Shown: positions 1 through 64,000 of the stretch, piece after piece | Numbering within the stretch: the first letter of the stretch is position 1 | Layout: the number at the start of each line of letters is the position of its first letter | Origin: a phage | NCBI GenBank assembly: GCA_025829515.1 | Contig: GCA_025829515.1_4865.1 | Direction: 5' to 3' (one strand) | DNA: 64,000 nucleotides | Made by a program: the position numbers and the translations under genes | Notes under the pieces: generated by a model | What the model was told of the DNA's origin: nothing | Seen by the model: only the letters and a program-made list of their open reading frames with translations | Database searches by the model: none

Positions 1-1
1 G

Positions 2-2203
2 GTAAACGCCAAAGTTTACAACTCCATGGTGGAGCAATTAACCGGAATCACCAAAGAAATCAAAGAGTTAATTAATGGTGAGACCTTATTAACTGACGCC
101 ACTACCGAAGTTCGTCGTAAATGGTTTACGTTAATGTCAGAATCTGATCTGACGTACGTTGTTGGTTGCTATCGACGTTTGCGTAAACTCGCTTCCAGTT
201 TAAGTGGGGCCATTGAGCACACCGGCCGTAAAATCGGTGAGGCAAAAATGCGCGTGGTGGACGATGAAGAAGATCGTGCACGTTTGGAAGTTCGTTTGAA
301 AGAACTCGATGCTGAGCTTCAGGAATTAAACCGCACAATTGAAGCGAGACCCGGTTTAGATAATGCCGTTTCGGTTGATAGTATCCGGAAACGCATTGCT
401 TCGTTGCAACCGGCTGTAAAACTCATTATGGAACGTTATGGCGTTCTGCCTTCTGACGAACTGATTAACGAGTTTCAAAGTCGTGTGGTTGCCTGGCGTG
501 AGCAAGCTGCCTCTGCTGAAACTGAATGCAACATGTACAATAAAGAGTTGTCACAGCTACTGGATGAGGAGTCGCGTCAAGCGTATCTGATGCGCAACCA
601 TACCGGTCTAAAACAAACAATCGACAGCTTAAAACAGGAACTGGCAACGTTCCAACAGAACTGGATGTTCCCGGCTCTGTTTGAAGGTACCCGCATTGAT
701 GTGGATAGCATTCAGAACGCGTTAAACGATGCCTGTAACTGGAATTTACCGTTGTCCATGCATCTGGACCAGTTAAAGACAACAGATCGCCTGGGAGCGT
801 TAGAGAAGCGTTTACAGGGTATGGATTTAACCTCTGCGGGTCTATCTGAAAAGCTGCAACGTTGTGAGAATGTGCTACACGGTTTATACCACGACCGTCA
901 ACACTTCTTAGAAACTGCAGAAGTTGATTGTCCACAGTGTAACCACCGTTTCCGTCCTGGGATTCGTAAGTCGTTACCTGAAATTGAAAAGGCCATCAAC
1001 GATAATGAAGGTTGGAAGAAGCAGCTGAAAGACGAAATGGATAGTCTTTTGCGTGACCGCAAAGAGATTGAAGAGGACGTCCGTAGCTTACGTACGATTC
1101 GCGAAATCGTCATGTCGTATTCCAACCATCCTGTTGTCGGTTTGTTTTTCCGTAAACTGCAGGAGCTGGATATCTTCACCACGGCGCGGGATCGTTATGG
1201 TGCCATTGCACGTGCCTTTACCGAAGAGTTAGATTCGGCCATGATGTATCTGCGTCAATCAGCGAAGCTTGCAACAGCGGAACGGGAATGGCAAGAGGCT
1301 GTTGCCGCAGTAGGTAATGTTGATGGTGCGCTGAGCCAGAAAATTGAACATATCCGTTCACAACTGGACGGGGCTAACCGTCGACTGATAGAATACCGCA
1401 GACAAGCCAATGAGCTGGAACGCGAAACCACCCAACTGCAACAAACCAAAGAAGCAATCGAACGTTTCCAAAAAGGCTACGAACATCTGGTATCGGAAAT
1501 GAACATCTCCGTTAACAACGTCGTGGTTCGCGAGTTGTTAAACCGACGCGAAGCGAAGCTCGATGCGTACACTTCCGCTCGTGAACGGTTTCGTCAAATG
1601 GAAGGGGCTATTGCACGTTTAGCGGAATTGGAAAAAGAGCAAGCTGAGTTGCTCAAAGAACACCATCATGCCAGATTGATTATCAATGCCGTCTCACCCG
1701 AAAAAGGATTATTGCGTCGTTACTTTTATGCTGCGATTACCCGCATCATGGATTTAATGAATCGGTATATCGAAATGGTGTGGGCATATCCGATGCAGGT
1801 TATTCCATGCGATCTAACCGACGGGGATTTGGATTATACTTTCCCGGTGCGATTAAAAGACCATGAAGAACTGGTGCCGGATGTGAAGAAAGGTTCAAAA
1901 GCACAGCGTATCATTTTCAACATGATGTTTCGTTTAACGGCGTATAAAGCACTTGGTTTACAAAATTATCCTTTGTTATTGGATGAACCATCTGAAGGCA
2001 TGGATGAAGAACACAAAAACCGATTAGTTAACTTCATTAAATCGTTGGCGTTGTCGGGAGAGTTTTCTCAATTGCTGGTCGTTTCGCATGAAGCGGAAGT
2101 TCATTCTAAACTTAACGAAGCCACCTACTGTGTCGTAGAACCAGAAGGTGTAACGCTTCCACCGGTGTATAACGAAGGGGTAATAATCAAATATGCATCA
2201 TAA
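2..2203 (+). CDS. Rad50/SbcC-like coiled-coil ATPase, C-terminal portion (5' end lies outside the window)
   Basis: Frame is open to the window edge; long coiled-coil-like region; CPQC zinc-hook motif at 928-939; Walker B LLLDEP near 1969-1989 and H-loop VVSHE near the C-terminus. Confidence 0.7.
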   Translation, partial: VNAKVYNSMVEQLTGITKEIKELINGETLLTDATTEVRRKWFTLMSESDLTYVVGCYRRLRKLASSLSGAIEHTGRKIGEAKMRVVDDEEDRARLEVRLKELDAELQELNRTIEARPGLDNAVSVDSIRKRIASLQPAVKLIMERYGVLPSDELINEFQSRVVAWREQAASAETECNMYNKELSQLLDEESRQAYLMRNHTGLKQTIDSLKQELATFQQNWMFPALFEGTRIDVDSIQNALNDACNWNLPLSMHLDQLKTTDRLGALEKRLQGMDLTSAGLSEKLQRCENVLHGLYHDRQHFLETAEVDCPQCNHRFRPGIRKSLPEIEKAINDNEGWKKQLKDEMDSLLRDRKEIEEDVRSLRTIREIVMSYSNHPVVGLFFRKLQELDIFTTARDRYGAIARAFTEELDSAMMYLRQSAKLATAEREWQEAVAAVGNVDGALSQKIEHIRSQLDGANRRLIEYRRQANELERETTQLQQTKEAIERFQKGYEHLVSEMNISVNNVVVRELLNRREAKLDAYTSARERFRQMEGAIARLAELEKEQAELLKEHHHARLIINAVSPEKGLLRRYFYAAITRIMDLMNRYIEMVWAYPMQVIPCDLTDGDLDYTFPVRLKDHEELVPDVKKGSKAQRIIFNMMFRLTAYKALGLQNYPLLLDEPSEGMDEEHKNRLVNFIKSLALSGEFSQLLVVSHEAEVHSKLNEATYCVVEPEGVTLPPVYNEGVIIKYAS

Positions 2204-2384
2204 AGGTTGGCGCTTATGGGCTTGGTGGGGTTTTCAGTTCCTTCAGTTTGTTGTGATGGTACTGTACCTCTCCTTTTGTGCAACCGTAGTGGTTATCGCT
2301 GCGGTCGTTTATTTAGCTGCTGCTCTTAAAGAACGTCTGTTCGACACGCGTTGTGAGTGGCGAGATATAGGGGAACGGACATGA
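2193..2384 (+). CDS. small hydrophobic membrane protein (63 aa)
   Basis: ORF with a long hydrophobic stretch (FVVMVLYLSFCATVVVIAAVVYLAAAL); first of a coupled small-ORF cassette. Confidence 0.4.
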   Translation: MHHKGWRLWAWWGFQFLQFVVMVLYLSFCATVVVIAAVVYLAAALKERLFDTRCEWRDIGERT

Positions 2385-2485
2385 TTGAAGGTATCGTATT
2401 AACCGGTATTGCACTGTGGTTGATTCGTGGTGCCTGGGGTTGGATTATCCGCACGAAAGGATGGGCGTTCCATGGCAACACGTAA
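2381..2485 (+). CDS. small transmembrane peptide (34 aa)
   Basis: ATGA overlap with upstream ORF; AGGGGA ribosome-binding site 7 nt upstream; single hydrophobic helix; below the ORF-track size cutoff. Confidence 0.35.
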   Translation: MIEGIVLTGIALWLIRGAWGWIIRTKGWAFHGNT

Positions 2486-2675
2486 ACCACGTCGCTTAAA
2501 ATCTTGGGCGGTTGTGATAATGCACACTGTAGTGTTGCTGGGTATTTTCTTGTCTCGTGCCACGCCTGCCTTTTGGGGCTTAGTTGTTTTGGTGTTCTTA
2601 GAAGGGGTTTACTTCGGTAATCTGTGGAGCAAGCCCCCGCGTTTAAGGGACCCGGCTTATGACAGTCGTGAATAG
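2472..2675 (+). CDS. small membrane protein (about 67 aa, two hydrophobic segments)
   Basis: Internal ATG at 2472 preferred over the track start 2427; basic N-terminus followed by hydrophobic segments. Confidence 0.4.
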   Translation: MATRKPRRLKSWAVVIMHTVVLLGIFLSRATPAFWGLVVLVFLEGVYFGNLWSKPPRLRDPAYDSRE

Positions 2676-2790
2676 TGTCAACGCGGCGATGATTGCAACG
2701 GGTGCGTATGACGGTGCCACATGGACAGATGTTGGTATCACGCTTATCATTTGCGCAATCGGAGCGTTTGTAGCAACATGGTTATTTTAG
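2659..2790 (+). CDS. small transmembrane peptide (43 aa)
   Basis: AAGGGA ribosome-binding site 8 nt upstream of ATG 2659; hydrophobic C-terminal half; overlaps neighbours. Confidence 0.35.
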   Translation: MTVVNSVNAAMIATGAYDGATWTDVGITLIICAIGAFVATWLF

Positions 2791-2885
2791 TGAAATGGGT
2801 TGGGTGTATCGTCTGTAGCCTGATACTAGGAGCGGGCGCATACGCCCTAGGCGCAATCCTTGCATTGACGCAAGGTTGGTTTTAA
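2790..2885 (+). CDS. small hydrophobic peptide (31 aa, GTG start)
   Basis: GTG overlapping the upstream TAG stop (translational coupling); almost entirely hydrophobic; no independent ribosome-binding site. Confidence 0.25.
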   Translation: MKWVGCIVCSLILGAGAYALGAILALTQGWF

Positions 2886-2903
2886 CAGGAGGGTAATTAC
2901 GAA

Positions 2904-3182
2904 GTGGGAGAAACGTCATGTAACAGTGAAACAGTCTCTGATCCCGTGGTCGTGGGTTCAGGGGCGGCCGAGCCAACCCGGCGTATCGTTCTTTCGGGCG
3001 TGGGGATGGCTATAGGGTCTTCAAAGAACCTTCTAGCAGACATCGCGGAAGTCTGCGGGCCGGATGATTTTGCAGTTTCACGTACAGTCGGGGAAGACTG
3101 GCGTGGTAATCAGAAGCGCCATGAGCGAATGTGGCGACGGAAGGTTACCTCAGCATCGCAGCGTTTTCAACGACGTTGTTGA
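2904..3182 (+). CDS. hypothetical protein (GTG start), in a GC-rich patch
   Basis: AGGAGGG ribosome-binding site upstream of GTG 2904; composition atypical for the window, so coding status uncertain. Confidence 0.3.
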   Translation: MGETSCNSETVSDPVVVGSGAAEPTRRIVLSGVGMAIGSSKNLLADIAEVCGPDDFAVSRTVGEDWRGNQKRHERMWRRKVTSASQRFQRRC

Positions 3183-3301
3183 TCAAAGACACGGTTCCGA
3201 TAGAGAACTGGTCTTTACCTGCAGCGGTATACACCGCTAAGCTTTACCGGTAAACTTAAGAAAACACAAACGCAATTCTTCGTTACTCGCTTTCATCGCA
3301 G

Positions 3302-3817
3302 GTGAAAGCTCACTTAGGAATTCAGCTCATGGCCGAAATTGTCATTCTTTCCTCATCCTCAGATTTAACGGAAGCACAAAATAAACAGCTGTTGGGGCTG
3401 CATTATAAATTTCTGAACCACCAACGTACCATACTCCATATCGAAAAAGGTGAGATTCCGAACCTCACTCTGGAGAAACTGTTGGCGGGGAACCGTGCCT
3501 GCGTTGCTCTGGAAGGGGGCACCCCTGTTGGTTACTGTTTGTATCGCGTAATCGCTGGGGTTCTGAAGATTCGTACGATGTTCGTGTCCGAAATGGCACG
3601 CCGTCGCAAAACGATGACGCAGATTTTTGATGCGCTTGATGTGAATGAGCAGTTCACCAGTGCGCATGGGGGAATATACGCTTGCCAGGAAGCTGGTATT
3701 GCGTTCTTTACCGCTCGCGGTTTTGACAAGACCGTCTCTACAGACGGACAATGGCTTGAATTTAAGAAGCAGGTTCCTGCGGAAGCAGATGAACCTTTAA
3801 GGACTGCGGTAGCATAG
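3302..3817 (+). CDS. hypothetical protein (weak acetyltransferase-like resemblance, unverified)
   Basis: ORF in + strand gene array; alternative ATG at 3329. Confidence 0.45.
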   Translation: MKAHLGIQLMAEIVILSSSSDLTEAQNKQLLGLHYKFLNHQRTILHIEKGEIPNLTLEKLLAGNRACVALEGGTPVGYCLYRVIAGVLKIRTMFVSEMARRRKTMTQIFDALDVNEQFTSAHGGIYACQEAGIAFFTARGFDKTVSTDGQWLEFKKQVPAEADEPLRTAVA

Positions 3818-3887
3818 TCCTGTTTTAGCACTCCTTACGATTATGCCTCACTATGAGTGGGGTATTTTTACGCGAGGAGTGCTATTT

Positions 3888-4106
3888 ATGTTTCACCGTC
3901 CTGGGTTTTCAGCTTTAAACACCGATGTCTGTTGGGCTGAGTACGAGCGGGTGAAGGAGTTCTTACCCGTAAATCCTAAACACATCAACGTGGGTACTAT
4001 CGGGCGTGTTGCGTTCGATGATACTCCGCTGAGTACGTGTATTAAAGCAGCGCTTGGTACGCTGCCTGAGCCTCACCACCACGACTGGGAGGCAACTTTA
4101 CCCTAA
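3888..4106 (+). CDS. hypothetical protein
   Basis: GAGGAG ribosome-binding site 8 nt upstream of ATG 3888 (track start 3843 is in frame upstream). Confidence 0.4.
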   Translation: MFHRPGFSALNTDVCWAEYERVKEFLPVNPKHINVGTIGRVAFDDTPLSTCIKAALGTLPEPHHHDWEATLP

Positions 4107-4117
4107 GGAGCATTAAA

Positions 4118-4540
4118 ATGGTTACCGCTATTCGCGAAACAAAATCACTATACGATCATTTATCAGAAGAAGAAACAGCCTTATTCTACGACCTGTTACC
4201 TGAAACCAAAGCAAACGTTCAGTGGTGGTTACGTTTAGCGCTACGTGATAAAGTTGGGGAAACGCCGGTTAGTATTCTCGCGCACACGTTGGACATGACG
4301 CCCATGATTGAAATCGCGATTACCCGCCCTAAATTCTGGCGGCCTGGTATGGTGCGTGAGGCGTATCTACTCCAACGCTTAGGTGTTGACCCGGAGAAGT
4401 GTTGGCGTAAGATGGACGACCATCGCTACCGTGAAGAAATTACGAATAGCCTCAACACTATGTTGGCAATGAAACGGCTCGGTATCGAACACGAAGGTTT
4501 CGAGTCAGCGGTAAAAGCCTGGGTGAAAAGGAATAGCTAA
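4118..4540 (+). CDS. hypothetical protein
   Basis: TAAGGAG ribosome-binding site upstream of ATG. Confidence 0.6.
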   Translation: MVTAIRETKSLYDHLSEEETALFYDLLPETKANVQWWLRLALRDKVGETPVSILAHTLDMTPMIEIAITRPKFWRPGMVREAYLLQRLGVDPEKCWRKMDDHRYREEITNSLNTMLAMKRLGIEHEGFESAVKAWVKRNS

Positions 4541-4789
4541 ATGCAAAAAACAATCATCGGAATAACGGTTGGTTCTTTCTGTGGCTTCCCTACCCCACAA
4601 ACAGAACCCCAATATTTGGGCGCAGGCAAACCTGACCCGGAAGTCCGTAAGTTGCGCGAAGAAGCAAAAGCCAGAGTTCTTACTGAGCTGGAATCGTTGC
4701 TTCAGTCTCCGGTTATTTCACAATGGGGTATGGCAATAGATGTCACTCGAACTGATCGACGAGGCCGTTATCTCCCACGACTTGTTTAA
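4541..4789 (+). CDS. hypothetical protein
   Basis: ORF immediately following the previous stop; overlaps next ORF by 50 nt. Confidence 0.4.
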   Translation: MQKTIIGITVGSFCGFPTPQTEPQYLGAGKPDPEVRKLREEAKARVLTELESLLQSPVISQWGMAIDVTRTDRRGRYLPRLV

Positions 4790-5240
4790 CGCGCCTGAGC
4801 GCTTCAAGGTCGTTACAGTTAACTGCGTTGGTGCAATGGGAAGGGGCATTGCCTTGGCGTGCCGAGAACGCTTCCCATCGCTTTATAATGACTATCGCCA
4901 GAAATGCCGTAAAGAGCAAATCGTTATCGGTGAGGTCTATTGTTATCCTGAGGAAGGGGTAATACTCCTTCCTACTAAAACCCATTTTCGCTATAAATCG
5001 CAGATTTACTATGTCACGTCCGGCATTGATGCGCTGGCGCGACTAGGGGAAGACTTAGAAGGAGGGATTGCGATACCACCCCTAGGGATGGCTAACGGTT
5101 GGTTACGTTACCATGAGCGATTGGAAATCTTTATACACTTACAGAAACGACTACAGCACACGGAGCAGACTTATCGATTCTATTTACCGGACACCTTGCT
5201 GAGGGAAGCAGAGAAAATCATCCCAAATAGTTTCAAATAG
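4740..5240 (+). CDS. macro-domain-like protein (putative ADP-ribose binding or processing)
   Basis: N-terminal VVTVNCVGAMGRGIALA and later IAIPPLGMANG motifs resemble the two macro-domain signature regions, with about 86 aa spacing. Confidence 0.45.
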   Translation: MSLELIDEAVISHDLFNAPERFKVVTVNCVGAMGRGIALACRERFPSLYNDYRQKCRKEQIVIGEVYCYPEEGVILLPTKTHFRYKSQIYYVTSGIDALARLGEDLEGGIAIPPLGMANGWLRYHERLEIFIHLQKRLQHTEQTYRFYLPDTLLREAEKIIPNSFK

Positions 5241-5258
5241 ATATTATCATCAGGGCAC
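5234..5258 (+). promoter_or_regulatory. conserved phage promoter-like element (core AGATATTATC)
   Basis: One of five related intergenic copies, each upstream of a + strand gene. Confidence 0.45.
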
Positions 5259-5339
5259 ATTACAAAGGAGCACAATGCCGTCCGCGCCGTCTTCCCGGAT
5301 TGGGAACGGAAAAGTATAAATCCGTTTGGAGATACATCC

Positions 5340-6062
5340 ATGTTTCGCACCATTTTATTTCTTCTGGTAGCAATGACTACGTTCAACAGCAACGCTTCTT
5401 ACCAGACCACCAGTAACAAACACCAAAAAGAATTCGTCCTTATCCAGGACCAGTTCAATGAGATTAAACCTCTCATCGTCACCGCATCTCGAAAACAAGG
5501 CGTACATGCCGGGATGCTCGCGACCACCATTTATCGTGAATCCCGTTTTAATAAAAACGTGGGTAAGAATAAATCGAGCAGTGCTAGTAGTGTTGTCCAA
5601 ATGACGACAGGCACTAAACGCTCCATGATACGTCTGTATGGGAAACAACTTAACATCCCAAAGAATGCGGACCTTAATAAACCGAAGTATGCTGTACAGC
5701 TTGCTGCCGTTTACATGAAACACATCGAGGATCATCTGACAAAACAACTCAAACGCAAGCCGAGCACAGCCGAAATCGCTTTAGGCTACCGCTTCGGTGA
5801 GGGTGCTGCTGTTGCGATGATTAAAAAGAAATCACCGGTCGGGAAACGCTGGATGGCCAGCTACCGAAAAGACGCAGCATTCTACGGTGCGAAAATGACA
5901 CCACCGAAAGCTGAAACACGTCAGCTTGCTTTTGCGAAGGAAGACCGCGACCAACGCGTCGCTGAGCTTCAGAAAATCTGGGATACGCTGTACACCAAAA
6001 TATCACCTGCGGCCGGTACATTACTGGCAAATAACACTATCATGAAAGGAGCATTGCTTTGA
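5340..6062 (+). CDS. secreted lytic transglycosylase-like protein (SLT domain with N-terminal signal sequence)
   Basis: Hydrophobic N-terminus MFRTILFLLVAMTTF; catalytic-type motif YRESRFN followed by SSASSVVQMTTGT. Confidence 0.65.
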   Translation: MFRTILFLLVAMTTFNSNASYQTTSNKHQKEFVLIQDQFNEIKPLIVTASRKQGVHAGMLATTIYRESRFNKNVGKNKSSSASSVVQMTTGTKRSMIRLYGKQLNIPKNADLNKPKYAVQLAAVYMKHIEDHLTKQLKRKPSTAEIALGYRFGEGAAVAMIKKKSPVGKRWMASYRKDAAFYGAKMTPPKAETRQLAFAKEDRDQRVAELQKIWDTLYTKISPAAGTLLANNTIMKGALL

Positions 6063-6652
6063 CACTCGTAACACGCCCCTGGTATCCAGGTCTTAAAACA
6101 GCCGCACAAATCACCGCCAAAGACGTTTACGAACTGATTCGCGCGGGTGCGGAACACGTTCAAACCAATCCGAACTACGTTGAGCGTCCTATCGGTGAAG
6201 TCGATGGGGAAGCTGTCGAAGCACCTGTCTACGTTGAGTACGGCGAATGGTTCGCAGAGAACCACGGTTTCTACGACGCGTTAAACGCGGCGTTTGGTGA
6301 TGACGAAGACGAAGGTATCGAATTCGACTGGAACGTTAATCTGGCGCTGATGTGGATTTGTGGTTTACGTCCAGCAATTAACGAAACCGAAGCAGGCTTC
6401 GTGCTGACGTGGCGACAGTCGGCGGGTTACGATAAAGAACTCGACTTCAAACAGGCGTATATGGATGTGTCGATTGCACTGCAGAAACTGTTCTTCGGCG
6501 ATCGTGCTTTCTGCCAGCTCAGCTGGTTGACCATCCTGGAAAAACTGGCAACGTGCCACAAACTGTGGCGAGCAGAAGATGCCCCAGAACATCTTTTCGT
6601 GCTCGAATATGCAGTGGTACCGAACCAGCCGTTCTTTGAGGCCGAAGCGTAA
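6059..6652 (+). CDS. hypothetical acidic protein
   Basis: ORF overlapping upstream stop; followed by hairpin terminator. Confidence 0.55.
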   Translation: MTLVTRPWYPGLKTAAQITAKDVYELIRAGAEHVQTNPNYVERPIGEVDGEAVEAPVYVEYGEWFAENHGFYDALNAAFGDDEDEGIEFDWNVNLALMWICGLRPAINETEAGFVLTWRQSAGYDKELDFKQAYMDVSIALQKLFFGDRAFCQLSWLTILEKLATCHKLWRAEDAPEHLFVLEYAVVPNQPFFEAEA

Positions 6653-6657
6653 TTAAC

Positions 6658-6690
6658 GGTCAGACCTTCGGGTCTGACCACCTTTTATTT
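6658..6690 (+). terminator. intrinsic terminator hairpin
   Basis: GGTCAGACC-TTCG-GGTCTGACC stem-loop followed by a T-rich tract. Confidence 0.6.
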
Positions 6691-6703
6691 AATTCTTGGG
6701 TGT

Positions 6704-6970
6704 GTGTTCGTGAAACGTTTAATAAATTTTCTCTACTGGATGGAGAAACGCTATAGCCACAACATTCCGATGATGTATAGTTTGTTATTCTCCACGGTAA
6801 TGTTGGTAATCGGTGCGATCGTCGCACATCTGATGGAACTCACGTCCCCATGGGCGCAACTCTTTCTTACCATCTGGATGTTGTTCTCAGGCTACCACAT
6901 ACGTGGTTTCATAACCCGATTCTTTCGCTGGCGGAGTACCTGGCACGTCTTTAATTCCGACCGTAACTAG
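6704..6970 (+). CDS. small membrane protein
   Basis: Two hydrophobic segments; start codon uncertain (GTG 6704 or downstream ATG). Confidence 0.4.
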   Translation: MFVKRLINFLYWMEKRYSHNIPMMYSLLFSTVMLVIGAIVAHLMELTSPWAQLFLTIWMLFSGYHIRGFITRFFRWRSTWHVFNSDRN

Positions 6971-7030
6971 TTTTTTACAGCAGTAACTAATCATCTGAAA
7001 ATACCATTGACTTTTATAAGGACTATTAAC

Positions 7031-8164
7031 ATGCAATTTCCAATTTCCGTAATCGAAGATATGGCTCGTGTAGTACGTGACCGTGCGTATGTGCTTAGCT
7101 ACGAAGGTATTCGTGCATATTCAGAAGCTCTGATTGCACAACACGTCACTGGCACCGGTGTTATCAACCCGGATCTTTACAATGCGCTGGTCGATAACAA
7201 TGTGGAGGCTTATCTGCCGCTGCCGCACCTGCGTAATAAGTTGTGCCTTTCTTCTCAAACTCTTCAGTTTGATAACCTGCCGCCACTGAAATATTCGCCA
7301 GATGACCGTTGGGGAAGTATGCTGGGCGTAGCTTTCCAAAATTGCCACGCGCCTTATAACTGGTCTATTCTCGTTGAAGGTGTTGATGGCGTCTGGTATG
7401 CCATTGCACATTCTGACGGATTCTTCTTCGAACCAGGTGAGTTGATTAAACCAGTAAGTGCCCCACAAGGCCGTGCTAAGGTTGGGCATTGTTACATTGA
7501 ATTGACTCATGTCCAGTGGACTATCGAAGACTGGCGTGCTGCCTCCGTTATCTTCGGTGACGGTAAACCACACTCAGTTACTTTCGAGCGTTGTGAAGCA
7601 GAGCATGTTGAAGAGACTGACAATGACGAAGTGGGAGATCGTTACGCGCCGCTGGAAGAGTGCCGTAACATCGCGAACATCGACTGGGTGAAAGTCTTTA
7701 CGGCCAACCCCGGTTTCCGTGGCCAGACTATCAACCCCGGCGAAGTAACCTGGGAAGGTTTCGTACAACTCGCAGATAAACTCGGTTATGACGTGTGGGA
7801 TTACACCTACAAACGTCCATACCCGAATGCGTCGGAAGATGAAGACCACGATGAAATCATTCTGGAAAACCTGGCTGATATCGAAAACGTGTTCATCGAT
7901 GATGAAATCTTCATCACCCTCGGCATTGAGCGTCCGAAATCAACCGCATATCCGGTATCGGTTGCCAACGTTATTCAGGAACTGGGCAAGATGCAGGAGC
8001 AGACCGTCGAAGTGAAAATCGACGAAGAGCAAATGCATATCGCTGCACAGGTACAGAAAACTCTGAACCTGGATAAGCTGTACGCGGAAATCCGCAAGCA
8101 GCCGAAAAAGAAACGTACTGCTGCCACAATCAAAGCAATGATGCGTGAAATTATCGGCAAGTAA
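7031..8164 (+). CDS. hypothetical acidic protein
   Basis: AAGGA ribosome-binding site 9 nt upstream of ATG 7031 (track TTG 7007 less likely); followed by bidirectional terminator. Confidence 0.6.
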   Translation: MQFPISVIEDMARVVRDRAYVLSYEGIRAYSEALIAQHVTGTGVINPDLYNALVDNNVEAYLPLPHLRNKLCLSSQTLQFDNLPPLKYSPDDRWGSMLGVAFQNCHAPYNWSILVEGVDGVWYAIAHSDGFFFEPGELIKPVSAPQGRAKVGHCYIELTHVQWTIEDWRAASVIFGDGKPHSVTFERCEAEHVEETDNDEVGDRYAPLEECRNIANIDWVKVFTANPGFRGQTINPGEVTWEGFVQLADKLGYDVWDYTYKRPYPNASEDEDHDEIILENLADIENVFIDDEIFITLGIERPKSTAYPVSVANVIQELGKMQEQTVEVKIDEEQMHIAAQVQKTLNLDKLYAEIRKQPKKKRTAATIKAMMREIIGK

Positions 8165-8170
8165 TGCGAT

Positions 8171-8219
8171 AAAAAATAAAAGCCTACCTACTCCCTTGGG
8201 AGTAGGTAGTTCTTTTTTT
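8171..8219. terminator. bidirectional intrinsic terminator
   Basis: A-tract, 11-12 bp stem CTACCTACTCCC/GGGAGTAGGTAG, then T-tract; lies between convergent genes. Confidence 0.7.
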
Positions 8220-8221
8220 CT

Positions 8222-8845
8222 TTAATTTGTTAACCCGTTATCTTTCAGGATTTTCAACATCGCATCATTCAACGCCTGCAGTTCTTGATTCTGCTTAGTG
8301 AGTGTTGCAACTTGTTCTGTCAGAGGAACCTGCTCACGGATTTTGGCTTTACGCACCGCTTCCATTTGCAAGTGTTCTTCTTCCGTCACCGTCCCTTCGT
8401 AATCCATCGATGTGATGTCCACACGTGCATCGATTCCTAAACCGCGTTCTAAGATGCTTTTCAGGTCGTTCGTTAGCAGTGTGACATCGACGTATTCGGG
8501 TATTAATGCCAGGTCAATAACCACCACATTGCGTCTATAATTTAACCCATTCAGTCCAGGATACGTCTCAATGTACGTATCAGGCAACTCGTAGACTTGA
8601 CCGTCCCTCGACTTTAATGTTACAATCGAGGCTTCGACATTAGCGTCGCTGATATAGTCGTCACGAGTTAGGCCGACAGGTTTATAATACTTGTTATAAA
8701 CGTCAATATTATTACGTTGGAGTTTCGGAAAGTTCTGTACCGCGTCAACACGGTAAATCACTTTATCTGGCAACGTATAAGGTGCCTTAACCTTGAACAA
8801 CCCCTCAAGGTTAACCTGAGGCGTGTTAGGCAACAGTTGTGCCAT
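8222..8845 (-). CDS. hypothetical protein (C-terminal coiled coil)
   Basis: Minus-strand ORF ending at the bidirectional terminator. Confidence 0.55.
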   Translation of the reverse strand: MAQLLPNTPQVNLEGLFKVKAPYTLPDKVIYRVDAVQNFPKLQRNNIDVYNKYYKPVGLTRDDYISDANVEASIVTLKSRDGQVYELPDTYIETYPGLNGLNYRRNVVVIDLALIPEYVDVTLLTNDLKSILERGLGIDARVDITSMDYEGTVTEEEHLQMEAVRKAKIREQVPLTEQVATLTKQNQELQALNDAMLKILKDNGLTN

Positions 8846-8855
8846 TTAACCCTCC

Positions 8856-10235
8856 TTAGGCTTCTGGCTCTGCCGCAGGGACATCCCAAACAGCTTTGCG
8901 GGCCAAGACACGATACTCCACGTTATCGAATTCGAAGACGTAGAAGTAAACGTTAGGATCGACGTCGTCTACGAGCTTCACGATATCCAGCGGGGTGGAA
9001 TGTGGGTGATACTCTTCCGCTGCGATTAACGCCTGGAAGAACAAGTCCAGCCACTCGGTGGTTTTCTTCGACATTCTCGCAATATCTGCATTGTTAGTGC
9101 CGATTAATGCGTAGTCGGGAATCGTATCGTGCAGGGTCGTTTTGCGTGAATCGTTTTCAGGGCCTGCGATAACTACAGCGTTTAGTGATTTATAGATGGA
9201 CGGTAAATCCGTTACATCGGTAGTTGGAGTTGAGATTGCTCCACTATTTTTTTCCGTAATGGTTTGAACAGTCCACTCCCCAAATCGGGAGATTGCTTTG
9301 ACCCAGAAATCATATGGGAGAATCGGCGAGTATAATGCCGCAACGTCTTCCTCATTTGGAATCCCACGAATTGACCAACCGGGAACAATTGTGAACTTGG
9401 TGGTCGTAAAGATTTCTGGGAACACCTTGACACCCAACGCCACAGTAAAACTGGAGTTTGCCAAAATGTAATCACGCAACGCTTGTTTAATCCTGCTCGG
9501 GTTACGACCCGCGCGTCCGTAGATGATAGCCGACATCGGTATCGGTAAGGTGGAATCAAAGTCTTCCTGGTCGTGCCAAGTATAGATGTTAGTAATCAGG
9601 CTAGTGTACGGATAACCGTCAGCTAATTCGTTAATCTTATTATGGTGATCCGGAAGGTTGAACCCTTCCATTGCCTTTTCGACTACAGATTTCACAGCCA
9701 AGAAAGTATCAACCGGTAATATCGGCATTTGGACTTCAATTTCAAATCCGGTATAGTCCTGATTGAAATCTTCATCAGCAAACCAGAGAATAATCTGGTT
9801 ATTCACATCAGATGGGTCTTCGACTTTATCTGCTGTGGTTTCAAGTTTCCAACTGACCCAACGTGGGAACCAGTTACTGTTAGTCTGAATCATCGCGCCA
9901 GACTGAACACCGCTGATGACACTATTAAATTGCCCCAACAGCAAACGCTGGAATTCAACTTCGTCGTTTCTTAAGTTGCCCAGGATAGACTGTTGGTAGA
10001 TCCATTGGGAAACAGTAAGAACGTGGTCGCTAAAGACGGCCGGGGTCTTAATAGGCAACTCGTCACGTTTAGAAGTAAAAGCAACCAGTTCCACCTGCAG
10101 ATTTTCTTTAGTAAAATACTGCTTGCTTTTAGCGAACGAATATGACAGCTCAGACAACTCACCTACCGGAGCGGTGTTGCCAGGGCCATTATCAATCAGA
10201 GCCGCTATTTGAATAAAGCCTTGTAAATCATACAT
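8856..10235 (-). CDS. hypothetical protein
   Basis: Long minus-strand ORF immediately upstream of 8222-8845. Confidence 0.6.
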   Translation of the reverse strand: MYDLQGFIQIAALIDNGPGNTAPVGELSELSYSFAKSKQYFTKENLQVELVAFTSKRDELPIKTPAVFSDHVLTVSQWIYQQSILGNLRNDEVEFQRLLLGQFNSVISGVQSGAMIQTNSNWFPRWVSWKLETTADKVEDPSDVNNQIILWFADEDFNQDYTGFEIEVQMPILPVDTFLAVKSVVEKAMEGFNLPDHHNKINELADGYPYTSLITNIYTWHDQEDFDSTLPIPMSAIIYGRAGRNPSRIKQALRDYILANSSFTVALGVKVFPEIFTTTKFTIVPGWSIRGIPNEEDVAALYSPILPYDFWVKAISRFGEWTVQTITEKNSGAISTPTTDVTDLPSIYKSLNAVVIAGPENDSRKTTLHDTIPDYALIGTNNADIARMSKKTTEWLDLFFQALIAAEEYHPHSTPLDIVKLVDDVDPNVYFYVFEFDNVEYRVLARKAVWDVPAAEPEA

Positions 10236-10253
10236 AATTAAAAACTCTCCGAG

Positions 10254-10769
10254 GTGAGCATGATAGCATCAGTTTTCAAACTGCTTCCATTCTTACAGAT
10301 GCTGTGGGAAGCATTTAAACCGGGCGAGGGGGAGAAAGTAACACGAGCCGGGAAAATAGTGACACTAGTGATAGTGGCACTGATCGCGTTCTCTGCATTT
10401 GTCTCATATGCCTATATTGTTCAATACCACACACTGGTTAGCGTTCAATCGCGTACTCAGTATCTGGAGATATCCTATAAGGAGCTAAAAGAGAAGTCCG
10501 ATCATAGCGAAGTGGAGAACAATAAGTTGTACGATCGTCTCTTCACGTGCCTGGGTTCTCGACCGCCATATGATGGTACCAAATCTCCAACAGGAACAGG
10601 CACTGAGGCCGCGGTTCCGCCTGTAGATCTCAAGCCGGTAACACCGCCGGCACCGTTAAATCCGTCTAGCCCACCTGCCAAGAAATACCAGGCCGCTTCT
10701 CGCCCGGTAGGGTCGCAGGAGGCAAATGATTTCCGACAGGAGATTATCAGTACGCTTAATAATCCATGA
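10254..10769 (+). CDS. membrane protein with transmembrane anchor, coiled-coil segment and Pro-rich tail (i-spanin-like candidate)
   Basis: Hydrophobic helix IVTLVIVALIAFSAFVSYAYIV; heptad-like segment; PVTPPAPLNPSSPP tail. Confidence 0.5.
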   Translation: MSMIASVFKLLPFLQMLWEAFKPGEGEKVTRAGKIVTLVIVALIAFSAFVSYAYIVQYHTLVSVQSRTQYLEISYKELKEKSDHSEVENNKLYDRLFTCLGSRPPYDGTKSPTGTGTEAAVPPVDLKPVTPPAPLNPSSPPAKKYQAASRPVGSQEANDFRQEIISTLNNP

Positions 10770-10778
10770 GGAGTATAC

Positions 10779-11258
10779 ATGAAGTTATTTTTGGTGGCGA
10801 TACTGGTGCTATTGTTGACAGGATGCCCTGGAGCCATCCGTCACGTAGACCCAGATTACTCCTCAACCGGAGATTGGCCTTTTCGTCCTTTAGAACACCC
10901 ACCAGTTTATGCTGGTGGGAACAGTCCTGAGGTGAAAAAGCTGGCAGGGAAAATGTTTGTTGCGGATGTGAACGCTTATGCTTATTACGTTTATCTGTAC
11001 GCTAAGTCGTTGAACAATTACGCAGAAGCTAAGGGGTGGCGCACCCCGATGGCCGCACCGCTTTGTGAAGAGTTTATTCGCCCCACTCTTCATGATATAC
11101 CCTCCGGGATATATCTCGACCCTGGTTCTCGTAGCCCTCAAGACATTAGTCGTGATTTGTCACGACAGATTAAGTCTCTCATTCGCAGCTATCGCGAAGA
11201 CAGAGAGTCTTTTAATCATGCCTACGAACGGCACAAAAGTAGTTGCCTTGTGCAATGA
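10779..11258 (+). CDS. lipoprotein (o-spanin-like candidate)
   Basis: GAGGAG ribosome-binding site; signal peptide ending in lipobox LLTGC. Confidence 0.6.
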   Translation: MKLFLVAILVLLLTGCPGAIRHVDPDYSSTGDWPFRPLEHPPVYAGGNSPEVKKLAGKMFVADVNAYAYYVYLYAKSLNNYAEAKGWRTPMAAPLCEEFIRPTLHDIPSGIYLDPGSRSPQDISRDLSRQIKSLIRSYREDRESFNHAYERHKSSCLVQ

Positions 11259-11263
11259 AAACT

Positions 11264-11302
11264 CCCTCTTACCTTCGGGTAAGAGGGGATTTCCTTTTTT
11301 TA
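11264..11302 (+). terminator. intrinsic terminator
   Basis: CCCTCTTACC-TTCG-GGTAAGAGGG stem-loop followed by TTTCCTTTTTTT. Confidence 0.65.
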
Positions 11303-11317
11303 CGTTAATAGTCAATA

Positions 11318-11336
11318 GTGTGATATATAATCTCGT
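11318..11336 (+). promoter_or_regulatory. promoter-like element (GTGATATATAATCTCG), variant of the AGATATTATC family
   Basis: AT-rich motif between terminator and next gene start. Confidence 0.35.
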
Positions 11337-11347
11337 GGAGAGTTGAA

Positions 11348-12067
11348 ATGACATATCCTAAAATTCTGCCTGTTTTAACACCAACCGTGGTTGTTGGGAC
11401 GGACTTAGAAACTCTGGCCTTGCGTCCAGATGCCTACATCTTAACGTTGGCAAACGTGGCATTCGATGTTCCGACAATGAAAATGATCGGTTCATGTTAC
11501 CACAAAATCGACCCCAACGATGCAAAAGCAAAAGAAATCTTCTACATCGATCCACAAACGGTCGGTTATTGGGAAGGTAAAGGCGACCCCGAATACGCAC
11601 CGAGCGAGAAAGCACGTATTGAAGCGTTTTCTGGGACCACTCCACTGCCAGAAGCACTGTGGGCGGCCAAAAAATGGTTGGATGATCTGGGCAACGTGAA
11701 AATGGTTATCACCATGCGCGGTCCCGATTTCGATGCTCCAATTCTGATGAACGCATTCGCGCAGTGCGATATCCCGCCGGGCAAGTACCGCAAGTTTTCT
11801 ATATTGGACTCTGACCGGACTGCAGAACGTATTGCATATGCGTTTGGCCTGGAACCGAACTGGCACGCAGAAGCGCACCACTGGACCCGTGGCAAAGAAG
11901 CGTACGAGCATAACGCTAACTTTGATGCTGCGAAGGAAGCGTATTCTACGGCACGCATCTATCATTTGGCCCTGGTCGCGCGTACGTACGGCTTCGAACG
12001 CATGTTAGAAGCCCACCGCGAAATGTGCACAGGTGAATACATTCCACCGCAGTTGCGAGGAGAATAA
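11348..12067 (+). CDS. DEDDh-type 3'-5' exonuclease (DnaQ/RNase T-like)
   Basis: Exo I motif VVGTDLET; H-x4-D motif HNANFDAA near the C-terminus. Confidence 0.6.
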   Translation: MTYPKILPVLTPTVVVGTDLETLALRPDAYILTLANVAFDVPTMKMIGSCYHKIDPNDAKAKEIFYIDPQTVGYWEGKGDPEYAPSEKARIEAFSGTTPLPEALWAAKKWLDDLGNVKMVITMRGPDFDAPILMNAFAQCDIPPGKYRKFSILDSDRTAERIAYAFGLEPNWHAEAHHWTRGKEAYEHNANFDAAKEAYSTARIYHLALVARTYGFERMLEAHREMCTGEYIPPQLRGE

Positions 12068-13581
12068 TGAAAGACGTCGACGTAGCGGTTATTTATACCG
12101 ATGGTAGTCATACTGAGTCCCCGAAAGGTTCGGGGGCTGGTATTCATGGTTATTTATTCAACAACGGAGATTTGGAAGACAGTCAGGCTTATAGCCATCC
12201 GGGTGTTTCAGAACGGATTACCACTGTTGGATACAAAAAAGTGCCGCAGGATGTGAAGTGTCCGGAGTTGCCGGACACCGTTCAATTTGTCGACGCCGTT
12301 ATTCCCGTTCCGAAAGAGTTCTACTCAGATGTGGGCGAGTTAATCGCCTTCATCACGTTGTTTGAGAACGCGCCCTTCCGCGCGAAGAACTATATCATCT
12401 ACGTGGATGCCAGTTACGTTGTAAACACTTTTAACGAGTGGATAGACGGGTGGCATAAACGTGGTTGGGTTCGTGCTGACGGTACTCCGCTGGCGAACAA
12501 AGAACTTATTGTTCGTATCTGGGAAATCAAACAGCAGATGAAAAAAGAAGGACGGGGTGTTAAGGTTATCAAAATCAAAGGACACTCCGGCCACTACGGT
12601 AACGACCGGGCGGACGAATTGGCTAGAAAAGGTTCAGCCATCACAGCGACCAACGACGGCGTTCCATATCAGCCGTACTGGTCGAAGGATGAGTTGCCTG
12701 CATCCGCGGAACCCGAGCCCATCGCCGCTGGGATGAACCTTGCGGCATATCCGCCGGTTTGTACGGTTAAATATTGCTATCCGTTGGTGAACGAGGACCA
12801 TCCTACTGTAAAAGTGAAAGATGAAACTTTCTATTACATGTTTGGTGGCAACCATGCAAAGAACAAGGACGACTTGGTGTTTATTGGGAAAATGATTCCT
12901 GATGCACACTTTTCCGTAATGTTCACTAAACAACCGTGGGATAACATCTACACGATTGTAAACAACCACGCCGCCCTGGCATGGAAAGATACACCGAAGA
13001 TGCGGCAGTATGATCCAATCGGTGTTGTTAACAATGAGTTCGTTAAACGTAAGAAGTTCGTTGACGTGGCAGGTGATGGATTACCGGCAGACAAGATGCA
13101 TTTCAGTGGAGAAGATTCCAATGTCTGGTTCTTTGAAGACCTGGCCATCTCCAGAATGCTTCGCCCGCCCTTATTGTCGTACCGTGCGCTGGATATTCGT
13201 GACGAACTCGCTACAACGTTGAGAGATGTTCTGCATCAGGAAAAGGGTTATGTCTTAAATGATATTACTGACTTGTTGTTCGATGACAAAGGTAAGCCTG
13301 TTAAGGAATACTACCGTAGCGTCGATAAGTCAATAACGTTAAAGATTGACTTTCCGATGGGTAAACGACCTGTCTCGGTTATTTTGACGCGTGGTATTGA
13401 TATTCCATCGCGTACGGAAATCAACCGTATTAAAGAACCCGAAGGCCGTTATTACATCGCGGTGTGTCGTCCTGAAAAATACTACATCCGTTACTTCTTA
13501 ATCTATATCGGTAAAGAGTATCATGGGTTGTGGTGTGCGTATTACGCAAACCGTCGCATACTGCGAGAAGAAGAGGTGTAA
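12067..13581 (+). CDS. RNase H-like nuclease fused to a C-terminal domain of about 310 aa with no recognisable motif
   Basis: N-terminal VAVIYTDGSH and IKIKGHSGHYGNDRADELARKG match RNase HI catalytic motifs. Confidence 0.7.
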   Translation: MKDVDVAVIYTDGSHTESPKGSGAGIHGYLFNNGDLEDSQAYSHPGVSERITTVGYKKVPQDVKCPELPDTVQFVDAVIPVPKEFYSDVGELIAFITLFENAPFRAKNYIIYVDASYVVNTFNEWIDGWHKRGWVRADGTPLANKELIVRIWEIKQQMKKEGRGVKVIKIKGHSGHYGNDRADELARKGSAITATNDGVPYQPYWSKDELPASAEPEPIAAGMNLAAYPPVCTVKYCYPLVNEDHPTVKVKDETFYYMFGGNHAKNKDDLVFIGKMIPDAHFSVMFTKQPWDNIYTIVNNHAALAWKDTPKMRQYDPIGVVNNEFVKRKKFVDVAGDGLPADKMHFSGEDSNVWFFEDLAISRMLRPPLLSYRALDIRDELATTLRDVLHQEKGYVLNDITDLLFDDKGKPVKEYYRSVDKSITLKIDFPMGKRPVSVILTRGIDIPSRTEINRIKEPEGRYYIAVCRPEKYYIRYFLIYIGKEYHGLWCAYYANRRILREEEV

Positions 13582-13582
13582 C

Positions 13583-14323
13583 ATGTTGCGAGTCGTGAGT
13601 GAATCGCTCACGCTCCACACACAAAGTCTGATTAACTGTGTGGAGCAATACGGATGGATGTCGTGGATGGCAACGAACCGTGAGTTTGGTGCTGCGCCCA
13701 TGGAAGATTACGACGTGTTGTACAAGTGGGGATTTGAAGCGGCTTGTGATGTTGTGGCAGAGCTGGTTACCGAAACAATTGCGCGTTACAACGCAAGATG
13801 TGATGAACCGATGCCTAAACAAGTCCCGCCGCAAATACCTCCGCTACCGACAATCGATCGTGAGCATTGTCGAATCTGGACAATGGAAGAGTTGTACGAC
13901 GAACACGTTAGAATGCTGAAACCGAACGAGCTAATAACCGGTGCGTTGAACTGGTTCTTACATCGGTTCTGGACAGAGTTGGTCGATGTGGCGGGTGACG
14001 AAGATAATTGTTCTCAGGTTATTTGGTACGATCGAGCGATGTTTCATCGCAGTCTTAAAGATCGTAGTCTCTGCAACCTGTATATTGTTGACCCGTGTGA
14101 AGACATTGTAAAGGTAGCAGAAGGTAACTCTTATTCCGACTTGGTGATGCCCGTGGTAGAAAAACCGATGGGTATTTTCCTGCAGGGAGACGCTTGGGTT
14201 TTAACGGATGATATCTCGGGCTACCTGCTGGACCCGGATGACATTCACTCGGACGAACCTGATACCATCGAGTATTTTCACTTTACAGAACAGGCAGCAC
14301 GCTTCTTGCATCTCTTAAAGTAA
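13583..14323 (+). CDS. hypothetical protein
   Basis: ATG 13583 with GAAGAGGTG ribosome-binding site just after the upstream stop (track start 13523 overlaps the previous gene). Confidence 0.55.
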   Translation: MLRVVSESLTLHTQSLINCVEQYGWMSWMATNREFGAAPMEDYDVLYKWGFEAACDVVAELVTETIARYNARCDEPMPKQVPPQIPPLPTIDREHCRIWTMEELYDEHVRMLKPNELITGALNWFLHRFWTELVDVAGDEDNCSQVIWYDRAMFHRSLKDRSLCNLYIVDPCEDIVKVAEGNSYSDLVMPVVEKPMGIFLQGDAWVLTDDISGYLLDPDDIHSDEPDTIEYFHFTEQAARFLHLLK

Positions 14324-14325
14324 TC

Positions 14326-14351
14326 TGAGATAGATATTATCTACAGGGACG
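14326..14351 (+). promoter_or_regulatory. conserved phage promoter-like element (TGAGATAGATATTATCTACAGGGAC)
   Basis: Contains near-palindrome AGATA-T-TATCT; upstream of gene 14377. Confidence 0.5.
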
Positions 14352-14376
14352 TAACCTTAAGGAGAATTTATTCACG

Positions 14377-15111
14377 ATGCTTAAAGTCGAAGTGCCAGTG
14401 CTTTTAAACCTCACGCCCCAGTTCTTTGAAGCGTTGTTCGAAAAGCATTGGCCCGCGTTCGCGAAGAACGAACTAAAGGATAACCCACAGTGGTATCCAC
14501 TGCGCGATGAATTCAAGTACACAGCCATCAACGTCTGTATAGAAGTCTTCACTGCGTGGTTACAAGAGATGTACGACTGCATCAACACCGAACGGTTGTT
14601 CACGCTAGAACATGTAGAGATTAATGTTGTTGACGTCTACGAAGGTTACACCTACGAAGAAGGCATTACTGCCACGGGGTTAAGCCAACAAGACGTTGAA
14701 GAACAAATCTTTGCGTGGATCGAGTGGTTTACGGAAAAGTTGATGCTGGCTGATTTTGTCACGCAGGTGGAAGATGTATTCATCCCAATGTACGAGCGGT
14801 TAGCTGAGATACGTCGTAACCATCGTCTGCTCGGTTACTGGTATGACACTTATACCACCTCCTCAACACTGTGGTCTTCCGCTACTGCCGCATTTGGCAT
14901 AACTGATGGCGATTACGATGTCGTTCATTCCGGCCCTTGGCAGTATGGTTTCGGCACCCTGTGGCACGAGCTGACCGATGCCATGTGTCTGGACTTTTAT
15001 CTGTGTGAAGGTAAGTTTTACACGGATAACTGCGTGAGCCAAATTCCGAATGGTGCGATGGTGGTGATGTGTCGCATCCGTAAAGAAGTCGCTGAGAAAC
15101 TAAACTACTGA
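14377..15111 (+). CDS. hypothetical protein
   Basis: TTAAGGAG ribosome-binding site; downstream of promoter-like element. Confidence 0.6.
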   Translation: MLKVEVPVLLNLTPQFFEALFEKHWPAFAKNELKDNPQWYPLRDEFKYTAINVCIEVFTAWLQEMYDCINTERLFTLEHVEINVVDVYEGYTYEEGITATGLSQQDVEEQIFAWIEWFTEKLMLADFVTQVEDVFIPMYERLAEIRRNHRLLGYWYDTYTTSSTLWSSATAAFGITDGDYDVVHSGPWQYGFGTLWHELTDAMCLDFYLCEGKFYTDNCVSQIPNGAMVVMCRIRKEVAEKLNY

Positions 15112-15124
15112 AGGAGTATTTAAA

Positions 15125-15502
15125 ATGACGCAAGACGAATTTGAAACGATGGTAAAACAGTATTACAAAGAAGGTGTGATTCTCTATATTGTCGAACCGG
15201 GACAAGAAGCCTGGTTAAATAAAGCAACGCTGAGTGTCGCTATTCGTGGAGAAGTGACAGTAGAGATGCGCAATATGGCACGTCTTATTCGCGATACTGC
15301 GATTACTGGCGGTAAACTGGTGTCTCTTGCGCATTTCAGAACACAGGGTCGCGATCAGGTATCGCTGGATGCTGAAGTTGATGTCGTTGCTACTGTTGGT
15401 TTTGATTTAGATGGTCTTCCAGGCTCGAACCTTGTCACGATTAAGAAATGGCGTGGATACGATGCAATCCCATCGCCAGGGGTGTGGCCGGCAACCAACT
15501 AG
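15125..15502 (+). CDS. hypothetical protein
   Basis: GAAGGAGTATTTAAAATG ribosome-binding context. Confidence 0.55.
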   Translation: MTQDEFETMVKQYYKEGVILYIVEPGQEAWLNKATLSVAIRGEVTVEMRNMARLIRDTAITGGKLVSLAHFRTQGRDQVSLDAEVDVVATVGFDLDGLPGSNLVTIKKWRGYDAIPSPGVWPATN

Positions 15503-15513
15503 AGGTGGTCGCT

Positions 15514-15921
15514 ATGTTAAAGGTGTATAGCGAGTCATTGATGGACTTGCAAGAGTATCTAAAGCATGTGGAAATTAACGGCAACCGTGGAATGATATAC
15601 TCCATGGTTGTCGAGATTTTAATTAAAATCGTGCTTGTTTCATTCCACGTAGCAGAAAACGGCACTGCTGTACCAGGAGATGTTTATAAAGGCGTTATTA
15701 AGCATCTTAGCGAGCGCTACAGTTGTTTACGTGAACCGGATATCTTTAATGAGGTGCAGCGTGTTGTGTTGCTTATCCTCGACAACCGTGAAGACTTGGC
15801 GTACAAACTTGCGCATGAATTGGCAGACACGTCACAGCACGGTGGACAACTGAAATATAACGTTGTGGATCTCGTAGCGTGCAGATACTGGTATACGCAG
15901 CCCGAGGTAAGTAACTTTTAA
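15514..15921 (+). CDS. hypothetical protein
   Basis: ATG 15514 with GAGGTGG ribosome-binding site (track start 15448 overlaps previous gene). Confidence 0.5.
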   Translation: MLKVYSESLMDLQEYLKHVEINGNRGMIYSMVVEILIKIVLVSFHVAENGTAVPGDVYKGVIKHLSERYSCLREPDIFNEVQRVVLLILDNREDLAYKLAHELADTSQHGGQLKYNVVDLVACRYWYTQPEVSNF

Positions 15922-15931
15922 GGAGCATTAG

Positions 15932-16471
15932 ATGCAAATCGTAATTGACTTCGCTCTGTCGGAGTCGAGACGTCAGCTGGATGAAATTCTGTTAGGATTA
16001 AAACGTGACGTGGAATTTGAACTTCACGATGCGTTGGCCGTCCACGAAAATCGTTTGTCTGACGAAATAGGTTCGGGTGTAGATGTGGCTATCTGTGACA
16101 CTGGGGATATGGTAAATCAGCTTATTGAACGTATGTTCACGCGGCTGCGTAACATTCTGAACTATCCCCATCGTTTTGAACTGGTAGAAGGGACGGACCA
16201 AATCACCGACTTATTGAGTGAAGCCTTTGATAAGGTTGGTGAATCTCTGGCGGGGTTACATCAAGAGAACCTGGGCGAGACATATGTTGCTGTGGTCATT
16301 AACGGGCAAACGTCGAACGTTACGGACACGGTAACATGGTCCGATATCGTTGACCAGCCAATCATTGACAAAATCACCAAGTTGTATCGTGAAGCAGAAA
16401 TGAAAGTGCTGGCTATCTGTCGCCGTGAGTTGTTATACCTCGGTGAGAAATACGGGAAACCTATTGAATGA
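15932..16471 (+). CDS. hypothetical acidic protein
   Basis: TAAGGAGCATTAGATG ribosome-binding context. Confidence 0.55.
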   Translation: MQIVIDFALSESRRQLDEILLGLKRDVEFELHDALAVHENRLSDEIGSGVDVAICDTGDMVNQLIERMFTRLRNILNYPHRFELVEGTDQITDLLSEAFDKVGESLAGLHQENLGETYVAVVINGQTSNVTDTVTWSDIVDQPIIDKITKLYREAEMKVLAICRRELLYLGEKYGKPIE

Positions 16472-17010
16472 AAATATTCATTGATTTACTCGATGACGAA
16501 TTTCGTGAAATATTTCCAGCGGCGTTGTTCGAGTTTAAACGCAAGTGTGAAGACTATCTGATACCGAAGAATATCGATCGTCAGCACCTCGCTGGGCTTA
16601 TCTCTGCAGCGTATGTCAATATCGCGGTAAATGAAGTTCATCAACTCGCGCAACGTATTGCGTGTTTCGAATACAACGACGAAGACATTGAAGACGGTTT
16701 CCTGCAGTCTAAGATGGGTCGCTTCTCACTCGAACTCAAGACCGATGAAGTTATTGATAAGGTCGGTAAAGCGTTTGATGAAATGAAAGACATCGAAATG
16801 ATGATTAAGATGTCTGGACCGGAAGCAGGCCCATTGAAAGAAGCGTGGGAACATCTCAACCGCGACGAGTATAAAGAGATGTACATGGGTGAGTTCACCA
16901 CCATGCTACGTCACCTCGAAGCACAGGTCTGGGAGCATATCGTTTCACGTCTGAAAGAAATACTGATTGTGGTCGAGCCAATGCAGCCTCTTGCTATCAG
17001 TAAATTCTAA
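16468..17010 (+). CDS. hypothetical acidic protein
   Basis: ATGA start-stop overlap with upstream gene. Confidence 0.55.
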   Translation: MKIFIDLLDDEFREIFPAALFEFKRKCEDYLIPKNIDRQHLAGLISAAYVNIAVNEVHQLAQRIACFEYNDEDIEDGFLQSKMGRFSLELKTDEVIDKVGKAFDEMKDIEMMIKMSGPEAGPLKEAWEHLNRDEYKEMYMGEFTTMLRHLEAQVWEHIVSRLKEILIVVEPMQPLAISKF

Positions 17011-17020
17011 ATCGGTCCGA

Positions 17021-17082
17021 AATAAAATAAAGCCTACCCACTCCCGTAAGGGGAGTGGGTACTGCTTACTTTTTATTTTTTG
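17021..17082. terminator. bidirectional intrinsic terminator
   Basis: A-tract, stem TACCCACTCCC/GGGAGTGGGTA, T-tract; near-identical stem to the terminator at 8171-8219. Confidence 0.7.
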
Positions 17083-17828
17083 TTTGCTTTCAGGGTCTTG
17101 AGGCGATCACCGGTTACGTTCAGGCATTCTGTCAGTTCATTAATCTGTTTCATAAACAGTCCGAACAGCTCAACCCAGTCAGCACCCATGTCAGCCATTT
17201 TCACTAACTCTGCCGCCACATTAGGATGGACTTGTGAATTAGAGATAATGTCTACAGAGACGTTGATGCTTTCAACTGTACGGTCAATACCTTTCTGGAG
17301 TTTCTTAGTCACTTCCAGGTTCAGCGCTTTGGCACGATTAAACGCAACGTCAATCTCACCTGCACTGTGGTAGGTCTTTTCAATCGCACGCTGGTCGATC
17401 ACGTTGTTGGTATACGACTTCGCCAGTTTCTCAACCAGATCTTTTGGATTGATATTTTTCAGCGGGTAGTTCAGGTCTTTGAACTTAAACCCAATCGGCA
17501 GAGTTAACATGCCCAGGTCATGGGTCATCGCACCGAAACGTTTATCGATGGGTGTTAAAACCCCTTCCTGAATCTTCTGGAGCACAGCCCATACAGATTC
17601 CAACCGTTCTATGTGGTCCATCACATACGTGTTGAAGCCCGGAGGTACGGGTACAAGCATTCCGGTAAAGTTTAAAAACTTCTCTTGCTGCATCCACTTG
17701 GACACATCAGACATGTCGTCATAGGTGGTCAGCGCGAGTTCCTGTTGAGAGCCGCTAAAGGCTTTAGGCAGAATCGTGGATGCTTTGGCAACAAAGCCCG
17801 ACAACGCTGCAAGTGGATTAACATTCAT
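17073..17828 (-). CDS. hypothetical protein
   Basis: Minus-strand ORF ending inside the bidirectional terminator. Confidence 0.55.
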   Translation of the reverse strand: MNVNPLAALSGFVAKASTILPKAFSGSQQELALTTYDDMSDVSKWMQQEKFLNFTGMLVPVPPGFNTYVMDHIERLESVWAVLQKIQEGVLTPIDKRFGAMTHDLGMLTLPIGFKFKDLNYPLKNINPKDLVEKLAKSYTNNVIDQRAIEKTYHSAGEIDVAFNRAKALNLEVTKKLQKGIDRTVESINVSVDIISNSQVHPNVAAELVKMADMGADWVELFGLFMKQINELTECLNVTGDRLKTLKANKK

Positions 17829-17926
17829 TCTATCAACCTCGAATATATAAGGGATTGGGCTACATAGTAAGTCTTTTACGTATCACCCAAACCTTATGTA
17901 CGAGAACTGCATAAAGGTAACATCTG

Positions 17927-18226
17927 ATGAGAATCAAATTACTGACTCGCGCTTTAACCTCTCGTATCGAACCTGAGATTTACACCACCCCGACGAAGAA
18001 GAATACCGATGGTAGTCCGATCGTGGTTGGTAAAATCCTGAACGTGACCACTCGTGCTGATGGTCAGCGCGTTCTGGAAATCGAAATCGACGAACGTAAC
18101 CGTAACCGCTTCAAGGGCATTTCTAATATCAACCCTAAAGATGACAGTCAAGTCACCGAGTGGGCAGAAATGCATTTCGAAGTTTGGCATAAACGTCGTC
18201 TGTTACTCCCACTGAAAAAACGCTAA
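17927..18226 (+). CDS. hypothetical protein
   Basis: ORF with AAAGG ribosome-binding site. Confidence 0.5.
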   Translation: MRIKLLTRALTSRIEPEIYTTPTKKNTDGSPIVVGKILNVTTRADGQRVLEIEIDERNRNRFKGISNINPKDDSQVTEWAEMHFEVWHKRRLLLPLKKR

Positions 18227-18241
18227 TTGACGGAGCGCTAA

Positions 18242-19735
18242 ATGGCAGGTCCAGCTAAACAAGTCATGGGTGAAGTGATTCGCCCTCGTTTTAACGTATA
18301 TACCATCATGGACCACGCTCTCGGTAACTACGAGCGCGGGGAAGATGGCTTGTACTACCTCAACGGTGGTTTTGCCCACATCATGGGCTTCGCAGGTCGT
18401 GGGAACACTTTTAAGTCTACCTTATTAGACTTCTGCATTTTCATGATTCTGCAACGTTATAATGCAGCCTGGGGATCGAAATACGATACCGAAGTTACGG
18501 CAGCATTAAGTCGTCTGGAAACAGGGTACATTTCCGCAGCGAAAGCAAACGGATTAGAAGTATCACCAACGGGCGGCGTGCTGGACCTGATCCACGAAGG
18601 TCGTTACAACATGGTTGGCTCGGATATCATGGCAGGTGAAGAATATTACTCTGCCTATATCCGTGACGAAGTCGAAAAACGTTTCAAAGAGTATATGGCT
18701 GGTAAGGCACGCGAAACACCATTCCCTGACCCAATCCGTCGCTCTGCGAAAAAGATTCTCGACCCGTGGTTGTACTCGATTGACTCCCTGTCCGAATGGC
18801 ACACTTCTTCCCTGGAAGAGAAACATGCCAAATCAGAAGTCGGTGATTCTGAACAGAACATCCTGAACGCCCACGATGCCCTGCAGAAATCGAATATGAT
18901 GAGCCGTTGGCCGTCTGCGTTTGCGCGTGGTGGTTTCTATATGGGCTTCGTTGCTCAGTTGGCCGACGATGCGGGTAAAGCAATGGCGGCAGGTGGCCGT
19001 GGTGGACCGAAGGCGAACGGTAAACTGTTGGACGATGCAGGCGATGATCTGAAGTTTGCGGGTATCCCGCGCCGTCAGTTGTCGTTCTTAACTAACTCCC
19101 TGCTGGTTGCAACCAAGTCTGGTGAGTTGAAGCAGGATCAGACTTACAACGCGAAGACCGGTGTAAACGAAGAGAAATACCCGACTGCGCGTTCGAAAGC
19201 AATGAATGCTTCGGTGAACGACCTGAAAGAAATTGTTTTCACGCAGTACCGTGCGAAGGGTGGTCACACAGGCGTTAAGTTCAAAATGGTCTTCTCGCAG
19301 GAGATGGGTCTGCTTTATCACCTCTCTCTGTGGCATTACCTGAGCGACACACTGAAAGATGAATGGGGCTACAAACGTAGTGGTGCTAACTATACCCTCG
19401 ATTTGCTACCTGGTACATCTTTCATGCGTACCACGATTCGCGACATGTGTGACAGCAACCCGCGTTTGCGCCGGGCGTTGGAAATCACCGCCGCACTAGC
19501 GTACATGCAGAATAACTACCACCGACTGGAAATGAAGTACCATCTCTCACCGGCGGAGCTTTATAAAGTTATCGACGAAAAGTGGGACTGGAATGAAATT
19601 CTGGACAATACAGTGGAATACTGGATGTTCAAGGATCAGGAAGTCAAAGGTGGTAAGCGTTGCTTAACAGCAATGTCATTACTGGCGATGGCCGTGGATG
19701 GTCTGGAACCTAAGTTCTTGACTAAGAAGAAATAA
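18242..19735 (+). CDS. hypothetical protein (possible deviant P-loop GFAGRGNTFKST)
   Basis: Long ORF with GGAG ribosome-binding site; motif noted but unverified. Confidence 0.6.
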   Translation: MAGPAKQVMGEVIRPRFNVYTIMDHALGNYERGEDGLYYLNGGFAHIMGFAGRGNTFKSTLLDFCIFMILQRYNAAWGSKYDTEVTAALSRLETGYISAAKANGLEVSPTGGVLDLIHEGRYNMVGSDIMAGEEYYSAYIRDEVEKRFKEYMAGKARETPFPDPIRRSAKKILDPWLYSIDSLSEWHTSSLEEKHAKSEVGDSEQNILNAHDALQKSNMMSRWPSAFARGGFYMGFVAQLADDAGKAMAAGGRGGPKANGKLLDDAGDDLKFAGIPRRQLSFLTNSLLVATKSGELKQDQTYNAKTGVNEEKYPTARSKAMNASVNDLKEIVFTQYRAKGGHTGVKFKMVFSQEMGLLYHLSLWHYLSDTLKDEWGYKRSGANYTLDLLPGTSFMRTTIRDMCDSNPRLRRALEITAALAYMQNNYHRLEMKYHLSPAELYKVIDEKWDWNEILDNTVEYWMFKDQEVKGGKRCLTAMSLLAMAVDGLEPKFLTKKK

Positions 19736-19737
19736 GC

Positions 19738-19765
19738 ATGGGCGGGGCAACCCGCCTGTTTTTTC
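19738..19765 (+). terminator. intrinsic terminator or attenuator inside a + strand gene array
   Basis: GGCGGG-GCAA-CCCGCC hairpin followed by TGTTTTTTCC. Confidence 0.55.
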
Positions 19766-19780
19766 CCCTGAGGATTAGCG

Positions 19781-20056
19781 ATGCGTTATCAGAAAGATAT
19801 TGTAGAGCGTCTGTGTCTGGGTCTCGCTGGTATTAGCCAGGAACTTAGCACCGCGTTCCATAACGAGTTCTCAGCACCGCGACATGCACTGTCTGAATTT
19901 AGTCATCAGGTAAATGCCCATTACGGCAACCTGATTAATGATAAACCGAAGGTTGATGCGGTCGGTGTGCCTGAACACAATGAAGATATCCCGTACTGGA
20001 TTGAAGACCTGGAACGTGTGGTTCTTCCAGTGCTCCGTGAGAGGATGAAAAAATGA
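19781..20056 (+). CDS. hypothetical protein
   Basis: GAGGATT ribosome-binding site. Confidence 0.5.
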   Translation: MRYQKDIVERLCLGLAGISQELSTAFHNEFSAPRHALSEFSHQVNAHYGNLINDKPKVDAVGVPEHNEDIPYWIEDLERVVLPVLRERMKK

Positions 20057-20721
20057 GATTAGACCCGGCACGGCGAAAAAAAGCAGAAGCTTATGCTTTA
20101 CAGTTACTGAACTTAGTTGACCCGACCGGGATTAACGCGGAAGCTGCCAAGCGCGCTTTCTCACGAATGTCTGACGAAGAGTTCAATCGTCTGCGCGAAG
20201 GGTTGCCTGTTTACAACCCAACTGGTGGCAAGGTCAAAATTGACCATATGCGCAATATTAAAATTTGCGAAGCGATGGGACTGAACTTGTGTCAGCGCCT
20301 GTGGCTCACGGAACCGAAAACCGGTATCCTACAGCGTACCCGTTACCCCCATTTAGTCTTCCGGCTACCTGCACGTCGCCAGACGCAGATGCAAGAGAAG
20401 AAAATGGCGGTGGCGAAGAACGATAAAGTCCGCGATAAACTCTCGGGTCAGGTAGTAGGGCCTTCCAAAGCTTCGGGTGTTTCGTTTCCAGAAGCGTACA
20501 TCATGTACTCGGATGGACACGACTCAACGCTCCAGGAGTTCCTGTGGGCGCGTGGTGGTAACGATACGTTACAACGTGCGTTCTATCAATCGCTACGGCA
20601 AACCGGTAAAGGTCGCATCAACCTGGAAGGGGCTGAGCGTACCAGTTCAAAAGCGCCGCGTACATGGTCTTCGTACTTTAAAGCAATGCACATCGGTAAC
20701 AACTTAGGACGCCCGGAATGA
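20053..20721 (+). CDS. hypothetical protein
   Basis: ATGA overlap with upstream gene. Confidence 0.55.
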   Translation: MRLDPARRKKAEAYALQLLNLVDPTGINAEAAKRAFSRMSDEEFNRLREGLPVYNPTGGKVKIDHMRNIKICEAMGLNLCQRLWLTEPKTGILQRTRYPHLVFRLPARRQTQMQEKKMAVAKNDKVRDKLSGQVVGPSKASGVSFPEAYIMYSDGHDSTLQEFLWARGGNDTLQRAFYQSLRQTGKGRINLEGAERTSSKAPRTWSSYFKAMHIGNNLGRPE

Positions 20722-21446
20722 GATTAGGACGCCGTTTCTTAGTCGATATCGACACAATCTTCGATACACGAATTGGTTGGGCGAAAGTGCTGCAGCCTGA
20801 TGTATTAGAGAAGCTTGATTTAGAAGTGTATCGGATGCGGTTCACAGATGCGTGGGCCGAAGTGGTAGGAATTCAGGACTGGAATAAAAAGTTCGCGGAG
20901 CGTGATAAACGCGCGTTGCAGAACGCGCAGCCAACAGAAATGTTGCTTACGCTAAAGAACGAAGTACAGGCAATGTTAATGACGATACAGATGCACGCTC
21001 CTATTGAGCGACCTGTCTTAACGTTTAACCTGTGGCCATACGCTGATCTCGATGATGAAGAACGTCATGCGTTTTTGGAAGAACTGCGTTACTACTATAA
21101 CGAAGTGCAAGTAGACGTCGTTGTTATTCCTCACAGCGATCTTACACCAGGACGACTTGCTTCTGCATGGGACGGTTGGATAATGTACGATTGGTATCCG
21201 TGGATAGAACAACACGCGAACCATTTCCAGAAACCGATTCCGGATTTCACCATTACCCGACCGAGTATGCTGACCAGCGAATTAACGGAAGAAGCCATCG
21301 CGCAAATAAAAAGAGATAAGGTGAACCCCTTTAAGGAGTCCACCCGTTTTCTTGCTCAATACGTCGGTACTGACGTAAAGGACACTGCGCTGTTTAGTCT
21401 TCGTCGTCATCAGCAGGACGACGACTCGCAAACGCAGACGCCATGA
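20718..21446 (+). CDS. hypothetical protein
   Basis: ATGA overlap with upstream gene. Confidence 0.55.
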   Translation: MRLGRRFLVDIDTIFDTRIGWAKVLQPDVLEKLDLEVYRMRFTDAWAEVVGIQDWNKKFAERDKRALQNAQPTEMLLTLKNEVQAMLMTIQMHAPIERPVLTFNLWPYADLDDEERHAFLEELRYYYNEVQVDVVVIPHSDLTPGRLASAWDGWIMYDWYPWIEQHANHFQKPIPDFTITRPSMLTSELTEEAIAQIKRDKVNPFKESTRFLAQYVGTDVKDTALFSLRRHQQDDDSQTQTP

Positions 21447-21864
21447 TCTGGTCAACGTCAATCTTTTCGCCTACTGGTGCCAACTCACCTTCTTTCGGAG
21501 GCCGTACTGCGGCAATCTGTGGGACGGTGGGTTGGTATCCATTATTTAAATCTTCTTCATCGTCGTGACGTTTGATACCAACGCCAGCACGGGTCATTAA
21601 GAAGCCGTTTAAACTGTTGGCCAAATCTTGAGTCGCCTCAGCGCCTTTCTCAGCAGCTTTAATTTTCCGCTTCGTCATGACCTGTTTGTCGATGCCGTTG
21701 ATTAGGCGTTCGATTCGGTCGACGGCTTTTAAGTCTTTGTGTACTTCACCGTCGTTCACCATATCTGTGACGAGCTTAACGCGTAGCTGTTGTGTTTGGC
21801 GGAGAAGCGAATCTTCGTTGTCCACATCTCCGTCGAACGCTTGGTATTTCACTTCTTCGCTCAT
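21394..21864 (-). CDS. hypothetical acidic protein
   Basis: Minus-strand ORF; its 3' end overlaps the convergent + gene by about 53 nt. Confidence 0.45.
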   Translation of the reverse strand: MSEEVKYQAFDGDVDNEDSLLRQTQQLRVKLVTDMVNDGEVHKDLKAVDRIERLINGIDKQVMTKRKIKAAEKGAEATQDLANSLNGFLMTRAGVGIKRHDDEEDLNNGYQPTVPQIAAVRPPKEGELAPVGEKIDVDQIMASAFASRRPADDDED

Positions 21865-21880
21865 GGGATAACCTCATCTC

Positions 21881-21910
21881 AAAAAGAACTCAGACAGATA
21901 TTATCTATCC
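21881..21910 (+). promoter_or_regulatory. conserved phage promoter-like element (AAAAAGAACTCAGACAGATATTATCTATCC)
   Basis: About 24 of 27 positions identical to the copy at 53881-53910; sits in a divergent intergenic gap. Confidence 0.55.
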
Positions 21911-21940
21911 GAGACAACATCTCATAATAGGATAACACCT

Positions 21941-22471
21941 ATGCTTTTTAAATGGCTTTCAACACTCCTGCGTCGTAAGGCTGTAGAAGCTCGCAGACGC
22001 TCTTTGGAGGCTGAGTTTCATAAGAATACCCATAACACCCTGCACAGAGTGATGGTGGGCTTAGAACTCATTACAGAGCCTCTGGAATATAATGGGAAAG
22101 AATACCTTCCTTTTTCATTGCGTGGACAACTCGAATTACGTATTCGAGATTTTGACACGTTGGTGGAGCGATTGGAATTCTTCATTTCTGAGTATAACCG
22201 TGTATCCAGTAGCAACATTCCCAATCAACGTTGGTTAGAGTTGCCTGAGGCAATCGATAGAAAAGGAGAGAGTTCAGAACCACGATGGCTTGATCATTAT
22301 TTCGGTGCATCCGATCCTGAAGTCGCGCGCGATAAACTGCGCACAGTCTTCGCTATGTTAGAACTGTATCAGCGTGCATTTGATAAACAAACACCCGAAC
22401 AGGATACGCTGTTTAATCAAACCGCACATATCTTCCGCGAGTTAGAAGTGATAGTGGAACACTATCTCTAA
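21941..22471 (+). CDS. hypothetical protein
   Basis: ORF downstream of promoter-like element. Confidence 0.55.
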   Translation: MLFKWLSTLLRRKAVEARRRSLEAEFHKNTHNTLHRVMVGLELITEPLEYNGKEYLPFSLRGQLELRIRDFDTLVERLEFFISEYNRVSSSNIPNQRWLELPEAIDRKGESSEPRWLDHYFGASDPEVARDKLRTVFAMLELYQRAFDKQTPEQDTLFNQTAHIFRELEVIVEHYL

Positions 22472-22504
22472 CTTTTAATCTATTCCCTTGTAACAAGGTG
22501 ATGT

Positions 22505-23383
22505 ATGGATGATGAGAAAAAGCCGCCGCTGAATAGCACACGCGAGCAAATTTGGCACGGTACGCCACCGGCGTCAGATTCCAGCTACCCGTTAAGGAAA
22601 GCTTATTGGAATCTGGTTAAGTTGATGGGTATTAGCGACGGGATATGGAAAGACCTTATCCGTCAACATGTCAACGACCCGGAGTATCTGAAACAGTTTC
22701 GTGACAGCAAACTGACCACGATGACCGACCGCGTTAACCGGCTGAACACCTCACTTACGGGTGGTTCGGTACGTAACCTGACAGTCGATTTTACGTGGAA
22801 ACGTTTCATCGAGGGATTAGTTATCCTGGAGATGCAAACGCTAACAGTCACCCTGCTGACTAAGCGGGGAAGCTTTGACACGAAGTGTTTTGTATTCGAC
22901 AGTACGTTTGTGCGTGAGGACTTCATTAAGAACTTACGTAATGAGAACAGGAAGAAACGTAAAGAGCGTTTCGAGCATCCTGCATCTTACGACGTTAACG
23001 AGTATGTCGCGAACATCGACCACACTATCGAACATGTGATGAAGCACATTCTCCTGCGTTTAATCTACAAAGTTATTCGTGGGTATAAAATCGATGGTGA
23101 TAAACTGGAACGGTGGACGACGAACTACGTCAACAACCCTAAGTTGTGCCCAGGCACATCATCCAAACGTGGGGACAGACGAAACAACATGAAACAGGCG
23201 ATGCGTCACACCGAGGCAATCACCTGGCGTTGGTTTCTAATAATCTTACAAGCGCTGGACGTACGTGAGTTCGAAATCACTTTCAAAGTTCGTCATCGTA
23301 GTGGTAGAGAATATGAGGTCAGCGACGACGTTCCGTTAGCGACGTATAGATTCTGGAGTTCCAATGAAACTGAACAACCTTGA
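22505..23383 (+). CDS. hypothetical protein
   Basis: ORF with AAGGTGA ribosome-binding site. Confidence 0.55.
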   Translation: MDDEKKPPLNSTREQIWHGTPPASDSSYPLRKAYWNLVKLMGISDGIWKDLIRQHVNDPEYLKQFRDSKLTTMTDRVNRLNTSLTGGSVRNLTVDFTWKRFIEGLVILEMQTLTVTLLTKRGSFDTKCFVFDSTFVREDFIKNLRNENRKKRKERFEHPASYDVNEYVANIDHTIEHVMKHILLRLIYKVIRGYKIDGDKLERWTTNYVNNPKLCPGTSSKRGDRRNNMKQAMRHTEAITWRWFLIILQALDVREFEITFKVRHRSGREYEVSDDVPLATYRFWSSNETEQP

Positions 23384-24638
23384 TGGGATTACCAACCAGA
23401 TAAGCAGCACAACGGGCGCAATAGAGAACAAAGTTAACGATGTTCAAAACCGTGTCCAGTCAACGATTGGTAATGCCGAGCGCGGTATTGAAAGTGCTCA
23501 AAATTTGTACAATAACGTAACCGCCAAAGCAGGGGAAACTTTCGACAAGATCTCCAACATTGGCAACACGATAAGTGAAAAATTTGGTAACGTGTTCGGG
23601 GGTGGCGACCAAGTCACGGTAGGTGGTAAAAAGGCAGCAGGTTCAGCGGCTTCCGGAGTATCGCCGCCTCAACGAGTGCCTACTTTTGCTTCCAACACGA
23701 AAGAAGCGCTGCCAGTTATCGATCCACAGAAGCGCGATGTGTCCGAACCCTTTCAGAAGGTAAACCAGGAAGGGAAAACTGCACTGAGCTATCTCTCACC
23801 GGGTGGCGCAGGTAGTCTGTTAAGTAAGGGATGGGATACACTGACTGATCTTCGCGATAGCGCTTTAAGCGCGGTCGGGACAGATTATGCGTCAGTGAAA
23901 GCTCGCCTGGAGTCCACGATGAACATCGCGGGACAGCTTGCCAAACTGCCTGGTGAGGTACAGCGTGAAATCGGTAACTACGTCGATATGGCCAATAGCG
24001 CCAAGTGGCAAGTCACCGCACTGATTGATGATGTTACGCACACGTTTGATAGCTTTAAGGACCTGGACGACTTCTTGTCTATCGACGGGATCATTGATAG
24101 CTTTACGGGCGGGAGTGGGAATTTCTCCTCGCTGGATATCAACACCTCGTCTGCGTTGATATACGGTATGTCCACAAAGCTCAATCAATACGGTCTGCCG
24201 AATCGCATCGATCCGATGATTCAGGCTATCACCGATCCTATTGCACAACAAGCGTTGTACGGCGAACTGATGATACAGGCTGCAGCTGCTGGCAATCTCA
24301 ATTCTGTTGAGTATTACTTGCCTAAACTACAGCCAGGTCAAGGTGCTGAGATTGCAGATACTGTTATTCAGAATCTTCTGATGAACCTTAACGTTGAGCC
24401 GGGTGTGGGTTACAGCACCTACGGTCAGCGACTGTTGACGTTGTTTAATGCGCTTAATCCAAACTGGGATATCTCTAAAACGAATCCTGGAATGGTTGAG
24501 CTTAAGCTTTACACGTACGCCAACAGTAATGCGATTCAAGCACTCCTGACCACCGAGAAACGTCCGTACGTTATCGCCGGTGGTAGTGTCCAATATCAGT
24601 CTGCCAGTACGCTGGTGCAGAGCTATTTCGCCTTGTAA
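23364..24638 (+). CDS. hypothetical protein (Gly/Ser-rich)
   Basis: ORF overlapping upstream gene end. Confidence 0.55.
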   Translation: MKLNNLDGITNQISSTTGAIENKVNDVQNRVQSTIGNAERGIESAQNLYNNVTAKAGETFDKISNIGNTISEKFGNVFGGGDQVTVGGKKAAGSAASGVSPPQRVPTFASNTKEALPVIDPQKRDVSEPFQKVNQEGKTALSYLSPGGAGSLLSKGWDTLTDLRDSALSAVGTDYASVKARLESTMNIAGQLAKLPGEVQREIGNYVDMANSAKWQVTALIDDVTHTFDSFKDLDDFLSIDGIIDSFTGGSGNFSSLDINTSSALIYGMSTKLNQYGLPNRIDPMIQAITDPIAQQALYGELMIQAAAAGNLNSVEYYLPKLQPGQGAEIADTVIQNLLMNLNVEPGVGYSTYGQRLLTLFNALNPNWDISKTNPGMVELKLYTYANSNAIQALLTTEKRPYVIAGGSVQYQSASTLVQSYFAL

Positions 24639-24647
24639 GGTACCTCT

Positions 24648-25499
24648 ATGTCGAAAGATGAAGGTAAGTTTTTGCGTAGTGCGTTGGAACGTCTACGTGT
24701 CGATGGTGCATCGGTGGATGCTTTGGCGGCCGCTTTTGGGTTTACGTTGCCCGCCTCGGTAGAAGCCACATATCCTGTTTTACGTCCCATCCTACCACCA
24801 GAAGAAAAGGAAGCCTTTGTACGCTATTTACTGCGTATGGGTTACCAGAGTACCTTGGTGGATATCACGCCGTCTACAGACGGTCTGAATCACTTCAACA
24901 TCTATTCGCAGGGGCGAACTGAGATAGGTCGGATGGCGAGTAACTTCTATGCTCGCCCTGGTGAGTATTTTGTTACCCCCCACGGACCTTTCCGGACGCT
25001 CGAAGGTTATTATCATTACCTGCGTATTCTGGATTACTTAATGCGTGAAATTGATAACCGCACTTTGGTGATGGAATTTGATATCATGCGACAGGCAGTG
25101 AACACCTGGCCTGATATTGAGAAGTTGCGTGCACTAGATGGCACCGACTGTATCCGGTTAGGTCGTAATCTGAAAGCGGAAATCTACGGAGGAACCAGCT
25201 ATAAGCCCGGTTCATTTACCCCGGTTACAGAAAGCCGTTTTATCCATGCGCTGGTAAATAAGCTCTTTATACTGTCGGTCGACGGGACTTCGTTAGGTAA
25301 TGTGTTTGCGGAGATTCTGCGGGCACGTATCCCGCTTAAGCATTATTACATGATGCAAGGGCGTAAGATATTCCCGGCACACTGGGACTGGCTACCGAAT
25401 CTGATTGAGATGATAGCTGAACATATCGATCCTGAGGACAGTACGTTTGATCGAACCGAACTTTTGAAGAAACTAGGAATCGATGATGGGACTATTTGA
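24648..25499 (+). CDS. hypothetical protein
   Basis: ORF in + strand array. Confidence 0.55.
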   Translation: MSKDEGKFLRSALERLRVDGASVDALAAAFGFTLPASVEATYPVLRPILPPEEKEAFVRYLLRMGYQSTLVDITPSTDGLNHFNIYSQGRTEIGRMASNFYARPGEYFVTPHGPFRTLEGYYHYLRILDYLMREIDNRTLVMEFDIMRQAVNTWPDIEKLRALDGTDCIRLGRNLKAEIYGGTSYKPGSFTPVTESRFIHALVNKLFILSVDGTSLGNVFAEILRARIPLKHYYMMQGRKIFPAHWDWLPNLIEMIAEHIDPEDSTFDRTELLKKLGIDDGTI

Positions 25500-26145
25500 T
25501 ATTCTCAAAAACTTAGACGAGCAGCAGGAAAAAGAAGTCATTACTGTTGCGCGTGAGTCCATCTCTACGGAGAAGGAACGTGAGTATTGCATGTGGGTTA
25601 AACCCACTGAAGAAGGTTGGCAATGGCTGTTTGGTCAGACAGGTGAAACGTTCCTGGATGTCATCATGCCGGTCGTTAACGGCAAACGTCGTGTGCGGTT
25701 GTCCACCGATAAAACCGCAGTCTTAACGTTAAAACGACAAGCATCTGATGGTCGTATCGAAGAGAACTCGGATATCGGGTTTGCTTCGGGTCTGACCTTC
25801 TACGAAGATGGCAATCTTGCACATCTCGTGCGTCGTATCAAACTCGAGCCAGGCGAGCTGGCAGAGCAAGGTGCGAAGCATTGGGATATCGACTTGTTCT
25901 TTAAACTGGCAGGTCACCCAGTTATCGAATCGCAGGCAGGTTTCGAAGACCTTGTCAACGAACTGCGCGACTCCACTACATTCGGTGAGTGGGTAAAAGT
26001 CGAACTGGAAGTTGAGCGATTTGAGCTGACGTCTATCAAGGACGTATTGCCGTTTGCAGTAGAAGACGCTATTCCAGGCAATCCTTCTAACCCAGATGAC
26101 CAAGAAGTCATTCGGGACTACTGGGATAATGAAACCCGCATCTAA
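25483..26145 (+). CDS. hypothetical protein
   Basis: ORF overlapping upstream gene end. Confidence 0.55.
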   Translation: MMGLFDILKNLDEQQEKEVITVARESISTEKEREYCMWVKPTEEGWQWLFGQTGETFLDVIMPVVNGKRRVRLSTDKTAVLTLKRQASDGRIEENSDIGFASGLTFYEDGNLAHLVRRIKLEPGELAEQGAKHWDIDLFFKLAGHPVIESQAGFEDLVNELRDSTTFGEWVKVELEVERFELTSIKDVLPFAVEDAIPGNPSNPDDQEVIRDYWDNETRI

Positions 26146-26149
26146 GTCG

Positions 26150-26188
26150 TGCCCTCTCCTTCGGGAGAGGGTATCTTTATTTTTTATC
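26150..26188 (+). terminator. intrinsic terminator
   Basis: CCCTCTCC-TTCG-GGAGAGGG hairpin followed by a T-rich tract. Confidence 0.65.
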
Positions 26189-26203
26189 TTAAGGAGTATG
26201 TAA

Positions 26204-26566
26204 ATGCAAATCGGCTTCTTCTTTAATCGTCACGGAATCGTGTTTGTTTGTGGTGTTCCGGATAGTGACGGGAGACGTGTACGCACGCTGGAACTCGACG
26301 AAACATCTATGGTCGAGTGGAAAGAGAAACTTGCTCCCTTCGCAGAAGGTAAGTTTCAACTATTGCGACTCTACACGCAAGCTGCGTCGCCACGCGTTGC
26401 TTTCTCCCGACATGGAGACGGCGAAGACACCACACATCTGGTTATCTTCAGTGGGCAGCCTGGTCGTGTATTGTGCGAATTATTGATGGGATTCAACCCG
26501 CCTAGCAAGCCCAGGATGAATACGTACAATGTGCATGACAGTAGTCAAATTCTTATTCTTCGATAA
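26204..26566 (+). CDS. hypothetical protein
   Basis: TTAAGGAGTATGTAAATG ribosome-binding context. Confidence 0.5.
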   Translation: MQIGFFFNRHGIVFVCGVPDSDGRRVRTLELDETSMVEWKEKLAPFAEGKFQLLRLYTQAASPRVAFSRHGDGEDTTHLVIFSGQPGRVLCELLMGFNPPSKPRMNTYNVHDSSQILILR

Positions 26567-26616
26567 TTTACGGCCGCGGCTGTACGTATGTGAATCACCC
26601 ACAAGGAGTATATATC

Positions 26617-26913
26617 ATGCAGACCAACGATCCCGTTAACGATTACATCGACCAATGCATCGATGCTGCAATCGTTTTAAAGAAACATTTTCCTGAGCAG
26701 AAAGAGCGTAATTTCTGGATGCCGTTTAAAACGCTGTACCCGAAACGTCAGCGTATCACCGAAAAGATGTGCAACGACATCATCTCTGTTCTATCGGCCC
26801 GAAAAATCGATTACAAAAGACCTGAAATTGCCGATGGTTTTATTATTACCATAAACCTAGTAAAAAACGCGTTAACCGTAAAACAGGCAACTAGTGCGCT
26901 GAAAGAGGATTAA
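26617..26913 (+). CDS. hypothetical protein
   Basis: CAAGGAG ribosome-binding site upstream of ATG 26617 (track GTG 26590 less likely). Confidence 0.5.
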   Translation: MQTNDPVNDYIDQCIDAAIVLKKHFPEQKERNFWMPFKTLYPKRQRITEKMCNDIISVLSARKIDYKRPEIADGFIITINLVKNALTVKQATSALKED

Positions 26914-26919
26914 ACAACA

Positions 26920-27345
26920 ATGAACAATATAGCATTTACGAAAGACGTTGGCTTACTTCTGAACAACACCATCATCGCTGGCACTAATAACGCTAACTGG
27001 GAAGCGTTAGCACAGCGTCTCAAAGACAAACCGGTGAAAATCGTGGTGACGAGCGAGTTACCGTTAAACGGCACAATGGCAAACTGTGGTCCAATGTTTG
27101 CGGCGTTTAACATCGACTACGATTGCGGCTCCGCTTTCTTACAAAACGCCGCGTTACGTAGCCGTCTGTACAGCTGGCGTTTGCTGGGTCCGGTAAGTAA
27201 GGCCGCTGGCCAGATGGTTAACCAGGGCACACCGATGTCGGGTGTAGAAGACCAGACTATCGCCGTTGTCGTTTCTCGTGCAAGCGGCCAGCTTAACTTT
27301 GCAATCTGCTACGCGTATCAGGAGGAGGAGGAAGCCTGTGTTTAG
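26920..27345 (+). CDS. hypothetical protein
   Basis: GAGGA ribosome-binding site. Confidence 0.5.
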   Translation: MNNIAFTKDVGLLLNNTIIAGTNNANWEALAQRLKDKPVKIVVTSELPLNGTMANCGPMFAAFNIDYDCGSAFLQNAALRSRLYSWRLLGPVSKAAGQMVNQGTPMSGVEDQTIAVVVSRASGQLNFAICYAYQEEEEACV

Positions 27346-28207
27346 TATCGTTCAGCAAGTTCAAGCGGTCGAAGAGTGGTTTCGCAAGACGGATATCTAC
27401 CAACAGAAAGCGACTGAGCGTCAGTTGGTAAAGTATTACGTCACACTCGGCAGGATCTCGGCAGGTGTCGATGAACTGGATAACTTAAAGGTGGCTGCCG
27501 GTATCGGTGAATCGATTTGGACATTTGCCGCGCTGCTACACCTCGGTCCACATTCTAACCTCGGTGATATTGTCGTTCCGTTGAGTGATGCGGTGTCTCT
27601 TCGTACTACAACTGGCACGAAAGAAGGACAACTGCAGCAGCTCATGTTAATTGCAGTCGAGACCGTTAGTGTTGTTTTGCGTGAACCAGAACCTGACCCT
27701 AAGAGTTATAGCGCGCTGCTTCGTAAGTTGATGAGACAGTATCAATTGTTGGCGTGTCGTTGCGGGCTGGAGTTTGACCGTGTTGTTTTTAATGGCCATC
27801 GTAAGCTCGTTAAGACGCCTGAAACGACAAGCACGCTCGGCGAACTGCTCAAAGCATCGTTGCCGTTATCCGACGACGATTTGGCGAAACAAACCTATCA
27901 GGCGGTGTACAAAACCAACGAGTCAGTCCACGACATTATTGTAAATTGCCTTTTGGCCACATCGAATGATTTACAAACCGAACATAACGGTGAAGTCGCC
28001 ATGCCGCAGCTATTGCTGCGGATGGAGGACATTATGAACGAAAAGCTGCAAGAGCTTCTCAAGGCGCACTTTGAACCGTGGATAGTAAGAAAACAAATGT
28101 TGTTCAATCGTAACCCTCGCGTTGATGTTAAGTTCGATGGTAACGCTGTAAACATTTGTGCGAACGACGATTTAAGAGACATTTTGAATTTATTGAAAGG
28201 AAAATAA
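27338..28207 (+). CDS. hypothetical protein
   Basis: GTG 27338 preceded by GGAGGAGGAGGAAG ribosome-binding site (track start 27266 overlaps previous gene). Confidence 0.55.
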
Positions 28208-28209
28208 TT

Positions 28210-29247
28210 GTGAAACAGTATCTTGAGATGATGCAGAACATTCTGGACGAGGGTCATGTTAAGGGCGATCGTACTGGGACAGGGACGCTCTCCGTCTTTG
28301 GTCGCCAAATGCGTTTTGATTTGCGCAAAGGTTTCCCGTTAGTCACGACTAAAAAACTCCACCTGCGTTCTATTATTCACGAACTGCTGTGGTTCCTTAG
28401 TGGCGATACCAACACCAAATATCTGGAAGATAACGGGGTCACAATCTGGCGTGAGTGGCAAGATGAGAACGGTGACCTAGGTGAAATCTATGGTGCGCAA
28501 TGGAGACGTTGGAAAGATGTGAAACTGGTGCCTAAGAAAAATGCAGCTTTACTCGAGAAACTGCAAGATGCAGGATACGTGGATTATGGCGACGCGGACG
28601 ACGGTTCACAAATGTTCGATGCGCGTGTACTTCTGAAACTACACGACCAAATCTCTAAGGTGATTGACCAACTGCGTAACGATCCTGACAGTCGCCGTAT
28701 TATTGTCAGCGCATGGAATGTGGGTGAGTTGGATCAAATGGCGTTAGCGCCGTGTCATGCGTTCTTTCAGTTCTACACTCGTGAGCTGTCTATCGACGAG
28801 CGTCTTGATTGGTTTGAAAAGAACCTTCCAGATCAATTTAACGATTCCCGCTTTAGTAATGAAGCTGTTGCAGACGACGCAGTGTTCCACGTTGAGATGG
28901 ACGCACTTGAAATACCTCGCCGCATTCTTTCATGTCAGCTCTATCAACGCAGTGCGGATTTTTTCCTCGGCGTGCCGTTCAACATCGCGTCTTACGCATT
29001 ACTCGTGCACATGGTTGCCCAGCAGGTTAACATGGTGCCGGGCGATTTCATTTGGACGGGCGGTGACACACATCTCTACTCTAATCATCTGGAGCAGGCC
29101 AAGCTGCAGCTGACGCGTGAGCCGTTACCTTTACCGAAACTGATCATCAAGCGTAAACCGGAATCTATCTTCGATTATAAATTCGAAGATTTTGAGATCG
29201 TTGGGTATCAGTCTCATGAAAAAATATCTGCGCCTGTCGCTATCTAA
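28210..29247 (+). CDS. thyA: thymidylate synthase (ThyA family) with two internal insertions
   Basis: GTG 28210 after AAGGAAA; N-terminal [12 protein letters not shown], active-site PCHAFFQFY, and C-terminal [29 protein letters not shown]...[10 protein letters not shown] matching ThyA as I recall it. Confidence 0.9.
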
Positions 29248-29259
29248 TTAGGAGCGTTT

Positions 29260-29796
29260 ATGGTTGACAACATCGTTCCCTTCAAGCCTAAAGCGGTGGT
29301 TGCTACGGACGAACCGCCGTTTATTCCTGTCAATGGACAGAAGATCATCGAGTTTCCAGACGAACATCGTGGACAACTGCACGTTCCACAACCGGACGGG
29401 ACGATGAAAGCTATCGGTTTCCCGATAGCTGAACAAGAATGGTGGACGCTTCTGGCCATCCAGATGATGTCGCGTGGTCTGGGTGTGTCTACGGAACCTG
29501 TCGTTCGCATTAATACCGACCCGTATATCCACGAACAAGGCAGTTGGATGGAACGACGTCGGACAATGGAGATGCAGATTAGCAAAGAAACGCTTTTGCA
29601 AATCGCAGAATCCACACCTTTCATCCTGACCTCATCTTTTAACGGGGATATGGATGAAGACCTCTACATGCACCTTTCAGGCTTAGCAGCTGAGCACCGT
29701 ATTGCAGAAGAAGAGCCTATCTATACCGAAGCGATGATTATCCATCCGACCGGCTTAGAAGGTAATACCTTTAAACTGATTTGGGTGGAGCTATGA
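29260..29796 (+). CDS. hypothetical protein
   Basis: TTAGGAGCG ribosome-binding site. Confidence 0.55.
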   Translation: MVDNIVPFKPKAVVATDEPPFIPVNGQKIIEFPDEHRGQLHVPQPDGTMKAIGFPIAEQEWWTLLAIQMMSRGLGVSTEPVVRINTDPYIHEQGSWMERRRTMEMQISKETLLQIAESTPFILTSSFNGDMDEDLYMHLSGLAAEHRIAEEEPIYTEAMIIHPTGLEGNTFKLIWVEL

Positions 29797-30044
29797 CTGA
29801 CCGACTCAGTAAAACAATTCGACTACCACAACAGCGTAATGTTCGCAAAGGCGATGTTTTCACGGCGGAAAAATGGGTTGCATTAAAGGCCCTGTTCCCT
29901 GACGAAACCGATTCGCATGTCGTCCAAATGGCATTGAAAGAGTTTGCAAAGAACGCTCCTGAAATGCTGCTGCGTAAGAAAGAAGAAGAACTGAATATGC
30001 TCCGTAACAGCGTAGACGTTCTCTTTAAAACAATGGAGAAATAA
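29781..30044 (+). CDS. hypothetical protein
   Basis: ORF overlapping upstream gene end. Confidence 0.45.
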   Translation: MGGAMTDRLSKTIRLPQQRNVRKGDVFTAEKWVALKALFPDETDSHVVQMALKEFAKNAPEMLLRKKEEELNMLRNSVDVLFKTMEK

Positions 30045-30045
30045 G

Positions 30046-30813
30046 ATGATGAAGCTCTTTGCGTTCTCCGATGAATTCTACACGGTGGAATTCGACGACT
30101 ACGAATACGGGTTATTAGGGGCCGTCGACATGGAAGACGCTAAACGGCAGCTTCCTACTAGCGAAATAGAAATCATTGAGATTGGGGAAACCAATCTTAG
30201 TGGGATTTTGATGCTGGGGCGGCGACCACGACCTGCGGAACCTGAGCAGGAAAGAGAGCAAGCGCAAGCGATTTGTCTGGTTTATGAGCCGATAGACCCT
30301 GCAGCGATAGCGAAGGTGGTCGATACACTACGGCCACAGATTGGCGTCGCGATTGAAAATTATCGCTGGGCTCGTTTCTCAGGCGACACGCCGATATTTT
30401 CGAATAAGCACTGGTTGCTGTGTATCAACAACGACACGATAATGGTACCGTTAACAGGGGAGAAGAATTTTGAAGATAACTTCGTCCCTGGCGAAGAGTC
30501 TGTTATCTTCGAGTATACCCATGTCATCGGAAAGCCGAGCTTCTACCAAGTTCTGATTGATGTCTTGACTCACGTCGGTCGAACCATCGAATACCACTAC
30601 TGGGCACGCCAGGCGCGTTCTAAATGGTTCTCGTTGACGTACGTCGAAGGTTGGGAACGTGTTGTTGAAAAGATTGACGGGCGCTATGAGCAGATTTGGT
30701 TCCTGAACCCGGCATTCCGTGAAGAATTACCCGCATGGGTAAAAGAAGAGGCGAGCAAGCTGACGGTTGGCTTTACTAAGCAGGGTGCGCCGTATATGGT
30801 TAACTACAAATAA
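30046..30813 (+). CDS. hypothetical protein
   Basis: GGAGA ribosome-binding site. Confidence 0.55.
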   Translation: MMKLFAFSDEFYTVEFDDYEYGLLGAVDMEDAKRQLPTSEIEIIEIGETNLSGILMLGRRPRPAEPEQEREQAQAICLVYEPIDPAAIAKVVDTLRPQIGVAIENYRWARFSGDTPIFSNKHWLLCINNDTIMVPLTGEKNFEDNFVPGEESVIFEYTHVIGKPSFYQVLIDVLTHVGRTIEYHYWARQARSKWFSLTYVEGWERVVEKIDGRYEQIWFLNPAFREELPAWVKEEASKLTVGFTKQGAPYMVNYK

Positions 30814-30824
30814 GGTGAAAACAG

Positions 30825-31304
30825 ATGTCTATAACTCGGATCGATTATCGTGCCGTAGTAAAAGAACTGTCCAAAGGTCTTATCGAACTGGACTCCGATG
30901 AAGCCCGCAGCTGTGGCTTCCTGCCACACATTGCACTGAGTGAGTTCCGTACCATCCGTTACGGTGCCGGTCGTCAGAAGGGCGTTACAACACACACCGT
31001 TGATATGTCAGCAAAGTTCCACGGCAGCGTTCTGTATCTGGTCCACAATGAATCGTTACGAAACGAAGTAGTGGAGAAGTTCCATGAAAAGGCCGCCGGG
31101 AACGGTTGGTTGACCGTACACTGTAACTACTTGCCTGAGGGTTGGAAACGCGCGACGGGTGCTGGTATATCCGGCTACGAGAAATTCGGCTTGGTTATTG
31201 TCGACGAAGCGGGTTTCTTCTTCAACAAGTTCAGTTACGATAAAATCTATCGCAGTCTGGTCGACGTAGTAACGCCAGACGTTGTGATACACCTGATTAA
31301 TTAA
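30825..31304 (+). CDS. hypothetical protein (Walker B-like LVIVDEAGFFF)
   Basis: ORF with AAGGTGA ribosome-binding site; motif noted but no canonical Walker A. Confidence 0.5.
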   Translation: MSITRIDYRAVVKELSKGLIELDSDEARSCGFLPHIALSEFRTIRYGAGRQKGVTTHTVDMSAKFHGSVLYLVHNESLRNEVVEKFHEKAAGNGWLTVHCNYLPEGWKRATGAGISGYEKFGLVIVDEAGFFFNKFSYDKIYRSLVDVVTPDVVIHLIN

Positions 31305-31316
31305 GTAGAGGAAAAT

Positions 31317-31505
31317 ATGGCTGGAGAACTCGGTCGTGGGCAAGCCACAACGTTCATGTATCGTGATGGGTTAGGTGCGGATGTAAACATGTCTCCGGAT
31401 GACGAGATGGTTATCCCTGGACTTGACCCGGACGCAGGTGTGGAAGGTGGCGTTGACCCGTCGAAAGACGACGACAACTGCACTGGTGGTGCGTGCAAGA
31501 TTTAA
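31317..31505 (+). CDS. small strongly acidic protein (62 aa)
   Basis: GAGGAAA ribosome-binding site; about 14 Asp/Glu against 4 basic residues; immediately followed by terminator. Confidence 0.4.
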   Translation: MAGELGRGQATTFMYRDGLGADVNMSPDDEMVIPGLDPDAGVEGGVDPSKDDDNCTGGACKI

Positions 31506-31515
31506 AATACGTATT

Positions 31516-31551
31516 AGGGTGTCCATATGGACACCCTACTTATTTTTTTTG
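31516..31551 (+). terminator. intrinsic terminator
   Basis: Palindrome GGGTGTCCATATGGACACCC followed by TACTTATTTTTTTT. Confidence 0.7.
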
Positions 31552-31568
31552 TTTAAGGAGCTATCAAA

Positions 31569-32525
31569 ATGGGCGAACGTTTCATTATCCAGATTCCGTA
31601 TAACGTTATTGTTGAACCTAACCAGTACCTGGCACAGATTAATGAGCTTCTGGCTGGATTCTGCCAACGTCAGTTTGTTAAACCGTGGTCCTTTGAGAAA
31701 CTGTACACCCTGTGCGTGAACAGTGAAACCGGTCACACTTACGTCGAAGGTAAAGTCTTCACAGGCGACCAGCGTTTGGAAATAAATGATTTCGAAATGC
31801 CGTGGACGTTGGAAGGTGTCGAGTATCGTGGTACGGTTGATCGCCCGCGTTACGTACCTTTGTACACCATCCCACAATGTATTACTAACGTTATGGGTTG
31901 GTCTAAAGCGCGTGGTATTCTGGATAACGGCGTCTGGTATAGCCAAGCCACCAAACTCTACGAAGAAGACGGTGAAGCAGCAACCGGCATCAGCAAAACC
32001 AAAGAACGTCTTATCATGGACGGCCTAGGCGATGCAATGGTGGTACTGGTTAACGTCAACGCCTTGGTAGGTATGCCATCCAAGTTGGTTTCTGTCATGC
32101 TGTCCCGTGGGCGCGCACGTCTCGAAAAGAACGTTCCATTTGGCGATGCCCATCGCTTGTTCCACAAAATGCGATTGGCCTTCACGTTGATGCACGATAT
32201 TGTCTATCAAGGGGCCGATCGTCGTAACCAGCACCAGGGGACTTATCGTTTTACCGAGAGTGACGACGATCTGATTATCGAATACGAAGAGCAGATGACC
32301 GTGGCACTCTATTACATGGAAGCACTGGCGCGAGCGTACAACATTACCCTGGAACAGTGCTTCTCACTGGCTTGGGATGAAATCAAAGACCGTAAGGGTT
32401 TCCTGAACGCGGACGGTATCTTCGTTAAAGAAGCAGACATGTCCGCTGCTGAAATCGAAGTAAACGGTTCCCTTACTGTAAAAGATGAGGCGCTTACCGA
32501 TGGCGAAGAAACTGTTCACGGTTGA
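31569..32525 (+). CDS. hypothetical protein
   Basis: TTTAAGGAGC ribosome-binding site. Confidence 0.55.
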   Translation: MGERFIIQIPYNVIVEPNQYLAQINELLAGFCQRQFVKPWSFEKLYTLCVNSETGHTYVEGKVFTGDQRLEINDFEMPWTLEGVEYRGTVDRPRYVPLYTIPQCITNVMGWSKARGILDNGVWYSQATKLYEEDGEAATGISKTKERLIMDGLGDAMVVLVNVNALVGMPSKLVSVMLSRGRARLEKNVPFGDAHRLFHKMRLAFTLMHDIVYQGADRRNQHQGTYRFTESDDDLIIEYEEQMTVALYYMEALARAYNITLEQCFSLAWDEIKDRKGFLNADGIFVKEADMSAAEIEVNGSLTVKDEALTDGEETVHG

Positions 32526-32922
32526 TTACGATGAATACGTTGATCGTTTACTGGTCAACAATATCGTCTGGGAAGACCACGGTCTAATGCCATGGCATCT
32601 GAAACTCCTAGCGGAGCGTTCAGAACAATGCGGTGGTTTGGAGTTCGTACTCACCGACACACCAATTCCGGTACCTCACATTGCGCCGGTAGAAAATCTG
32701 TACTTCTTCGATGCTAATGTGAAGTTATTACAGCAGGTACTCTATACGCATGACTGGCGTGGTGGTTGTCAGTTCCCAGAGAACGTTCTAAAGCTCTCTG
32801 AGCGCTTCGGCACCGACATTGCATACTGTCAAACGTTCCCAAAAGACTTGGGACGAAACAGCGTGGTACTGTGGTATTACCCTCCGGTAAAAGACATCGT
32901 GAAAGTGATTATCGAACGCTAA
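32500..32922 (+). CDS. hypothetical protein
   Basis: ATG 32500 in frame with track ORF 32485; overlaps upstream gene end. Confidence 0.5.
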   Translation: MAKKLFTVDYDEYVDRLLVNNIVWEDHGLMPWHLKLLAERSEQCGGLEFVLTDTPIPVPHIAPVENLYFFDANVKLLQQVLYTHDWRGGCQFPENVLKLSERFGTDIAYCQTFPKDLGRNSVVLWYYPPVKDIVKVIIER

Positions 32923-32977
32923 AAATAAAAGCAAACGAGTACCCCGTTAGGGGTACTCGCGTTACTTATTTTTTTTG
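32921..32977. terminator. bidirectional intrinsic terminator
   Basis: A-tract, GAGTACCCC-GTTA-GGGGTACTC hairpin, T-tract; between convergent genes. Confidence 0.7.
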
Positions 32978-33529
32978 TTACGCTTGAGTCATGTCGGAGA
33001 TGTCATAAACCAGACCGTTCAACTCAGTAACGGTGATCAGTTTACTGATATCGACACCATCGCTCGGAACTTCGGTCAAATAAACTTCAACCGTACCCGT
33101 CCACGCCAGTGACTTTCCATTGAAACGCAAATTGTGTTTCGTGGAAGACGTCATTGACTCCGTCGCATAAATCTCGCTCGCATCAATCAACCAATTGTAC
33201 TTGGCCTGTAACAACGGAACGAGGTCGGCGGCTGTATTGGCGCTACTACCGTCCACAGACAGCACCACGTTTTCAAACAGGTGGGCTACGTCCAGTCGAC
33301 GGTAAGTAAGACCCATCTTACCAAACGTACCTTTCTCAACGATACCAGAAACATCGAGACTGGTGTTCAGTCTGGTGTACTGTTCTGGGTCAGGATCGGC
33401 TGCGGTGATGTGCGACGGGTTACCGAACGACAATTTATCGATGGTCACGCCCTTACCAGTCAGTCCGGGATTCTGGGACACGATAAGATCGTAAACCAAC
33501 TCTTTTGCGGTCTTTCCAAATAAACTCAT
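32978..33529 (-). CDS. hypothetical protein (likely virion-associated by context)
   Basis: Last gene of the long minus-strand block that includes the 2373-aa protein. Confidence 0.55.
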   Translation of the reverse strand: MSLFGKTAKELVYDLIVSQNPGLTGKGVTIDKLSFGNPSHITAADPDPEQYTRLNTSLDVSGIVEKGTFGKMGLTYRRLDVAHLFENVVLSVDGSSANTAADLVPLLQAKYNWLIDASEIYATESMTSSTKHNLRFNGKSLAWTGTVEVYLTEVPSDGVDISKLITVTELNGLVYDISDMTQA

Positions 33530-33551
33530 AATGCGCTACCTCTGTGGTGTA

Positions 33552-35813
33552 CTATCGCGCTTGTGGTAGGAAAATGTTCGCGATTTGTCGTGCCGGTATG
33601 ATATCTAACGCGGCGTTGACGATGCTGCCCTGTGACCAGGCACTTGCCCAGTTCTGCGCCCAGATAGACGCGTTGATTTTAGCCTGCGCGATACCGTTGG
33701 TACGCTCGTAAAGCGTGGCAGCACCCAACACAGACATAAATTCACTGAACTTGTTATCATCATCAAACACACCAATATCAGTTACAATCGGCATGTACAT
33801 AACACGCGACAGGTCACGAATAGTTACCTGTATATCACACGACAACGGCAGACCGTCAGCACGCCACCCTAACCCACCTGTACCAAACTGGAGACTCAAG
33901 TTAGTTACCATGGCATTACGCATGGAATAACGACCACGAGAATAACACTCCAGATAGAACGGGTGCGTAAACGATTGTTTACCGGTTGCTAACGGGCAAA
34001 CTGCCGCTAACCAGAACGACAACGGGACAATCAGATCCTGGAACACATCTAAGTCGTTACCCGACCAACAGCGAAGGGGAATGCTTAGCGAGATATCGTC
34101 ACCTGAGGTGTCTGAGGAGTCCCACACTTCTGGGAAGTCAATCACTGACGAGTTGTACAGCGACATAATCCCTGATAAATGCAAGAAATCGAGTGCGCCT
34201 GTAAAGGCGGACTTCAACCCAGTAATGAGACCATCGACTGCGTCGAAACCAGTCTTACCACCAGAGAGGTTTACTTCCAAAGAACGTGCTTTCTGTGTGG
34301 CGGAGTTAACCGTGCCAGAGATTTCAGGTTCTTTGGTGGTGTTGGAGAACGAACGCCCTACGGTATCACGTCCATCAACACGCCAAGTAATCCACTGCGA
34401 ACCATTGCGTATCTCCGAAGCGATGTTCGAAGTTAACCCATCCATAGCGCCTTCTAAAATATCGATATAGTCTTTGAAGACGCTACCGACAGATTCTTTC
34501 TGGCCTTGGTCCATCCAGTTTTCAATCTTCCCAATGTCGAGATTATTCTCATCCATTGAGTTTGCTTCGGTCTGACTTTTAGCAACTTGAGCCTGGTTCT
34601 TTTCAACCTGTGCCATACGCTCGGCAAGCTCTTTACGTTGCGCATCACCTTCGTTTTCGAAGTTTTCAGCTTTACCTCCTTGTGACTGAGCATCCTGAAT
34701 GCTTCCGTTCATCCCTGCTACCAGTTCGTCTTCTTTGTTATCGACGTTTTCAAAACCGGCATCGTACCCTTTACCGGCTTTGGCTACGTATTCAAGGTTA
34801 CGTAAAGAAACCTCGTACTGCGCAGCTTTCTCCAAATGGGTTGTTGAGTACGTCGCTTCCAGATAGAAGTTTCGCAAACGTCGAGCCATGTCCTCTTCGT
34901 TACTCGACTCTTTACGAATTTTATCGATGGTTTTCGCCTGGTAGTTGGCTAATGTTTGGTAGCGGTTAATCATTCGATAGATATCGAACTCACCATCAGC
35001 TGTCCAGATTTCTGGCAGCATGGAGTACCACTCTTTGCGGTCGCCGTTGTACTTATTAGCAGTACCGCCTTTCTCAGACCCATCTACAGCATTAGCAAGC
35101 TGGAAAGTCCCTAACACACCCGTTGGTACCAATCGGCGATAAACTAACTGGGTGTTGACCATATTCTGCACAGCGCGCAGATACAAGTGCATTGTCGGTT
35201 TCACGTAGTAGTAGCGAGAAGTCTGCTTGTTCAGCACCATCTTCAACATACGTGGTGTAATTAGAATAACCGCAAAGGCAACCGTACCTACTGCGGCCCA
35301 TATTGCTGCGGCGGCAACATACGTCCCCATCGCACGTAACATACCTGGGTAGTCACCTGTGCGCGCCAAATACGCTAGGTTGGAATCGTACATATTCGCG
35401 AAGAATGCAGCTACCCCGATATATCGAGGTTTACCGAAACGACAATGAAGATAAAAACTGTTTTGGTTAATAGCTTCGTAATAGAAAGTCCCTAAACGAT
35501 AGGAACCACGTTGGTCTTGACCTTTAACGTACTTTGAGTACGAGCCACGACCTGCATCAGGTTGTGCAAAAGCACCTGTTGAACTCGGATCAGCAAACAT
35601 CGTAAACTGCGGCGGCGCATTTAACGCTTGCGAACCACCCATCGTGGTATCTTCAAACGAGAGCATCGCGTTAGAGTAACGACGCAAACCCAGGAAGCGC
35701 TCATCGCGCTGTGCGGTTGTACCGCCAAACAGGCCGGTTACCCATCCTGAATCTTTTAGTTGTCTTGCTTCCACGTAAAACCTCTCTGTAAGATGATTAG
35801 GGGGTGTTGCCAC
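33552..35813 (-). CDS. large hypothetical virion-block protein with one hydrophobic segment
   Basis: 753-aa ORF directly downstream of the giant gene; hydrophobic stretch GTYVAAAAIWAAVGTVAFAVILITP. Confidence 0.6.
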   Translation of the reverse strand: MATPPNHLTERFYVEARQLKDSGWVTGLFGGTTAQRDERFLGLRRYSNAMLSFEDTTMGGSQALNAPPQFTMFADPSSTGAFAQPDAGRGSYSKYVKGQDQRGSYRLGTFYYEAINQNSFYLHCRFGKPRYIGVAAFFANMYDSNLAYLARTGDYPGMLRAMGTYVAAAAIWAAVGTVAFAVILITPRMLKMVLNKQTSRYYYVKPTMHLYLRAVQNMVNTQLVYRRLVPTGVLGTFQLANAVDGSEKGGTANKYNGDRKEWYSMLPEIWTADGEFDIYRMINRYQTLANYQAKTIDKIRKESSNEEDMARRLRNFYLEATYSTTHLEKAAQYEVSLRNLEYVAKAGKGYDAGFENVDNKEDELVAGMNGSIQDAQSQGGKAENFENEGDAQRKELAERMAQVEKNQAQVAKSQTEANSMDENNLDIGKIENWMDQGQKESVGSVFKDYIDILEGAMDGLTSNIASEIRNGSQWITWRVDGRDTVGRSFSNTTKEPEISGTVNSATQKARSLEVNLSGGKTGFDAVDGLITGLKSAFTGALDFLHLSGIMSLYNSSVIDFPEVWDSSDTSGDDISLSIPLRCWSGNDLDVFQDLIVPLSFWLAAVCPLATGKQSFTHPFYLECYSRGRYSMRNAMVTNLSLQFGTGGLGWRADGLPLSCDIQVTIRDLSRVMYMPIVTDIGVFDDDNKFSEFMSVLGAATLYERTNGIAQAKINASIWAQNWASAWSQGSIVNAALDIIPARQIANIFLPQAR

Positions 35814-35822
35814 CCCCTACGA

Positions 35823-38800
35823 TTAGCTTGCTTTCCGACTTACGTTTAACGACGGTGTCGGTTGGGTTATTTCCTGCCTACGTGCAGCTGAGCCAGGAGG
35901 AGGCACATTTGCCGCTTGCTGGATACTACCACCCCGTGTGTCGTTTGCCGCTCTTGGATTTGATTTCAAAATATCACGAATCTCTTTCAAGTAATCGCGA
36001 GACTGAATCAGTACCTTGAGCTGCTGAACATCTATCGGGTCACCATTCAGCGTTGGCGTCGATGCTGTAGCATCAGAAGTTGGAGCGGCAACTGGACGAG
36101 CTGCTGCGTTAACCTGCGCTTCCGCGCCTGCTTTCACTTTAGCAACATCCGTCGCAGACAATCCTTCTGCTGCAGCTTGCGACGCTACGGTTTCGGCCGT
36201 TGTTGAGGCATCGGATGTTCCGGTACCGCCTGTGGTTGGTGTAGGTGCTGCTGGTCCTACATTACCTGCGGCGGTAGCCATTGCATCTTGTGCCGCCATG
36301 GCCCCTTTCTGCGTCAATACGTCATCACGACGATTAGCATTATCTGCTGGCAGGTTATCTGCCGGTGACAGACTCGGGTCATTAGCGGCCGGTGCACCCA
36401 TTGCTGCTGCCGGGTTGGTTGGTGAATTAGGCGACAAGCCTGCAACCATATCCTTCGTCTTGCTCGGATCGGCAGCGACTTCGTTGGCGGAAATTGCACC
36501 CATGCGGCGGTTCAGTTCCTGAATAACCCCATCTACGCTACGTATACGACCGTTGCTGTAGAAGACGTTGGCATTCCCTCTCAGTATTGCGGATGTAATC
36601 CCAGGAGCACTCGATGCCGCCATATTCGGATTACGCTTCCATGCTTCCAGGAATTTCTTACCGCCGCCTGCACCCAGGAAGTGGTACAGATAAGCCACGG
36701 CTGGAGGTGGTGCTTTACCACCCAGGTCACGTTGTGCTTTTTGGATGTTGTCACGAATGAACTGTACACCCAAAATAGCATTCGCCCACGGGTCCATCTG
36801 GTTAACACGCGGAATACCGAACTTCCGCGAATACCCCTTCATCATCCCGTCCCACGTACCGTTAACAAACTGGAACAACCCAGACGCCGAAGCATACGGG
36901 TTTTTAGCGGTGTAGTTAAAACCAGACTCCGCTTTTGCCATTGCTAACGCCACAGCAGGTGGCACGCCCATCATGTTCGCTGCATCGGTAATCAATGCTT
37001 TGATATTCGGAACGTTCAACGCACCCTTTCTACCCAACATTTCTATCGGGTATTTTTCAGCCAGTGACTTATAATCACCGTCTTTCACATCACTCAGGTT
37101 AATCGAAGACGAACCAGTGGTCATTGCAGCGTAGTTCCGCACACCGCCAACCGCATCGACGACTTGACCCAAGTTACCCGGCACACCACCACTCGTACCC
37201 GATGGAATGTAGCCTGAGGCGCGAGCACCGTCAGATGACAAAGAATCTCCCGAACTGATGTTCGAGTCTTCTTCATCTTCACCGGTAACTTCCAGAGAAC
37301 TGCGGTTCTTGTTACGATCCTTCCAGCGTGCACGCTTGCCATTATTTTTAATGGCTTTAATCATGTTACGCACGGCAAGGTCAGCTTCTTTTGACAACAG
37401 CTTCAGCGTTTCCAGCTCGGCTTTGATAGACGATGGGTTCGTGTTAGCATCGCCCCCTAATGGGTTGATATTCACTTCCCACACCGACTGTCTTATACCG
37501 CCTTTCAAGCTATAAGCTGTTGACATCATCAAACTGATTTCGTACAGGTAACCGCCGGTCAGTTTCAAGTTCAGCGGATCGGCTGTTGGCAGGTAGCGTT
37601 TCACCCCAACCAAATACGTCATGAATACCGGTAAGAAGCGGTCAAAGAACCACCGTTTCAAACGATCTTCTTTCGGTGTGCCGATAGCGTCTGGAACCAT
37701 CGAAGCGATGGCTTTCTTCCAGTCACCTTTATAACTTGCGGTTTTCACGTCGATGTCTTTGATGACGTTCTTCTCGAATACCGTAATCAACGTGCGTGTG
37801 GCGTTGTCGATGGTGGTAAAACCATAAGTCTTCCAACGTACCGACTCCATCGCATTCATGTCTTTCTGGTCGAGCACCGCGTTCCAGTCTACCTGAATCT
37901 GAACCTGCTCTGTTCCGTCTTCCCAACCTTCTACCTTCGCCAGATTTTTATTACGTTCGTTATCCAACTGTCCAAGTTTGTTGATAGCTTCATCAACACC
38001 CGCGGACTTAATCCCCTCCACGGCCGGTGCCATTCCGTACTTACGTGCTTTCTTATCGTCCATTCTGAACTTGATTGCACGCTCGACTTCATTCTGCACT
38101 TCCATAACCTCTTCACCGCTCAAAAACTCCTTCGGTGTAAAGGTTACAACGTCCCAGGCTTTCGAGAAGAAGCCTTGGTTGACTTTGCGTGGGTCTGTTA
38201 ACGAAGAGAACGCTTTTGCATCCTTAGTCATCTTCATTTTGTTGAAGAGTGTCTGCATGTCCTCTTTCGATACTTTCTTAGCATCGCCGACGTCAGCCAA
38301 CTGGATACTATTCGGCATTGATTTCAGTGCCGTAATCCAGCGGAGATAAATCGGAATAAAGCGCTGAAGCATAAACGCTTGGAAGGCCAACATCTCGCCT
38401 TTTTCCTCAACGTTAATACCGAACCCTTCAGCTAACTTCTGAACGTCTTTTCCACCTAGCCCACGGAGACTGGCTTGGCCATCTTCCGCGTAAGACACAT
38501 ACTCACGCAATGCGTCTTCTAAGTAACGCGCCTTCGCCCCGTCATCCGACGACCACTTATCGTAATCACGGAAACCGTACTGAGCTAAACGCATCTTATC
38601 CAGGTACTGGGTATAGGTAGTCGTTGCGATCTTGTACGCGGCGTAACCTGCCGCGGCGATCGCACCACCGATAAGAATTGCCGGCCAGCCCACTGCTGTC
38701 ACGACGGCAGATGCCGCAGTTGCCACAGCGGACACCGCGGGTGCCGCCAAACGGGTTACTGCGAACTTACCAACATTCCACGCAGCCTTACCTAAAAGAC

Positions 38801-41800
38801 CTACGGGTTTTAACACACCCCATTTCGTGATAGAACCGAGTATATTACCCACAGTTCCCAAGATACTGACGATGGGACCGATGATAGGTAAGCCTTTCAC
38901 CACATCCCACAGACCGCCAGATTTCCCTTTGGAGCCCTGCGCTTTCTCTTTCTTCTCCTTACGTTTCTCACGCCAACGTTTGAAGAAGTTAAAGTAGTCG
39001 CGTTTTTCATCACCTTCAGGTGGCTTGTTACGTTTACCGAACTTCGCAAACATGGTACGGATGATGCCATCGTCACCGCCTGCGCGGGATACTGATTCGC
39101 GCATGGTGTTAAACCACGACATCTCTTGCAAGCCAATCATTCGGTCCAAGCGTTCAAACAATCTTGCACCTGCAGATTTGGCAGCGTTCTTCCCTTTGTT
39201 GATAACCCGACCTGCTGCATCGCGCGCGGTCTCAAGGTCGTCCTTCGCGTCACCGTAGACTTTACGGCCAGAAAGACCACCTTTCGCGTTCAGATGACTG
39301 CGATAGAATTCAGCGACATCATCATCGCGTCCTGCCAATCGACGTTCAACTTCGTAGCGTGTGGCAATGTCGTGTCGTGCTCCACGATATCCGTCGAGCA
39401 TATCCCCAGCCCGGCCTCGGAAACCACTGAACCAACCACGCAGGCGGTCGCGTCCACGACCAAAGAACGCTTTTGTTCTTGACCAACGTCCACCAAAACG
39501 TTCAGACAACGACGATTTCGCACGATCATACGCCCCGCGTACTGCACGACCGATCGTACTACCGCCACCCCCGACACCCTTCTCCATTTCCTCTGTCCAA
39601 CTTTCGTCTTCCGGATCTCCCGGTAAACGTTGATTCAACAGTTTATAGATACGGATAAGAATGTGGTTGGTTTTCTTGCCGGTTGATGAGAAGATACTGA
39701 AACCGCCACCCCCACCATCTTTACGACCTTTCCACCAACGCGTTAGTGGGTTGTCGGTAATCATGTCTTTCAGACGATCGACACCACGTTTCGCAAAACC
39801 GAGCACTTTACCCGGTAAGCTCGTTACGCGGTTGAACGCTTTCTGGAGACGTGTCTTTTCTTCGCCTTCCGGAATCTCGTTCAGCCAGTCCTTAATCTTA
39901 CCAACGATGCTGCCCGCTTTCGGTGACAGGAAATCCAGGAACCTTTTCGGTAGCTTAGCCACCTTATTAAAGCCTAAGCCGATCTTACTGGCCAGACCTT
40001 GGGTCAGCGCTTGGATTTTCCCACCTTTATAGTAGCGGAGTTTACCGGCAGCGGCTAAGTCAGCGGCCGCTAGTACCAGGTTACCTGCGGAGTCAACAAT
40101 ATCACTCCCCAGTTTGATATCGTCCAGCGTTTTCAACTGAACCATTTTACCATCAATGACCTGATAGTATTCCCCAGCTTCCAGACGTGCACCTTGTAGA
40201 ACAACGTTACCGTGGTCATCGTAAACATCGCGGATACCCAGTAGTCCTTTACCGAAGGAACTTACCGCTTCAAAACCACCACGGACACTACCACTGATAA
40301 GGCCACGCATCCGGGTTAAGAAACCAGGACCTTCGCCACCTCCCATGCCTGCGACTTTACCGCGTGCCCAACCACCGAACTGGTTCAGTTTATTCCAGGC
40401 ACCCTTAACACCACGTTTCGCAAAGCCGCCGATTCCTGCTGCGGTGTCGAACAACACACCGCCCCAACGACGAATAAGCCCATCCTCACCGATGATAATA
40501 CGACGGCGTCTACCGCCACCGCTACCACCGCCAGGGCGAGGCGGACCCATTTCTTCATCACCAGAACCAGCACCCCCTGCTAACGAAGCCAGGAGAACCC
40601 CTTCTTCGTCCATACTTCTGACGTGTTCCAGAATTTTCTGGAGGGTGTCACTGTTGTTGTTACCCCGAATCGCTTCGATGATACCGTCAAAGTTATTCCG
40701 TGGTGCTTCTTCGCCACGGTTACGTTGACTCAACAATTCAACAAAGTTAGTCGAAGTTTCACCGTAGAGAACTGCGGCTAGCTGCCGAGGCGACATTCCG
40801 CGGCCTTTACCACCGCCACGTAAAGCCGGCGGCAACGACGTGTCATCGGCACCACCACTTGCCCCTTGGTTCATTCGGCGCAGATAGTCGCCTAACGCCG
40901 AACCATTTTGCAGCTTACGTTGAATCTCCTGGTCACGAGTCAATGCACGCCCGCTGCGTGTCTTACCCATTGCCAAGTCATTAAACAAGGTATAGGGATC
41001 GGACAGGTCTTTATCCACGCCGAAGGTGTCACTCTTCGCGTCGTAGTTAAAGATACCCGCATCACGCAACGCTCGCTCGCCGTAAATATTCACCGCCTCG
41101 TCGATAATTGCCTGACGTTGGGTGATAGATGACTGCACTGTGGAGATTTTGCGAGCCAGTTCGTTACTTAATTCGTTGCTACCACCAGTAAGACTGTCTG
41201 AATGCCCCTGTAACGCTTCCTTAATGCGTTCTGCGGCGTTTCCTGGCATATACCGATGAAGATGCATCGGGTCTTTCAGAATCGCTTCTACGTCGAATGC
41301 GCGGCCCTGCGAGGCACGTGACTCGATATAGTCGGCAAGATGCTGTCGATCCTTCTGCGAGAGCGTTTTGCCACGGTCAACAAAATCCACAGTGCTGTTA
41401 ATGGAATTTTGGAGACGCAGGCGCTGCTCATCGTTTGCAACCGCTTTGCGTACACGGTTACCGACCACTTTGCGGTCCACGAAACCACGACTGGTGATGT
41501 CGTATTCCAGATCGGCATGTTCGCCATAGCCACGACGAACAGATTTGTTAATCTCTGCCAGCCAGGCAGGAATAACTTCAACCAGGCTAAGATACGCTTT
41601 ACGGTCAAACTTCGCCGAGCGACTTAACGTTTCGCCATTACGCTCATCAAGGAAGGCTTTCTCACGGTTTAACGGTTGGACAATACCGAGTTCATTCAGT
41701 ACCCGGAACAAATCCGCCAACGGTCCTTGCGTTTCGCCTGCGATAGCTGAGTTCGAGATAGAGGAAAGATTACCAAAGGTGAACGCGCCCTTCTGCAGGC

Positions 41801-42944
41801 GTTTCATGACCTCTGGATTTTTCTCCATCTCCTCACGAGTCCATTTCTGGAGTTTCTCGATTTGTGGGCCGAGTAGTTTCTTCGCAAGGAATCCGCTACC
41901 CCATGCAGTTGCTTTATCGCGAGCATTTGTTTTGCGACGTTCGGCAGTCAACGAAGAGCTGTCGCTCATGCCGAAACCGTCTTCAACACCCATGCCGAGA
42001 ACAGACTCTAACAAACCACGACCTTCGCCAAATATACCAGAAATTTTCTTCTTGGTATTTTCGCGAATCATGTCCATAAACCCGTCAGCATAACGCAATG
42101 GGTTCATCCATTCCGCAGCCTGGCGTTTAACGTTTGCCCAACGGACTTCTGAGAAATCTTCCTTCGCGTAGTCTGGCAGCGCCGTGTTCTTCACGATGGC
42201 TTCTAAAGCAGGCGTGTTACGATCGAACTCCGACTGCTTCATCTTCACGATGTCTTGAATGGCGAACAGGGTACGGTATTGCAATTCGAGTTTCTTACGC
42301 TCGATGTTTAAGAATACCCCACGGCTTAACCCGGTTAGCAGGTTAATGTCTTTCGCCATCCCAATCATGGTTTGGTGCATTGCATCCGCGCGCATCTCTT
42401 TGATGCTGTCGCGGAGCTTATCCTCTACCATGCGGTCCTGCAGCTGACGTTGTTCGTCGGCGTCCTTTGGCACGCCTGAGAAAACGTCGCCCAGTTCACG
42501 ATCCATCAACGCCTGATTAGGATCGTAATTTTGGTAATCCAACTGGTCAGATTTTGACCACTTGTCGAAGCGCTTAGTAACTGCATCCGGCAAGTATTTC
42601 TTCATCGTCGGACCGAGTTGGCGTGCTTGCATCTTCAGCGTGCGCTCGGTCTTCTCAAGCTCCCCTTTCGTATGGGCGTAAATGTCCTTTGCTGCAGCTG
42701 CCGCTGACTGATAGCCCTCGTATGCATCAGCTGCCGGCTTAGGCATCCCCTTGAGGATAACTTGGTCACGTTTCCCTTCTGGCCAGATAGTTGACAACGC
42801 CGACTTCCTGGCAACATTCAGGGTACTGAGTATCGGGCTTCGTTTTTTCTCGTCTTTGGGACGGGGTGGTTCACCGAAATCATCCCAGTCGTCGAGTCTA
42901 TCTAAATCGATATCATCGAAACCGTCTTTGCCTCTTTTTGCCAT
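35823..42944 (-). CDS. giant virion protein (2373 aa) with C-terminal lytic transglycosylase domain
   Basis: Uninterrupted 7.1 kb ORF; Gly-rich segments; AKAESGFNYTAKNPYASASGLFQFVNGTW (SLT catalytic region) about 380 aa from the C-terminus; Ala/Pro/Thr-rich tail. Confidence 0.85.
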   Translation of the reverse strand: MAKRGKDGFDDIDLDRLDDWDDFGEPPRPKDEKKRSPILSTLNVARKSALSTIWPEGKRDQVILKGMPKPAADAYEGYQSAAAAAKDIYAHTKGELEKTERTLKMQARQLGPTMKKYLPDAVTKRFDKWSKSDQLDYQNYDPNQALMDRELGDVFSGVPKDADEQRQLQDRMVEDKLRDSIKEMRADAMHQTMIGMAKDINLLTGLSRGVFLNIERKKLELQYRTLFAIQDIVKMKQSEFDRNTPALEAIVKNTALPDYAKEDFSEVRWANVKRQAAEWMNPLRYADGFMDMIRENTKKKISGIFGEGRGLLESVLGMGVEDGFGMSDSSSLTAERRKTNARDKATAWGSGFLAKKLLGPQIEKLQKWTREEMEKNPEVMKRLQKGAFTFGNLSSISNSAIAGETQGPLADLFRVLNELGIVQPLNREKAFLDERNGETLSRSAKFDRKAYLSLVEVIPAWLAEINKSVRRGYGEHADLEYDITSRGFVDRKVVGNRVRKAVANDEQRLRLQNSINSTVDFVDRGKTLSQKDRQHLADYIESRASQGRAFDVEAILKDPMHLHRYMPGNAAERIKEALQGHSDSLTGGSNELSNELARKISTVQSSITQRQAIIDEAVNIYGERALRDAGIFNYDAKSDTFGVDKDLSDPYTLFNDLAMGKTRSGRALTRDQEIQRKLQNGSALGDYLRRMNQGASGGADDTSLPPALRGGGKGRGMSPRQLAAVLYGETSTNFVELLSQRNRGEEAPRNNFDGIIEAIRGNNNSDTLQKILEHVRSMDEEGVLLASLAGGAGSGDEEMGPPRPGGGSGGGRRRRIIIGEDGLIRRWGGVLFDTAAGIGGFAKRGVKGAWNKLNQFGGWARGKVAGMGGGEGPGFLTRMRGLISGSVRGGFEAVSSFGKGLLGIRDVYDDHGNVVLQGARLEAGEYYQVIDGKMVQLKTLDDIKLGSDIVDSAGNLVLAAADLAAAGKLRYYKGGKIQALTQGLASKIGLGFNKVAKLPKRFLDFLSPKAGSIVGKIKDWLNEIPEGEEKTRLQKAFNRVTSLPGKVLGFAKRGVDRLKDMITDNPLTRWWKGRKDGGGGGFSIFSSTGKKTNHILIRIYKLLNQRLPGDPEDESWTEEMEKGVGGGGSTIGRAVRGAYDRAKSSLSERFGGRWSRTKAFFGRGRDRLRGWFSGFRGRAGDMLDGYRGARHDIATRYEVERRLAGRDDDVAEFYRSHLNAKGGLSGRKVYGDAKDDLETARDAAGRVINKGKNAAKSAGARLFERLDRMIGLQEMSWFNTMRESVSRAGGDDGIIRTMFAKFGKRNKPPEGDEKRDYFNFFKRWREKRKEKKEKAQGSKGKSGGLWDVVKGLPIIGPIVSILGTVGNILGSITKWGVLKPVGLLGKAAWNVGKFAVTRLAAPAVSAVATAASAVVTAVGWPAILIGGAIAAAGYAAYKIATTTYTQYLDKMRLAQYGFRDYDKWSSDDGAKARYLEDALREYVSYAEDGQASLRGLGGKDVQKLAEGFGINVEEKGEMLAFQAFMLQRFIPIYLRWITALKSMPNSIQLADVGDAKKVSKEDMQTLFNKMKMTKDAKAFSSLTDPRKVNQGFFSKAWDVVTFTPKEFLSGEEVMEVQNEVERAIKFRMDDKKARKYGMAPAVEGIKSAGVDEAINKLGQLDNERNKNLAKVEGWEDGTEQVQIQVDWNAVLDQKDMNAMESVRWKTYGFTTIDNATRTLITVFEKNVIKDIDVKTASYKGDWKKAIASMVPDAIGTPKEDRLKRWFFDRFLPVFMTYLVGVKRYLPTADPLNLKLTGGYLYEISLMMSTAYSLKGGIRQSVWEVNINPLGGDANTNPSSIKAELETLKLLSKEADLAVRNMIKAIKNNGKRARWKDRNKNRSSLEVTGEDEEDSNISSGDSLSSDGARASGYIPSGTSGGVPGNLGQVVDAVGGVRNYAAMTTGSSSINLSDVKDGDYKSLAEKYPIEMLGRKGALNVPNIKALITDAANMMGVPPAVALAMAKAESGFNYTAKNPYASASGLFQFVNGTWDGMMKGYSRKFGIPRVNQMDPWANAILGVQFIRDNIQKAQRDLGGKAPPPAVAYLYHFLGAGGGKKFLEAWKRNPNMAASSAPGITSAILRGNANVFYSNGRIRSVDGVIQELNRRMGAISANEVAADPSKTKDMVAGLSPNSPTNPAAAMGAPAANDPSLSPADNLPADNANRRDDVLTQKGAMAAQDAMATAAGNVGPAAPTPTTGGTGTSDASTTAETVASQAAAEGLSATDVAKVKAGAEAQVNAAARPVAAPTSDATASTPTLNGDPIDVQQLKVLIQSRDYLKEIRDILKSNPRAANDTRGGSIQQAANVPPPGSAARRQEITQPTPSLNVSRKAS

Positions 42945-42974
42945 AATGTTTCTTCCAATTCAGGAGCCTAAAAA

Positions 42975-44588
42975 GTGAGAAAGCTTAACTGGGTAGATTT
43001 TTATCTACTGAACGTTAATAAGTCCCTGGTGTCGCATTTAAAACCAGTTACAACAACAGACACCTTTCAGGGACTGACGAAAAACTTTCACCCTGAAGGA
43101 CTGTATTCAACCGAAATTTTTGGCCTCACAGGGAGCGAAGCACGAGACTCAACGTTCTCGTACATTGATATCAAACTGGATATCATTTCGCCGACCGTTT
43201 GTTTGGCATTGTTCCAGCTGAAACAGCTGTACGAAGAAATCTGTTCCGGGAAGCGATTCGCTATCTGGAATGAGAAAGAAAAAGATTTCGAGCCGGCTCT
43301 GCCCAGTGATAAAGGTGCAGACACCGGCTTCAACTTCTTCCTACGCTACTACGAACAACTGACACCGGGACGCAACGAATCGATGCGTCGCGACGAGACA
43401 GTCGATTTCTTCAATAAGTTCCGTCCGGTCAGTCTCAGCCGCTATGTGCTGGTTCTGCCTGCGGGATTACGTGATTTGGTCATTCGTCAGGATGGCCGCG
43501 ACCAAGAAGAAGAGATTGGCGGACTCTACCGCCGTCTGATTTCTCTGGCACGTGCAATCCCCGACCGCAGTACGCGAACGGAACTGACTGACCCGGTTCG
43601 CTGGAAGCTCCAACAAACCTTTAATGATATCTGGATGTACTTCTTCAACATCCAAGACGGTAAAGGTGGTTTTGCACGTCGTAAAGTGACGTCACGTAAG
43701 TTAATGAACGGTACGCGTAACGTACTGTCTTCATTCTCAACCGGTTCCAAGGTCATGGGTCGCGAAGATGCGATTCGTCCAACGGATACCCGTATCGGTT
43801 TGTACCAAACCCTGAAGGCATTACTGCCTGTGGCTCAATACCACATCCGCGAACGTTACCTCAGTAACATCCGGGCAGGGGACGGCAACTTATACGGCGT
43901 TAACACCAAAACACTCAAGCGTGAGTTCCTGGAAGTCTCCGGGCGGGTGTATGACCTTTTCACTACCGACGATGGCATCGAAACACTCATCAACAGAATG
44001 GAAGCGCGCGAGCTTCGACATAAACCGCTGATGATTGATCCGGACCATTACGTGGCATTAATCTACCAGGACAAACGCAGCTTCAAAATCTTCTACGATA
44101 TTGAAGACCTGCCGGAAGGACGTGACCGTAAGCTTGTCCGCGGACTGAGCTTAGCGGAACTCCTCTATTTGTCAGGTTACGATATTTGGAATGACTACTT
44201 CTCGTTCATCACGCGTTATCCGGTTACGGGACGCGGTTCGACTTACTCCTCGACCATAAGATTGGAGACCACCACCTCTTCCCTCTATTTGCATGAACTG
44301 GAAGACGATTGGGTCACGTTAAAAGAGAAGGGAGCAATTAGCTTCCCTGACCGTACCGTGAAAACCTTTGTGGAATCCATGGCACCACATCCATCCCGAT
44401 TAGGTGGGTTGGGTGGTGACTACGATGGCGACACCGGCTCAGCAAACAGCCCGATGTCAACCGAAGCGCTCGAGGAAAATCGGAAGTGGGTCAGTTCGAA
44501 AAACTACTGGTTTGCAACAGACGGCAGTTTCAAAATCAATCCGGTTAACAACGTGATTAAAAGAACGACTGCTGCGCTGTTGAAATGA
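42975..44588 (+). CDS. RNA polymerase beta-prime-like subunit, N-terminal portion
   Basis: VLPAGLRDLVIRQDGR...LYRRLI and FARRKVTSRKLMNGTRNVLSSFS resemble conserved beta-prime regions; DYDGD (44418-44432) sits where the catalytic NADFDGD motif would be. Confidence 0.7.
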   Translation: MRKLNWVDFYLLNVNKSLVSHLKPVTTTDTFQGLTKNFHPEGLYSTEIFGLTGSEARDSTFSYIDIKLDIISPTVCLALFQLKQLYEEICSGKRFAIWNEKEKDFEPALPSDKGADTGFNFFLRYYEQLTPGRNESMRRDETVDFFNKFRPVSLSRYVLVLPAGLRDLVIRQDGRDQEEEIGGLYRRLISLARAIPDRSTRTELTDPVRWKLQQTFNDIWMYFFNIQDGKGGFARRKVTSRKLMNGTRNVLSSFSTGSKVMGREDAIRPTDTRIGLYQTLKALLPVAQYHIRERYLSNIRAGDGNLYGVNTKTLKREFLEVSGRVYDLFTTDDGIETLINRMEARELRHKPLMIDPDHYVALIYQDKRSFKIFYDIEDLPEGRDRKLVRGLSLAELLYLSGYDIWNDYFSFITRYPVTGRGSTYSSTIRLETTTSSLYLHELEDDWVTLKEKGAISFPDRTVKTFVESMAPHPSRLGGLGGDYDGDTGSANSPMSTEALEENRKWVSSKNYWFATDGSFKINPVNNVIKRTTAALLK

Positions 44589-44606
44589 TACCCATAAGGC
44601 ACATGT

Positions 44607-47600
44607 ATGATTTTTCTGAAACAGTTTAACCAGCGCTTTACCGTGCGCAAGACCGATGAGTTCGGTCGTCCGCGTATTATCCCGCTGGAGAAGCTCCAGC
44701 TCCCACGTGGTTCTATCTACCACACCATCGATTTAGACCAGGTGGTTTTAGCGCCACCGTTAACTACACCGTGTTTTGGCCAGCTGGAAAAACCGGCGAT
44801 GATTCGCCACCACTTCCAGCTGCCTGAAGACGGCATTATTGGCCATCCGCGTAAGAAACCGGTTGTTGGTCAAGAGCGCCAAATCTTCCAGTACCATCGT
44901 AACAACCGTCGTATTCGTCGCATGATTGAAGACGGCGTGGTACGTTCCGATCCGAAAGTGCTGCTCATCGAAAACTACACCCCGATGCTGCCGCATTATT
45001 TCTACCCTGATACTCTGATGTCCTGGTACGAACGTCTGCACAACATTCAGCTGCTGATAACTAACCAGATGAAAACTGACTCACGTGAGTACATGCGTCA
45101 GAACTACTACATCATCGAACTGGGTAACGTACTGCCTTCTTTCGATCGTTTTAAAATGACGTATAACGATCGTGTTAAAACCAAACTGGAGCGCTTTAAA
45201 GACTTTAACCTGCTGTGGTTACTGGAGTTGTTCGGTTGGGTGTACGGAGATCAGCAAGCAACACTGTTTGACGGTATGGACATGAACCAGCTGTCACGTG
45301 TGAACTTTATCTTCACACACAACGGTGGTTTTACATCCATGAACATGGGTGTAATTGAAAGAATGCGTAAGTCTGCCGGTGGTCGTTTGACTGACGTGCA
45401 GATGGGCAGAATGTTCTACCGTACACTGACTACGGTGATGACCACACCGCCGTCTACCGACTACGAAGATGACGAGTTCGTTACACCGGAAGGGGATGAA
45501 CGCGTACATCTGGGAGAGGACGACGATGCTGTTGAAACCGTTGCCAGTAAACCGGAAGAAAGCCTCGATATCGTCGACGATGAAGCAACACAAAGCGACA
45601 ACGTTGACGATACACTGAACGATCATGAGTTCGATGAGAAAGAAGATCTGGTCATCGAAGCGCCGAAAGAAGATGTCAAACCAACCACCATCGTCGTAGA
45701 ACGCACCATCCCACACGATGCTGTGATTAAACAGGAAGTTGAGCGCCTGGCAGAAGCGGGCCGCGTCACCGCCAAAGCGTATCAGTTCCTGAACGAATCT
45801 TCTAAACGTTTCGTAAACTTACCCAACCCGTACAATCCTAAAGAGACGTACGGCGAAGGTCTGACCATCGATCCGAAGAAACTCGAAGTTAAAGCCGAGC
45901 CTAAGAAGATTGAACGCTTAGTTACGGATGAAGCCTGGGCGGAAAATACCACCGACCAAATCATTCGTCAGTACAACCAGGAAATCTTCCCGAAAGATAT
46001 TCTGGGGGCAGTAGCGTCATCCCAACGTCTTGGTTTAGCGATTCACAATCACACTGTTGAGAAAGAGATTTCCGTTACCGGGAATATCGAACACCACACG
46101 TTGCGTATTCAGCCGATTGGCGGAGAACCAACCACGGTACGTTTCTCAATTCCTGCATTAACCGAAGACGGTACTTGGGTTGCAAATGGTGTGGAATATA
46201 CAATGCGTCGTCAGCGTGTTGATCTTCCTATCCGTAAAGTGTCCCACGATACTGTAGCGTTAACCACTGCCTACGGGAAGAACTTTGTCCGTCGCAGTGA
46301 TAAAGTCGTCAATGATTACGGACGTTGGCTCACTAACGCGATTATTACTCGCGCGGTCGATCCAAAGAACACCGAAATCACTGATGCAAAACTGGCGAAT
46401 GTGTTCGATCCGCTGTCTAAACTGCCGCGCCAATATACCGAAGTGGCGCGTCGTGTAGCAGCGTTCAACGCAATTGGGTACCAATGGAGCTTTGACATTA
46501 AACAGAAAGCGGCATTCTTTAACGAAGGGCAACTGGCAGACGCGGACCGTGTCGAGCTGGTACCTGTGGCGAAGAAACCGCGGAGCCATGTCATCGTCGG
46601 TATGGATAAAAACTCCCAGCTTTATCGAGTGGATAAGGATAAGACCGAACCACTGGGTACACTCGCCGAGGTCTTTGGCGTGGACACCTCTAAGGCTCCA
46701 CGTGAAATGACCGAACTGTCACTGATGGGCAAATCAATCTCGCTGGGCTTTGTGTTTGCGTACTATCTCGGATTAACCGGGATGTTGAAACACTTTGGTA
46801 TCAGTTACGAGGTTCTCTCTGTCGGACAACGTATCGATAAAGGTCAGTTCGACTCCATTATTCGTCTCCAGGATGCGAAAATTGCAATTGTCTGCGAGAA
46901 CGATCAACAGAGGATGATTGTCAACGGCTTAGACCGTTACATTAAACACTTTACCACGTATACCGAGTCGGAAGTTGACCGGGAAGACATTTATCTGAAC
47001 CTGTTACGCGATGCAGATGGGCTAACACCACGCTACATCAAAGAGCTGAAACTGATGCGGACCGCATTTGTTGACGACATGCACGCGCGTATCCTCAGGA
47101 AAATGGGCGAGCCGGAAACCTTTATCGGCTTACTGGAGCGTTCTAACGAACTGCTGCAGACGGACCACACGTTACCGGAAATTAACGGTGACGAAATGAT
47201 GTTCATCGGGAACCAACGTATTTCGTATCACATCTACACCGCGATGGTGCGGGCGATGCGTAACTACAACAACGCGCCTAACTCGAATCGTAAGTTTGAG
47301 TTGACGCAGGACATGGTGTGGGGTGCAATTAACTCCGACCCGTCTGTTCTGCTGGCACCTGGCGCAAACCCGGTACAGAACATCAAAGAAAAGGATGTCG
47401 TTACCATGGGCGGTACAGGCGGTCGTAACCGCAAAACCATGGTATACAGTACCCGTGAATTCCAACCGAGCGACCTGGGGATTGTCTCCGGTAACACGGT
47501 CGATAACGGCGACGTAGGTATCACCGCCTTTGCAACAAACAATCCGCGTTACGACACCGTGGACGGCACGACCTTTAAAAAGGACCTCGATAAACTGAAG

Positions 47601-48809
47601 CCAGGTGAGGCACTGTCATTTATTGATGGCTTAGTGCCGGATACCCTGATGGACGATGCTAAGCGTCAGAACTTCGTTGGGATTCAATTCGGTTCTGCGA
47701 CCAGTTGTGTTGGCGCAACCACCACACCGTATCGTACCGAGCAAGAAAAGTTCGTGGCACACCGTACTTCTGTGAAGCACGCACGCGTAATCGATAAACC
47801 TGGCAAGATTGTGGAGGTTCTTAACGACCACGTTAAAATCAAATACGACGGAGAGGAAGAAGCTTTCCCACTGGGCCGTTGGTTCGGTCCGCACGAAGGG
47901 ACTTACTACCCACACACCCTGGTAACGAAATGGAAGCGCGGAGATAAACTCCCTGCCGGTGCCGTTATCACGTACAACGAACAACACTTTGAACCAGACA
48001 TCTACGATCCAACGCAGGTCAGCTTTAAAAACGGGATACTGGCAACTGTCGCTTTGATTGAAGGGGAAGAAGTAATTGAGGACTCCAACGCCATTAGTGA
48101 GCGGTTCGCTGCTAAGGCTGAAGCCGATGTTACCAAACTCAAAGAAGTCACAATGACGTTTACCCAGAACCTGTTGGAGATGGTAAAAGAAGGGGACCAC
48201 GTAGACGTGGATTCAATTCTATGCACCTTCACCGACAACCTGACCGGCGATATGAGCGGGTTCAGTAAAGAAGCAGCGGAAACGCTGCGTGAGTTAAGCT
48301 CCTTTGCACCACGCTCTGGTGTTCGTGGGTTTATCGACAAAATCGAAGTGGTTTACCACGGCGAGGTGGAAGATATGACCCCGTCTTTGGCGGAGATGGT
48401 TCGTAAATACGACCGTATACGTCGGAAGACTGCGCTGGCTCTCAAACGTGACGAGCCGAAGGACGGTCGAGTCAACGGTGATTTTCGTGTTGAGGGGGTG
48501 CCGTTAGCGTACAATAGCCTGTGTGTCCGATTCTACATCACACACCGGGTAGAGATGGCAGCAGCGGATAAGATGGTTATTGCTAACCAGCTGAAAACGA
48601 CGGTTCAGGAAGTGATGTATGGAACCAACAAAACGGAAGACGGGCAGGAACTCGACATTATCTTTGGTCGTGATTCCGTCGACGCACGTATCGTAGGTTC
48701 TATCATGCGCATCGGAACCACCAACGCTGTCGGGTATCGTGGTGGGGAGAATATCGGACGCATCTTAGATGGTGAAGACGTCCCAGCCTTGCCGGCTAAA
48801 ATCAACTAA
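44607..48809 (+). CDS. RNA polymerase beta-like subunit (large, with long N-terminal extension)
   Basis: MGGTGGRNRKT...REFQPSDLGIVSGNTVDNGDVGI (about 47405-47520) resembles the beta LGPGGL...[24 protein letters not shown] region; adjacent to the beta-prime-like gene. Confidence 0.55.
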   Translation: MIFLKQFNQRFTVRKTDEFGRPRIIPLEKLQLPRGSIYHTIDLDQVVLAPPLTTPCFGQLEKPAMIRHHFQLPEDGIIGHPRKKPVVGQERQIFQYHRNNRRIRRMIEDGVVRSDPKVLLIENYTPMLPHYFYPDTLMSWYERLHNIQLLITNQMKTDSREYMRQNYYIIELGNVLPSFDRFKMTYNDRVKTKLERFKDFNLLWLLELFGWVYGDQQATLFDGMDMNQLSRVNFIFTHNGGFTSMNMGVIERMRKSAGGRLTDVQMGRMFYRTLTTVMTTPPSTDYEDDEFVTPEGDERVHLGEDDDAVETVASKPEESLDIVDDEATQSDNVDDTLNDHEFDEKEDLVIEAPKEDVKPTTIVVERTIPHDAVIKQEVERLAEAGRVTAKAYQFLNESSKRFVNLPNPYNPKETYGEGLTIDPKKLEVKAEPKKIERLVTDEAWAENTTDQIIRQYNQEIFPKDILGAVASSQRLGLAIHNHTVEKEISVTGNIEHHTLRIQPIGGEPTTVRFSIPALTEDGTWVANGVEYTMRRQRVDLPIRKVSHDTVALTTAYGKNFVRRSDKVVNDYGRWLTNAIITRAVDPKNTEITDAKLANVFDPLSKLPRQYTEVARRVAAFNAIGYQWSFDIKQKAAFFNEGQLADADRVELVPVAKKPRSHVIVGMDKNSQLYRVDKDKTEPLGTLAEVFGVDTSKAPREMTELSLMGKSISLGFVFAYYLGLTGMLKHFGISYEVLSVGQRIDKGQFDSIIRLQDAKIAIVCENDQQRMIVNGLDRYIKHFTTYTESEVDREDIYLNLLRDADGLTPRYIKELKLMRTAFVDDMHARILRKMGEPETFIGLLERSNELLQTDHTLPEINGDEMMFIGNQRISYHIYTAMVRAMRNYNNAPNSNRKFELTQDMVWGAINSDPSVLLAPGANPVQNIKEKDVVTMGGTGGRNRKTMVYSTREFQPSDLGIVSGNTVDNGDVGITAFATNNPRYDTVDGTTFKKDLDKLKPGEALSFIDGLVPDTLMDDAKRQNFVGIQFGSATSCVGATTTPYRTEQEKFVAHRTSVKHARVIDKPGKIVEVLNDHVKIKYDGEEEAFPLGRWFGPHEGTYYPHTLVTKWKRGDKLPAGAVITYNEQHFEPDIYDPTQVSFKNGILATVALIEGEEVIEDSNAISERFAAKAEADVTKLKEVTMTFTQNLLEMVKEGDHVDVDSILCTFTDNLTGDMSGFSKEAAETLRELSSFAPRSGVRGFIDKIEVVYHGEVEDMTPSLAEMVRKYDRIRRKTALALKRDEPKDGRVNGDFRVEGVPLAYNSLCVRFYITHRVEMAAADKMVIANQLKTTVQEVMYGTNKTEDGQELDIIFGRDSVDARIVGSIMRIGTTNAVGYRGGENIGRILDGEDVPALPAKIN

Positions 48810-48810
48810 T

Positions 48811-48835
48811 GTAGGGCGGGTCGCTCCCGCCCGGT
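48811..48835 (+). other. GC-rich hairpin without U-tract (possible RNA processing or pause site)
   Basis: GGGCGGG-TCGCTC-CCGCCC directly after the beta-like gene stop. Confidence 0.3.
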
Positions 48836-48856
48836 AAATAAACTCCGGAGTTAATA

Positions 48857-49150
48857 ATGGGAATTTTAGATACGCTCAAGCAGCAGCATGGGATTCCGGT
48901 GGGCCGTAATAGCACGAATCCGGAAACGGAAGGTTATTCCCCACAGCAACGCATGAACTTTGTTGTTCTGGGCAATGCGGTTGAATTGGCCACCGAAATT
49001 ATTCACGGACTGCTGAAGGGCAGCAATGGCCTGTCTGACCGCATGGGCGATCAGCGTTTGCTGAAACGAGACATCGCTGATATGGTGGGTGCGCGTATTA
49101 CTGGTCGCATCCAGGATTCTATCAGCACCAAAAACGGGGGTCAGGCATGA
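48857..49150 (+). CDS. hypothetical protein
   Basis: GGAG ribosome-binding site. Confidence 0.5.
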   Translation: MGILDTLKQQHGIPVGRNSTNPETEGYSPQQRMNFVVLGNAVELATEIIHGLLKGSNGLSDRMGDQRLLKRDIADMVGARITGRIQDSISTKNGGQA

Positions 49151-50622
49151 TCAACTTATATTCACTTAATGCTGTCACCAACGCAATGAAACTGGCGAAA
49201 CAACACCAGGTTCGTTTGGAAGCTGACGTTGACAGTCCTGTTGGTCTACTGACAAAAGCGACTACGCAGCAGAGCGTTTTCGATACGCAGATAACCGACG
49301 AAGAGTTCTTCCAGTCTCTGCCGGATATCACTGCACTGAAAACGCCGCAGGCCGGTACAGGCGAAGCGTCTGTAATCGCGGACACGGCAGCGGGTCCAGA
49401 AACGCTGAACGTCGAAGACCACGAACCGACACTGTTCGAACTGAAGCGTATGGCTATCCAGCGTTGTCAGGGTATGCTTGACTTTGCCCGTAACGTTATT
49501 CAGCCGTTTGTTCAACTGGTTATCCAAAACAACCAGGGTATTGAAAACCAGGCAGTTAGCGAAGAATGGGCACTTGTGCCTGCAGGTATGGACCCGGCGC
49601 TGAACTCCCCGGTGGTACAGGCATTAATTGATTCGGTAGAAAACCCGCTGGGCAATGGTACTACGCACCCTGCAGTTAAAGCCAACGTCCCTGCTGATAT
49701 CGAACTGCCAGAAACCGGCAGCAAAGCATACGACGATCTGGTTAAAGAACTGTTGAATGCGCTGGGTTGGAACATCAACGAAGCCGTTCGCAACATGCTC
49801 GAAGGGAACATGCTCTCTCCGGTAAGCGACCAGGCACCACACAACCTGAAACGCAACATTCTGTTTATGCTGCTTTCTGGCTACTACCTGGAAATGCCGT
49901 GGAAAGACTCTGGTCTGAATAGCGGGCAGTGGAAAGCACAGATGCTGCCATTGCATTACAGCTATATCGGTTGGGTTTACGCCTACACCCAGAACATCGT
50001 TACCCGCATCAAGACCGGTAACATTGTCTTCGGATACGACAACGTTGAGAAGAAAGTGTATATCTGTCAGGAAGTGATGGACGACTATCTGGAAAAAGGC
50101 GGTAGCGTTGAAGCGTTACTGGGCGCTATTTACCAGCTGGACGAAGGTGACACCAATGTCTCCACGCGTGTAGCTTCACTGTTGGAAAAACAGAAAGACT
50201 ACATCGCTGCCTGGGGCCACCGTTCTGCGATTCAGCGTGCTAAGCTCGACAGCAATTGGGTAACACGCAATCGCCAGTCACTGAAACAAGCGTTTAACGT
50301 GGCCATCGATGCAACCGATCCTGAACTGTTCTGGCGTGGACAGGACGGTCAGGTAGCAACGCCGGAGTTCGTTAAGAAATCAACGGCAAGCTTCATCGAT
50401 TCGTTCTTCACAACCGACACCACAGACATCACTGAGTTCGTTATCAAAGTCTCCGCGACTGAGGTCTTCGGCGAATACGAACTGTCCAAGCTGATGCTGG
50501 ATATTCATCGTGGCATGATTGCTAACCGTCAACCTGACGAGGTGGCAACCGACTGGATGATTAACTACGTCCTGGATTGGATTTGTGGCGGTGTGGTTAT
50601 TTCTGTACCGAGCAAAGTTTAA
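49147..50622 (+). CDS. hypothetical protein
   Basis: ATGA overlap with upstream gene. Confidence 0.55.
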   Translation: MINLYSLNAVTNAMKLAKQHQVRLEADVDSPVGLLTKATTQQSVFDTQITDEEFFQSLPDITALKTPQAGTGEASVIADTAAGPETLNVEDHEPTLFELKRMAIQRCQGMLDFARNVIQPFVQLVIQNNQGIENQAVSEEWALVPAGMDPALNSPVVQALIDSVENPLGNGTTHPAVKANVPADIELPETGSKAYDDLVKELLNALGWNINEAVRNMLEGNMLSPVSDQAPHNLKRNILFMLLSGYYLEMPWKDSGLNSGQWKAQMLPLHYSYIGWVYAYTQNIVTRIKTGNIVFGYDNVEKKVYICQEVMDDYLEKGGSVEALLGAIYQLDEGDTNVSTRVASLLEKQKDYIAAWGHRSAIQRAKLDSNWVTRNRQSLKQAFNVAIDATDPELFWRGQDGQVATPEFVKKSTASFIDSFFTTDTTDITEFVIKVSATEVFGEYELSKLMLDIHRGMIANRQPDEVATDWMINYVLDWICGGVVISVPSKV

Positions 50623-50631
50623 TAAAGAGAG

Positions 50632-51360
50632 GTGGTCGTGAGCGCCATTGAAACAGCACGTCGTGACGCGACGAAAATTCATGCAGATTTAGTGGACCAA
50701 GGCACGGCCACCATCACCAAAGGGGGATGTTATATTTACATCCCTGTTGGCTTCGTGGCTAAAGAGCTGGCGGTAATTTCTTCGCAAGTCGAAATCGTCG
50801 GCATTTTCGCTATCTCCACTGACCGCAAAACCTACGGGGTATCGAACGTCACGACGTTCATTGAAATTACCCCGTCGGCGTTTGAGGAAATTGATGTTCA
50901 GGGCGTGCCGTATTACGAGTTCCGTTTTGACCCCGGCACGGTGGTGTTCCCCAACCGAATGCTGCAAGTGCTCTCCTCGCCAGTCTACAACATCGCTTCG
51001 TACATCTACGACTTCGGAAACCGGCCTTTCTGGTACACCGCAGTAGATGACGCTGAGCTATTGTCTGACACTAAGACGTGGAACGGCTTTACGGTCTTTA
51101 ACGACCAGATCACCGCTGACTGTTATGCTGCCCACACACAGCGTAAGGTTGGCGACCCGCGGACGTATTTCCGCTACACCCTGAAAAAAGACAGCGATTT
51201 GATGAATCGGGTGCGGTTTATTCCGCTGCGTTCAGGTTCATTGAACAAAACTTCCCGGTTGGCCAAGATTGCAGATGTGGAACTGAAACAGGGTATCCGT
51301 TCTGCACTCCAGGTCGATCCGGTACGTGCAGAGCCACTCGAGGATTTGTATATGAGGTAA
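50632..51360 (+). CDS. hypothetical protein
   Basis: GTG start after AGAGAGGTGG. Confidence 0.55.
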   Translation: MVVSAIETARRDATKIHADLVDQGTATITKGGCYIYIPVGFVAKELAVISSQVEIVGIFAISTDRKTYGVSNVTTFIEITPSAFEEIDVQGVPYYEFRFDPGTVVFPNRMLQVLSSPVYNIASYIYDFGNRPFWYTAVDDAELLSDTKTWNGFTVFNDQITADCYAAHTQRKVGDPRTYFRYTLKKDSDLMNRVRFIPLRSGSLNKTSRLAKIADVELKQGIRSALQVDPVRAEPLEDLYMR

Positions 51361-51422
51361 CTGAGGTAGGGTTATTGTACGTCCCCAATAACCCGCTTCG
51401 GTAATAACAACTGGGGAAACCA

Positions 51423-52226
51423 ATGGAAAACTTGTCACTACGTTATAACTGCGTGGCACTCGCTGGGGTCAATAAAGGGGCAACGCTAAAGAAAGATGCG
51501 GACGGGTATTACTACGTCCTGTTAGGTGCACTGAATATTTTCAACTCTGAGAATATTTACTACGCCTATAACGAGTCAAAACATGTCTTCGAGCGCTCTA
51601 ACGTTTTCATGCGTAAAGTTTTAGCGGGGAATCTCTTCGGTGAAGAAGACCATCCGCAATACGAACAAGGCATGAGCGAAGCCCAGTGGATCGAACGTAA
51701 CGAATGGATCGAAACGCGTAACGTGTGTATGCACATTCGCGAAGTAGAAGTGAAGCCGACCGACCAGATGTGTAACGGTCTGCCGGTGATGGAAATTTGG
51801 GGTTGGATTAAACCTAACCGTGAACGTGGTCCGCTTCTGGCGGAAGCACTAGAGAACCCACATCAGAACGTGTGTTTCTCACTGCGTGCTATCGTTCGCG
51901 AAGGTCGTCTGGGTACGACTATCGTACGCCGTATCGATAAACTGGTCACCTTTGACTGGGTTATTGAAGATGGCCTGCAAATCTGTAACAAATACTCTGC
52001 GATTCAACGCGGTAGTAAAGTGGCACAGGAATCTACTCGCACTTACGTCGACCGCCCTATCAGTCGTCAAGTGTTGGAAGACATTCTGTACAATCCGACA
52101 ACGACCAGCGCTGTTGCCACTGAGTCCCGTCGTGGTGCTCTCCAGCAACTCGCGCAGGAATACCTGCAGCTGGCTCCGAAAGTGTCCAATCTGCGGGTAA
52201 TGGGCATGGGTGTAAGGAGCTGGTAA
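51423..52226 (+). CDS. hypothetical protein
   Basis: ORF preceded by a 9-bp-stem hairpin (GGGTTATTG/CAATAACCC) and GGGGA ribosome-binding site. Confidence 0.55.
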   Translation: MENLSLRYNCVALAGVNKGATLKKDADGYYYVLLGALNIFNSENIYYAYNESKHVFERSNVFMRKVLAGNLFGEEDHPQYEQGMSEAQWIERNEWIETRNVCMHIREVEVKPTDQMCNGLPVMEIWGWIKPNRERGPLLAEALENPHQNVCFSLRAIVREGRLGTTIVRRIDKLVTFDWVIEDGLQICNKYSAIQRGSKVAQESTRTYVDRPISRQVLEDILYNPTTTSAVATESRRGALQQLAQEYLQLAPKVSNLRVMGMGVRSW

Positions 52227-52229
52227 AAA

Positions 52230-52859
52230 ATGGCAGAACATGTCGACCCGTCATTAGAGCGGTGGTGTGAACGCCAGATGCCGCACGTCGCCAAAAAGTT
52301 GACGCTACGTAAACTGACTGAACAGCCGCTGCATTTAAGCAAGTGTAAGATACCGACGTTTTCGCCGCGTATCCCACTTTCGTGCGCGCCAGATGAAGAC
52401 AAGACCGTACCCCGGATTTGCTGCTCGGTAGATTTAGAGCGAGCGATTAAGGGTGCACGTCACAACTTCTCTGCAATCGAAATACCCACACGATTGTATC
52501 TTTACGGTTTTGATGAACGTGATGTAGCGCAGCCTTCGGTCAACCTGACGCAGGAACCGAATCGGGCGGGTGAAGTATGGATTGTACCGCACCGCATGTC
52601 GAACTGGGATATCAAACCGATTTACCTGGGCGAGATGCGGTTGTCAGAACTTCGCAACGGCGGCCACGTTTTTGTCTATCACTTAAGTTTCGGACAAGAT
52701 GTGCGCCTGTCTACCAGTCAACTGCTGAAAGCCGGCGAATTTTATCGACTGATTATCAGCGTCAACTGGGAGCGCAGTGAAGTTAAGGTCTCGGAGGCGG
52801 TCGCCACCGCGCGTACTGCTTTTGATAACGCACTGAACGAATACGTCGTTACACCGTAG
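52230..52859 (+). CDS. hypothetical protein
   Basis: TAAGGAGCTGG ribosome-binding site. Confidence 0.55.
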   Translation: MAEHVDPSLERWCERQMPHVAKKLTLRKLTEQPLHLSKCKIPTFSPRIPLSCAPDEDKTVPRICCSVDLERAIKGARHNFSAIEIPTRLYLYGFDERDVAQPSVNLTQEPNRAGEVWIVPHRMSNWDIKPIYLGEMRLSELRNGGHVFVYHLSFGQDVRLSTSQLLKAGEFYRLIISVNWERSEVKVSEAVATARTAFDNALNEYVVTP

Positions 52860-52914
52860 TGCCTAGTTCGTGGTCTGCAAATCACAACTAAAAACCACTA
52901 CAGTAGGGGGACGC

Positions 52915-53214
52915 ATGAAGGTCGTTAACATCGCAATACCTCCGACCCTTCGTTGTTTGACGCCGGAAGAACTGAAAGCGTTAGCGATCTACGCCATCCA
53001 AGGAAAGGCTGGTAAGGAAGTGCTTGCCGAAATCTTATCGGAACGTTTTGATACAAAACGCAAGGTTAATAACATTATCTCCGGAATCGCGTCGCTAGAT
53101 ATCATGGCACTCTATTGCGACATTAAAGAGGCTGGAGTGACAATCGACTATCGCCGTACTTACTTTCTACTCACTGAGCCATATCGTTCGAATATGGCAA
53201 TAAAGCAGATGTAA
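52915..53214 (+). CDS. hypothetical protein
   Basis: ATG 52915 with AGGGGGAC ribosome-binding site (track GTG 52870 in frame upstream). Confidence 0.5.
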   Translation: MKVVNIAIPPTLRCLTPEELKALAIYAIQGKAGKEVLAEILSERFDTKRKVNNIISGIASLDIMALYCDIKEAGVTIDYRRTYFLLTEPYRSNMAIKQM

Positions 53215-53267
53215 TTTTTTACATGACGTTGGTTTCATGTGTTGGGGAACAAAATAAGGACAAGAAA

Positions 53268-53816
53268 ATGTTTTATCTGGATAGCGATGGCGTTTTTGCA
53301 CGCTGGCGTAAATACGTTTTATCCACACATTTTCCCGGAATGACGATTAAAGAGTTTAACGCATTACCTGAACTCCGCCGTCGTAGTTTGGTTCGTTCGA
53401 TGTATCAGAACGATCCTGACCTGTTTTACAAACTCGAACCAATTGAGGGTGTAGAGCGAATCCTGGAAACGGTAGATAGACTTTGCGACAGTTGGGCAAT
53501 ACTCACCTCTGGGTCAGAAGATCACTACGACCACCAATTGGTTGTGGATTCAAAACAACGGTGGTTCATGAAACACTTTGGGGTACCAGCTGACAAAGTC
53601 ATCGTCACCGAAAGTTCAGGGCAGAAGAAAGCTTACGCCTCGCGAGGTAATTTGCTTGTCGACGATTATGGTCGTAACTGTCGAGAATGGATTTTGCAAG
53701 GTGGCGCGGCAATATGGTCGCGAACTGAAGAACCGAACATTGATGGCATTTGCCTCCAGTGTGAAGCGTTCTACAATGACCCGATTAGTCACTCGGGGAC
53801 ACTACTGCAAGTCTAA
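53268..53816 (+). CDS. HAD-superfamily 5'(3')-deoxyribonucleotidase-like protein
   Basis: ATG 53268 after TAAGGACAAG; N-terminal FYLDSDGVF matches the DxDGV phosphatase motif. Confidence 0.5.
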   Translation: MFYLDSDGVFARWRKYVLSTHFPGMTIKEFNALPELRRRSLVRSMYQNDPDLFYKLEPIEGVERILETVDRLCDSWAILTSGSEDHYDHQLVVDSKQRWFMKHFGVPADKVIVTESSGQKKAYASRGNLLVDDYGRNCREWILQGGAAIWSRTEEPNIDGICLQCEAFYNDPISHSGTLLQV

Positions 53817-53824
53817 ACTCCACT

Positions 53825-53863
53825 AGGCTCATCCTATCTTCGGATACGGGTGAGCCTTTTTAA
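53825..53863 (+). terminator. intrinsic terminator
   Basis: GGCTCATCC...GGGTGAGCC imperfect hairpin followed by TTTTTAATTT. Confidence 0.55.
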
Positions 53864-53880
53864 TTTATTAATTGCATTCA

Positions 53881-53910
53881 AAAAGAACTGAGATATATAT
53901 TACTTAGGTG
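53881..53910 (+). promoter_or_regulatory. conserved phage promoter-like element (AAAAGAACTGAGATATATATTACTTAGG)
   Basis: Near-identical to the copy at 21881-21910; contains TATATTAC. Confidence 0.55.
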
Positions 53911-53962
53911 AGCGTTACACGTTAACGCTTTAATCGACTATTACCCAGAAGGAGTATTTACA

Positions 53963-54361
53963 ATGACTAACCAACTACGCCAAGACCCGTTTGTTGCCAT
54001 GATGCTTTGTGCTAAAGCCGAGAGCAACGAAGCTGATTTAATTCGTCTGTTGACTGATGACGAATACCTTATCTCCGAGCGCGATAAACGTTTAAAAGAA
54101 CTCTACAAGCCAGAAACCGGTGAATCGCTCGGCAATCAAGACGCCTGGAAGTTTCTTATTCTCGTTGCTGATGAAGAGTGGCGAGCAAAAAATCCCATCG
54201 TCTGTGATATTACAGACCTACCGTACAAATACGGCGGACTCATCACTAGCGACCTGCATCTTAAACCGTTCTTTGTTGGTAAAGCAATGCAAGAACTGCA
54301 AGATGTTCTTGTTACAGCAACGAACACTTTGAGACGTTTGCGCGCTGAGCAGCTAATCTGA
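53963..54361 (+). CDS. hypothetical protein
   Basis: GAAGGAGTATTTACAATG context; TTAATCGAC element 33 nt upstream. Confidence 0.55.
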   Translation: MTNQLRQDPFVAMMLCAKAESNEADLIRLLTDDEYLISERDKRLKELYKPETGESLGNQDAWKFLILVADEEWRAKNPIVCDITDLPYKYGGLITSDLHLKPFFVGKAMQELQDVLVTATNTLRRLRAEQLI

Positions 54362-54415
54362 TCTCTCAAAAATCACGAATCGTACAAATCCTTTGACTGT
54401 GTAGGAAGGAATAAA

Positions 54416-54805
54416 ATGAAAATCGCAGAGGGGTTAGTAGATGCGTGCAGAGACCCATTCACGCTATGGGTTCTTTGTGGCTTACGCCGAGACGATCGTT
54501 TCGGTGAGTTTGTTCGAAATCCGGATGCTTTACTAAGCTTCGTAGAAAGCGAGGAGAAGCGTTTAGAGGAGATTAAAGAGGAAAGTAGTACCCTTACACC
54601 AGATATGGTGGTTTATAGCCGTATGACGTCACACAGGTGGCGTACGACCCATCGGCTGAAGGGAACCTCAATGAAGGAATTGATTGAAGGGTTATCAAAG
54701 GCGCTTTCGTCTGATAACATTATCTGGCCGGTGGTGTATACCAACGAAGACCATTCTGATAACGTGAAGGTTACACTGACACGTTGTTATCACACATTCT
54801 CGTAG
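54416..54805 (+). CDS. hypothetical protein
   Basis: GGAAGGAATAAAATG ribosome-binding context. Confidence 0.55.
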   Translation: MKIAEGLVDACRDPFTLWVLCGLRRDDRFGEFVRNPDALLSFVESEEKRLEEIKEESSTLTPDMVVYSRMTSHRWRTTHRLKGTSMKELIEGLSKALSSDNIIWPVVYTNEDHSDNVKVTLTRCYHTFS

Positions 54806-54839
54806 TAGTTAATCGACCATTATCGTAAGGAATATTTAC

Positions 54840-55511
54840 ATGCAGGGCACTGAACTCAACAAACTTTGGGAAAAACTGGTTCGTCAATTCCGCGACTTCT
54901 ATCGTTATACCGATAGTGCGCATCGCATGGATCACATCAACTCAGTTAAATCAAATGCGATTCGTATCGCGTATATGCTTGGGCAAACCGAACACCTGAA
55001 GCTGATACTGATTGCGGTAGCAGCTCACGATATCTTCTCTACCAAAGAAGACCGTGCGTCGCACCACATCAAAGGGTATAGCTGGATACTGGATAACAAG
55101 CCAGTGCTCAAACGTAAGTATAAACTTACCGATGATGAATGTTTGACGATTGCCCATGCAGTCTTAGAACACCGCAGTTCTCACAAAGGGAACTACAACG
55201 GGATTGTCTCTGAGATAGTTGCCGCAGCTGACCGTGGTATACCGTCTGTAGATGACGTGAGTAATTACATGCACCGTTCTTATCTGTTTGCCCGTGAACA
55301 GGGTAAAAGTAAAGGCGATGCAAAATTCCATGCCGTTGGTCACGTCCAACAGAAATTCGGACGCAACGGTGTTAGTAGTGTCCCTAGTTGGTACGGTACG
55401 CTCTTCGCAGAGCGCATTCTGGAACGCAGGGATTTCGTGGAGCAGCTAGATATTAGCTATTTCACAGATACCATTATCGACGACCTCGAAGCTCGTCTTT
55501 CACACGATTAA
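54840..55511 (+). CDS. HD-domain phosphohydrolase-like protein
   Basis: HRMDH and LILIAVAAHDIFS motifs; TTAATCGAC element 31 nt upstream. Confidence 0.55.
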   Translation: MQGTELNKLWEKLVRQFRDFYRYTDSAHRMDHINSVKSNAIRIAYMLGQTEHLKLILIAVAAHDIFSTKEDRASHHIKGYSWILDNKPVLKRKYKLTDDECLTIAHAVLEHRSSHKGNYNGIVSEIVAAADRGIPSVDDVSNYMHRSYLFAREQGKSKGDAKFHAVGHVQQKFGRNGVSSVPSWYGTLFAERILERRDFVEQLDISYFTDTIIDDLEARLSHD

Positions 55512-55537
55512 TCACACTGACCTTAAGGAATATTAAG

Positions 55538-56026
55538 ATGGCTGAAGTAACTTCAATGAAAGCACTGCACAAACTGATCGCTGAACTGGACACGCCGGCA
55601 GCAACCCTGTCCGAAGACCTGGCGCTGAACGCTGACCCGCTGGTTAAGATTTATGCTGACACACTCCCCGTAACGAAAGTTGGGGATGTGGACTATCGCT
55701 TCACACTGGAAGACGCGGACGCTCTGCGACAGCACGACGCAAACTTCACTGAACTGTTCGGTGGCGTTGCCGGCGGTCTGATTGCTGACCGTGCGAAAGC
55801 GGATAGCGATATCGGTGCACTGGACTTAACGCTGGATATCGGTAACGCAGCATTCTCTACCGTGTTCTCTCGCCCGGTTACTGAAAACCCAACGCAGAAA
55901 GAATGGGCAGCGTCCATCTCTTACGGTTTCGGTTCTCCGAAGTCTAAAGCGTTGGAAGGCAAGCTGCGTAAAGAGTTTGCCAAGTCCATGATGGCAACTG
56001 ATGAAGAAGACGAAGACGACGAATAA
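55538..56026 (+). CDS. hypothetical acidic protein (C-terminal DEEDEDDE)
   Basis: TTAAGGAATATTAAGATG ribosome-binding context. Confidence 0.55.
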   Translation: MAEVTSMKALHKLIAELDTPAATLSEDLALNADPLVKIYADTLPVTKVGDVDYRFTLEDADALRQHDANFTELFGGVAGGLIADRAKADSDIGALDLTLDIGNAAFSTVFSRPVTENPTQKEWAASISYGFGSPKSKALEGKLRKEFAKSMMATDEEDEDDE

Positions 56027-56082
56027 TGATTCCGTCCAGCCCACTTGCTGTTAATCCTAAATTTTATCGAGAGGAATACACC

Positions 56083-56238
56083 ATGTCACAGTCAGAAAAC
56101 GCGAAACAAGTTATCGTAGACACCTTGCAGGATTTTGACCCGGGAGAGTTCGGGCCTGATGCCGACGGCGGTGAAGCACGTGCTGCGCACATTGCTGAAA
56201 TCATTGAAGAAGCCTTGAAAGAAAAAGGCTTCCTCTAA
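56083..56238 (+). CDS. small strongly acidic protein (51 aa)
   Basis: ATG 56083 with GAGAGGA ribosome-binding site; about 13 acidic against 4 basic residues; followed by terminator. Confidence 0.4.
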   Translation: MSQSENAKQVIVDTLQDFDPGEFGPDADGGEARAAHIAEIIEEALKEKGFL

Positions 56239-56248
56239 AGAAAACATT

Positions 56249-56279
56249 AGGGTGGTCTTATGACTGCCCTATTTTTTTT
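56249..56279 (+). terminator. intrinsic terminator
   Basis: AGGGTGGTC-TTAT-GACTGCCCT hairpin (two G-U wobble pairs in RNA) followed by ATTTTTTTT. Confidence 0.55.
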
Positions 56280-56294
56280 GATTTTGGAGCTACA

Positions 56295-56837
56295 ATGAAA
56301 CAACTCAATACTCTCGGTCAGGACGATATCAAACCGATCCCGTCTGATATGAAACGTGAAGACATCATTCGCCACATCAATCAAATCGGTGACGTGTTTA
56401 CGTTGTCCATGAAAGCTATACTGGAAGATGCATTCGAAACCATTGCCGAATATCCGGTTGAGATTATTCCGCACACCATCAACGGCTACCAACGTTTCCT
56501 CGACACCATTACCAAAGGTAGTAGCGGGCGTATTATCGCGGGCTTTATCATCCGCTTTAAATGTCTGTTGCAAGTAGAGCTGGGTGACGAGGTACTCCGT
56601 CGGCTGGAACACGAACTCATTAGCATGACCACCAACGACATTCTCGCGGCAGAATCAGGACAAGGTTATAAAGACGGGATGTCTCTCTGGAAGATTGCCC
56701 ACCCTGACTTAGGCGATGTTCAACCACCGTCTGAATTCGATGTGCTCGTAACCTATCTGTTATTGCTGCAAATCAAGAACTTGCTGATTCGTGCCAATGC
56801 GCAGCGTGAAATCGATGCTGGCCAACCGAAAAAATAA
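56295..56837 (+). CDS. hypothetical protein
   Basis: GGAG ribosome-binding site; followed by bidirectional terminator. Confidence 0.55.
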   Translation: MKQLNTLGQDDIKPIPSDMKREDIIRHINQIGDVFTLSMKAILEDAFETIAEYPVEIIPHTINGYQRFLDTITKGSSGRIIAGFIIRFKCLLQVELGDEVLRRLEHELISMTTNDILAAESGQGYKDGMSLWKIAHPDLGDVQPPSEFDVLVTYLLLLQIKNLLIRANAQREIDAGQPKK

Positions 56838-56885
56838 AACGTACCTCTCTCCAGACGGAGAGAGGTAACGCTTGTTTTTTTTTTG
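56830..56885. terminator. bidirectional intrinsic terminator
   Basis: A-tract, TACCTCTCTCC-AGAC-GGAGAGAGGTA hairpin, then a 10-T tract; between convergent genes. Confidence 0.75.
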
Positions 56886-56887
56886 TC

Positions 56888-57763
56888 TTAGCGCATCTGG
56901 TTGGCCATCTGCTCGTCGGAGACAGAGTTGTAGCCACCTGGGGTTGCGTTGACGTCCGGGTTGATACCATCGGTCTGCTGAGACGGAGTGAGCCACAGTT
57001 TGCGTTCGTAAGGACGCAGACCGTACAGCTTCATACGGTCCAGCTCTTTCGCAGCGGCCTGCATCGGACCCCAACCTGTCCATTGCTGGGAGGTAAAGGC
57101 GATCGACAGTTCGTTAATCTGCGGACCGGTGTTGGTTTCACGCTCACCGATATCCTGGCCAGCGGTTTCCGGAATCATGTTCGTTAACCACCACGCGTTC
57201 TGCGGTTTACGCTGATACGCATCCGGTTCGATGAACAGCACGGTCATGCTGTACATATCCGGCAGGTGGTCAGGAACGTTCGGGTTGATTGCGGCCAGGC
57301 CTGGGTGACCAGTCTGGGGATCACAAACACCGTAAACCAGCCACGCCCACAGCATGTTTTGGTACACCTTCCCGAGTTTATCCGGGGTGGTGAAGGTAAC
57401 AGAGGACAGTGCTTCCGTTACCAGACCAGCTTCATACTGGGTACGGTTGTTACGACCCTGCTGAGTTTCAACAGCCGCATGGCTCAGGGTTTTATCCAGG
57501 CCAGTAATCTCGGAGTGAACCTCGATAAAGGACTTGATAGCCTGACGCCACATCTGCGGGTTCGGCATGTAATCCACCCAACGAGGGAATTCCATGACGC
57601 GCGCGATGACGTTACGACGCAGACGAGAGGCGTTAGTAACGAACTTGCCAACCTGTCCAACCGGGCCGTTTTGGCCCGAGGAGAACGCGTTGACCATATC
57701 GTACTGGCCGCCGTCGACGTGCAGACCCTGATCAGGCAAAATGAGACGATCTTTGATTGCCAT
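56888..57763 (-). CDS. hypothetical structural-block protein (tail tube candidate, by size and order only)
   Basis: 291-aa minus-strand ORF immediately downstream of the 681-aa ORF; terminator follows. Confidence 0.55.
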   Translation of the reverse strand: MAIKDRLILPDQGLHVDGGQYDMVNAFSSGQNGPVGQVGKFVTNASRLRRNVIARVMEFPRWVDYMPNPQMWRQAIKSFIEVHSEITGLDKTLSHAAVETQQGRNNRTQYEAGLVTEALSSVTFTTPDKLGKVYQNMLWAWLVYGVCDPQTGHPGLAAINPNVPDHLPDMYSMTVLFIEPDAYQRKPQNAWWLTNMIPETAGQDIGERETNTGPQINELSIAFTSQQWTGWGPMQAAAKELDRMKLYGLRPYERKLWLTPSQQTDGINPDVNATPGGYNSVSDEQMANQMR

Positions 57764-57766
57764 CTA

Positions 57767-59812
57767 TTAGCTCTCCCGACGGTAAACTTTGATAGTGGTG
57801 TTGAACTGGGTGAGCAGCACACCGCCTTCAGCGATCAGGTCCAGCGTCACAGAGTAACCATTGGATTTATCGTCTGCAGTGAAGTACGCCTTCGGAGTGA
57901 CGACAGCAACGTTATCGAGACGGCCTTCCAGACGTTCGATAATTTTGTTCTCAATCATCTTCGCACGTTCATCATCCGTCATGGCCGCTTCGCCAGACAT
58001 GTCCGCCCATACACGGTCGGAAACACGATAGACGTAGGTCATCATGAAGTTGAACAGGGCGTTGTTCAGTACAGAACGATCTTCGCTGTAGATTGACTGA
58101 ATCGCCGGAATGAACAAGCGATAGTAGTCGTAGGAACGGGCAGTGATCAGCGACACATCCCAGTCAGACGCATACACTTCGTTGCCTTTCCACGGCATAC
58201 TCAGGTCAGTCAGATCTTCGATAATCGTCAGTTCGCCACGGCTGAAACGATAAGCCGGTTTTGCACGACCGTCGCCTGCACCCAGGTACTTCGAGAAGAA
58301 GTTCGCCAGGGAGTAGTTCATCGGAACAGGCTTCTTGTAGGAAGAGTTCTTGATGAACGCCGATTGGCCGGTGACCATACCACGTGCAGCCGGAGTGCCG
58401 TAATAGGCAGATTCCGGTACCGCTGTGATCAATTCGATCAGGGCGATTTTTGCACTTTCTTCTGTCTGCTCATCGTTACGGCCTTGGCTGTAAACGTGAG
58501 TCGCCAGCGTCAAGAAGGTGTTACGTGAACGACCGATGAAGTTCACGAGCGCAGCTTTAGTATCGAAGCTAAAGCCAGAGTCCCAGAAACAACCCAGCGA
58601 GTATTTCAGCTCGTTGTCGTAACGGACTTTACCGCCATCCGGGAACAGCAGCATTTCACGGCGAACGAGTTCGTCGTAAACGTCGTTGTTCATGGTACCA
58701 TCGCTACCACCTTGCAGGTAGTGGATGTTGGATGCGGAGAACACAACTTTACCGGTTTCAGTAGCCGGGTTTACCTGAAGACCATCGTAAGGCTGGCCCA
58801 GTAAATCATAGCCGCCAAAGATGTCAACCATATACGGGTCAGCAGGCGCATCAGTTGTGATAGCGGCCTGAGCCAAGCCCAGTACAGTTTCCAGGTTCTC
58901 GCGATACAGATAGAACTGCTCGAAAGGACCATAATCTGGCAGCTCGCCAATGTCAGGCATCGTCTGACGATATGCATCCGCAACAACAACTTCGAAGTCG
59001 AGTTGCGTTCTCATCGGCTGATAGTATGCATCGGGCTTAAAGCTAAAATTGATGCTACTCATGCCAGTGAGAGTTTTCCACACTACCGGAGAAGTCACAC
59101 CTGCCAGGGTTTCGAACCATTGCAGGGTGTAAACACGACCACCGACTTCATTTTGATAGGAGGAGGTCAGTGCCGGGCTGGATTTCTCGCTGAGTGGGAT
59201 CAGTTTGAAACCGAAACCGTTGACGTCAGCACCCGCATACGGGCCTGCGATATCGAACAACGGATACAGCTTCGATTTCGTGCCGCCTTCGCCAGTCATC
59301 GTCCCCTCGATAACCACACCTGCGCCGATGGCCGGGGTAGTTTCGTCGATTACGACAGAACGGAAGACGATTACCAAACCGTCAACTTGTTCTTTGATCT
59401 TGGGCTTGCCCGAGTTGTCGTACTGAACGATCCCGTTGCTGTCGCGTTCGTAGGACGGAACTTTCGTTTCGAGTACGTCGGCGAATACGCGAACACTTGC
59501 GGTTTTCGCATCTTCAGGGATCAAGCGCTGATACATACACTCGTTTGCGTTAGCGTTGAACATCGCCTGATAGGGCGTGTTGAACGTCGCGTAGGGGCCT
59601 CGCAAGTCAAAGACATTGCGACCAAGCAGAGACAGTGCATTATCCCCGGTTAACGGGAACGCCTCGTTGTCTACCCCGCGCGCGGCAAAGGTGAAGATCA
59701 GCGGCTTATGAATTGCGTCACCCGTAGGGGTACGCACAAGCTCGGGGACAGAGTTATCCTGCCAACCTTGCTTGTTATTCAACGGCGCGCCGTTTCGTGG
59801 AATAAAAGTCAT
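57767..59812 (-). CDS. hypothetical structural-block protein (tail sheath or capsid candidate, by size and order only)
   Basis: 681-aa minus-strand ORF in a two-gene unit ending at a strong terminator. Confidence 0.6.
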   Translation of the reverse strand: MTFIPRNGAPLNNKQGWQDNSVPELVRTPTGDAIHKPLIFTFAARGVDNEAFPLTGDNALSLLGRNVFDLRGPYATFNTPYQAMFNANANECMYQRLIPEDAKTASVRVFADVLETKVPSYERDSNGIVQYDNSGKPKIKEQVDGLVIVFRSVVIDETTPAIGAGVVIEGTMTGEGGTKSKLYPLFDIAGPYAGADVNGFGFKLIPLSEKSSPALTSSYQNEVGGRVYTLQWFETLAGVTSPVVWKTLTGMSSINFSFKPDAYYQPMRTQLDFEVVVADAYRQTMPDIGELPDYGPFEQFYLYRENLETVLGLAQAAITTDAPADPYMVDIFGGYDLLGQPYDGLQVNPATETGKVVFSASNIHYLQGGSDGTMNNDVYDELVRREMLLFPDGGKVRYDNELKYSLGCFWDSGFSFDTKAALVNFIGRSRNTFLTLATHVYSQGRNDEQTEESAKIALIELITAVPESAYYGTPAARGMVTGQSAFIKNSSYKKPVPMNYSLANFFSKYLGAGDGRAKPAYRFSRGELTIIEDLTDLSMPWKGNEVYASDWDVSLITARSYDYYRLFIPAIQSIYSEDRSVLNNALFNFMMTYVYRVSDRVWADMSGEAAMTDDERAKMIENKIIERLEGRLDNVAVVTPKAYFTADDKSNGYSVTLDLIAEGGVLLTQFNTTIKVYRRES

Positions 59813-59869
59813 GGAACGTCTCCATATATTCGTCTTAAAGACCTGATGGTCATACTAAGGATCATACTC

Positions 59870-60775
59870 ATGGCACTCGAAAACGCTTACAGCGGTAATC
59901 CCTTTAATGCACTTGACCTTACTCGCACCAAGGCAGACCTGGAATTAGCCCGTAAACTTAACCAAACTGTCTCACAGTCCGATGAAGTTCATTACGTTGT
60001 TGAGACCGCTGATGTAAAACCGTTTCCTTTGCCGATTGTTATCGGCGACGACGTTTATGTATACGCAGCCACGTTTACCACGCTGGATAAGACCAACGAG
60101 CTAAAAATACGAAACCCAGTCGAACACGCATTGCGTCTCGACCAGGCTCGCTGGGAATTGGTGTGGAAACGGAGTAATGGTAAGCTTGCTGCACTGATGG
60201 CACAGATGCCCTACCACCATGAGATTTTCAGCAAATGGGTGTCGGATGCGATTACCCACACGTTTGCACTTGCTCCATATCAAAGTGGGCAAATCAAAGC
60301 GTTGGCTGCATTGTTCTCTGTGGGACAGTTCTATAATCACGTCGAAGATGATGTGAAAGCTTTACGTTTGCAGCAGATGCTGGAGCAACAATTAGGCTTA
60401 CCTGCGGAACTGTTTGAATCAGTGACAGGCCACACAGAATATCTTTTCCCGCGTAATATCGCAGAATTCGTCGAAATGGTGCAGGCTGCAGATATCACTC
60501 CGCGGGTGCGTGACCTGAGCATTCTGTCTCTGCAGCAGATGTTGAATACCAGCTTCTTCGGGGTGAGTTATGAAAAACAACTCGCTACTAGCGCCATCGA
60601 ATATCCGCCTAGTCTCTTCGTTATGATTAAGGCTTGTCTGGATAATAACATGTTTAACCGCAGTCGGTTAGGTGGGATTGTGAAGAAGTCAGACACCGCT
60701 AAGAAACGCGATAAGTTTGAATTCACCTACAACCTTCTGATGAATCAAAACACCAAACCACTGAACATCAAGTAA
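59870..60775 (+). CDS. hypothetical protein
   Basis: ATG 59870 with AAGGA ribosome-binding site (track start 59708 would overlap the minus-strand gene). Confidence 0.55.
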   Translation: MALENAYSGNPFNALDLTRTKADLELARKLNQTVSQSDEVHYVVETADVKPFPLPIVIGDDVYVYAATFTTLDKTNELKIRNPVEHALRLDQARWELVWKRSNGKLAALMAQMPYHHEIFSKWVSDAITHTFALAPYQSGQIKALAALFSVGQFYNHVEDDVKALRLQQMLEQQLGLPAELFESVTGHTEYLFPRNIAEFVEMVQAADITPRVRDLSILSLQQMLNTSFFGVSYEKQLATSAIEYPPSLFVMIKACLDNNMFNRSRLGGIVKKSDTAKKRDKFEFTYNLLMNQNTKPLNIK

Positions 60776-60785
60776 GAGGCCCACT

Positions 60786-63299
60786 ATGGAGAACTGGCTG
60801 GTCGCTCACGCCGTTAAAAATGCGTGGCAGCGTCCGTACCTCGATGGGGTGTTGAACATTGCGCCTTTTCGATTAACTGAAAAGACCGGAGCGATCGGGT
60901 TTTTCAAGCACGGGCGTAATCCGATTCCTTTACCTGGCGAGGGGTGGTGGCACGCGTTTGTAATTGACAAGCTCCACCTCAACTACGGCAACTTGAGTAT
61001 CCCTCCTGAGCGCTGGAAGAAACTTACTACGTGTGTAAATAACTTCCATGCGTGGATGCAGGTGTACAACGAAGATGGGACAATTATCCCGTCGAACTCT
61101 GTGTATTTCTGGCGGACACTCTCTGGTCAGATTTACATGGCGATTCCGCAAACGGAACGCTACAAGTGGTTAGACGACACGCCGTGTTATCTACGCATTT
61201 ATGCTGGTAATGATGGCGGCGAAAACGCTCCTGTTGTTAAACCGACGTTCATCGAACCGTATAATCCGCCGAACCCACAACAGATCCAGATCGTCTTAGA
61301 CCGTTATAATCTGTTGAAAGGCCAGAAAATCGGCTATGTCGATTTCTGGGTAAACGGAAAGATGATTGCTGATCCTAAGCCCGCGGATATCAAAGCATGG
61401 GATGATGTTGAAATTCGTGTCGACGGTCGCATTCGTCGTGTAATTGAATACCGTTGTGGGGATTTGCAAACGTTCTACTCAACGCTTGACCAAACACGAA
61501 AATACCTGCTGCACATTCCAAAAGGGGATGGCATTTGGATTTTCAACAACGACTGTGAAATTCAGTTGTTGTGGAAAGGCGAAGGGCGTTACTACCACCG
61601 CCACCGACATCAAGCCGTGCGTCAGCTGACGTGGAACGATATATCGATTCCTTCGATGAGGATTTCGAAATACCGCACTGCTTTCACTAACCCAATGAAC
61701 GATATCGATGATTTGACGATTCGTTTATTGATACGTGACGATTTCCTTGACCTGAAGCCGCTGTATAACTCTACCCACACACATGACCTGTATCGTCTTG
61801 ACGATGAACAGATCATCGGTGCGATGGTGGGGGCAAACTCCAACGTACCAGAGTGGACCGCAGCAGCGCTCGAGGAATCGGCAGCGAATCGGTTAGCGGC
61901 AGCCAAACTCCGGAACATCACACGCGATCTCTGCACTGATGCGTACGGCTACAATGCCGCCGCACGTTACAGTGCCGACACTCCACAGCGTCTGGAACTT
62001 ACATCTGGTGGCTATCGCGGTACTTTGCCTGACTTACTGGCAACGCTGTCAACTGTATACGAGTACGATGCCGATGGGTTGCTGTTAGAACATCACCGTA
62101 ATGCAGGCTACGATGTTTACATCCCTCGCAATCCAGAAGCACGAATCATCGAGGCTATTGCGGGTGAAGTCTCGGATGCGGTGAAGATTGTTGACAACGC
62201 TCCCGACTTTGAAATTGAGCCAGGTTCAAACGTTGGGTTGTGGATTCGAATGGTCATCGGGGAAGTTCCAACCAACGACTACTACAAAGCCGAGGAAGGA
62301 ACGGATTATACTCGCGACGGAAATAAAATCACCTGGACCGTAGATCGGACACGACGTCACCCGACAGTGATTTACGACGACTTCCATCTGTTCTTCGAAG
62401 TGGATGTTAAGGTGTCGGAAGGTCAGATACGTATTCCGATTGTAGCACGCAACCAAGACGGGCAGCAGCGCACGCTGTGGCTACCGATGGAAACGGTTGA
62501 AGTGTGGTTGAACAACCACCCACTGGTGCACGGTATCGATTACCACACCCGCTGGCCGGAAATTGTGGTGGTTTGTAAAGCGTGGATGGCGGACGGGGAT
62601 ACAAATAAAGTCTCGGTGCGTTGTCGTGGCGTGACCGGTGAACTCCGTATTCCTAAACATGGTTTCGTGTCAAGCGGACTGCTGTCTAATAACAGCCAGT
62701 TTGATTGCCGTGACGACAAAGTGATTCGTGTCGTGGGTGGCGGTTCACTGCTATTGCGTGACGAAGTCGTGTTCCGTGAAGACAACACTGTAGGTGTTGA
62801 CATCGTGCAAGACGGGTTCCCATACTCGGTCGACGATCCGACTATTCCGTTGCGGACGCTGGTAAGCGGCGATACGTACGACTTGCGCGACACTGCCCGT
62901 GATTTGGACACACGCGTCGAGGCTTACCTGTCTAACTGGTTCCCGACACCTCCGCCGGTTAACCCGGTACCGTTGCCGTATCTGTATCACCTCTATTCGC
63001 CAACCCTGAACAAAATCTTGTGGGACTACTTGCAAGGTATTCTGATTCTGCGGGAAGACGATCCGGAGTATCGTATCTCGACGTCACAGCTGGATGACAT
63101 CATGGAGCGTTATAAAGACCTCCTGCCGTTTGACCCGGCCTATATCGGTTACGATAAAGCGTTTGTGAAACTGCATCCGCATGTGAAGTACGAAACGGTA
63201 GAAATCAACGAACTTGGCTTTGCCTTCTTAGACCGCGTCAATGAACGTTATCTGAATGGCGAAGTGCAGCTTAATCAGTATCTGATAATCAAGGGTTAA
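60786..63299 (+). CDS. large hypothetical protein (837 aa)
   Basis: Long ORF with AGAGG ribosome-binding site. Confidence 0.6.
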   Translation: MENWLVAHAVKNAWQRPYLDGVLNIAPFRLTEKTGAIGFFKHGRNPIPLPGEGWWHAFVIDKLHLNYGNLSIPPERWKKLTTCVNNFHAWMQVYNEDGTIIPSNSVYFWRTLSGQIYMAIPQTERYKWLDDTPCYLRIYAGNDGGENAPVVKPTFIEPYNPPNPQQIQIVLDRYNLLKGQKIGYVDFWVNGKMIADPKPADIKAWDDVEIRVDGRIRRVIEYRCGDLQTFYSTLDQTRKYLLHIPKGDGIWIFNNDCEIQLLWKGEGRYYHRHRHQAVRQLTWNDISIPSMRISKYRTAFTNPMNDIDDLTIRLLIRDDFLDLKPLYNSTHTHDLYRLDDEQIIGAMVGANSNVPEWTAAALEESAANRLAAAKLRNITRDLCTDAYGYNAAARYSADTPQRLELTSGGYRGTLPDLLATLSTVYEYDADGLLLEHHRNAGYDVYIPRNPEARIIEAIAGEVSDAVKIVDNAPDFEIEPGSNVGLWIRMVIGEVPTNDYYKAEEGTDYTRDGNKITWTVDRTRRHPTVIYDDFHLFFEVDVKVSEGQIRIPIVARNQDGQQRTLWLPMETVEVWLNNHPLVHGIDYHTRWPEIVVVCKAWMADGDTNKVSVRCRGVTGELRIPKHGFVSSGLLSNNSQFDCRDDKVIRVVGGGSLLLRDEVVFREDNTVGVDIVQDGFPYSVDDPTIPLRTLVSGDTYDLRDTARDLDTRVEAYLSNWFPTPPPVNPVPLPYLYHLYSPTLNKILWDYLQGILILREDDPEYRISTSQLDDIMERYKDLLPFDPAYIGYDKAFVKLHPHVKYETVEINELGFAFLDRVNERYLNGEVQLNQYLIIKG

Positions 63300-63301
63300 T
63301 C

Positions 63302-64000
63302 ATGGCGAAGATTGCGTCCAAATTAATCGACAAGGATCGCGGGTTCGAAGTCTGGGACCCGAGTGAATTGTACGAACCAAACAAACCAACAGGTTACGTA
63401 CCTAACCCACGTGACCTTATCGTGAACGACATGACCTCCGGCTTTGACCGCGTGGTTAGCGTAAACTATTCGGTACCGTCGTGGGAAACAGAACCGTTCG
63501 GTGGCGTTGGTGTGGCAAACCAAGACGGGCGTCTTAATGGTCACTACCCACTACGCTCTGACAGATATCGCGTCTACGTGGACAGCACCAAACTTCCACC
63601 GACGATGGTTATCGATGATGCCGTCACTTTCAACGGTCCCGATATCGACGGTGTGCGTATCCTGCGTGGGTCATCTGTAAACGATGATGCGGAAATCCTG
63701 TCTGGTTATTACAAAGACGGGGTTCTGAAAAAGAACTATCTGCCGGTGCAGACTATCAGTGCGGCTGACGCAGAAACTGTGGTGAAACAAGCGATTCCTG
63801 GGAGCTGTCTGGCTGAAGTCAGTAACGGTGAAGAGTGTACTTTCCTGGTTTACTCCGACACCGGTAACGTTGTTCAGATCGCCCACGGTCACATCATCAA
63901 GACCAATCTGGTGATGGCGCAAGAGACTCCGTCTCGCACTGTGCTAGGTATTAAACTGGTTTCACCGTTCCTGGTAGACGACAATGGTACTACGCTGACG
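63302..64000 (+). CDS. hypothetical protein, 3' end outside the window
   Basis: ATG 63302 after AAGGG; my manual translation stays open to the window end (not in the ORF track). Confidence 0.5.
   Translation, partial: MAKIASKLIDKDRGFEVWDPSELYEPNKPTGYVPNPRDLIVNDMTSGFDRVVSVNYSVPSWETEPFGGVGVANQDGRLNGHYPLRSDRYRVYVDSTKLPPTMVIDDAVTFNGPDIDGVRILRGSSVNDDAEILSGYYKDGVLKKNYLPVQTISAADAETVVKQAIPGSCLAEVSNGEECTFLVYSDTGNVVQIAHGHIIKTNLVMAQETPSRTVLGIKLVSPFLVDDNGTTLT

Follow-up and report, generated by a model that had tools for sequence, protein, structure and literature searches.

Two phage-lineage insert modules at the predicted dimer-interface rim of a Salmonella jumbo-phage thymidylate synthase

Thymidylate synthase (TS) is among the best-studied enzymes and a drug target, and its dimer interface carries communication between the two active sites. 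In the analysed stretch of phage DNA (64,000 nt of contig GCA_025829515.1_4865.1, GenBank assembly GCA_025829515.1; hereafter the window), which comes from an SPN3US-like Salmonella jumbo phage of the genus Seoulvirus, family Chimalliviridae, a thyA/td gene encodes a TS that, compared with the E. coli ThyA of 264 aa, has 81 extra residues in two modules, referred to here as inserts B and C. This raises the questions of where the two modules came from, and whether they alter the chemistry of the enzyme, add something at its subunit interface or only decorate its surface. Overall, we consider it probable that the gene supplies the phage's own dTMP synthase and that the two inserts are old, phage-lineage, non-catalytic accessory modules at the interface.

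The gene and the predicted activity of its product

The thyA frame is unbroken and nested in a longer mechanical ORF (28156-29247); the coordinates of the gene, its parts and its neighbours are collected in Table 1. Translation from the GTG gives an N-terminus, MKQYLE, which matches E. coli ThyA residue for residue, and this start begins 2 nt after the TAA stop (28205-28207) of the upstream gene. The gene is already annotated as a thymidylate synthase, its DNA being 99.6% identical to the annotated gene of Salmonella phage SPLA1a and 95.7% identical to that of phage SPN3US, while the two insert modules are apparently undescribed; literature searches found no description of them. The co-oriented upstream gene gives a weak MazG-like signal (MazG-like PHROGs at 7.9e-5 and 9.5e-4) and differs among related Seoulvirus genomes, being replaced in Lh1B and in SPLA3, the latter having an HNH-endonuclease-family ORF directly upstream of thyA in its place. 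A Pfam search with the six ORFs neighbouring thyA gave no match.

Table 1. Features of the thyA locus (positions in the window; residue numbers of the window protein unless E. coli is named)
Feature	Coordinates	Strand	Description
Upstream co-oriented gene, phage hypothetical protein	27266..28207	+	phrog_10269 at 2.7e-112
Ribosome-binding region, AAAGGAAAA	28196..28204	+	AGGA 8 nt upstream of GTG; direct sequence reading
thyA/td CDS	28210..29247	+	345 aa + stop; GTG start 28210, TAA 29245-29247
N-terminal core, aa 1-101	28210..28512	+	R21, E58, W80, W83, Y94; 75% (76/101) identical to E. coli ThyA
Insert B, aa 102-145	28513..28644	+	44 aa in place of 8 E. coli residues (102-109), net +36; small domain
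Middle core, aa 146-189	28645..28776	+	R162/R163, catalytic Cys182 (codon 28753-28755), His183; 86% (38/44) identical to E. coli ThyA
Insert C, aa 190-239	28777..28926	+	50 aa in place of 5 E. coli residues (V154-K158), net +45
C-terminal core, aa 240-345	28927..29244	+	Q246, R247, S248, D250, N258, H288, Y290, C-terminal APVAI; 78% (83/106) identical to E. coli ThyA
Downstream co-oriented gene, 178-aa hypothetical protein	29260..29796	+	phrog_9376; 12 nt after thyA stop

An initial annotation, made from the letters of the window, had called the product a thymidylate synthase, and the searches bore this out. Pfam PF00303 matched at 382.4 bits (cut-off 24.3), PHROGs returned TS families only (phrog_160 at 3.7e-119), and the PDB sequence search found E. 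coli TS chains at E = 2e-126, the match splitting into three stretches (aa 1-102, 146-191 and 240-345). BLASTP against E. coli ThyA aligned all 264 E. coli positions, 201 of them (76%) identical, with 81 gap positions, and Foldseek matched the predicted structure to E. coli TS in the PDB at a TM of 0.84 on the target length.

A loss of catalytic residues was looked for, and alignment-based residue mapping found all catalytic and ligand-binding residues present. The set kept comprises, in E. coli numbering, R21, E58, W80, W83, Y94, R126/R127, C146, H147, Q165, R166, S167, D169, N177, H207, Y209 and APVAI, where R126/R127, C146 and N177 correspond to R162/R163, C182 and N258 of the window enzyme; across 21 related phage enzymes these residues are invariant except Q165 (86%). 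By function, they cover the nucleophile of the P-C-H motif (C182/H183, E. coli C146/H147), invariant in the 21 phage homologues; the dUMP phosphate-binding R21, R247, R162 and R163 with S248 (E. coli R21, R166, R126′, R127′ and S167); the likewise invariant uracil-specific Asn N258 (E. coli N177), which is Asp in dCMP-specific relatives; the acid/base network of E58, Y94, D250, H288 and Y290, invariant in the related phage enzymes; and, at the folate site, W80/W83 (IWREW) together with the C-terminal APVAI that closes the active site. The product is not of the bifunctional DHFR-TS kind: Pfam shows no DHFR domain, and the protein begins at the TS N-terminus. From sequence, it can be stated with high confidence that the window enzyme is of the folate-dependent ThyA type, a canonical dTMP synthase that is apparently fully functional, and for which a homodimeric state and dTMP formation are predicted.

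An enzyme of the TS family could also make a modified pyrimidine instead of dTMP, as a dUMP/dCMP hydroxymethylase or something similar. Base modification by TS homologues is known from phages (PMC7824862), and the gene adjoining thyA is MazG-like. However, core identity to E. coli TS is 76%; the Asn at the N177 position, Y94, W80/W83, H147 and the hydride-transfer C-terminus APVAI are retained and invariant; and, by the quoted interface list introduced below, both inserts map to the interface rim and not to the lining of the active site. Altered chemistry is therefore extremely improbable for the window enzyme.

Predicted fold of the inserts and their place at the dimer interface

Neither insert shares a single aligned identity with E. 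coli ThyA, and insert C is located at the tip of the β-hairpin after the catalytic strand. Insert B is characterized by the motif xD[TV][KR][LI][VI] ... G[YF] ... [KR]xx, and insert C by TRELSxxER (S/T variable) ... [IV]PxR, in which E197, R198, P236 and R238 are invariant or nearly so. Insert C is also acidic, with a net charge of -7 in the window and a median of -3, and 80% of such inserts are net negative. The AlphaFold2 model, built on a shallow alignment of 44 homologues, gives insert B as β(101-108)-α(112-120)-β(124-130)-β(137-145) with a pLDDT of 74-89 per 10-residue block, and insert C as four short helices (195-205, 207-212, 217-221 and 223-232) with a pLDDT of 85-94; because the alignment is shallow, confidence is low in parts of the core (pLDDT 38-65 at aa 41-100 and 161-180).

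No solved TS structure covering either insert was found in PDB sequence and Foldseek searches: profiles of inserts B and C gave only chance-level matches to all PDB sequences (E >= 0.06), and in Foldseek against the PDB the inserts were left uncovered by the match to the E. coli TS core (TMt 0.84, TMq 0.65). Against predicted viral structures, in contrast, the enzyme of phage 201phi2-1 matched at a TMq of 0.82, versus 0.65 for the insert-free E. coli TS, and the insert folds therefore appear to be common to the family. The inserts are thus predicted to be two folded modules, a β-α-β-β unit (B) and a small acidic helical bundle (C).

Much of what the initial annotation had said about these segments holds. 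Its peptide strings and lengths (about 44 and 46 aa) were essentially right, and the alignment with E. coli ThyA that it suggested as a check confirmed both extra segments, which are not loops of host ThyA; nor did the best 80 thyA genes of GTDB, 264-277 aa long, contain a comparable insert. The structure prediction, likewise suggested, returned a folded unit for each, β-α-β-β and helical bundle. Its view that they are protein insertions and not introns or inteins also agrees with the continuous frame, the negative Rfam and Pfam results for such elements and the pLDDT of 74-94.

As for the quaternary context, the 33 dimer-interface residues of E. coli TS listed by Greene et al. 1993, as quoted in PMC4304848, include W101, T103, P104, Y153, V154, A155 and D156. 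On the list as quoted there, 25 of the 33 are identical in the window enzyme, and five of the eight differences, T103, P104, V154, A155 and D156, are the two insertion points themselves, insert B replacing T103 and P104 and insert C replacing V154, A155 and D156. Insert C directly follows the C146-Y153 strand, which has been implicated in inter-subunit communication by NMR and crystallography (PMC6514825). Because the inserts replace or adjoin residues of the quoted list, we infer that both modules are grafted onto the edge of the obligate dimer interface rather than onto the active site. Judged only from the positions of the replaced E. coli residues, the modules may also contact the partner subunit or each other.

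Distribution, ancestry and exchange of the modules

The 120 best relatives listed in a search of 5.8 billion proteins include three truncated fragments, and all full-length ones are 336-363 aa long with inserts at the same sites; most come from contigs of roughly 220-245 kb, and those with names belong to jumbo phages of Erwinia and Salmonella. Among 20 sampled relatives that were aligned, both inserts were found in all but one, and this exception, which lacks insert B, has a 53-aa insertion at the site occupied in L. casei TS (site A) instead. The alignment also placed inserts of phiKZ-like Pseudomonas phage enzymes (476-488 aa) at exactly the two sites B and C. Beyond these, among metagenomic representatives of 50%-identity clusters, which were searched exhaustively, 100 of the 144 usable top matches have an insertion of at least 15 residues at site C, and many also have one at site B. 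Three metagenomic contexts were inspected and are phage-like; one of them, a contig of 370 kb, encodes a T4-type RNA ligase, a topoisomerase and DHFR.

To judge homology of the insert sequences themselves, HMMs were built from the enterobacterial phage enzymes only, with shuffled sequences as controls. The insert C model scored the phiKZ inserts at 30 bits (shuffled maximum 8.6), and 76 of the 101 inserts of metagenomic origin outscored 99% of the shuffles. The signal was weaker for insert B: its model gave the phiKZ inserts 7-8 bits where shuffles peaked at 4.5, and 16 of 62 inserts passed the same 99% mark. In IMG/VR, insert C was found in 28 of the 80 nearest viral loci, and contigs of at least 200 kb made up 15 of these 28 versus 6 of the 52 loci without it (Fisher p = 1e-4). 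In contrast to the phages, no comparable insert occurred in the best 80 bacterial thyA genes retrieved from 185,579 species genomes. We therefore hold, with high confidence on these comparisons, that the inserts are old, phage-specific and enriched in jumbo phages, and that they long predate the window phage.

Many metagenomic phage TS contain in-frame inserts of 130-280 aa at sites A and B that belong to PHROG endonuclease families, and this bears on whether inserts B and C could be scars of mobile elements, i.e., left behind by inteins, introns or homing-endonuclease insertions in frame. Two further points agree with such an origin, namely that thyA is a recombination hot spot in these phages and that an HNH-endonuclease-family ORF precedes it in SPLA3. 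Nevertheless, the window gene itself gave no Hint, endonuclease or RNA-family signal (Pfam, PHROGs, Rfam); insert B compared with the large inserts or their C-terminal tails reached at most 3.9 bits in hmmsearch, versus 4.8 for shuffles, and a probability of 1% in hhalign; insert C has no large-insert counterpart at all; and both inserts are predicted to be compact folds. A mobile-element origin is accordingly very unlikely. Two specific candidates were rejected along these lines. An intron, intein or RNA element within thyA was discarded with Rfam returning nothing, Pfam and PHROGs returning only TS, and the frame continuous. A relic of a NUMOD-like tail in insert B had been considered for a visual resemblance (a helix, then G-Y/W-x-F), and was dropped with hmmsearch scores no higher than those of shuffles and the hhalign probability of 1%.

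With respect to the core, the initial annotation had described the C-terminal third as almost identical to that of the host and had proposed a recent acquisition of host thyA, the phage copy having two insertions that the host enzyme lacks. The first statement was too strong, the identity to E. coli being 83/106 (78%). At the DNA level, the gene is 70-72% identical over the alignable part to its counterpart in each of the 5,426 complete E. coli genomes and 64-70% identical to thyA of 14 other bacteria, Enterobacterales included; third-position identity at conserved four-fold-degenerate codons is 28-41%, and synonymous sites are therefore saturated. By comparison, Klebsiella and Aeromonas ThyA share 85% amino acid identity, and the phage core shares 74-77% with any bacterium compared. 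GC content is flat across the thyA core, the inserts and the flanking phage DNA, and this phage-like composition shows no anomaly. A recent transfer from the host was rejected on the 70-72% DNA identity, the saturated synonymous sites and the absence of a GC anomaly.

The core does resemble the enterobacterial enzymes more than others, with a mean identity of 77.6% to Enterobacterales ThyA versus 70.1% to other bacteria; in a neighbour-joining tree built from the core alone, Enterobacterales ThyA is the neighbour of the enterobacterial jumbo-phage enzymes; and some Enterobacterales signature residues are present, e.g., D122 in 19/19 phage enzymes. These observations favour the capture of a host gene. 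Against them, the grouping of phage enzymes with Enterobacterales has a bootstrap of only 29% (37% for phage monophyly), signature residues are mixed, DNA identity is only about 64-72% without compositional anomaly, and the inserts have homologues in phiKZ-type and metagenomic phage enzymes and were therefore not invented in the window lineage. Recent capture of host thyA followed by two insertions of the phage's own is thus most improbable, and the idea of a gain in this phage copy does not survive the finding that the inserts are common to Erwinia/Salmonella jumbo-phage, phiKZ-like and many metagenomic phage enzymes. The core appears to be of a gamma-proteobacterial (Enterobacterales/Aeromonas-like) type with an old divergence from bacterial thyA, and we leave its donor unnamed because of the low bootstraps and the mixed signature residues.

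The inserts change much faster than the core, with identities among 21 phage enzymes of 23% for insert B and 32% for insert C versus 78-88% for the core. Exchange is seen in phage Lh1B: its DNA is 98-100% identical to that of the window gene over aa 17-177, identity drops to 35-50% in insert C and returns to 77-95% beyond it, and its insert C is of the type of Erwinia phage Caitlin; some relatives combine a window-type insert B with the insert C of Caitlin. What these alignments show is that inserts have apparently been exchanged between phages as cassettes via recombination in the invariant flanks, and thyA is a clean instance of an invariant core sequence permitting exchange of variable cassettes between phages. 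In addition, a divergent patch at aa 77-95, common to all Seoulvirus relatives, coincides with codons 89 and 92, which have been reported as positively selected (PMC6614189).

Despite homologous inserts, the cores of the enterobacterial phage enzymes are only about 58% identical to those of other insert-bearing enzymes, which means either that rates differ greatly or that cores and inserts have partly separate histories; separate histories do occur, as the Lh1B case demonstrates. As side observations, the independent swapping of inserts B and C argues against a tight B-C co-adaptation, and a high insert turnover is equally expected from relaxed constraint on a functionless surface decoration.

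Possible roles and comparison with known thymidylate synthases

In the reading that we prefer, the phage TS would methylate dUMP to dTMP for phage DNA synthesis and would act in the cytoplasm, as in related nucleus-forming phages, while the modules would enlarge or remodel the subunit interface, or form a phage-specific docking surface beside it, leaving the chemistry unchanged. This accessory-interface role of the modules, considered separately, is put forward tentatively, with somewhat less than even confidence.

Its main rival is that the modules are functionless, tolerated expansions of permissive surface loops, which persist since their clean removal is unlikely. TS indeed tolerates large small-domain insertions, as in L. 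casei by alignment and in E. faecalis and S. aureus, whose enzymes have 50 extra small-domain residues without loss of activity (PMC6514825). The insert sequences are moreover hypervariable, sites A, B and C accommodate 15 to 280 residues in metagenomic enzymes, and inserts B and C swap independently, all of which neutral decoration would predict. On the other side, the length, the predicted fold and the residues G122, E197, R198, P236 and R238 are kept although cores are only about 58% identical; insert C is present in most of the nearest phage clusters and in none of the best 80 bacterial enzymes; and it is consistently acidic, 80% being net negative. On balance, purely neutral decoration is unlikely, if a serious competitor.

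A more specific proposal is that the modules are an interface device, through which phage subunits would pair only with each other, and/or a docking platform for a jumbo-phage nucleotide-synthesis complex. Mixed phage/host dimers are conceivable without such a device because the remaining interface is identical to that of the host at 25 of the 33 residues quoted in PMC4304848, and on this proposal cassette exchange and fast turnover would come from co-evolution, either with a partner or with a TS-targeting host factor. We regard this proposal as distinctly unlikely.

Returning to the accessory-module reading, the enzyme suggests that large phages harbour a sizeable and apparently undescribed group of TS with two conserved folded modules at the interface rim. 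If the modules are functional, they would offer a natural system for the effects of interface additions on half-sites behaviour and stability, for the means by which a viral enzyme keeps from mixing with a close host relative, and for the organisation of nucleotide-synthesis enzymes in jumbo-phage infections; if neutral, they would be merely a curiosity of protein evolution.

Compared with known enzymes, the fold and the catalytic, dUMP-binding and folate-binding residues are the same in the window enzyme as in E. coli and Salmonella ThyA (EC 2.1.1.45; PDB 2TSC, 1F4B). The pyrimidine hydroxymethylases of the T4 gp42 and SPO1 gp29 type differ, with Asp for N177 in the dCMP enzymes and the hydride-transfer C-terminus and residues lost, whereas the window enzyme keeps the canonical residues; dCMP hydroxymethylase models are only distant structural matches, e.g., Acj9 gp42 at a TMq of 0.46.

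Known TS insertions (L. casei, E. faecalis, S. aureus, T4 and eukaryotes) are at other sites than B and C or much shorter. Among bacteria, the TS of L. casei, E. faecalis and S. aureus show that the variable small domain can take a large insertion. L. casei TS has 50 additional residues at site A, in the interval from E. coli residue 83 to residue 88, which precedes the position of insert B by some 15 residues, and has nothing at B or C; conversely, the window enzyme has no extra residues at site A. The first insert of eukaryotic TS, as in human TS, is about 8-12 residues long and lies past the conserved QWR motif, in what we take to be the loop that holds insert B, and PDB matches to human TS break at aa 192-239 of the window protein. 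This short eukaryotic insert contrasts with the folded 44 residues of insert B, and insert C has no known eukaryotic counterpart.

T4 Td is likewise a phage-encoded ThyA-type enzyme. Its lineage-specific surface insertions were reportedly proposed by Finer-Moore et al. in 1994 to mediate contacts within the dNTP-synthesising complex. However, T4-like td is only about 36% identical to the window enzyme (tblastn), and T4-like td genes encode 286 aa (858-nt matches), which leaves no room for 81 extra residues.

The comparison also covered the TS of Chimalliviridae such as phiKZ-like phages and 201phi2-1. In PhiPA3, TS-GFP stays outside the phage nucleus and is cytoplasmic (bioRxiv 10.1101/2021.04.26.441357), and the knock-down of phiKZ TS has weak effects only (PMC12571901); the enzyme, along with its inserts, may not be needed under laboratory conditions. 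The phiKZ-type enzymes are longer (457-488 aa). Their insert C is extended to about 75 aa, some 110 aa more are inserted at the L. casei site, and their cores are only about 57% identical to the window core. Nevertheless, they have inserts B and C at identical sites and with recognizable motifs, DxR[VI][IV]PK ... RGF and TRELTVDER ... PKR, respectively.

Start codon and divergent patch of thyA

In the GenBank records of the phages SPN3US, SPLA1a and SaP7, thyA begins at an ATG lying 18–21 nt downstream of the GTG at 28210 (28228/28231), and the longer start, GTG 28210, is given in those of Lh1B, 1252 and SPLA3. The later ATG drops the conserved MKQYLE of the N-terminal helix, residues which, when translation is read from GTG 28210, align one-to-one with E. 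coli ThyA. Within the gene, DNA identity falls to 70–82% over a short patch, versus 90–100% on both flanks, in all five of the Seoulvirus relatives compared. This patch spans the L. casei-type insertion site together with codons 89 and 92, which have been described as positively selected (PMC6614189).

Features in and around thyA
Feature	Coordinates	Strand	Family match
Gene directly 5′ of thyA	27266–28207	+	phrog_10269
Divergent patch (aa 77–95)	28440–28500	+	
ORF (126 aa) antisense to gene downstream of thyA	29244–29624	−	
ORF (117 aa) antisense to gene downstream of thyA	29248–29601	−	
SPLA3 HNH-endonuclease-family ORF	L090:244–603 (~ window 27600–28210)		phrog_374, E = 2e-25

Genes flanking thyA

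The product of the upstream gene gave weak matches to MazG-like pyrophosphatases (E = 7.9e-5 and 9.5e-4); Pfam detected no domain in it. In a distant metagenomic phage (locus L006), a PRA-PH/MazG-like gene likewise lies just 5′ of an insert-bearing thymidylate synthase (TS); the window's upstream gene could act as a dUMP-supplying partner. Salmonella phage SPLA3 differs from the window in that the place of this upstream gene is taken by an HNH-endonuclease-family ORF, labeled “restriction endonuclease” in GenBank, which is directly 5′ of thyA and overlaps its start. The N-terminal third of SPLA3 thyA has only 78–85% DNA identity to the window; endonuclease-driven gene conversion would fit these observations. 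Downstream, the two long antisense ORFs stay open in Lh1B and SPLA3, and these frames are probably kept open only through conservation of the sense gene.

Insertions and extensions in related enzymes

P0046, a close relative (75% identical), is without insert B, has instead 53 extra residues at site A (the L. casei site) and keeps a window-like insert C; this distribution shows combinatorial use of sites A, B and C. Six metagenomic TS representatives (P0124, P0137, P0148, P0225, P0240 and P0263) carry a 130–175-aa N-terminal extension, for which a fused partner enzyme is one conceivable identity; a Pfam scan of one of the six, P0124, found no domain in the extension.

No fewer than 32 cluster representatives of metagenomic phage TS (including P0121, P0130, P0160, P0171, P0213 and P0231) carry larger in-frame insertions, of 130–280 aa, 26 of them with the insertion at site B and 6 at site A. 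All of these insertions fall into a single BLAST cluster, and their PHROG hits are to families labeled “HNH endonuclease” (phrog_2081, E ~1e-43); no Hint/intein domain was detected in them by Pfam. They look like endonuclease-type domains lying within an intact TS reading frame, a class of insertion that has no counterpart in the window.

Follow-up and report, generated by a model that had tools for sequence, protein, structure and literature searches.

What is the giant protein encoded on the minus strand of this phage genome, and what might it do in the virion and at the host envelope? The gene occupies positions 35823..42944 (minus strand) of the window, by which we mean the whole 64-kb stretch of DNA that was analysed, and specifies 2373 amino acids plus a stop codon from an ATG at 42944. 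The original prediction had described it as a single 7.1-kb open reading frame, which it is; with the base composition of the 64-kb window, the computed chance of 2373 stop-free codons is ~1e-53. The compositional features proposed at the same time are also present, namely a charged N-terminal region (18 K/R and 20 D/E in aa 1-100), Gly-rich segments (Gly makes up 30% of aa 801-900), and an Ala/Pro/Thr-rich tail (28 Ala, 21 Ser+Thr, and 6 Pro in aa 2201-2300). The protein contains no Cys, and a search of the 7.1-kb gene for tandem DNA repeats returned none.

Comparison with known phages places the gene precisely. The protein shares 99.1% amino acid identity over its full length with SPN3US gp239 (YP_009153533), the two being separated by 20 substitutions and one extra residue, and the neighbouring genes and their spacing are identical; the two phages are sister isolates with one and the same gene. 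Thirty-four records of SPN3US-like phages match at 96-99% nucleotide identity, the closest being SPFM phages (99.7% at the amino acid level), and the source of the window is an SPN3US-like Seoulvirus, a Salmonella jumbo phage. What looked like a paralogue or a scrambled homologue in SPFM20 and SPFM8 proved to be a database artefact. The protein also gives a full-length family match to PHROG 3201 (2456 bits, over two stretches, of which aa 1033-2373 is the best). We found 94 giant homologues of 2094-2862 aa, with identities down to 22%, and 90 of them fall within 2200-2600 aa; a 39-sequence subset of these was aligned for the analysis of conservation described below.

The virion proteomics of SPN3US bears directly on where the protein resides. 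By mass spectrometry, gp239 is present in virions, goes undetected in 64(am27) particles, which lack tails, and drops more than 10-fold in the 255(am107) particles, which are also tailless, and the authors of that work call it the tape measure protein (PMC5105663, PMC10052503, PMC5694885). The earlier assignment as a virion protein is thereby supported through a 99.1%-identical counterpart. On the evidence of that counterpart it is a tail-associated virion protein, and it carries an intact SLT domain of the type found in phiKZ gp144 and gp181.

Among more distant relatives, phiKZ gp181 (NP_803747) offers the most complete comparison. Homology between the two proteins is colinear and falls in four BLASTP blocks that correspond to the N-terminus, the hydrophobic segment, both copies of a repeated domain, and the SLT domain. 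Identity is only 21-24% in the main blocks but 35% in the SLT domain, and gp181 is somewhat shorter (2237 aa versus 2373 aa). The genetic neighbourhoods are shared as well, with a divergent beta-prime gene upstream, a gp182-type ring gene downstream, and a hairpin beyond the stop codon. [quoted passage not shown] Downstream and co-oriented lies the gene for SPN3US gp238 (33552..35774, minus strand), a homologue of phiKZ gp182 (1e-40), which makes up the baseplate hub's hexameric "spacer" ring in the 2026 phiKZ structure. Its start is likely the GTG at 35774 rather than the ORF-maximal position 35813. Because the genes on either side correspond to phiKZ gp180 and gp182 in the same order and orientation, the proposed parallel with the gp181 neighbourhood is real. 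The parallel has its limits: phiKZ carries an additional gene, gp179, between its two polymerase genes, and its divergent spacer is 75 bp compared with 30 bp here. A comparison of gp237 with phiKZ gp184 showed no similarity.

The 30-bp spacer (42945..42974) that separates the two divergent start codons, as predicted, is in essence a pair of ribosome-binding sites placed back to back (AGGAG for gp240 and GGAAGA for gp239), and it is kept at 23-32 bp in four genera. The accompanying suggestion that both putative promoters would overlap coding sequence is geometrically reasonable, judging from the layout of this spacer. A sigma-70 scan found 6 sites where 11.1 were expected by chance, a scarcity that fits host-independent transcription and is in itself uninformative; the phiKZ late motif TATG was found at the start codon only, where it is not conserved. 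Directly past the stop codon lies a conserved GC-rich hairpin, AGGGGGTG-GCAA-CACCCCCT (35799..35818, minus strand).

We then considered whether the protein could act on peptidoglycan. An SLT, or family-1 lytic transglycosylase, domain lies at aa 1984-2140 (36525..36995, minus strand). The PF01464 match itself covers aa 1984-2072 (E 3.6e-9; 36.7 bits against a cut-off of 21.3) and, at nt 36729-36995, falls inside the interval of nt 36650-37050 where an SLT catalytic region had been anticipated. That region had been described as a C-terminal domain; the SLT assignment stands, but the domain stops short of the C-terminal end, with ~230 residues after it. The domain aligns with the solved transglycosylase of phiKZ gp144 (3BKH; E 2.5e-15), such that E2006-S2007 pairs with gp144 E115-S116, Y2085 with Tyr197, and H2088 with His200. 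In Slt70 the counterparts are the catalytic Glu478 and the activating Tyr597. Glu115 is the catalytic residue of gp144 (PMC5406664). The corresponding E2006 (nt 36927-36929, minus strand), whose loss had been named in advance as an observation that would count against the prediction, is intact and lies in the motif AKAESGF (aa 2003-2009, nt 36918-36938); Y2085 and H2088 are encoded at nt 36681-36692 (minus strand). E2006-S2007 is kept in 36 of 38 relatives, the remaining two bearing instead a GH19 domain that replaces SLT, and E2006-S2007, Y2085, and H2088 are common to every SLT-bearing relative aligned. The muralytic module varies within the gp181/gp239 family among SLT and GH19, with M23 or VanY in addition in some relatives. 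Muralytic activity has been measured for the C-terminal part of phiKZ gp181 (Briers 2008, as reviewed in PMC5380687). With its catalytic residues intact, the SLT domain studied here is supported, by alignment, as one that would act as a lytic transglycosylase. The endolysin gp144 (PDB 3BKH; 9XPS chain S), which was the sole match when the whole protein was used as query against PDB sequences, has this catalytic domain in common but is otherwise different: with 260 aa and a peptidoglycan-binding domain at its N-terminus, it serves as endolysin and neck "wedge" and is no giant protein of the tail interior. As the PDB search matched gp144 only, neither gp181 nor gp239 has a solved structure.

The remainder of the protein was examined through structure prediction, hydropathy, and alignment. 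An acidic and aromatic N-terminal segment (aa 1-36; 42837..42944, minus strand) is predicted to be disordered and includes the invariant residues D10, D15, D19, and R35. It is followed at aa 37-420 (41685..42836, minus strand) by very long alpha-helices predicted by AlphaFold2 with low to moderate confidence, for example at aa 69-117 and aa 164-253. The motif IVKNTALPDYAKE (aa 250-262; 42159..42197, minus strand), the N-terminal KNTALPDYAK motif, is nearly invariant across the family and coincides with a helix break. A compact helical/beta-hairpin domain is predicted at aa 450-650 (40995..41597, minus strand; pLDDT 75-89; invariant P459 and D482), and the variable, Gly-rich, basic region beyond it (aa 651-1343; 38916..40994, minus strand) aligns poorly between relatives. 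Hydropathy and alignment identify two hydrophobic, Gly/Ala-rich, membrane-like segments within aa 1344-1440 (38625..38915, minus strand), spanning aa 1344-1373 and aa 1399-1440. A hydrophobic segment precedes the first copy of a duplicated helical domain by ~10-60 residues, mostly no more than about 20, in 38 of the 39 aligned sequences. The two copies, A (aa 1445-1566; 38247..38612, minus strand; R-x3-Y-G ... L-E ... R-F-x-P) and B (aa 1696-1803; 37536..37859, minus strand), match each other with an hhalign probability of 98.5% (E 2.3e-15), and aa 1440-1860 are predicted to form compact domains. We call this an orphan domain, as it has no detectable known fold; its profile matches 1395 cluster representatives, and nearly all of the best 150 contain two copies. 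The Ala/Pro/Thr-rich tail (aa 2141-2373; 35826..36524, minus strand) is better conserved over its last ~60 residues.

On this evidence, the orthologue of SPN3US gp239 and phiKZ gp181 in this SPN3US-like jumbo myovirus is probably a tail tape-measure-type protein. The long helices modelled at aa 37-420 favour this reading, and that region looks, in the predicted structure, the most ruler-like of the whole protein. Several further traits are tape-measure-like: the protein lacks Cys; the aligned family members retain the hydrophobic segments in 38 of 39 cases; the length of the family is tightly held; and a gp182-type hub ring gene lies directly downstream, much as 48 and 54 come after gene 29 in T4. 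T5 Pb2 and mycobacteriophage TM4 Tmp are tape-measure proteins that also bear lytic or membrane modules, and the protein resembles them in its predicted helical N-terminal part, its hydrophobic segments, and a muralytic module toward the C-terminus. The comparison with T4 gp29 is one of proposed function and of gene position before a tube/hub junction ring gene; a sequence relationship is undetectable (hhalign probability 0.06%, and none by BLASTP), and the 2373-aa protein is four times longer, with about half the usual ratio of length per residue. Pfam and NCBIfam searches of the protein matched SLT alone and no TMP family, and a comparison of gp238 with T4 gp48 gave nothing significant. A frameshifting chaperone pair of the lambda G/GT type is absent upstream, where a divergent gene encodes RNA polymerase instead; T4 gene 29 also lacks an adjacent chaperone pair, so this feature is not universal in myoviruses.

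Length counts against the whole protein being a simple ruler. If the whole protein spanned a 200-nm tail, which is the length of the phiKZ tail and not that of SPN3US, each residue would account for 0.84 Å, compared with a classic tape-measure ratio of ~1.5 Å. A ruler of straight helix would need about half as many residues, and no more than about half of the protein can be ruler; the ~1340 N-terminal residues, up to the hydrophobic segment, would fit 200 nm on the same phiKZ-based length. In favour of a tape-measure-type protein, a trimer would occupy just ~13-37% of a lumen of that length, 40-68 Å wide. Another reading, which we regard as possible but doubtful, is that two machines have been fused, with only the N-terminal ~1340 residues serving as tail ruler and the family-specific C-terminal ~1000 as an ejected trans-envelope conduit. 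The conduit would comprise the hydrophobic segment, the two orphan domains, the swappable muralytic module, and the disordered tail.

A related but improbable reading dispenses with the ruler and makes the protein an ejected "pilot," or ejectosome, protein like T7 gp16, stored in the tail, forming a trans-envelope conduit and digesting peptidoglycan, while tail length is set otherwise. The twofold excess of length would suit such a protein, as would the dissimilarity to known tape-measure families and the concentration of a conserved hydrophobic segment and conserved globular domains in the C-terminal 1000 aa. T7-like gp16 (internal virion protein D) is itself a large, ejected, envelope-bridging protein with an SLT domain, and tblastn gives SLT-only matches to podovirus internal virion proteins; however, homology is confined to that domain, which is N-terminal in gp16, and gp16 is stored in the podovirus head core. 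The tight conservation of family length, the very long helices predicted in the N-terminal region, and the adjoining hub-ring gene, as in T4, all speak against a pilot protein without ruler function, and SPN3US and phiKZ have no other known ruler candidate. Ejection and measurement are, moreover, not mutually exclusive roles.

In a view of phiKZ gp181 dating from 2008, the protein would be the central cell-puncturing needle of the baseplate, and a review table still lists gp181 as a "needle-like cell-puncturing device, putative trimer" (PMC5380687). In the 2026 phiKZ structure, however, the spike is gp164, with gp163.1 as the tip, gp101 as the hub, and gp174 as the pin; a separate spike and spike cap are present in Goslar too, and the modelled parts of our protein include no predicted beta-helix or OB-fold. 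The needle idea is superseded by the phiKZ structure and largely refuted, which leaves it highly improbable. The text of the 2026 phiKZ atlas makes no mention of gp181, and the gp181/gp239 protein is not discussed in the searched text of the 2026 phiKZ and Goslar cryo-EM papers; the silence of the atlas is in keeping with a symmetry-mismatched protein concealed inside the tube. Finally, the label "tail fiber protein" carried by most GenBank records and by the name of PHROG 3201 is an annotation only, is not supported, and is scarcely credible for a helical protein with a hydrophobic segment, a lysin, and no fibre-like repeats, given that phiKZ fibres are the gp131-135 paralogues, the fibre/baseplate candidates of SPN3US are gp168-170, and the specialist literature says tape measure.

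How might a tape-measure-type protein of this kind operate? A few copies would lie inside the tail tube, with the helical N-terminal half running along the tube and helping to set or fill its length, and the C-terminal part positioned near the baseplate hub beside the gp238 ring. Once the sheath has contracted and the spike is gone, the protein would be expelled ahead of the DNA, and its SLT domain could cut peptidoglycan locally. The hydrophobic segment and both copies of the orphan domain may then insert in or bridge the inner membrane, a membrane role predicted from hydropathy alone, and so open the way for the genome and for the virion RNA polymerase ejected with it.

The literature already describes the gene, its phiKZ counterpart, its lysin domain, and the location of the protein in the virion, and a giant lysin-bearing tail protein is ordinary for phages of the phiKZ/SPN3US type. 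The value of the analysis is corrective, in that most public records say "tail fiber protein" and reviews describe gp181 as a needle, neither of which fits current structures. Beyond this, the hydrophobic segment, the duplicated orphan domain, KNTALPDYAK, and the interchangeable lysin module provide targets for addressing how phiKZ-like phages move DNA and proteins across the envelope. If the C-terminal part does form a conduit, it might also organise the membrane site at which these nucleus-forming phages, early in infection, deposit their genome and virion RNA polymerase.

The 2373-aa protein encoded on the minus strand at nt 35823-42944 is the counterpart of gp239 of Salmonella phage SPN3US (genus Seoulvirus), with 99.1% amino acid identity; at the DNA level its gene is 99.1% identical to Salmonella phages SPFM2-22 and 96.3% to SPN3US. 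The open reading frame was confirmed where originally placed, with an ATG start and 2373 codons, and a stop-free run of this length would arise by chance at about 1e-53 given the base composition of the window. The negative GC skew across the gene is expected because it lies on the minus strand. The compositional features first described are also present: residues 1-100 contain 18 Lys/Arg and 20 Asp/Glu, residues 801-900 are 30% Gly, and Ala, Pro, Ser, and Thr are abundant in residues 2101-2300; Cys is absent from the protein. SPN3US gp239 (259 kDa) is the largest protein found in purified virions, was not detected in the tailless particles of a gene-64 mutant, and is >10-fold below wild type in 255(am107) tailless particles (PMC5105663, PMC5694885, PMC10052503). 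Its phiKZ orthologue, gp181, is reported to have a muralytic activity of 60,000 U/mg (review PMC5380687, citing Briers et al. 2008). We consider the tail location and lysin domain of gp239 solid. The protein has already been described in the literature. The original prediction was right in both observation and interpretation; "tail fiber protein", as databases label it, is incorrect. What we add is incremental: an orphan-domain duplication, a hydrophobic segment, an N-terminal motif, swapping of the lysin module, and a post-stop hairpin.

The single Pfam domain in gp239 is the lytic transglycosylase domain SLT (PF01464), matched at aa 1984-2072 with E 3.6e-9 and a score exceeding the curated threshold; its position, nt 36729-36995, falls inside the range first proposed. 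Among solved structures, a sequence match was obtained only with the phiKZ endolysin gp144 (3BKH/3BKV; 9XPS chain S; E 2.5e-15 over aa 1987-2139). This alignment pairs E2006 with Glu115, Y2085 with Tyr197, and H2088 with His200 of gp144, so the catalytic Glu, whose loss would have spoken against the prediction, is retained. In gp144, the catalytic residue Glu115 is equivalent to Slt70 Glu478, and Tyr197 corresponds to Slt70 Tyr597 (PMC5406664).

The parallel drawn with the phiKZ gp181 neighborhood is now a tested fact on the grounds of homology of three adjacent genes and identical gene order and orientation in SPN3US and phiKZ. BLASTP aligned the window's protein colinearly with gp181 over four segments (aa 12-267, 438-603, 897-958, and 1383-2149); the fourth shows 24% identity over 813 columns (E 2e-29). 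The divergent neighbor, gp240, matches phiKZ gp180 (33% identity, 4e-77), and the downstream gene product, gp238, matches phiKZ gp182 (31% identity, 1e-40). In SPN3US, gp239 is preceded by genes for a head maturation protease and a virion protein, then by two small ORFs and two RNA polymerase genes; gp239 itself is divergent and is followed by genes encoding a protein of 740 aa and a virion protein of 183 aa. The label "beta-prime-like" is correct for gp240 because it carries the RNA polymerase beta-prime Mg-binding signature GGDYDGD at aa 480-486; its generic PHROGs label is beta subunit. In the virion RNA polymerase, gp240 is the N-terminal beta-prime fragment and gp241 the N-terminal beta fragment; the downstream gp238 is an essential tail protein (PMC5105663, PMC5694885, PMC10052503). 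In SPFM20, the gp239 homologue (LR535917; P0051) is the same protein except that its consecutive 20-aa blocks (60-nt lines) run in reverse order. We rejected a rearranged gene in favor of what is apparently a database artefact, the sequence lines of the record having been reversed; SPFM8 (LR535906) likewise matched in fragments in tblastn and may have the same defect.

The gp240 gene starts at 42975 on the opposite strand, which bears out the predicted 30-bp spacing. This divergent spacer measures 29-30 bp in SPN3US-like phages, 29 bp in Erwinia phage Stratton, 32 bp in Wellington, 23 bp in Cronobacter phage CR5, and 75 bp in phiKZ. In alignment it is made up of two back-to-back ribosome-binding sites. 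Each gene must therefore be transcribed from a point inside the other gene or within a very short leader. Both promoters had been proposed to overlap coding sequence, which is geometrically reasonable. Promoters of the phiKZ type are short, with TATG at the start site as the late motif (PMC4666361), and one embedded in coding sequence is plausible; no transcription start site was located. Although conserved, the flanks are coding sequence. Between 32500 and 45000, sigma-70-like promoter matches were fewer than in shuffled sequence (6 versus 11.1 +/- 3.5); this fits a phage transcribing with its own polymerases but is uninformative.

The co-oriented genes gp239, gp238, and gp237 form a unit closed by a strong, bidirectional, terminator-like hairpin at 32935-32960 (10-11 bp stem, 7 GC pairs), after the 183-aa virion protein gene. 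A second, GC-rich hairpin, AGGGGGTG-GCAA-CACCCCCT (35799-35818, minus strand), lies directly 3' of the gp239 stop codon. It is kept by compensatory stem changes in SPAsTU, Stratton, Wellington, and CR5, and phiKZ has a hairpin of different sequence at the same position (five relatives in all); a T-rich tail follows it in most relatives and is weak in the window. Attenuation, termination, or RNA stabilization are possible roles for this hairpin. The longest-ORF start of gp238 (GTG 35813, minus strand; 753 aa) falls within it, and the SPN3US annotation places the start at GTG 35774, preceded by GAGAGG (740 aa).

Outside the SLT domain, gp239 begins with an acidic and aromatic, predicted disordered stretch with invariant Asp residues (aa 1-36), followed by very long predicted helices, one of 90 residues, modeled with low to moderate confidence (aa 37-420). 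At a helix break lies the almost invariant motif IVKNTALPDYAKE (aa 250-262, nt 42159-42197); its conservation exceeds that of the catalytic site, even among relatives at ~20% overall identity. A compact, confidently predicted domain (aa 450-650) and a variable, basic, Gly-rich region (aa 651-1343) lead to strongly hydrophobic, Gly/Ala-rich segments (aa 1344-1373 and 1399-1440). A hydrophobic segment precedes the duplicated domain in 38 of 39 checked sequences, mostly within ~20 residues. The duplication comprises two copies of one orphan domain (aa 1445-1566 and 1696-1803; profile-profile probability 98.5%, E 2.3e-15), both with invariant R, Y-G, E, and R-F-x-P, and their spacing is held near 250 residues. 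A Ser/Gly-rich linker, the SLT domain, and an Ala/Pro/Thr-rich tail that is conserved at its end complete the protein.

Tape-measure proteins usually combine a helical N-terminal region with hydrophobic segments and a lysin toward the C-terminus, as in T5 Pb2 and mycobacteriophage TM4. A comparable architecture, with a predicted helical part, in gp239, together with a tightly conserved family length (2200-2600 aa in 90 of 94 homologues) and the phiKZ gp182 homologue gene directly following, leads us to infer a ruler function. In the 2026 phiKZ atlas, gp182 forms a hexameric spacer ring that sits between the tube initiator and the hub; T4 likewise has ruler gene 29 followed by genes 48 and 54, whose products form the two-layer tail initiator complex (Goslar preprint). 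The older reading of gp181 as a puncturing needle was discarded, since the atlas assigns spike, tip, and hub to gp164, gp163.1, and gp101, respectively. Its text mentions neither gp181 nor any tape measure, and this silence, with those assignments, is consistent with a protein concealed inside the tube lumen. With the phiKZ tail length, a trimer of the 259-kDa protein would fill 13-37% of a 200-nm lumen 40-68 Å wide and so physically fits. Against a ruler, gp239 resembles no recognized tape-measure family or T4 gp29 and, at 0.84 Å per residue, has about twice the length that a straight-helix ruler would need. If a ruler exists, it is probably the ~1340 residues ahead of the hydrophobic segment, which as helix would span ~200 nm. 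The calculation is no more than suggestive, since a globular domain and Gly-rich segments lie within those residues.

Across 38 aligned relatives, every SLT-carrying protein keeps E2006-S2007; the two exceptions have GH19 in the SLT position. A precomputed domain table contains further relatives with GH19 instead of SLT and some with an additional M23 or VanY peptidase domain (replacements and additions occur among P0041, P0043, P0044, P0094, P0084, and P0086). The muralytic module is therefore interchangeable inside an otherwise colinear protein, and such exchange is a frequent trait of virion-associated lysins.

Follow-up and report, generated by a model that had tools for sequence, protein, structure and literature searches.

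The window analysed here, a stretch of 64,000 nucleotides of phage DNA, carries two adjacent open reading frames whose products hold divergent motifs of the RNA polymerase (RNAP) subunits beta' and beta. The locus raises the question of whether these products belong to a functional multisubunit RNAP and, if so, whether this is the enzyme packaged in the virion (vRNAP) or the second, non-virion enzyme (nvRNAP), which serves the middle and late genes in the phage nucleus. The two genes are as follows.

42975..44588, + strand: vRNAP beta'N gene, 537 amino acids (AA), orthologue of SPN3US gp240 and phiKZ gp180 (open reading frame, SD, phrog_2986, profiles)
44607..48809, + strand: vRNAP betaN gene, 1400 AA, orthologue of SPN3US gp241 and phiKZ gp178 (open reading frame, phrog_3148, HH, model)

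The coordinates and lengths that the first-pass annotation gave for these frames are exact. The first starts with GTG, with AGGAG 8 nt upstream, and 18 nt separate it from the second. The 537-AA protein matches phrog_2986 from end to end (E 3e-238) and is 99.6% identical to SPN3US gp240 and 33.6% identical to phiKZ gp180; the 1400-AA protein matches phrog_3148 over its full length (E 0) and is 30% identical to phiKZ gp178 from end to end, N-terminal module included. At the nucleotide level both genes are 97.9–99.3% identical to those of SPN3US-type phages (97.9% for the SPN3US gp240/gp241 pair over the whole 5.8 kb, 99.1–99.3% for the nearest records, SPLA5c and the SPFM phages), and the window as a whole is 98–99% identical to SPN3US-like Salmonella jumbo phages. 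Synteny with SPN3US and phiKZ is conserved, tail lysin and prohead protease included; the neighbourhood consists of head genes, and the prohead protease adjoins. By sequence comparison, the pair is SPN3US gp240 (SPN3US_0240) and gp241 (SPN3US_0241), orthologous to phiKZ gp180 and gp178, and the proposal that a phiKZ-like jumbo phage here encodes beta' and beta in split, highly divergent form is borne out by orthology, by profiles and, for beta, by a structural model. This vRNAP gene system has already been published and studied experimentally, so that the pair represents known subunits. A scan for sigma70 promoters and intrinsic terminators around both genes gave nothing above the shuffled expectation.

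The relationship to RNAP can be detected only with family profiles, because searches with the single proteins find nothing convincing. In Pfam neither protein matches an RNAP family; in the PDB, the best match of the 537-AA protein is a beta' chain at E 0.69 and the 1400-AA protein gives irrelevant matches only. With family profiles, similarity is significant and subunit-specific for both proteins. Two regions of the 537-AA protein are concerned.

43452..43733, + strand: beta' conserved blocks VLPAGLRDL...LYRRLI (AA 160–189) and GKGGFARRK...NGTRNV (AA 228–253), aligned to RpoC 240–356
44418..44432, + strand: putative catalytic Mg-binding loop DYDGD (AA 482–486), aligned to RpoC NADFDGD

The beta'-like motifs reported at first reading, including DYDGD in place of NADFDGD, were all recovered (VLPAGLRDLVIRQDGR at 160–175, LYRRLI at 184–189, DGKGGFARRKVTSRKLMNGTRNVLSS at 228–253 and DYDGD at 482–486) and align significantly to RpoC. 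The first blocks face E. coli RpoC 240–356 (VLPPDLRPL...), and the DYDGD segment faces the RpoC 447–507 segment that holds NADFDGD (i-E 3e-6 by HMM, P 8.6e-5 by HH profile–profile comparison). Tested against E. coli RpoB and RpoC, the gp240-family HMM matches RpoC only, at 214–356 and 447–507, and the HH comparison gives P 5e-7 against cellular beta' versus 0.23 against beta. In the PDB, the family profile retrieves beta'/gamma chains without exception, with the beta' of phage AR9 first (E 5e-12), followed by cellular beta' chains (E 1e-10 to 1e-6). Of 31 family members, four match Pfam RNA_pol_Rpb1_1 on their own (best E 1e-5). The family consensus at the loop is GADFDGD, with D482 invariant and D484, G485 and D486 at least 90% conserved. 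These alignments support the placing of DYDGD on the beta' catalytic loop. The N-terminal Cys4 zinc motif of bacterial beta' is absent from the 537-AA protein, which has only two cysteines (76 and 90). The Cys4 zinc element is a feature of the bacterial lineage, and the catalytic beta' family does not require one.

The 1400-AA protein is composed of an N-terminal module, a linker and a beta-homologous body, in which four conserved sites can be located.

44607..45446, + strand: vRNAP-specific N-terminal module, AA 1 to ~280, non-homologous to beta
45444..45674, + strand: acidic, poorly conserved linker, AA 280–356, 40% Asp+Glu (composition; consensus mostly 'x')
45777..48806, + strand: beta-homologous body, AA 391–1400, equivalent to E. 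coli RpoB 4–1146 (HH, model)
46149..46217, + strand: conserved beta N-terminal motif IPALTEDGTWVANGVEYTMRRQR (AA 515–537), aligned to Thermus beta 117–139 and RpoB 126–148
47406..47522, + strand: fork-loop-2/'LGPGGL...ETPEG'-like region (AA 934–972), collinear with Thermus beta 396–463 and RpoB 519–556
47652..47657, + strand: conserved Asp-Asp D1016-D1017 (E. coli RpoB 'HDDANR', D675), inside the most significant aligned block
48561..48614, + strand: beta double-psi beta-barrel active-site block AADKMVIANQLKTTVQEV (AA 1319–1336), aligned to RpoB 1039–1107, GDKMAGRHGNKGVISK

The HH alignment of residues 391–1400 to RpoB 4–1146 has a P value of 8.6e-11. The gp241-family profile matches Thermus beta in four collinear blocks (E 2e-11), and the family HMM, compared with E. 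coli RpoB and RpoC, matches RpoB only, at 126–148, 650–740 and 1039–1107, so that HH and HMM signals are both beta-specific. An AF2 model of residues 355–1400 (pLDDT 84, pTM 0.81) superimposes on bacterial beta in Foldseek (E 5e-26, probability 1.0, TM ~0.5 over ~1100 columns); against the PDB it gives 440 matches at E <=1e-3, with nothing but RNAP beta chains among the best 50 and a sequence identity to cellular beta of 12–14%. According to this confident model, residues 355–1400 would adopt a near full-length bacterial beta fold. The extension of roughly 900 AA lacking any recognizable motif, as it was first described, is thus really one of ~390 AA, since beta homology begins at about residue 391 and IPALTEDGTWVANGVEYTMRRQR lies at 515–537.

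The canonical order of the beta blocks is kept: IPLMT..NG, the fork loop GPGG, HDDANR and the GDK..NKG barrel. The likeness of MGGTGGRN...REFQPSDLGIVSGNTVDNGDVGI to the beta LGPGGL...ETPEG region, noted at the outset, holds in part: the stretch is present (MGGTGGRN at 934–941, REFQPSDLGIVSGNTVDNGDVGI at 950–972) and collinear, but by itself (MGGTGG...DNGDVGI) it is not significant (HH P 0.2; 0.5 bits in the profile search). G936, G939 and R940 are invariant in the gp241 family, and the region forms a flexible loop of low pLDDT in the model. Its reading as fork loop 2 is supported by its collinear position between significant segments and from the flexible loop predicted there, like beta fork loop 2. 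In the barrel block, D1321, K1322, Q1328 and K1330 are invariant in the family. The D1016-D1017 site is the insertion point of a homing intron in PhiPA3 and phiKZ relatives; the present gene is uninterrupted. The GEME region is indeed missing, as had been suspected, from the 1400-AA protein, which stops at about RpoB 1146. This protein is a beta N-terminal fragment and not a complete beta, because the C-terminal/clamp-anchor region is supplied in trans.

The module that precedes the body has a confidently predicted fold (AA 1–280) with no solved structural relative. It is present in more than 240 jumbo-phage genomes, once per genome and always in the vRNAP gene. It is cut off in 201phi2-1 but kept in SPN3US, and a role in head targeting is a published hypothesis (PMC5694885). 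Residues 1 to ~280 would constitute a separate folded domain carried on the acidic linker, most likely a handle for prohead entry or ejection. Tentatively, and with the predicted fold as our guide, we suggest a structurally new, vRNAP-specific domain that could be the packaging or ejection handle carrying the ~350-kDa polymerase, or could stand in for alpha or sigma in assembly or promoter recognition. If this were true, the module would be a new kind of capsid-targeting domain, moving a pre-assembled polymerase into the prohead. An apparent occurrence of the module as a separate gene in pPa_SNUABM_DT01 was rejected; the two features are the overlapping beta'N and betaN genes.

The missing part of beta was expected, together with any other subunit genes, outside the window, an expectation that proves one-third right. 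Two further genes lie inside.

20053..20721, + strand: vRNAP betaC gene, 222 AA, SPN3US gp218 orthologue, GEME-equivalent region (open reading frame, phrog_3233, HH)
50632..51360, + strand: published vRNAP beta'C candidate, 242 AA, SPN3US gp244/phiKZ gp176 orthologue (phrog_2926)

The 222-AA protein matches phrog_3233, 'RNA polymerase beta subunit' (E 9e-94). Whether searched as a single sequence or as a narrow profile, this gp218 homologue has no match in the PDB or Pfam; its alignment to beta comes only from HH profile–profile comparison with a 51-genome RpoB alignment, which gives P 1.2e-4 against cellular beta versus 0.23 against beta'. In this alignment it covers RpoB 1126–1341, with FPEAY/TLQEFL facing FGEMEV/TLQEML, and it begins right after the end of betaN, so that residues 391–1400 of betaN and the 222-AA betaC together tile E. 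coli RpoB 4–1341. Genetic and proteomic evidence identifies SPN3US gp218 as a vRNAP subunit (PMC5105663, PMC5694885). The 242-AA protein matches phrog_2926, 'virion structural protein' (E 4e-94), and SPN3US gp244 is an essential protein of the head, where it and the four remaining subunits depend on one another (PMC5105663, PMC5694885). No beta' signal was found in the gp244 homologue by phmmer against the PDB, by a 120-sequence profile against the PDB, or by HMM or HH against RpoC; it stands as the published beta'C candidate, by analogy with SPN3US and without sequence support in these tests. The subunit that does lie outside the window is beta'M, the gp42 homologue, as deduced from the SPN3US gene order. 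The window therefore holds betaN, beta'N and betaC as supported subunits, and the gp244 homologue.

What is known of the orthologues bears directly on function. SPN3US gp241 is an essential virion protein (PMC5105663) that is required for head entry of gp42, gp218, gp240 and gp244; all five subunits are present in purified heads, and amber mutants of gp241, gp218 or gp244 each lose all five and are non-infectious (PMC5105663, PMC5694885). In phiKZ, gp180 co-precipitates gp178, gp80 and gp149, amounts to about 10 copies per virion and reaches the cell together with the DNA (PMC10612078). A 2026 review describes the vRNAP core as five beta/beta'-like polypeptides, with no alpha, omega or sigma partners (PMC13282480). 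Presence of the enzyme in the virion head and its ejection into the host have been demonstrated for SPN3US, phiKZ and Goslar, and we infer both for the present phage. Given orthologues at least 98% identical, the pair almost certainly encodes beta'N and betaN of the virion-packaged multisubunit RNAP of a Salmonella jumbo phage of the SPN3US type (Seoulvirus). In the mechanism that we propose, betaN would provide the equivalents of RpoB 4–1146 (protrusion/lobe, fork loops, double-psi beta-barrel with its conserved Lys) and beta'N the clamp/dock region of beta' together with the D-x-D-G-D loop that binds the catalytic Mg; with betaC, the beta'C candidate and beta'M they would form a two-barrel core devoid of alpha, omega and sigma homologues. 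As in SPN3US and phiKZ, the five polypeptides would assemble in the infected cell, the prohead would take them up only when all five are together (in phiKZ, each virion receives roughly ten copies), and the complex, ejected with the DNA, would transcribe the early genes without host RNAP.

One could propose instead that these head or ejection proteins descend from an RNAP but have lost catalysis and serve capsid assembly as structural components only. Their extreme divergence (12–14% identity to cellular beta, no Pfam match), the absence of the zinc-finger cysteines of beta' (the 537-AA protein has only two Cys) and the perturbation of capsid assembly by disruption of phiKZ gp178 would all fit. 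However, the Asp triad, the beta DD and the barrel Lys are invariant or nearly so while the family diverges to 30–40% identity, which argues for selection on catalysis; early transcription and infection in phiKZ-type phages are independent of host RNAP (PMC5105663, PMC13282480), and SPN3US mutants devoid of vRNAP make normal-looking, DNA-filled particles that are nevertheless non-infectious (PMC5694885). A dead enzyme is thus very improbable. We give hardly any credence to the view that the genes encode nvRNAP subunits rather than a packaged enzyme. Both enzymes are built of split beta and beta' homologues, and in the PDB the beta'N profile finds the AR9 nvRNAP beta' first, but this chain leads only because no vRNAP structure exists, none being reported in the literature searched. 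Against an nvRNAP, the orthologues SPN3US gp240/gp241 and phiKZ gp180/gp178 are detected in virions and heads (PMC5105663, PMC5694885, PMC10612078), the genes are placed among head genes beside the prohead protease, the betaN module is found once per genome and always in the vRNAP gene, and mCherry-gp180 is kept out of the phage nucleus whereas the nvRNAP gp55 is imported (PMC10612078). Chance resemblance between motifs of unrelated large phage proteins, which the weak single-sequence searches (a beta' chain at E 0.69 for the small protein, no match for the large one) might have suggested, has a negligible probability and is rejected, as it is already refuted by profile searches of the PDB, Foldseek and HH comparisons, all of which give highly significant matches to the expected subunit while the negative controls stay clean.

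In phiKZ-like jumbo phages, a packaged polymerase allows early genes to be transcribed without the host polymerase, inside a protective vesicle; this independence makes vRNAP central to the way in which these phages withstand host defences and rifampicin. For the window itself the gain is one of annotation, the genes being orthologues of SPN3US gp240 and gp241. To this our analysis adds a residue-level map of betaN and betaC on RpoB, the observation that gp244 as beta'C lacks sequence support, and a module with no known structural relative.

Compared with SPN3US, the present genes are essentially gp240 and gp241 in an identical gene order and with the same neighbours, and differ by strain-level substitutions only; gp240 is given as 519 AA by Thomas et al. 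(PMC5105663), versus 537 AA for the frame with a good SD found here. The comparison with phiKZ and the SPN3US virion RNAP, advised from the start, thus identified both genes as orthologues in shared synteny: phiKZ gp180 and gp178 likewise lie beside a gp181-type tail lysin and upstream of a gp175-type prohead protease. In phiKZ, however, gp179 intervenes between the two genes, whereas only 18 nt do so here, and the gp180 loop is DFDGD (PMC10612078) instead of DYDGD. The solved nvRNAPs of phiKZ and AR9 (e.g. 7s00/7s01 for AR9) are of the same split, two-barrel type without alpha and omega, and the AR9 nvRNAP beta', the best PDB sequence match (E 5e-12), has DYDGD like the 537-AA protein. Bacterial RpoB and RpoC are intact, whereas each vRNAP subunit is split into two or three polypeptides encoded at separate loci, betaN has a non-beta N-terminal extension of 390 AA that RpoB lacks, and the phage proteins are only 12–20% identical to their bacterial counterparts. 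Opposite the RpoB rifampicin-contact residues H526, R529 and S531, betaN would have E, V and T, in a region of low-confidence alignment. The fold is the same over nearly the whole of beta, the blocks follow in the same order, and the phage proteins retain the Asp loop of the catalytic centre, the DD motif of beta and the Lys block of its barrel.

The two adjoining open reading frames that the first-pass annotation had read as divergent, split RNA polymerase (RNAP) beta' and beta genes of a phiKZ-like jumbo phage are confirmed in that reading by orthology, sequence profiles, profile-profile comparison (HH-suite, hereafter HH) and a predicted structure of the larger product. ORF calling returned exactly the coordinates and lengths claimed, and all the quoted motifs were found in the two proteins. 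This virion RNAP (vRNAP) gene pair is a real finding, but the system to which it belongs has already been characterised. The genes of the locus are:

35823-42944, minus strand: tail-associated protein of 2373 aa, of the phiKZ gp181 type, whose C-terminus carries a lytic transglycosylase domain; divergent, 5' of beta'N
42975..44588, plus strand: beta'N gene, 537 aa, GTG start
44607..48809, plus strand: betaN gene, 1400 aa

The RNAP genes are spaced by 18 nt, and an AGGAG lies 8 nt 5' of the beta'N GTG. The SPN3US literature gives the beta'N counterpart, gp240, as 519 aa, while the ORF with a good Shine-Dalgarno encodes 537 aa; gp241 is tagged beta'N in one table and betaN elsewhere (PMC5105663, PMC5694885). 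Only 30 nt separate the divergent start codons of the tail protein and beta'N genes, so their promoters must overlap coding sequence or lie farther off. Neither sigma70-type promoters nor intrinsic terminators exceeded the shuffled expectation in this region, as expected for such a phage.

The relevant motifs of beta'N are:

residues 160-175: VLPAGLRDLVIRQDGR
residues 184-189: LYRRLI
residues 228-253: DGKGGFARRKVTSRKLMNGTRNVLSS
residues 482-486: DYDGD

As a single sequence, beta'N matched no Pfam family, and its only beta' match was a plastid chain (E 0.69). The profile of its family (31 sequences) matched the beta' of phage AR9 RNAP (7s00/7s01; E 5e-12) and, at E 1e-10 to 1e-6, beta' chains of plastids, cyanobacteria and bacteria, with the D-F/Y-DGD columns lined up. 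Of E. coli RpoB (beta) and RpoC (beta'), RpoC alone was matched, at 214-356 and 447-507; HH against 51 proteobacterial RpoC sequences gave P 5e-7 and 8.6e-5, versus 0.23 against RpoB. Four family members reached Pfam RNA_pol_Rpb1_1. Across the family, the catalytic loop has the consensus GADFDGD; D482 never varies, and conservation is 90% or more at D484, G485 and D486. The bacterial Cys4 zinc element is missing from beta'N, which has 2 Cys in total. The RpoC-specific matches and the aligned DYDGD loop argue for the proposed beta' resemblance and, as judged from its sequence, the protein is the beta'N part of a two-barrel RNAP with conserved catalytic residues.

The evidence for betaN comes from both sequence and structure. 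Its landmarks are:

residues 515-537: IPALTEDGTWVANGVEYTMRRQR, a conserved motif within the N-terminal half of beta
residues 934-941: MGGTGGRN
residues 950-972: REFQPSDLGIVSGNTVDNGDVGI
47652-47657: conserved Asp-Asp, D1016-D1017 (E. coli RpoB D675 region)

The betaN family profile (28 sequences) matched Thermus beta (E 2e-11) in four collinear blocks: IPLMTEDG..NG, the fork loop (GPGG together with ETPEG), HDDANR and, in the barrel, GDK..NKG. The profile matched RpoB (126-148, 650-740, 1039-1107) and no RpoC. HH gave P 8.6e-11 against RpoB and, with relaxed extension, aligned RpoB 4-1146 to betaN 391-1400. Residues 355-1400 were modelled with AlphaFold2 (pLDDT 84.1, pTM 0.81), and the model retrieved bacterial beta chains with Foldseek (E 5e-26, probability 1.0) and superimposed on them with a TM of ~0.5 over ~1100 columns at 12-14% identity. 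The beta resemblance noticed initially is thereby upheld, and the 1400-aa protein is the betaN part of a two-barrel RNAP with conserved catalytic residues. The fork-loop motif that had suggested it was correctly placed, as beta fork loop 2, but is not significant alone (0.5 bits; HH P 0.2), and it falls in a low-confidence loop of the model. The supposed motif-less extension of ~900 aa shrinks to a non-beta part of ~390 residues, residues 391-934 being the N-terminal half of beta. In betaN 921-938 (47367-47420), E, V and T stand opposite RpoB H526, R529 and S531, in a low-confidence alignment to the rifampicin pocket. Infection by phiKZ-type phages is insensitive to rifampicin, which these residues would fit.

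A motif scan confirmed that GEME is missing from betaN. Further subunit genes had been predicted outside the window; this holds for beta'M (gp42 in SPN3US), judging by SPN3US gene order, but not for two others:

20053..20721, plus strand: betaC gene, SPN3US gp218 orthologue, 222 aa (phrog_3233, E 9e-94)
50632..51360, plus strand: published beta'C candidate, SPN3US gp244/phiKZ gp176 orthologue

HMM-to-sequence searches gave no link between the gp218 orthologue and beta. By HH it matched the RpoB alignment (P 1.2e-4, versus 0.23 for RpoC), residues 1-222 aligning to RpoB 1126-1341 with FPEAY facing FGEMEV and TLQEFL facing TLQEML, so that betaN and betaC tile one whole beta. On this alignment, the 'missing' beta C-terminus (GEME/TLQEML region) is encoded in the window, 22 kb upstream of the pair. 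For the gp244 orthologue, neither HMM nor HH detected any similarity to beta', even with a profile of 120 sequences drawn from 460 homologues; its candidacy as beta'C comes from SPN3US genetics and proteomics and a weak published HHpred match (PMC5105663).

Residues 1 to ~280 of betaN are predicted, at very high confidence, to form a separate module (pLDDT 93.3, pTM 0.91), found in 242 phage records at 246 places, essentially once per genome and, among the records listed, always within an RNAP beta subunit gene or its unannotated counterpart. It occurs in no further PHROG and, among predicted viral structures, matched the N-termini of vRNAP beta homologues and two ~460-aa proteins, nothing else. 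The linker that follows (280-356) is poorly conserved and 40% Asp+Glu. The prohead protease cuts the 201phi2-1 orthologue at TFE-275, nearly at this domain boundary, and SPN3US gp241 is unprocessed (PMC5694885). A head-targeting role was proposed by Thomas et al. (PMC5105663), and the module may act in packaging or ejection.

Head packaging, co-dependent incorporation, injection and essentiality have been shown in orthologues. The SPN3US head contains gp42, gp218, gp240, gp241 and gp244. All five subunits are missing from the particles of each of the amber mutants 241, 218 and 244, which is why the enzyme is thought to be assembled prior to prohead incorporation, and the 218 and 244 particles are DNA-filled, normal-looking and non-viable (PMC5105663, PMC5694885). 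phiKZ gp180, present at ~10 copies per virion, co-precipitates gp178, gp80 and gp149, is delivered into the cell along with the DNA and remains outside the phage nucleus (PMC10612078). According to a 2026 review, vRNAP consists of five beta/beta'-like polypeptides and lacks alpha, sigma and omega; no structure of it is reported there (PMC13282480). By analogy, the vRNAP of this phage would transcribe early genes from injected DNA without needing host RNAP.

The 5.8-kb pair shares 99.3% nucleotide identity with Salmonella phage SPLA5c, 99.1% with SPFM phages and 97.9% with SPN3US (genus Seoulvirus), where its counterparts are SPN3US_0240 and SPN3US_0241. SPFM records LR535904, LR535907, LR535912 and related ones give fragmented, multi-piece matches of ~70% identity and garbled protein models; sister SPFM records are 99% identical to the pair, and the garbled ones look like error-rich assemblies, not biology. 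Both proteins are placed at full length in PHROGs labelled 'RNA polymerase beta subunit' (beta'N in phrog_2986, E 3e-238; betaN in phrog_3148, E 0). The comparison with phiKZ and SPN3US vRNAP identified counterparts of both genes, beta'N being 33.6% identical to phiKZ gp180 and betaN aligning end to end with gp178 at 30% identity. Gene order is kept relative to relatives, with the tail-associated transglycosylase 5' and gp242-244 homologues and the prohead protease 3', whereas the extra gene gp179 that separates the two RNAP genes of phiKZ is absent here. A PhiPA3 homing-endonuclease intron inserts and cleaves at the conserved DD site and attacks phiKZ gp178; the betaN gene of this phage is uninterrupted.
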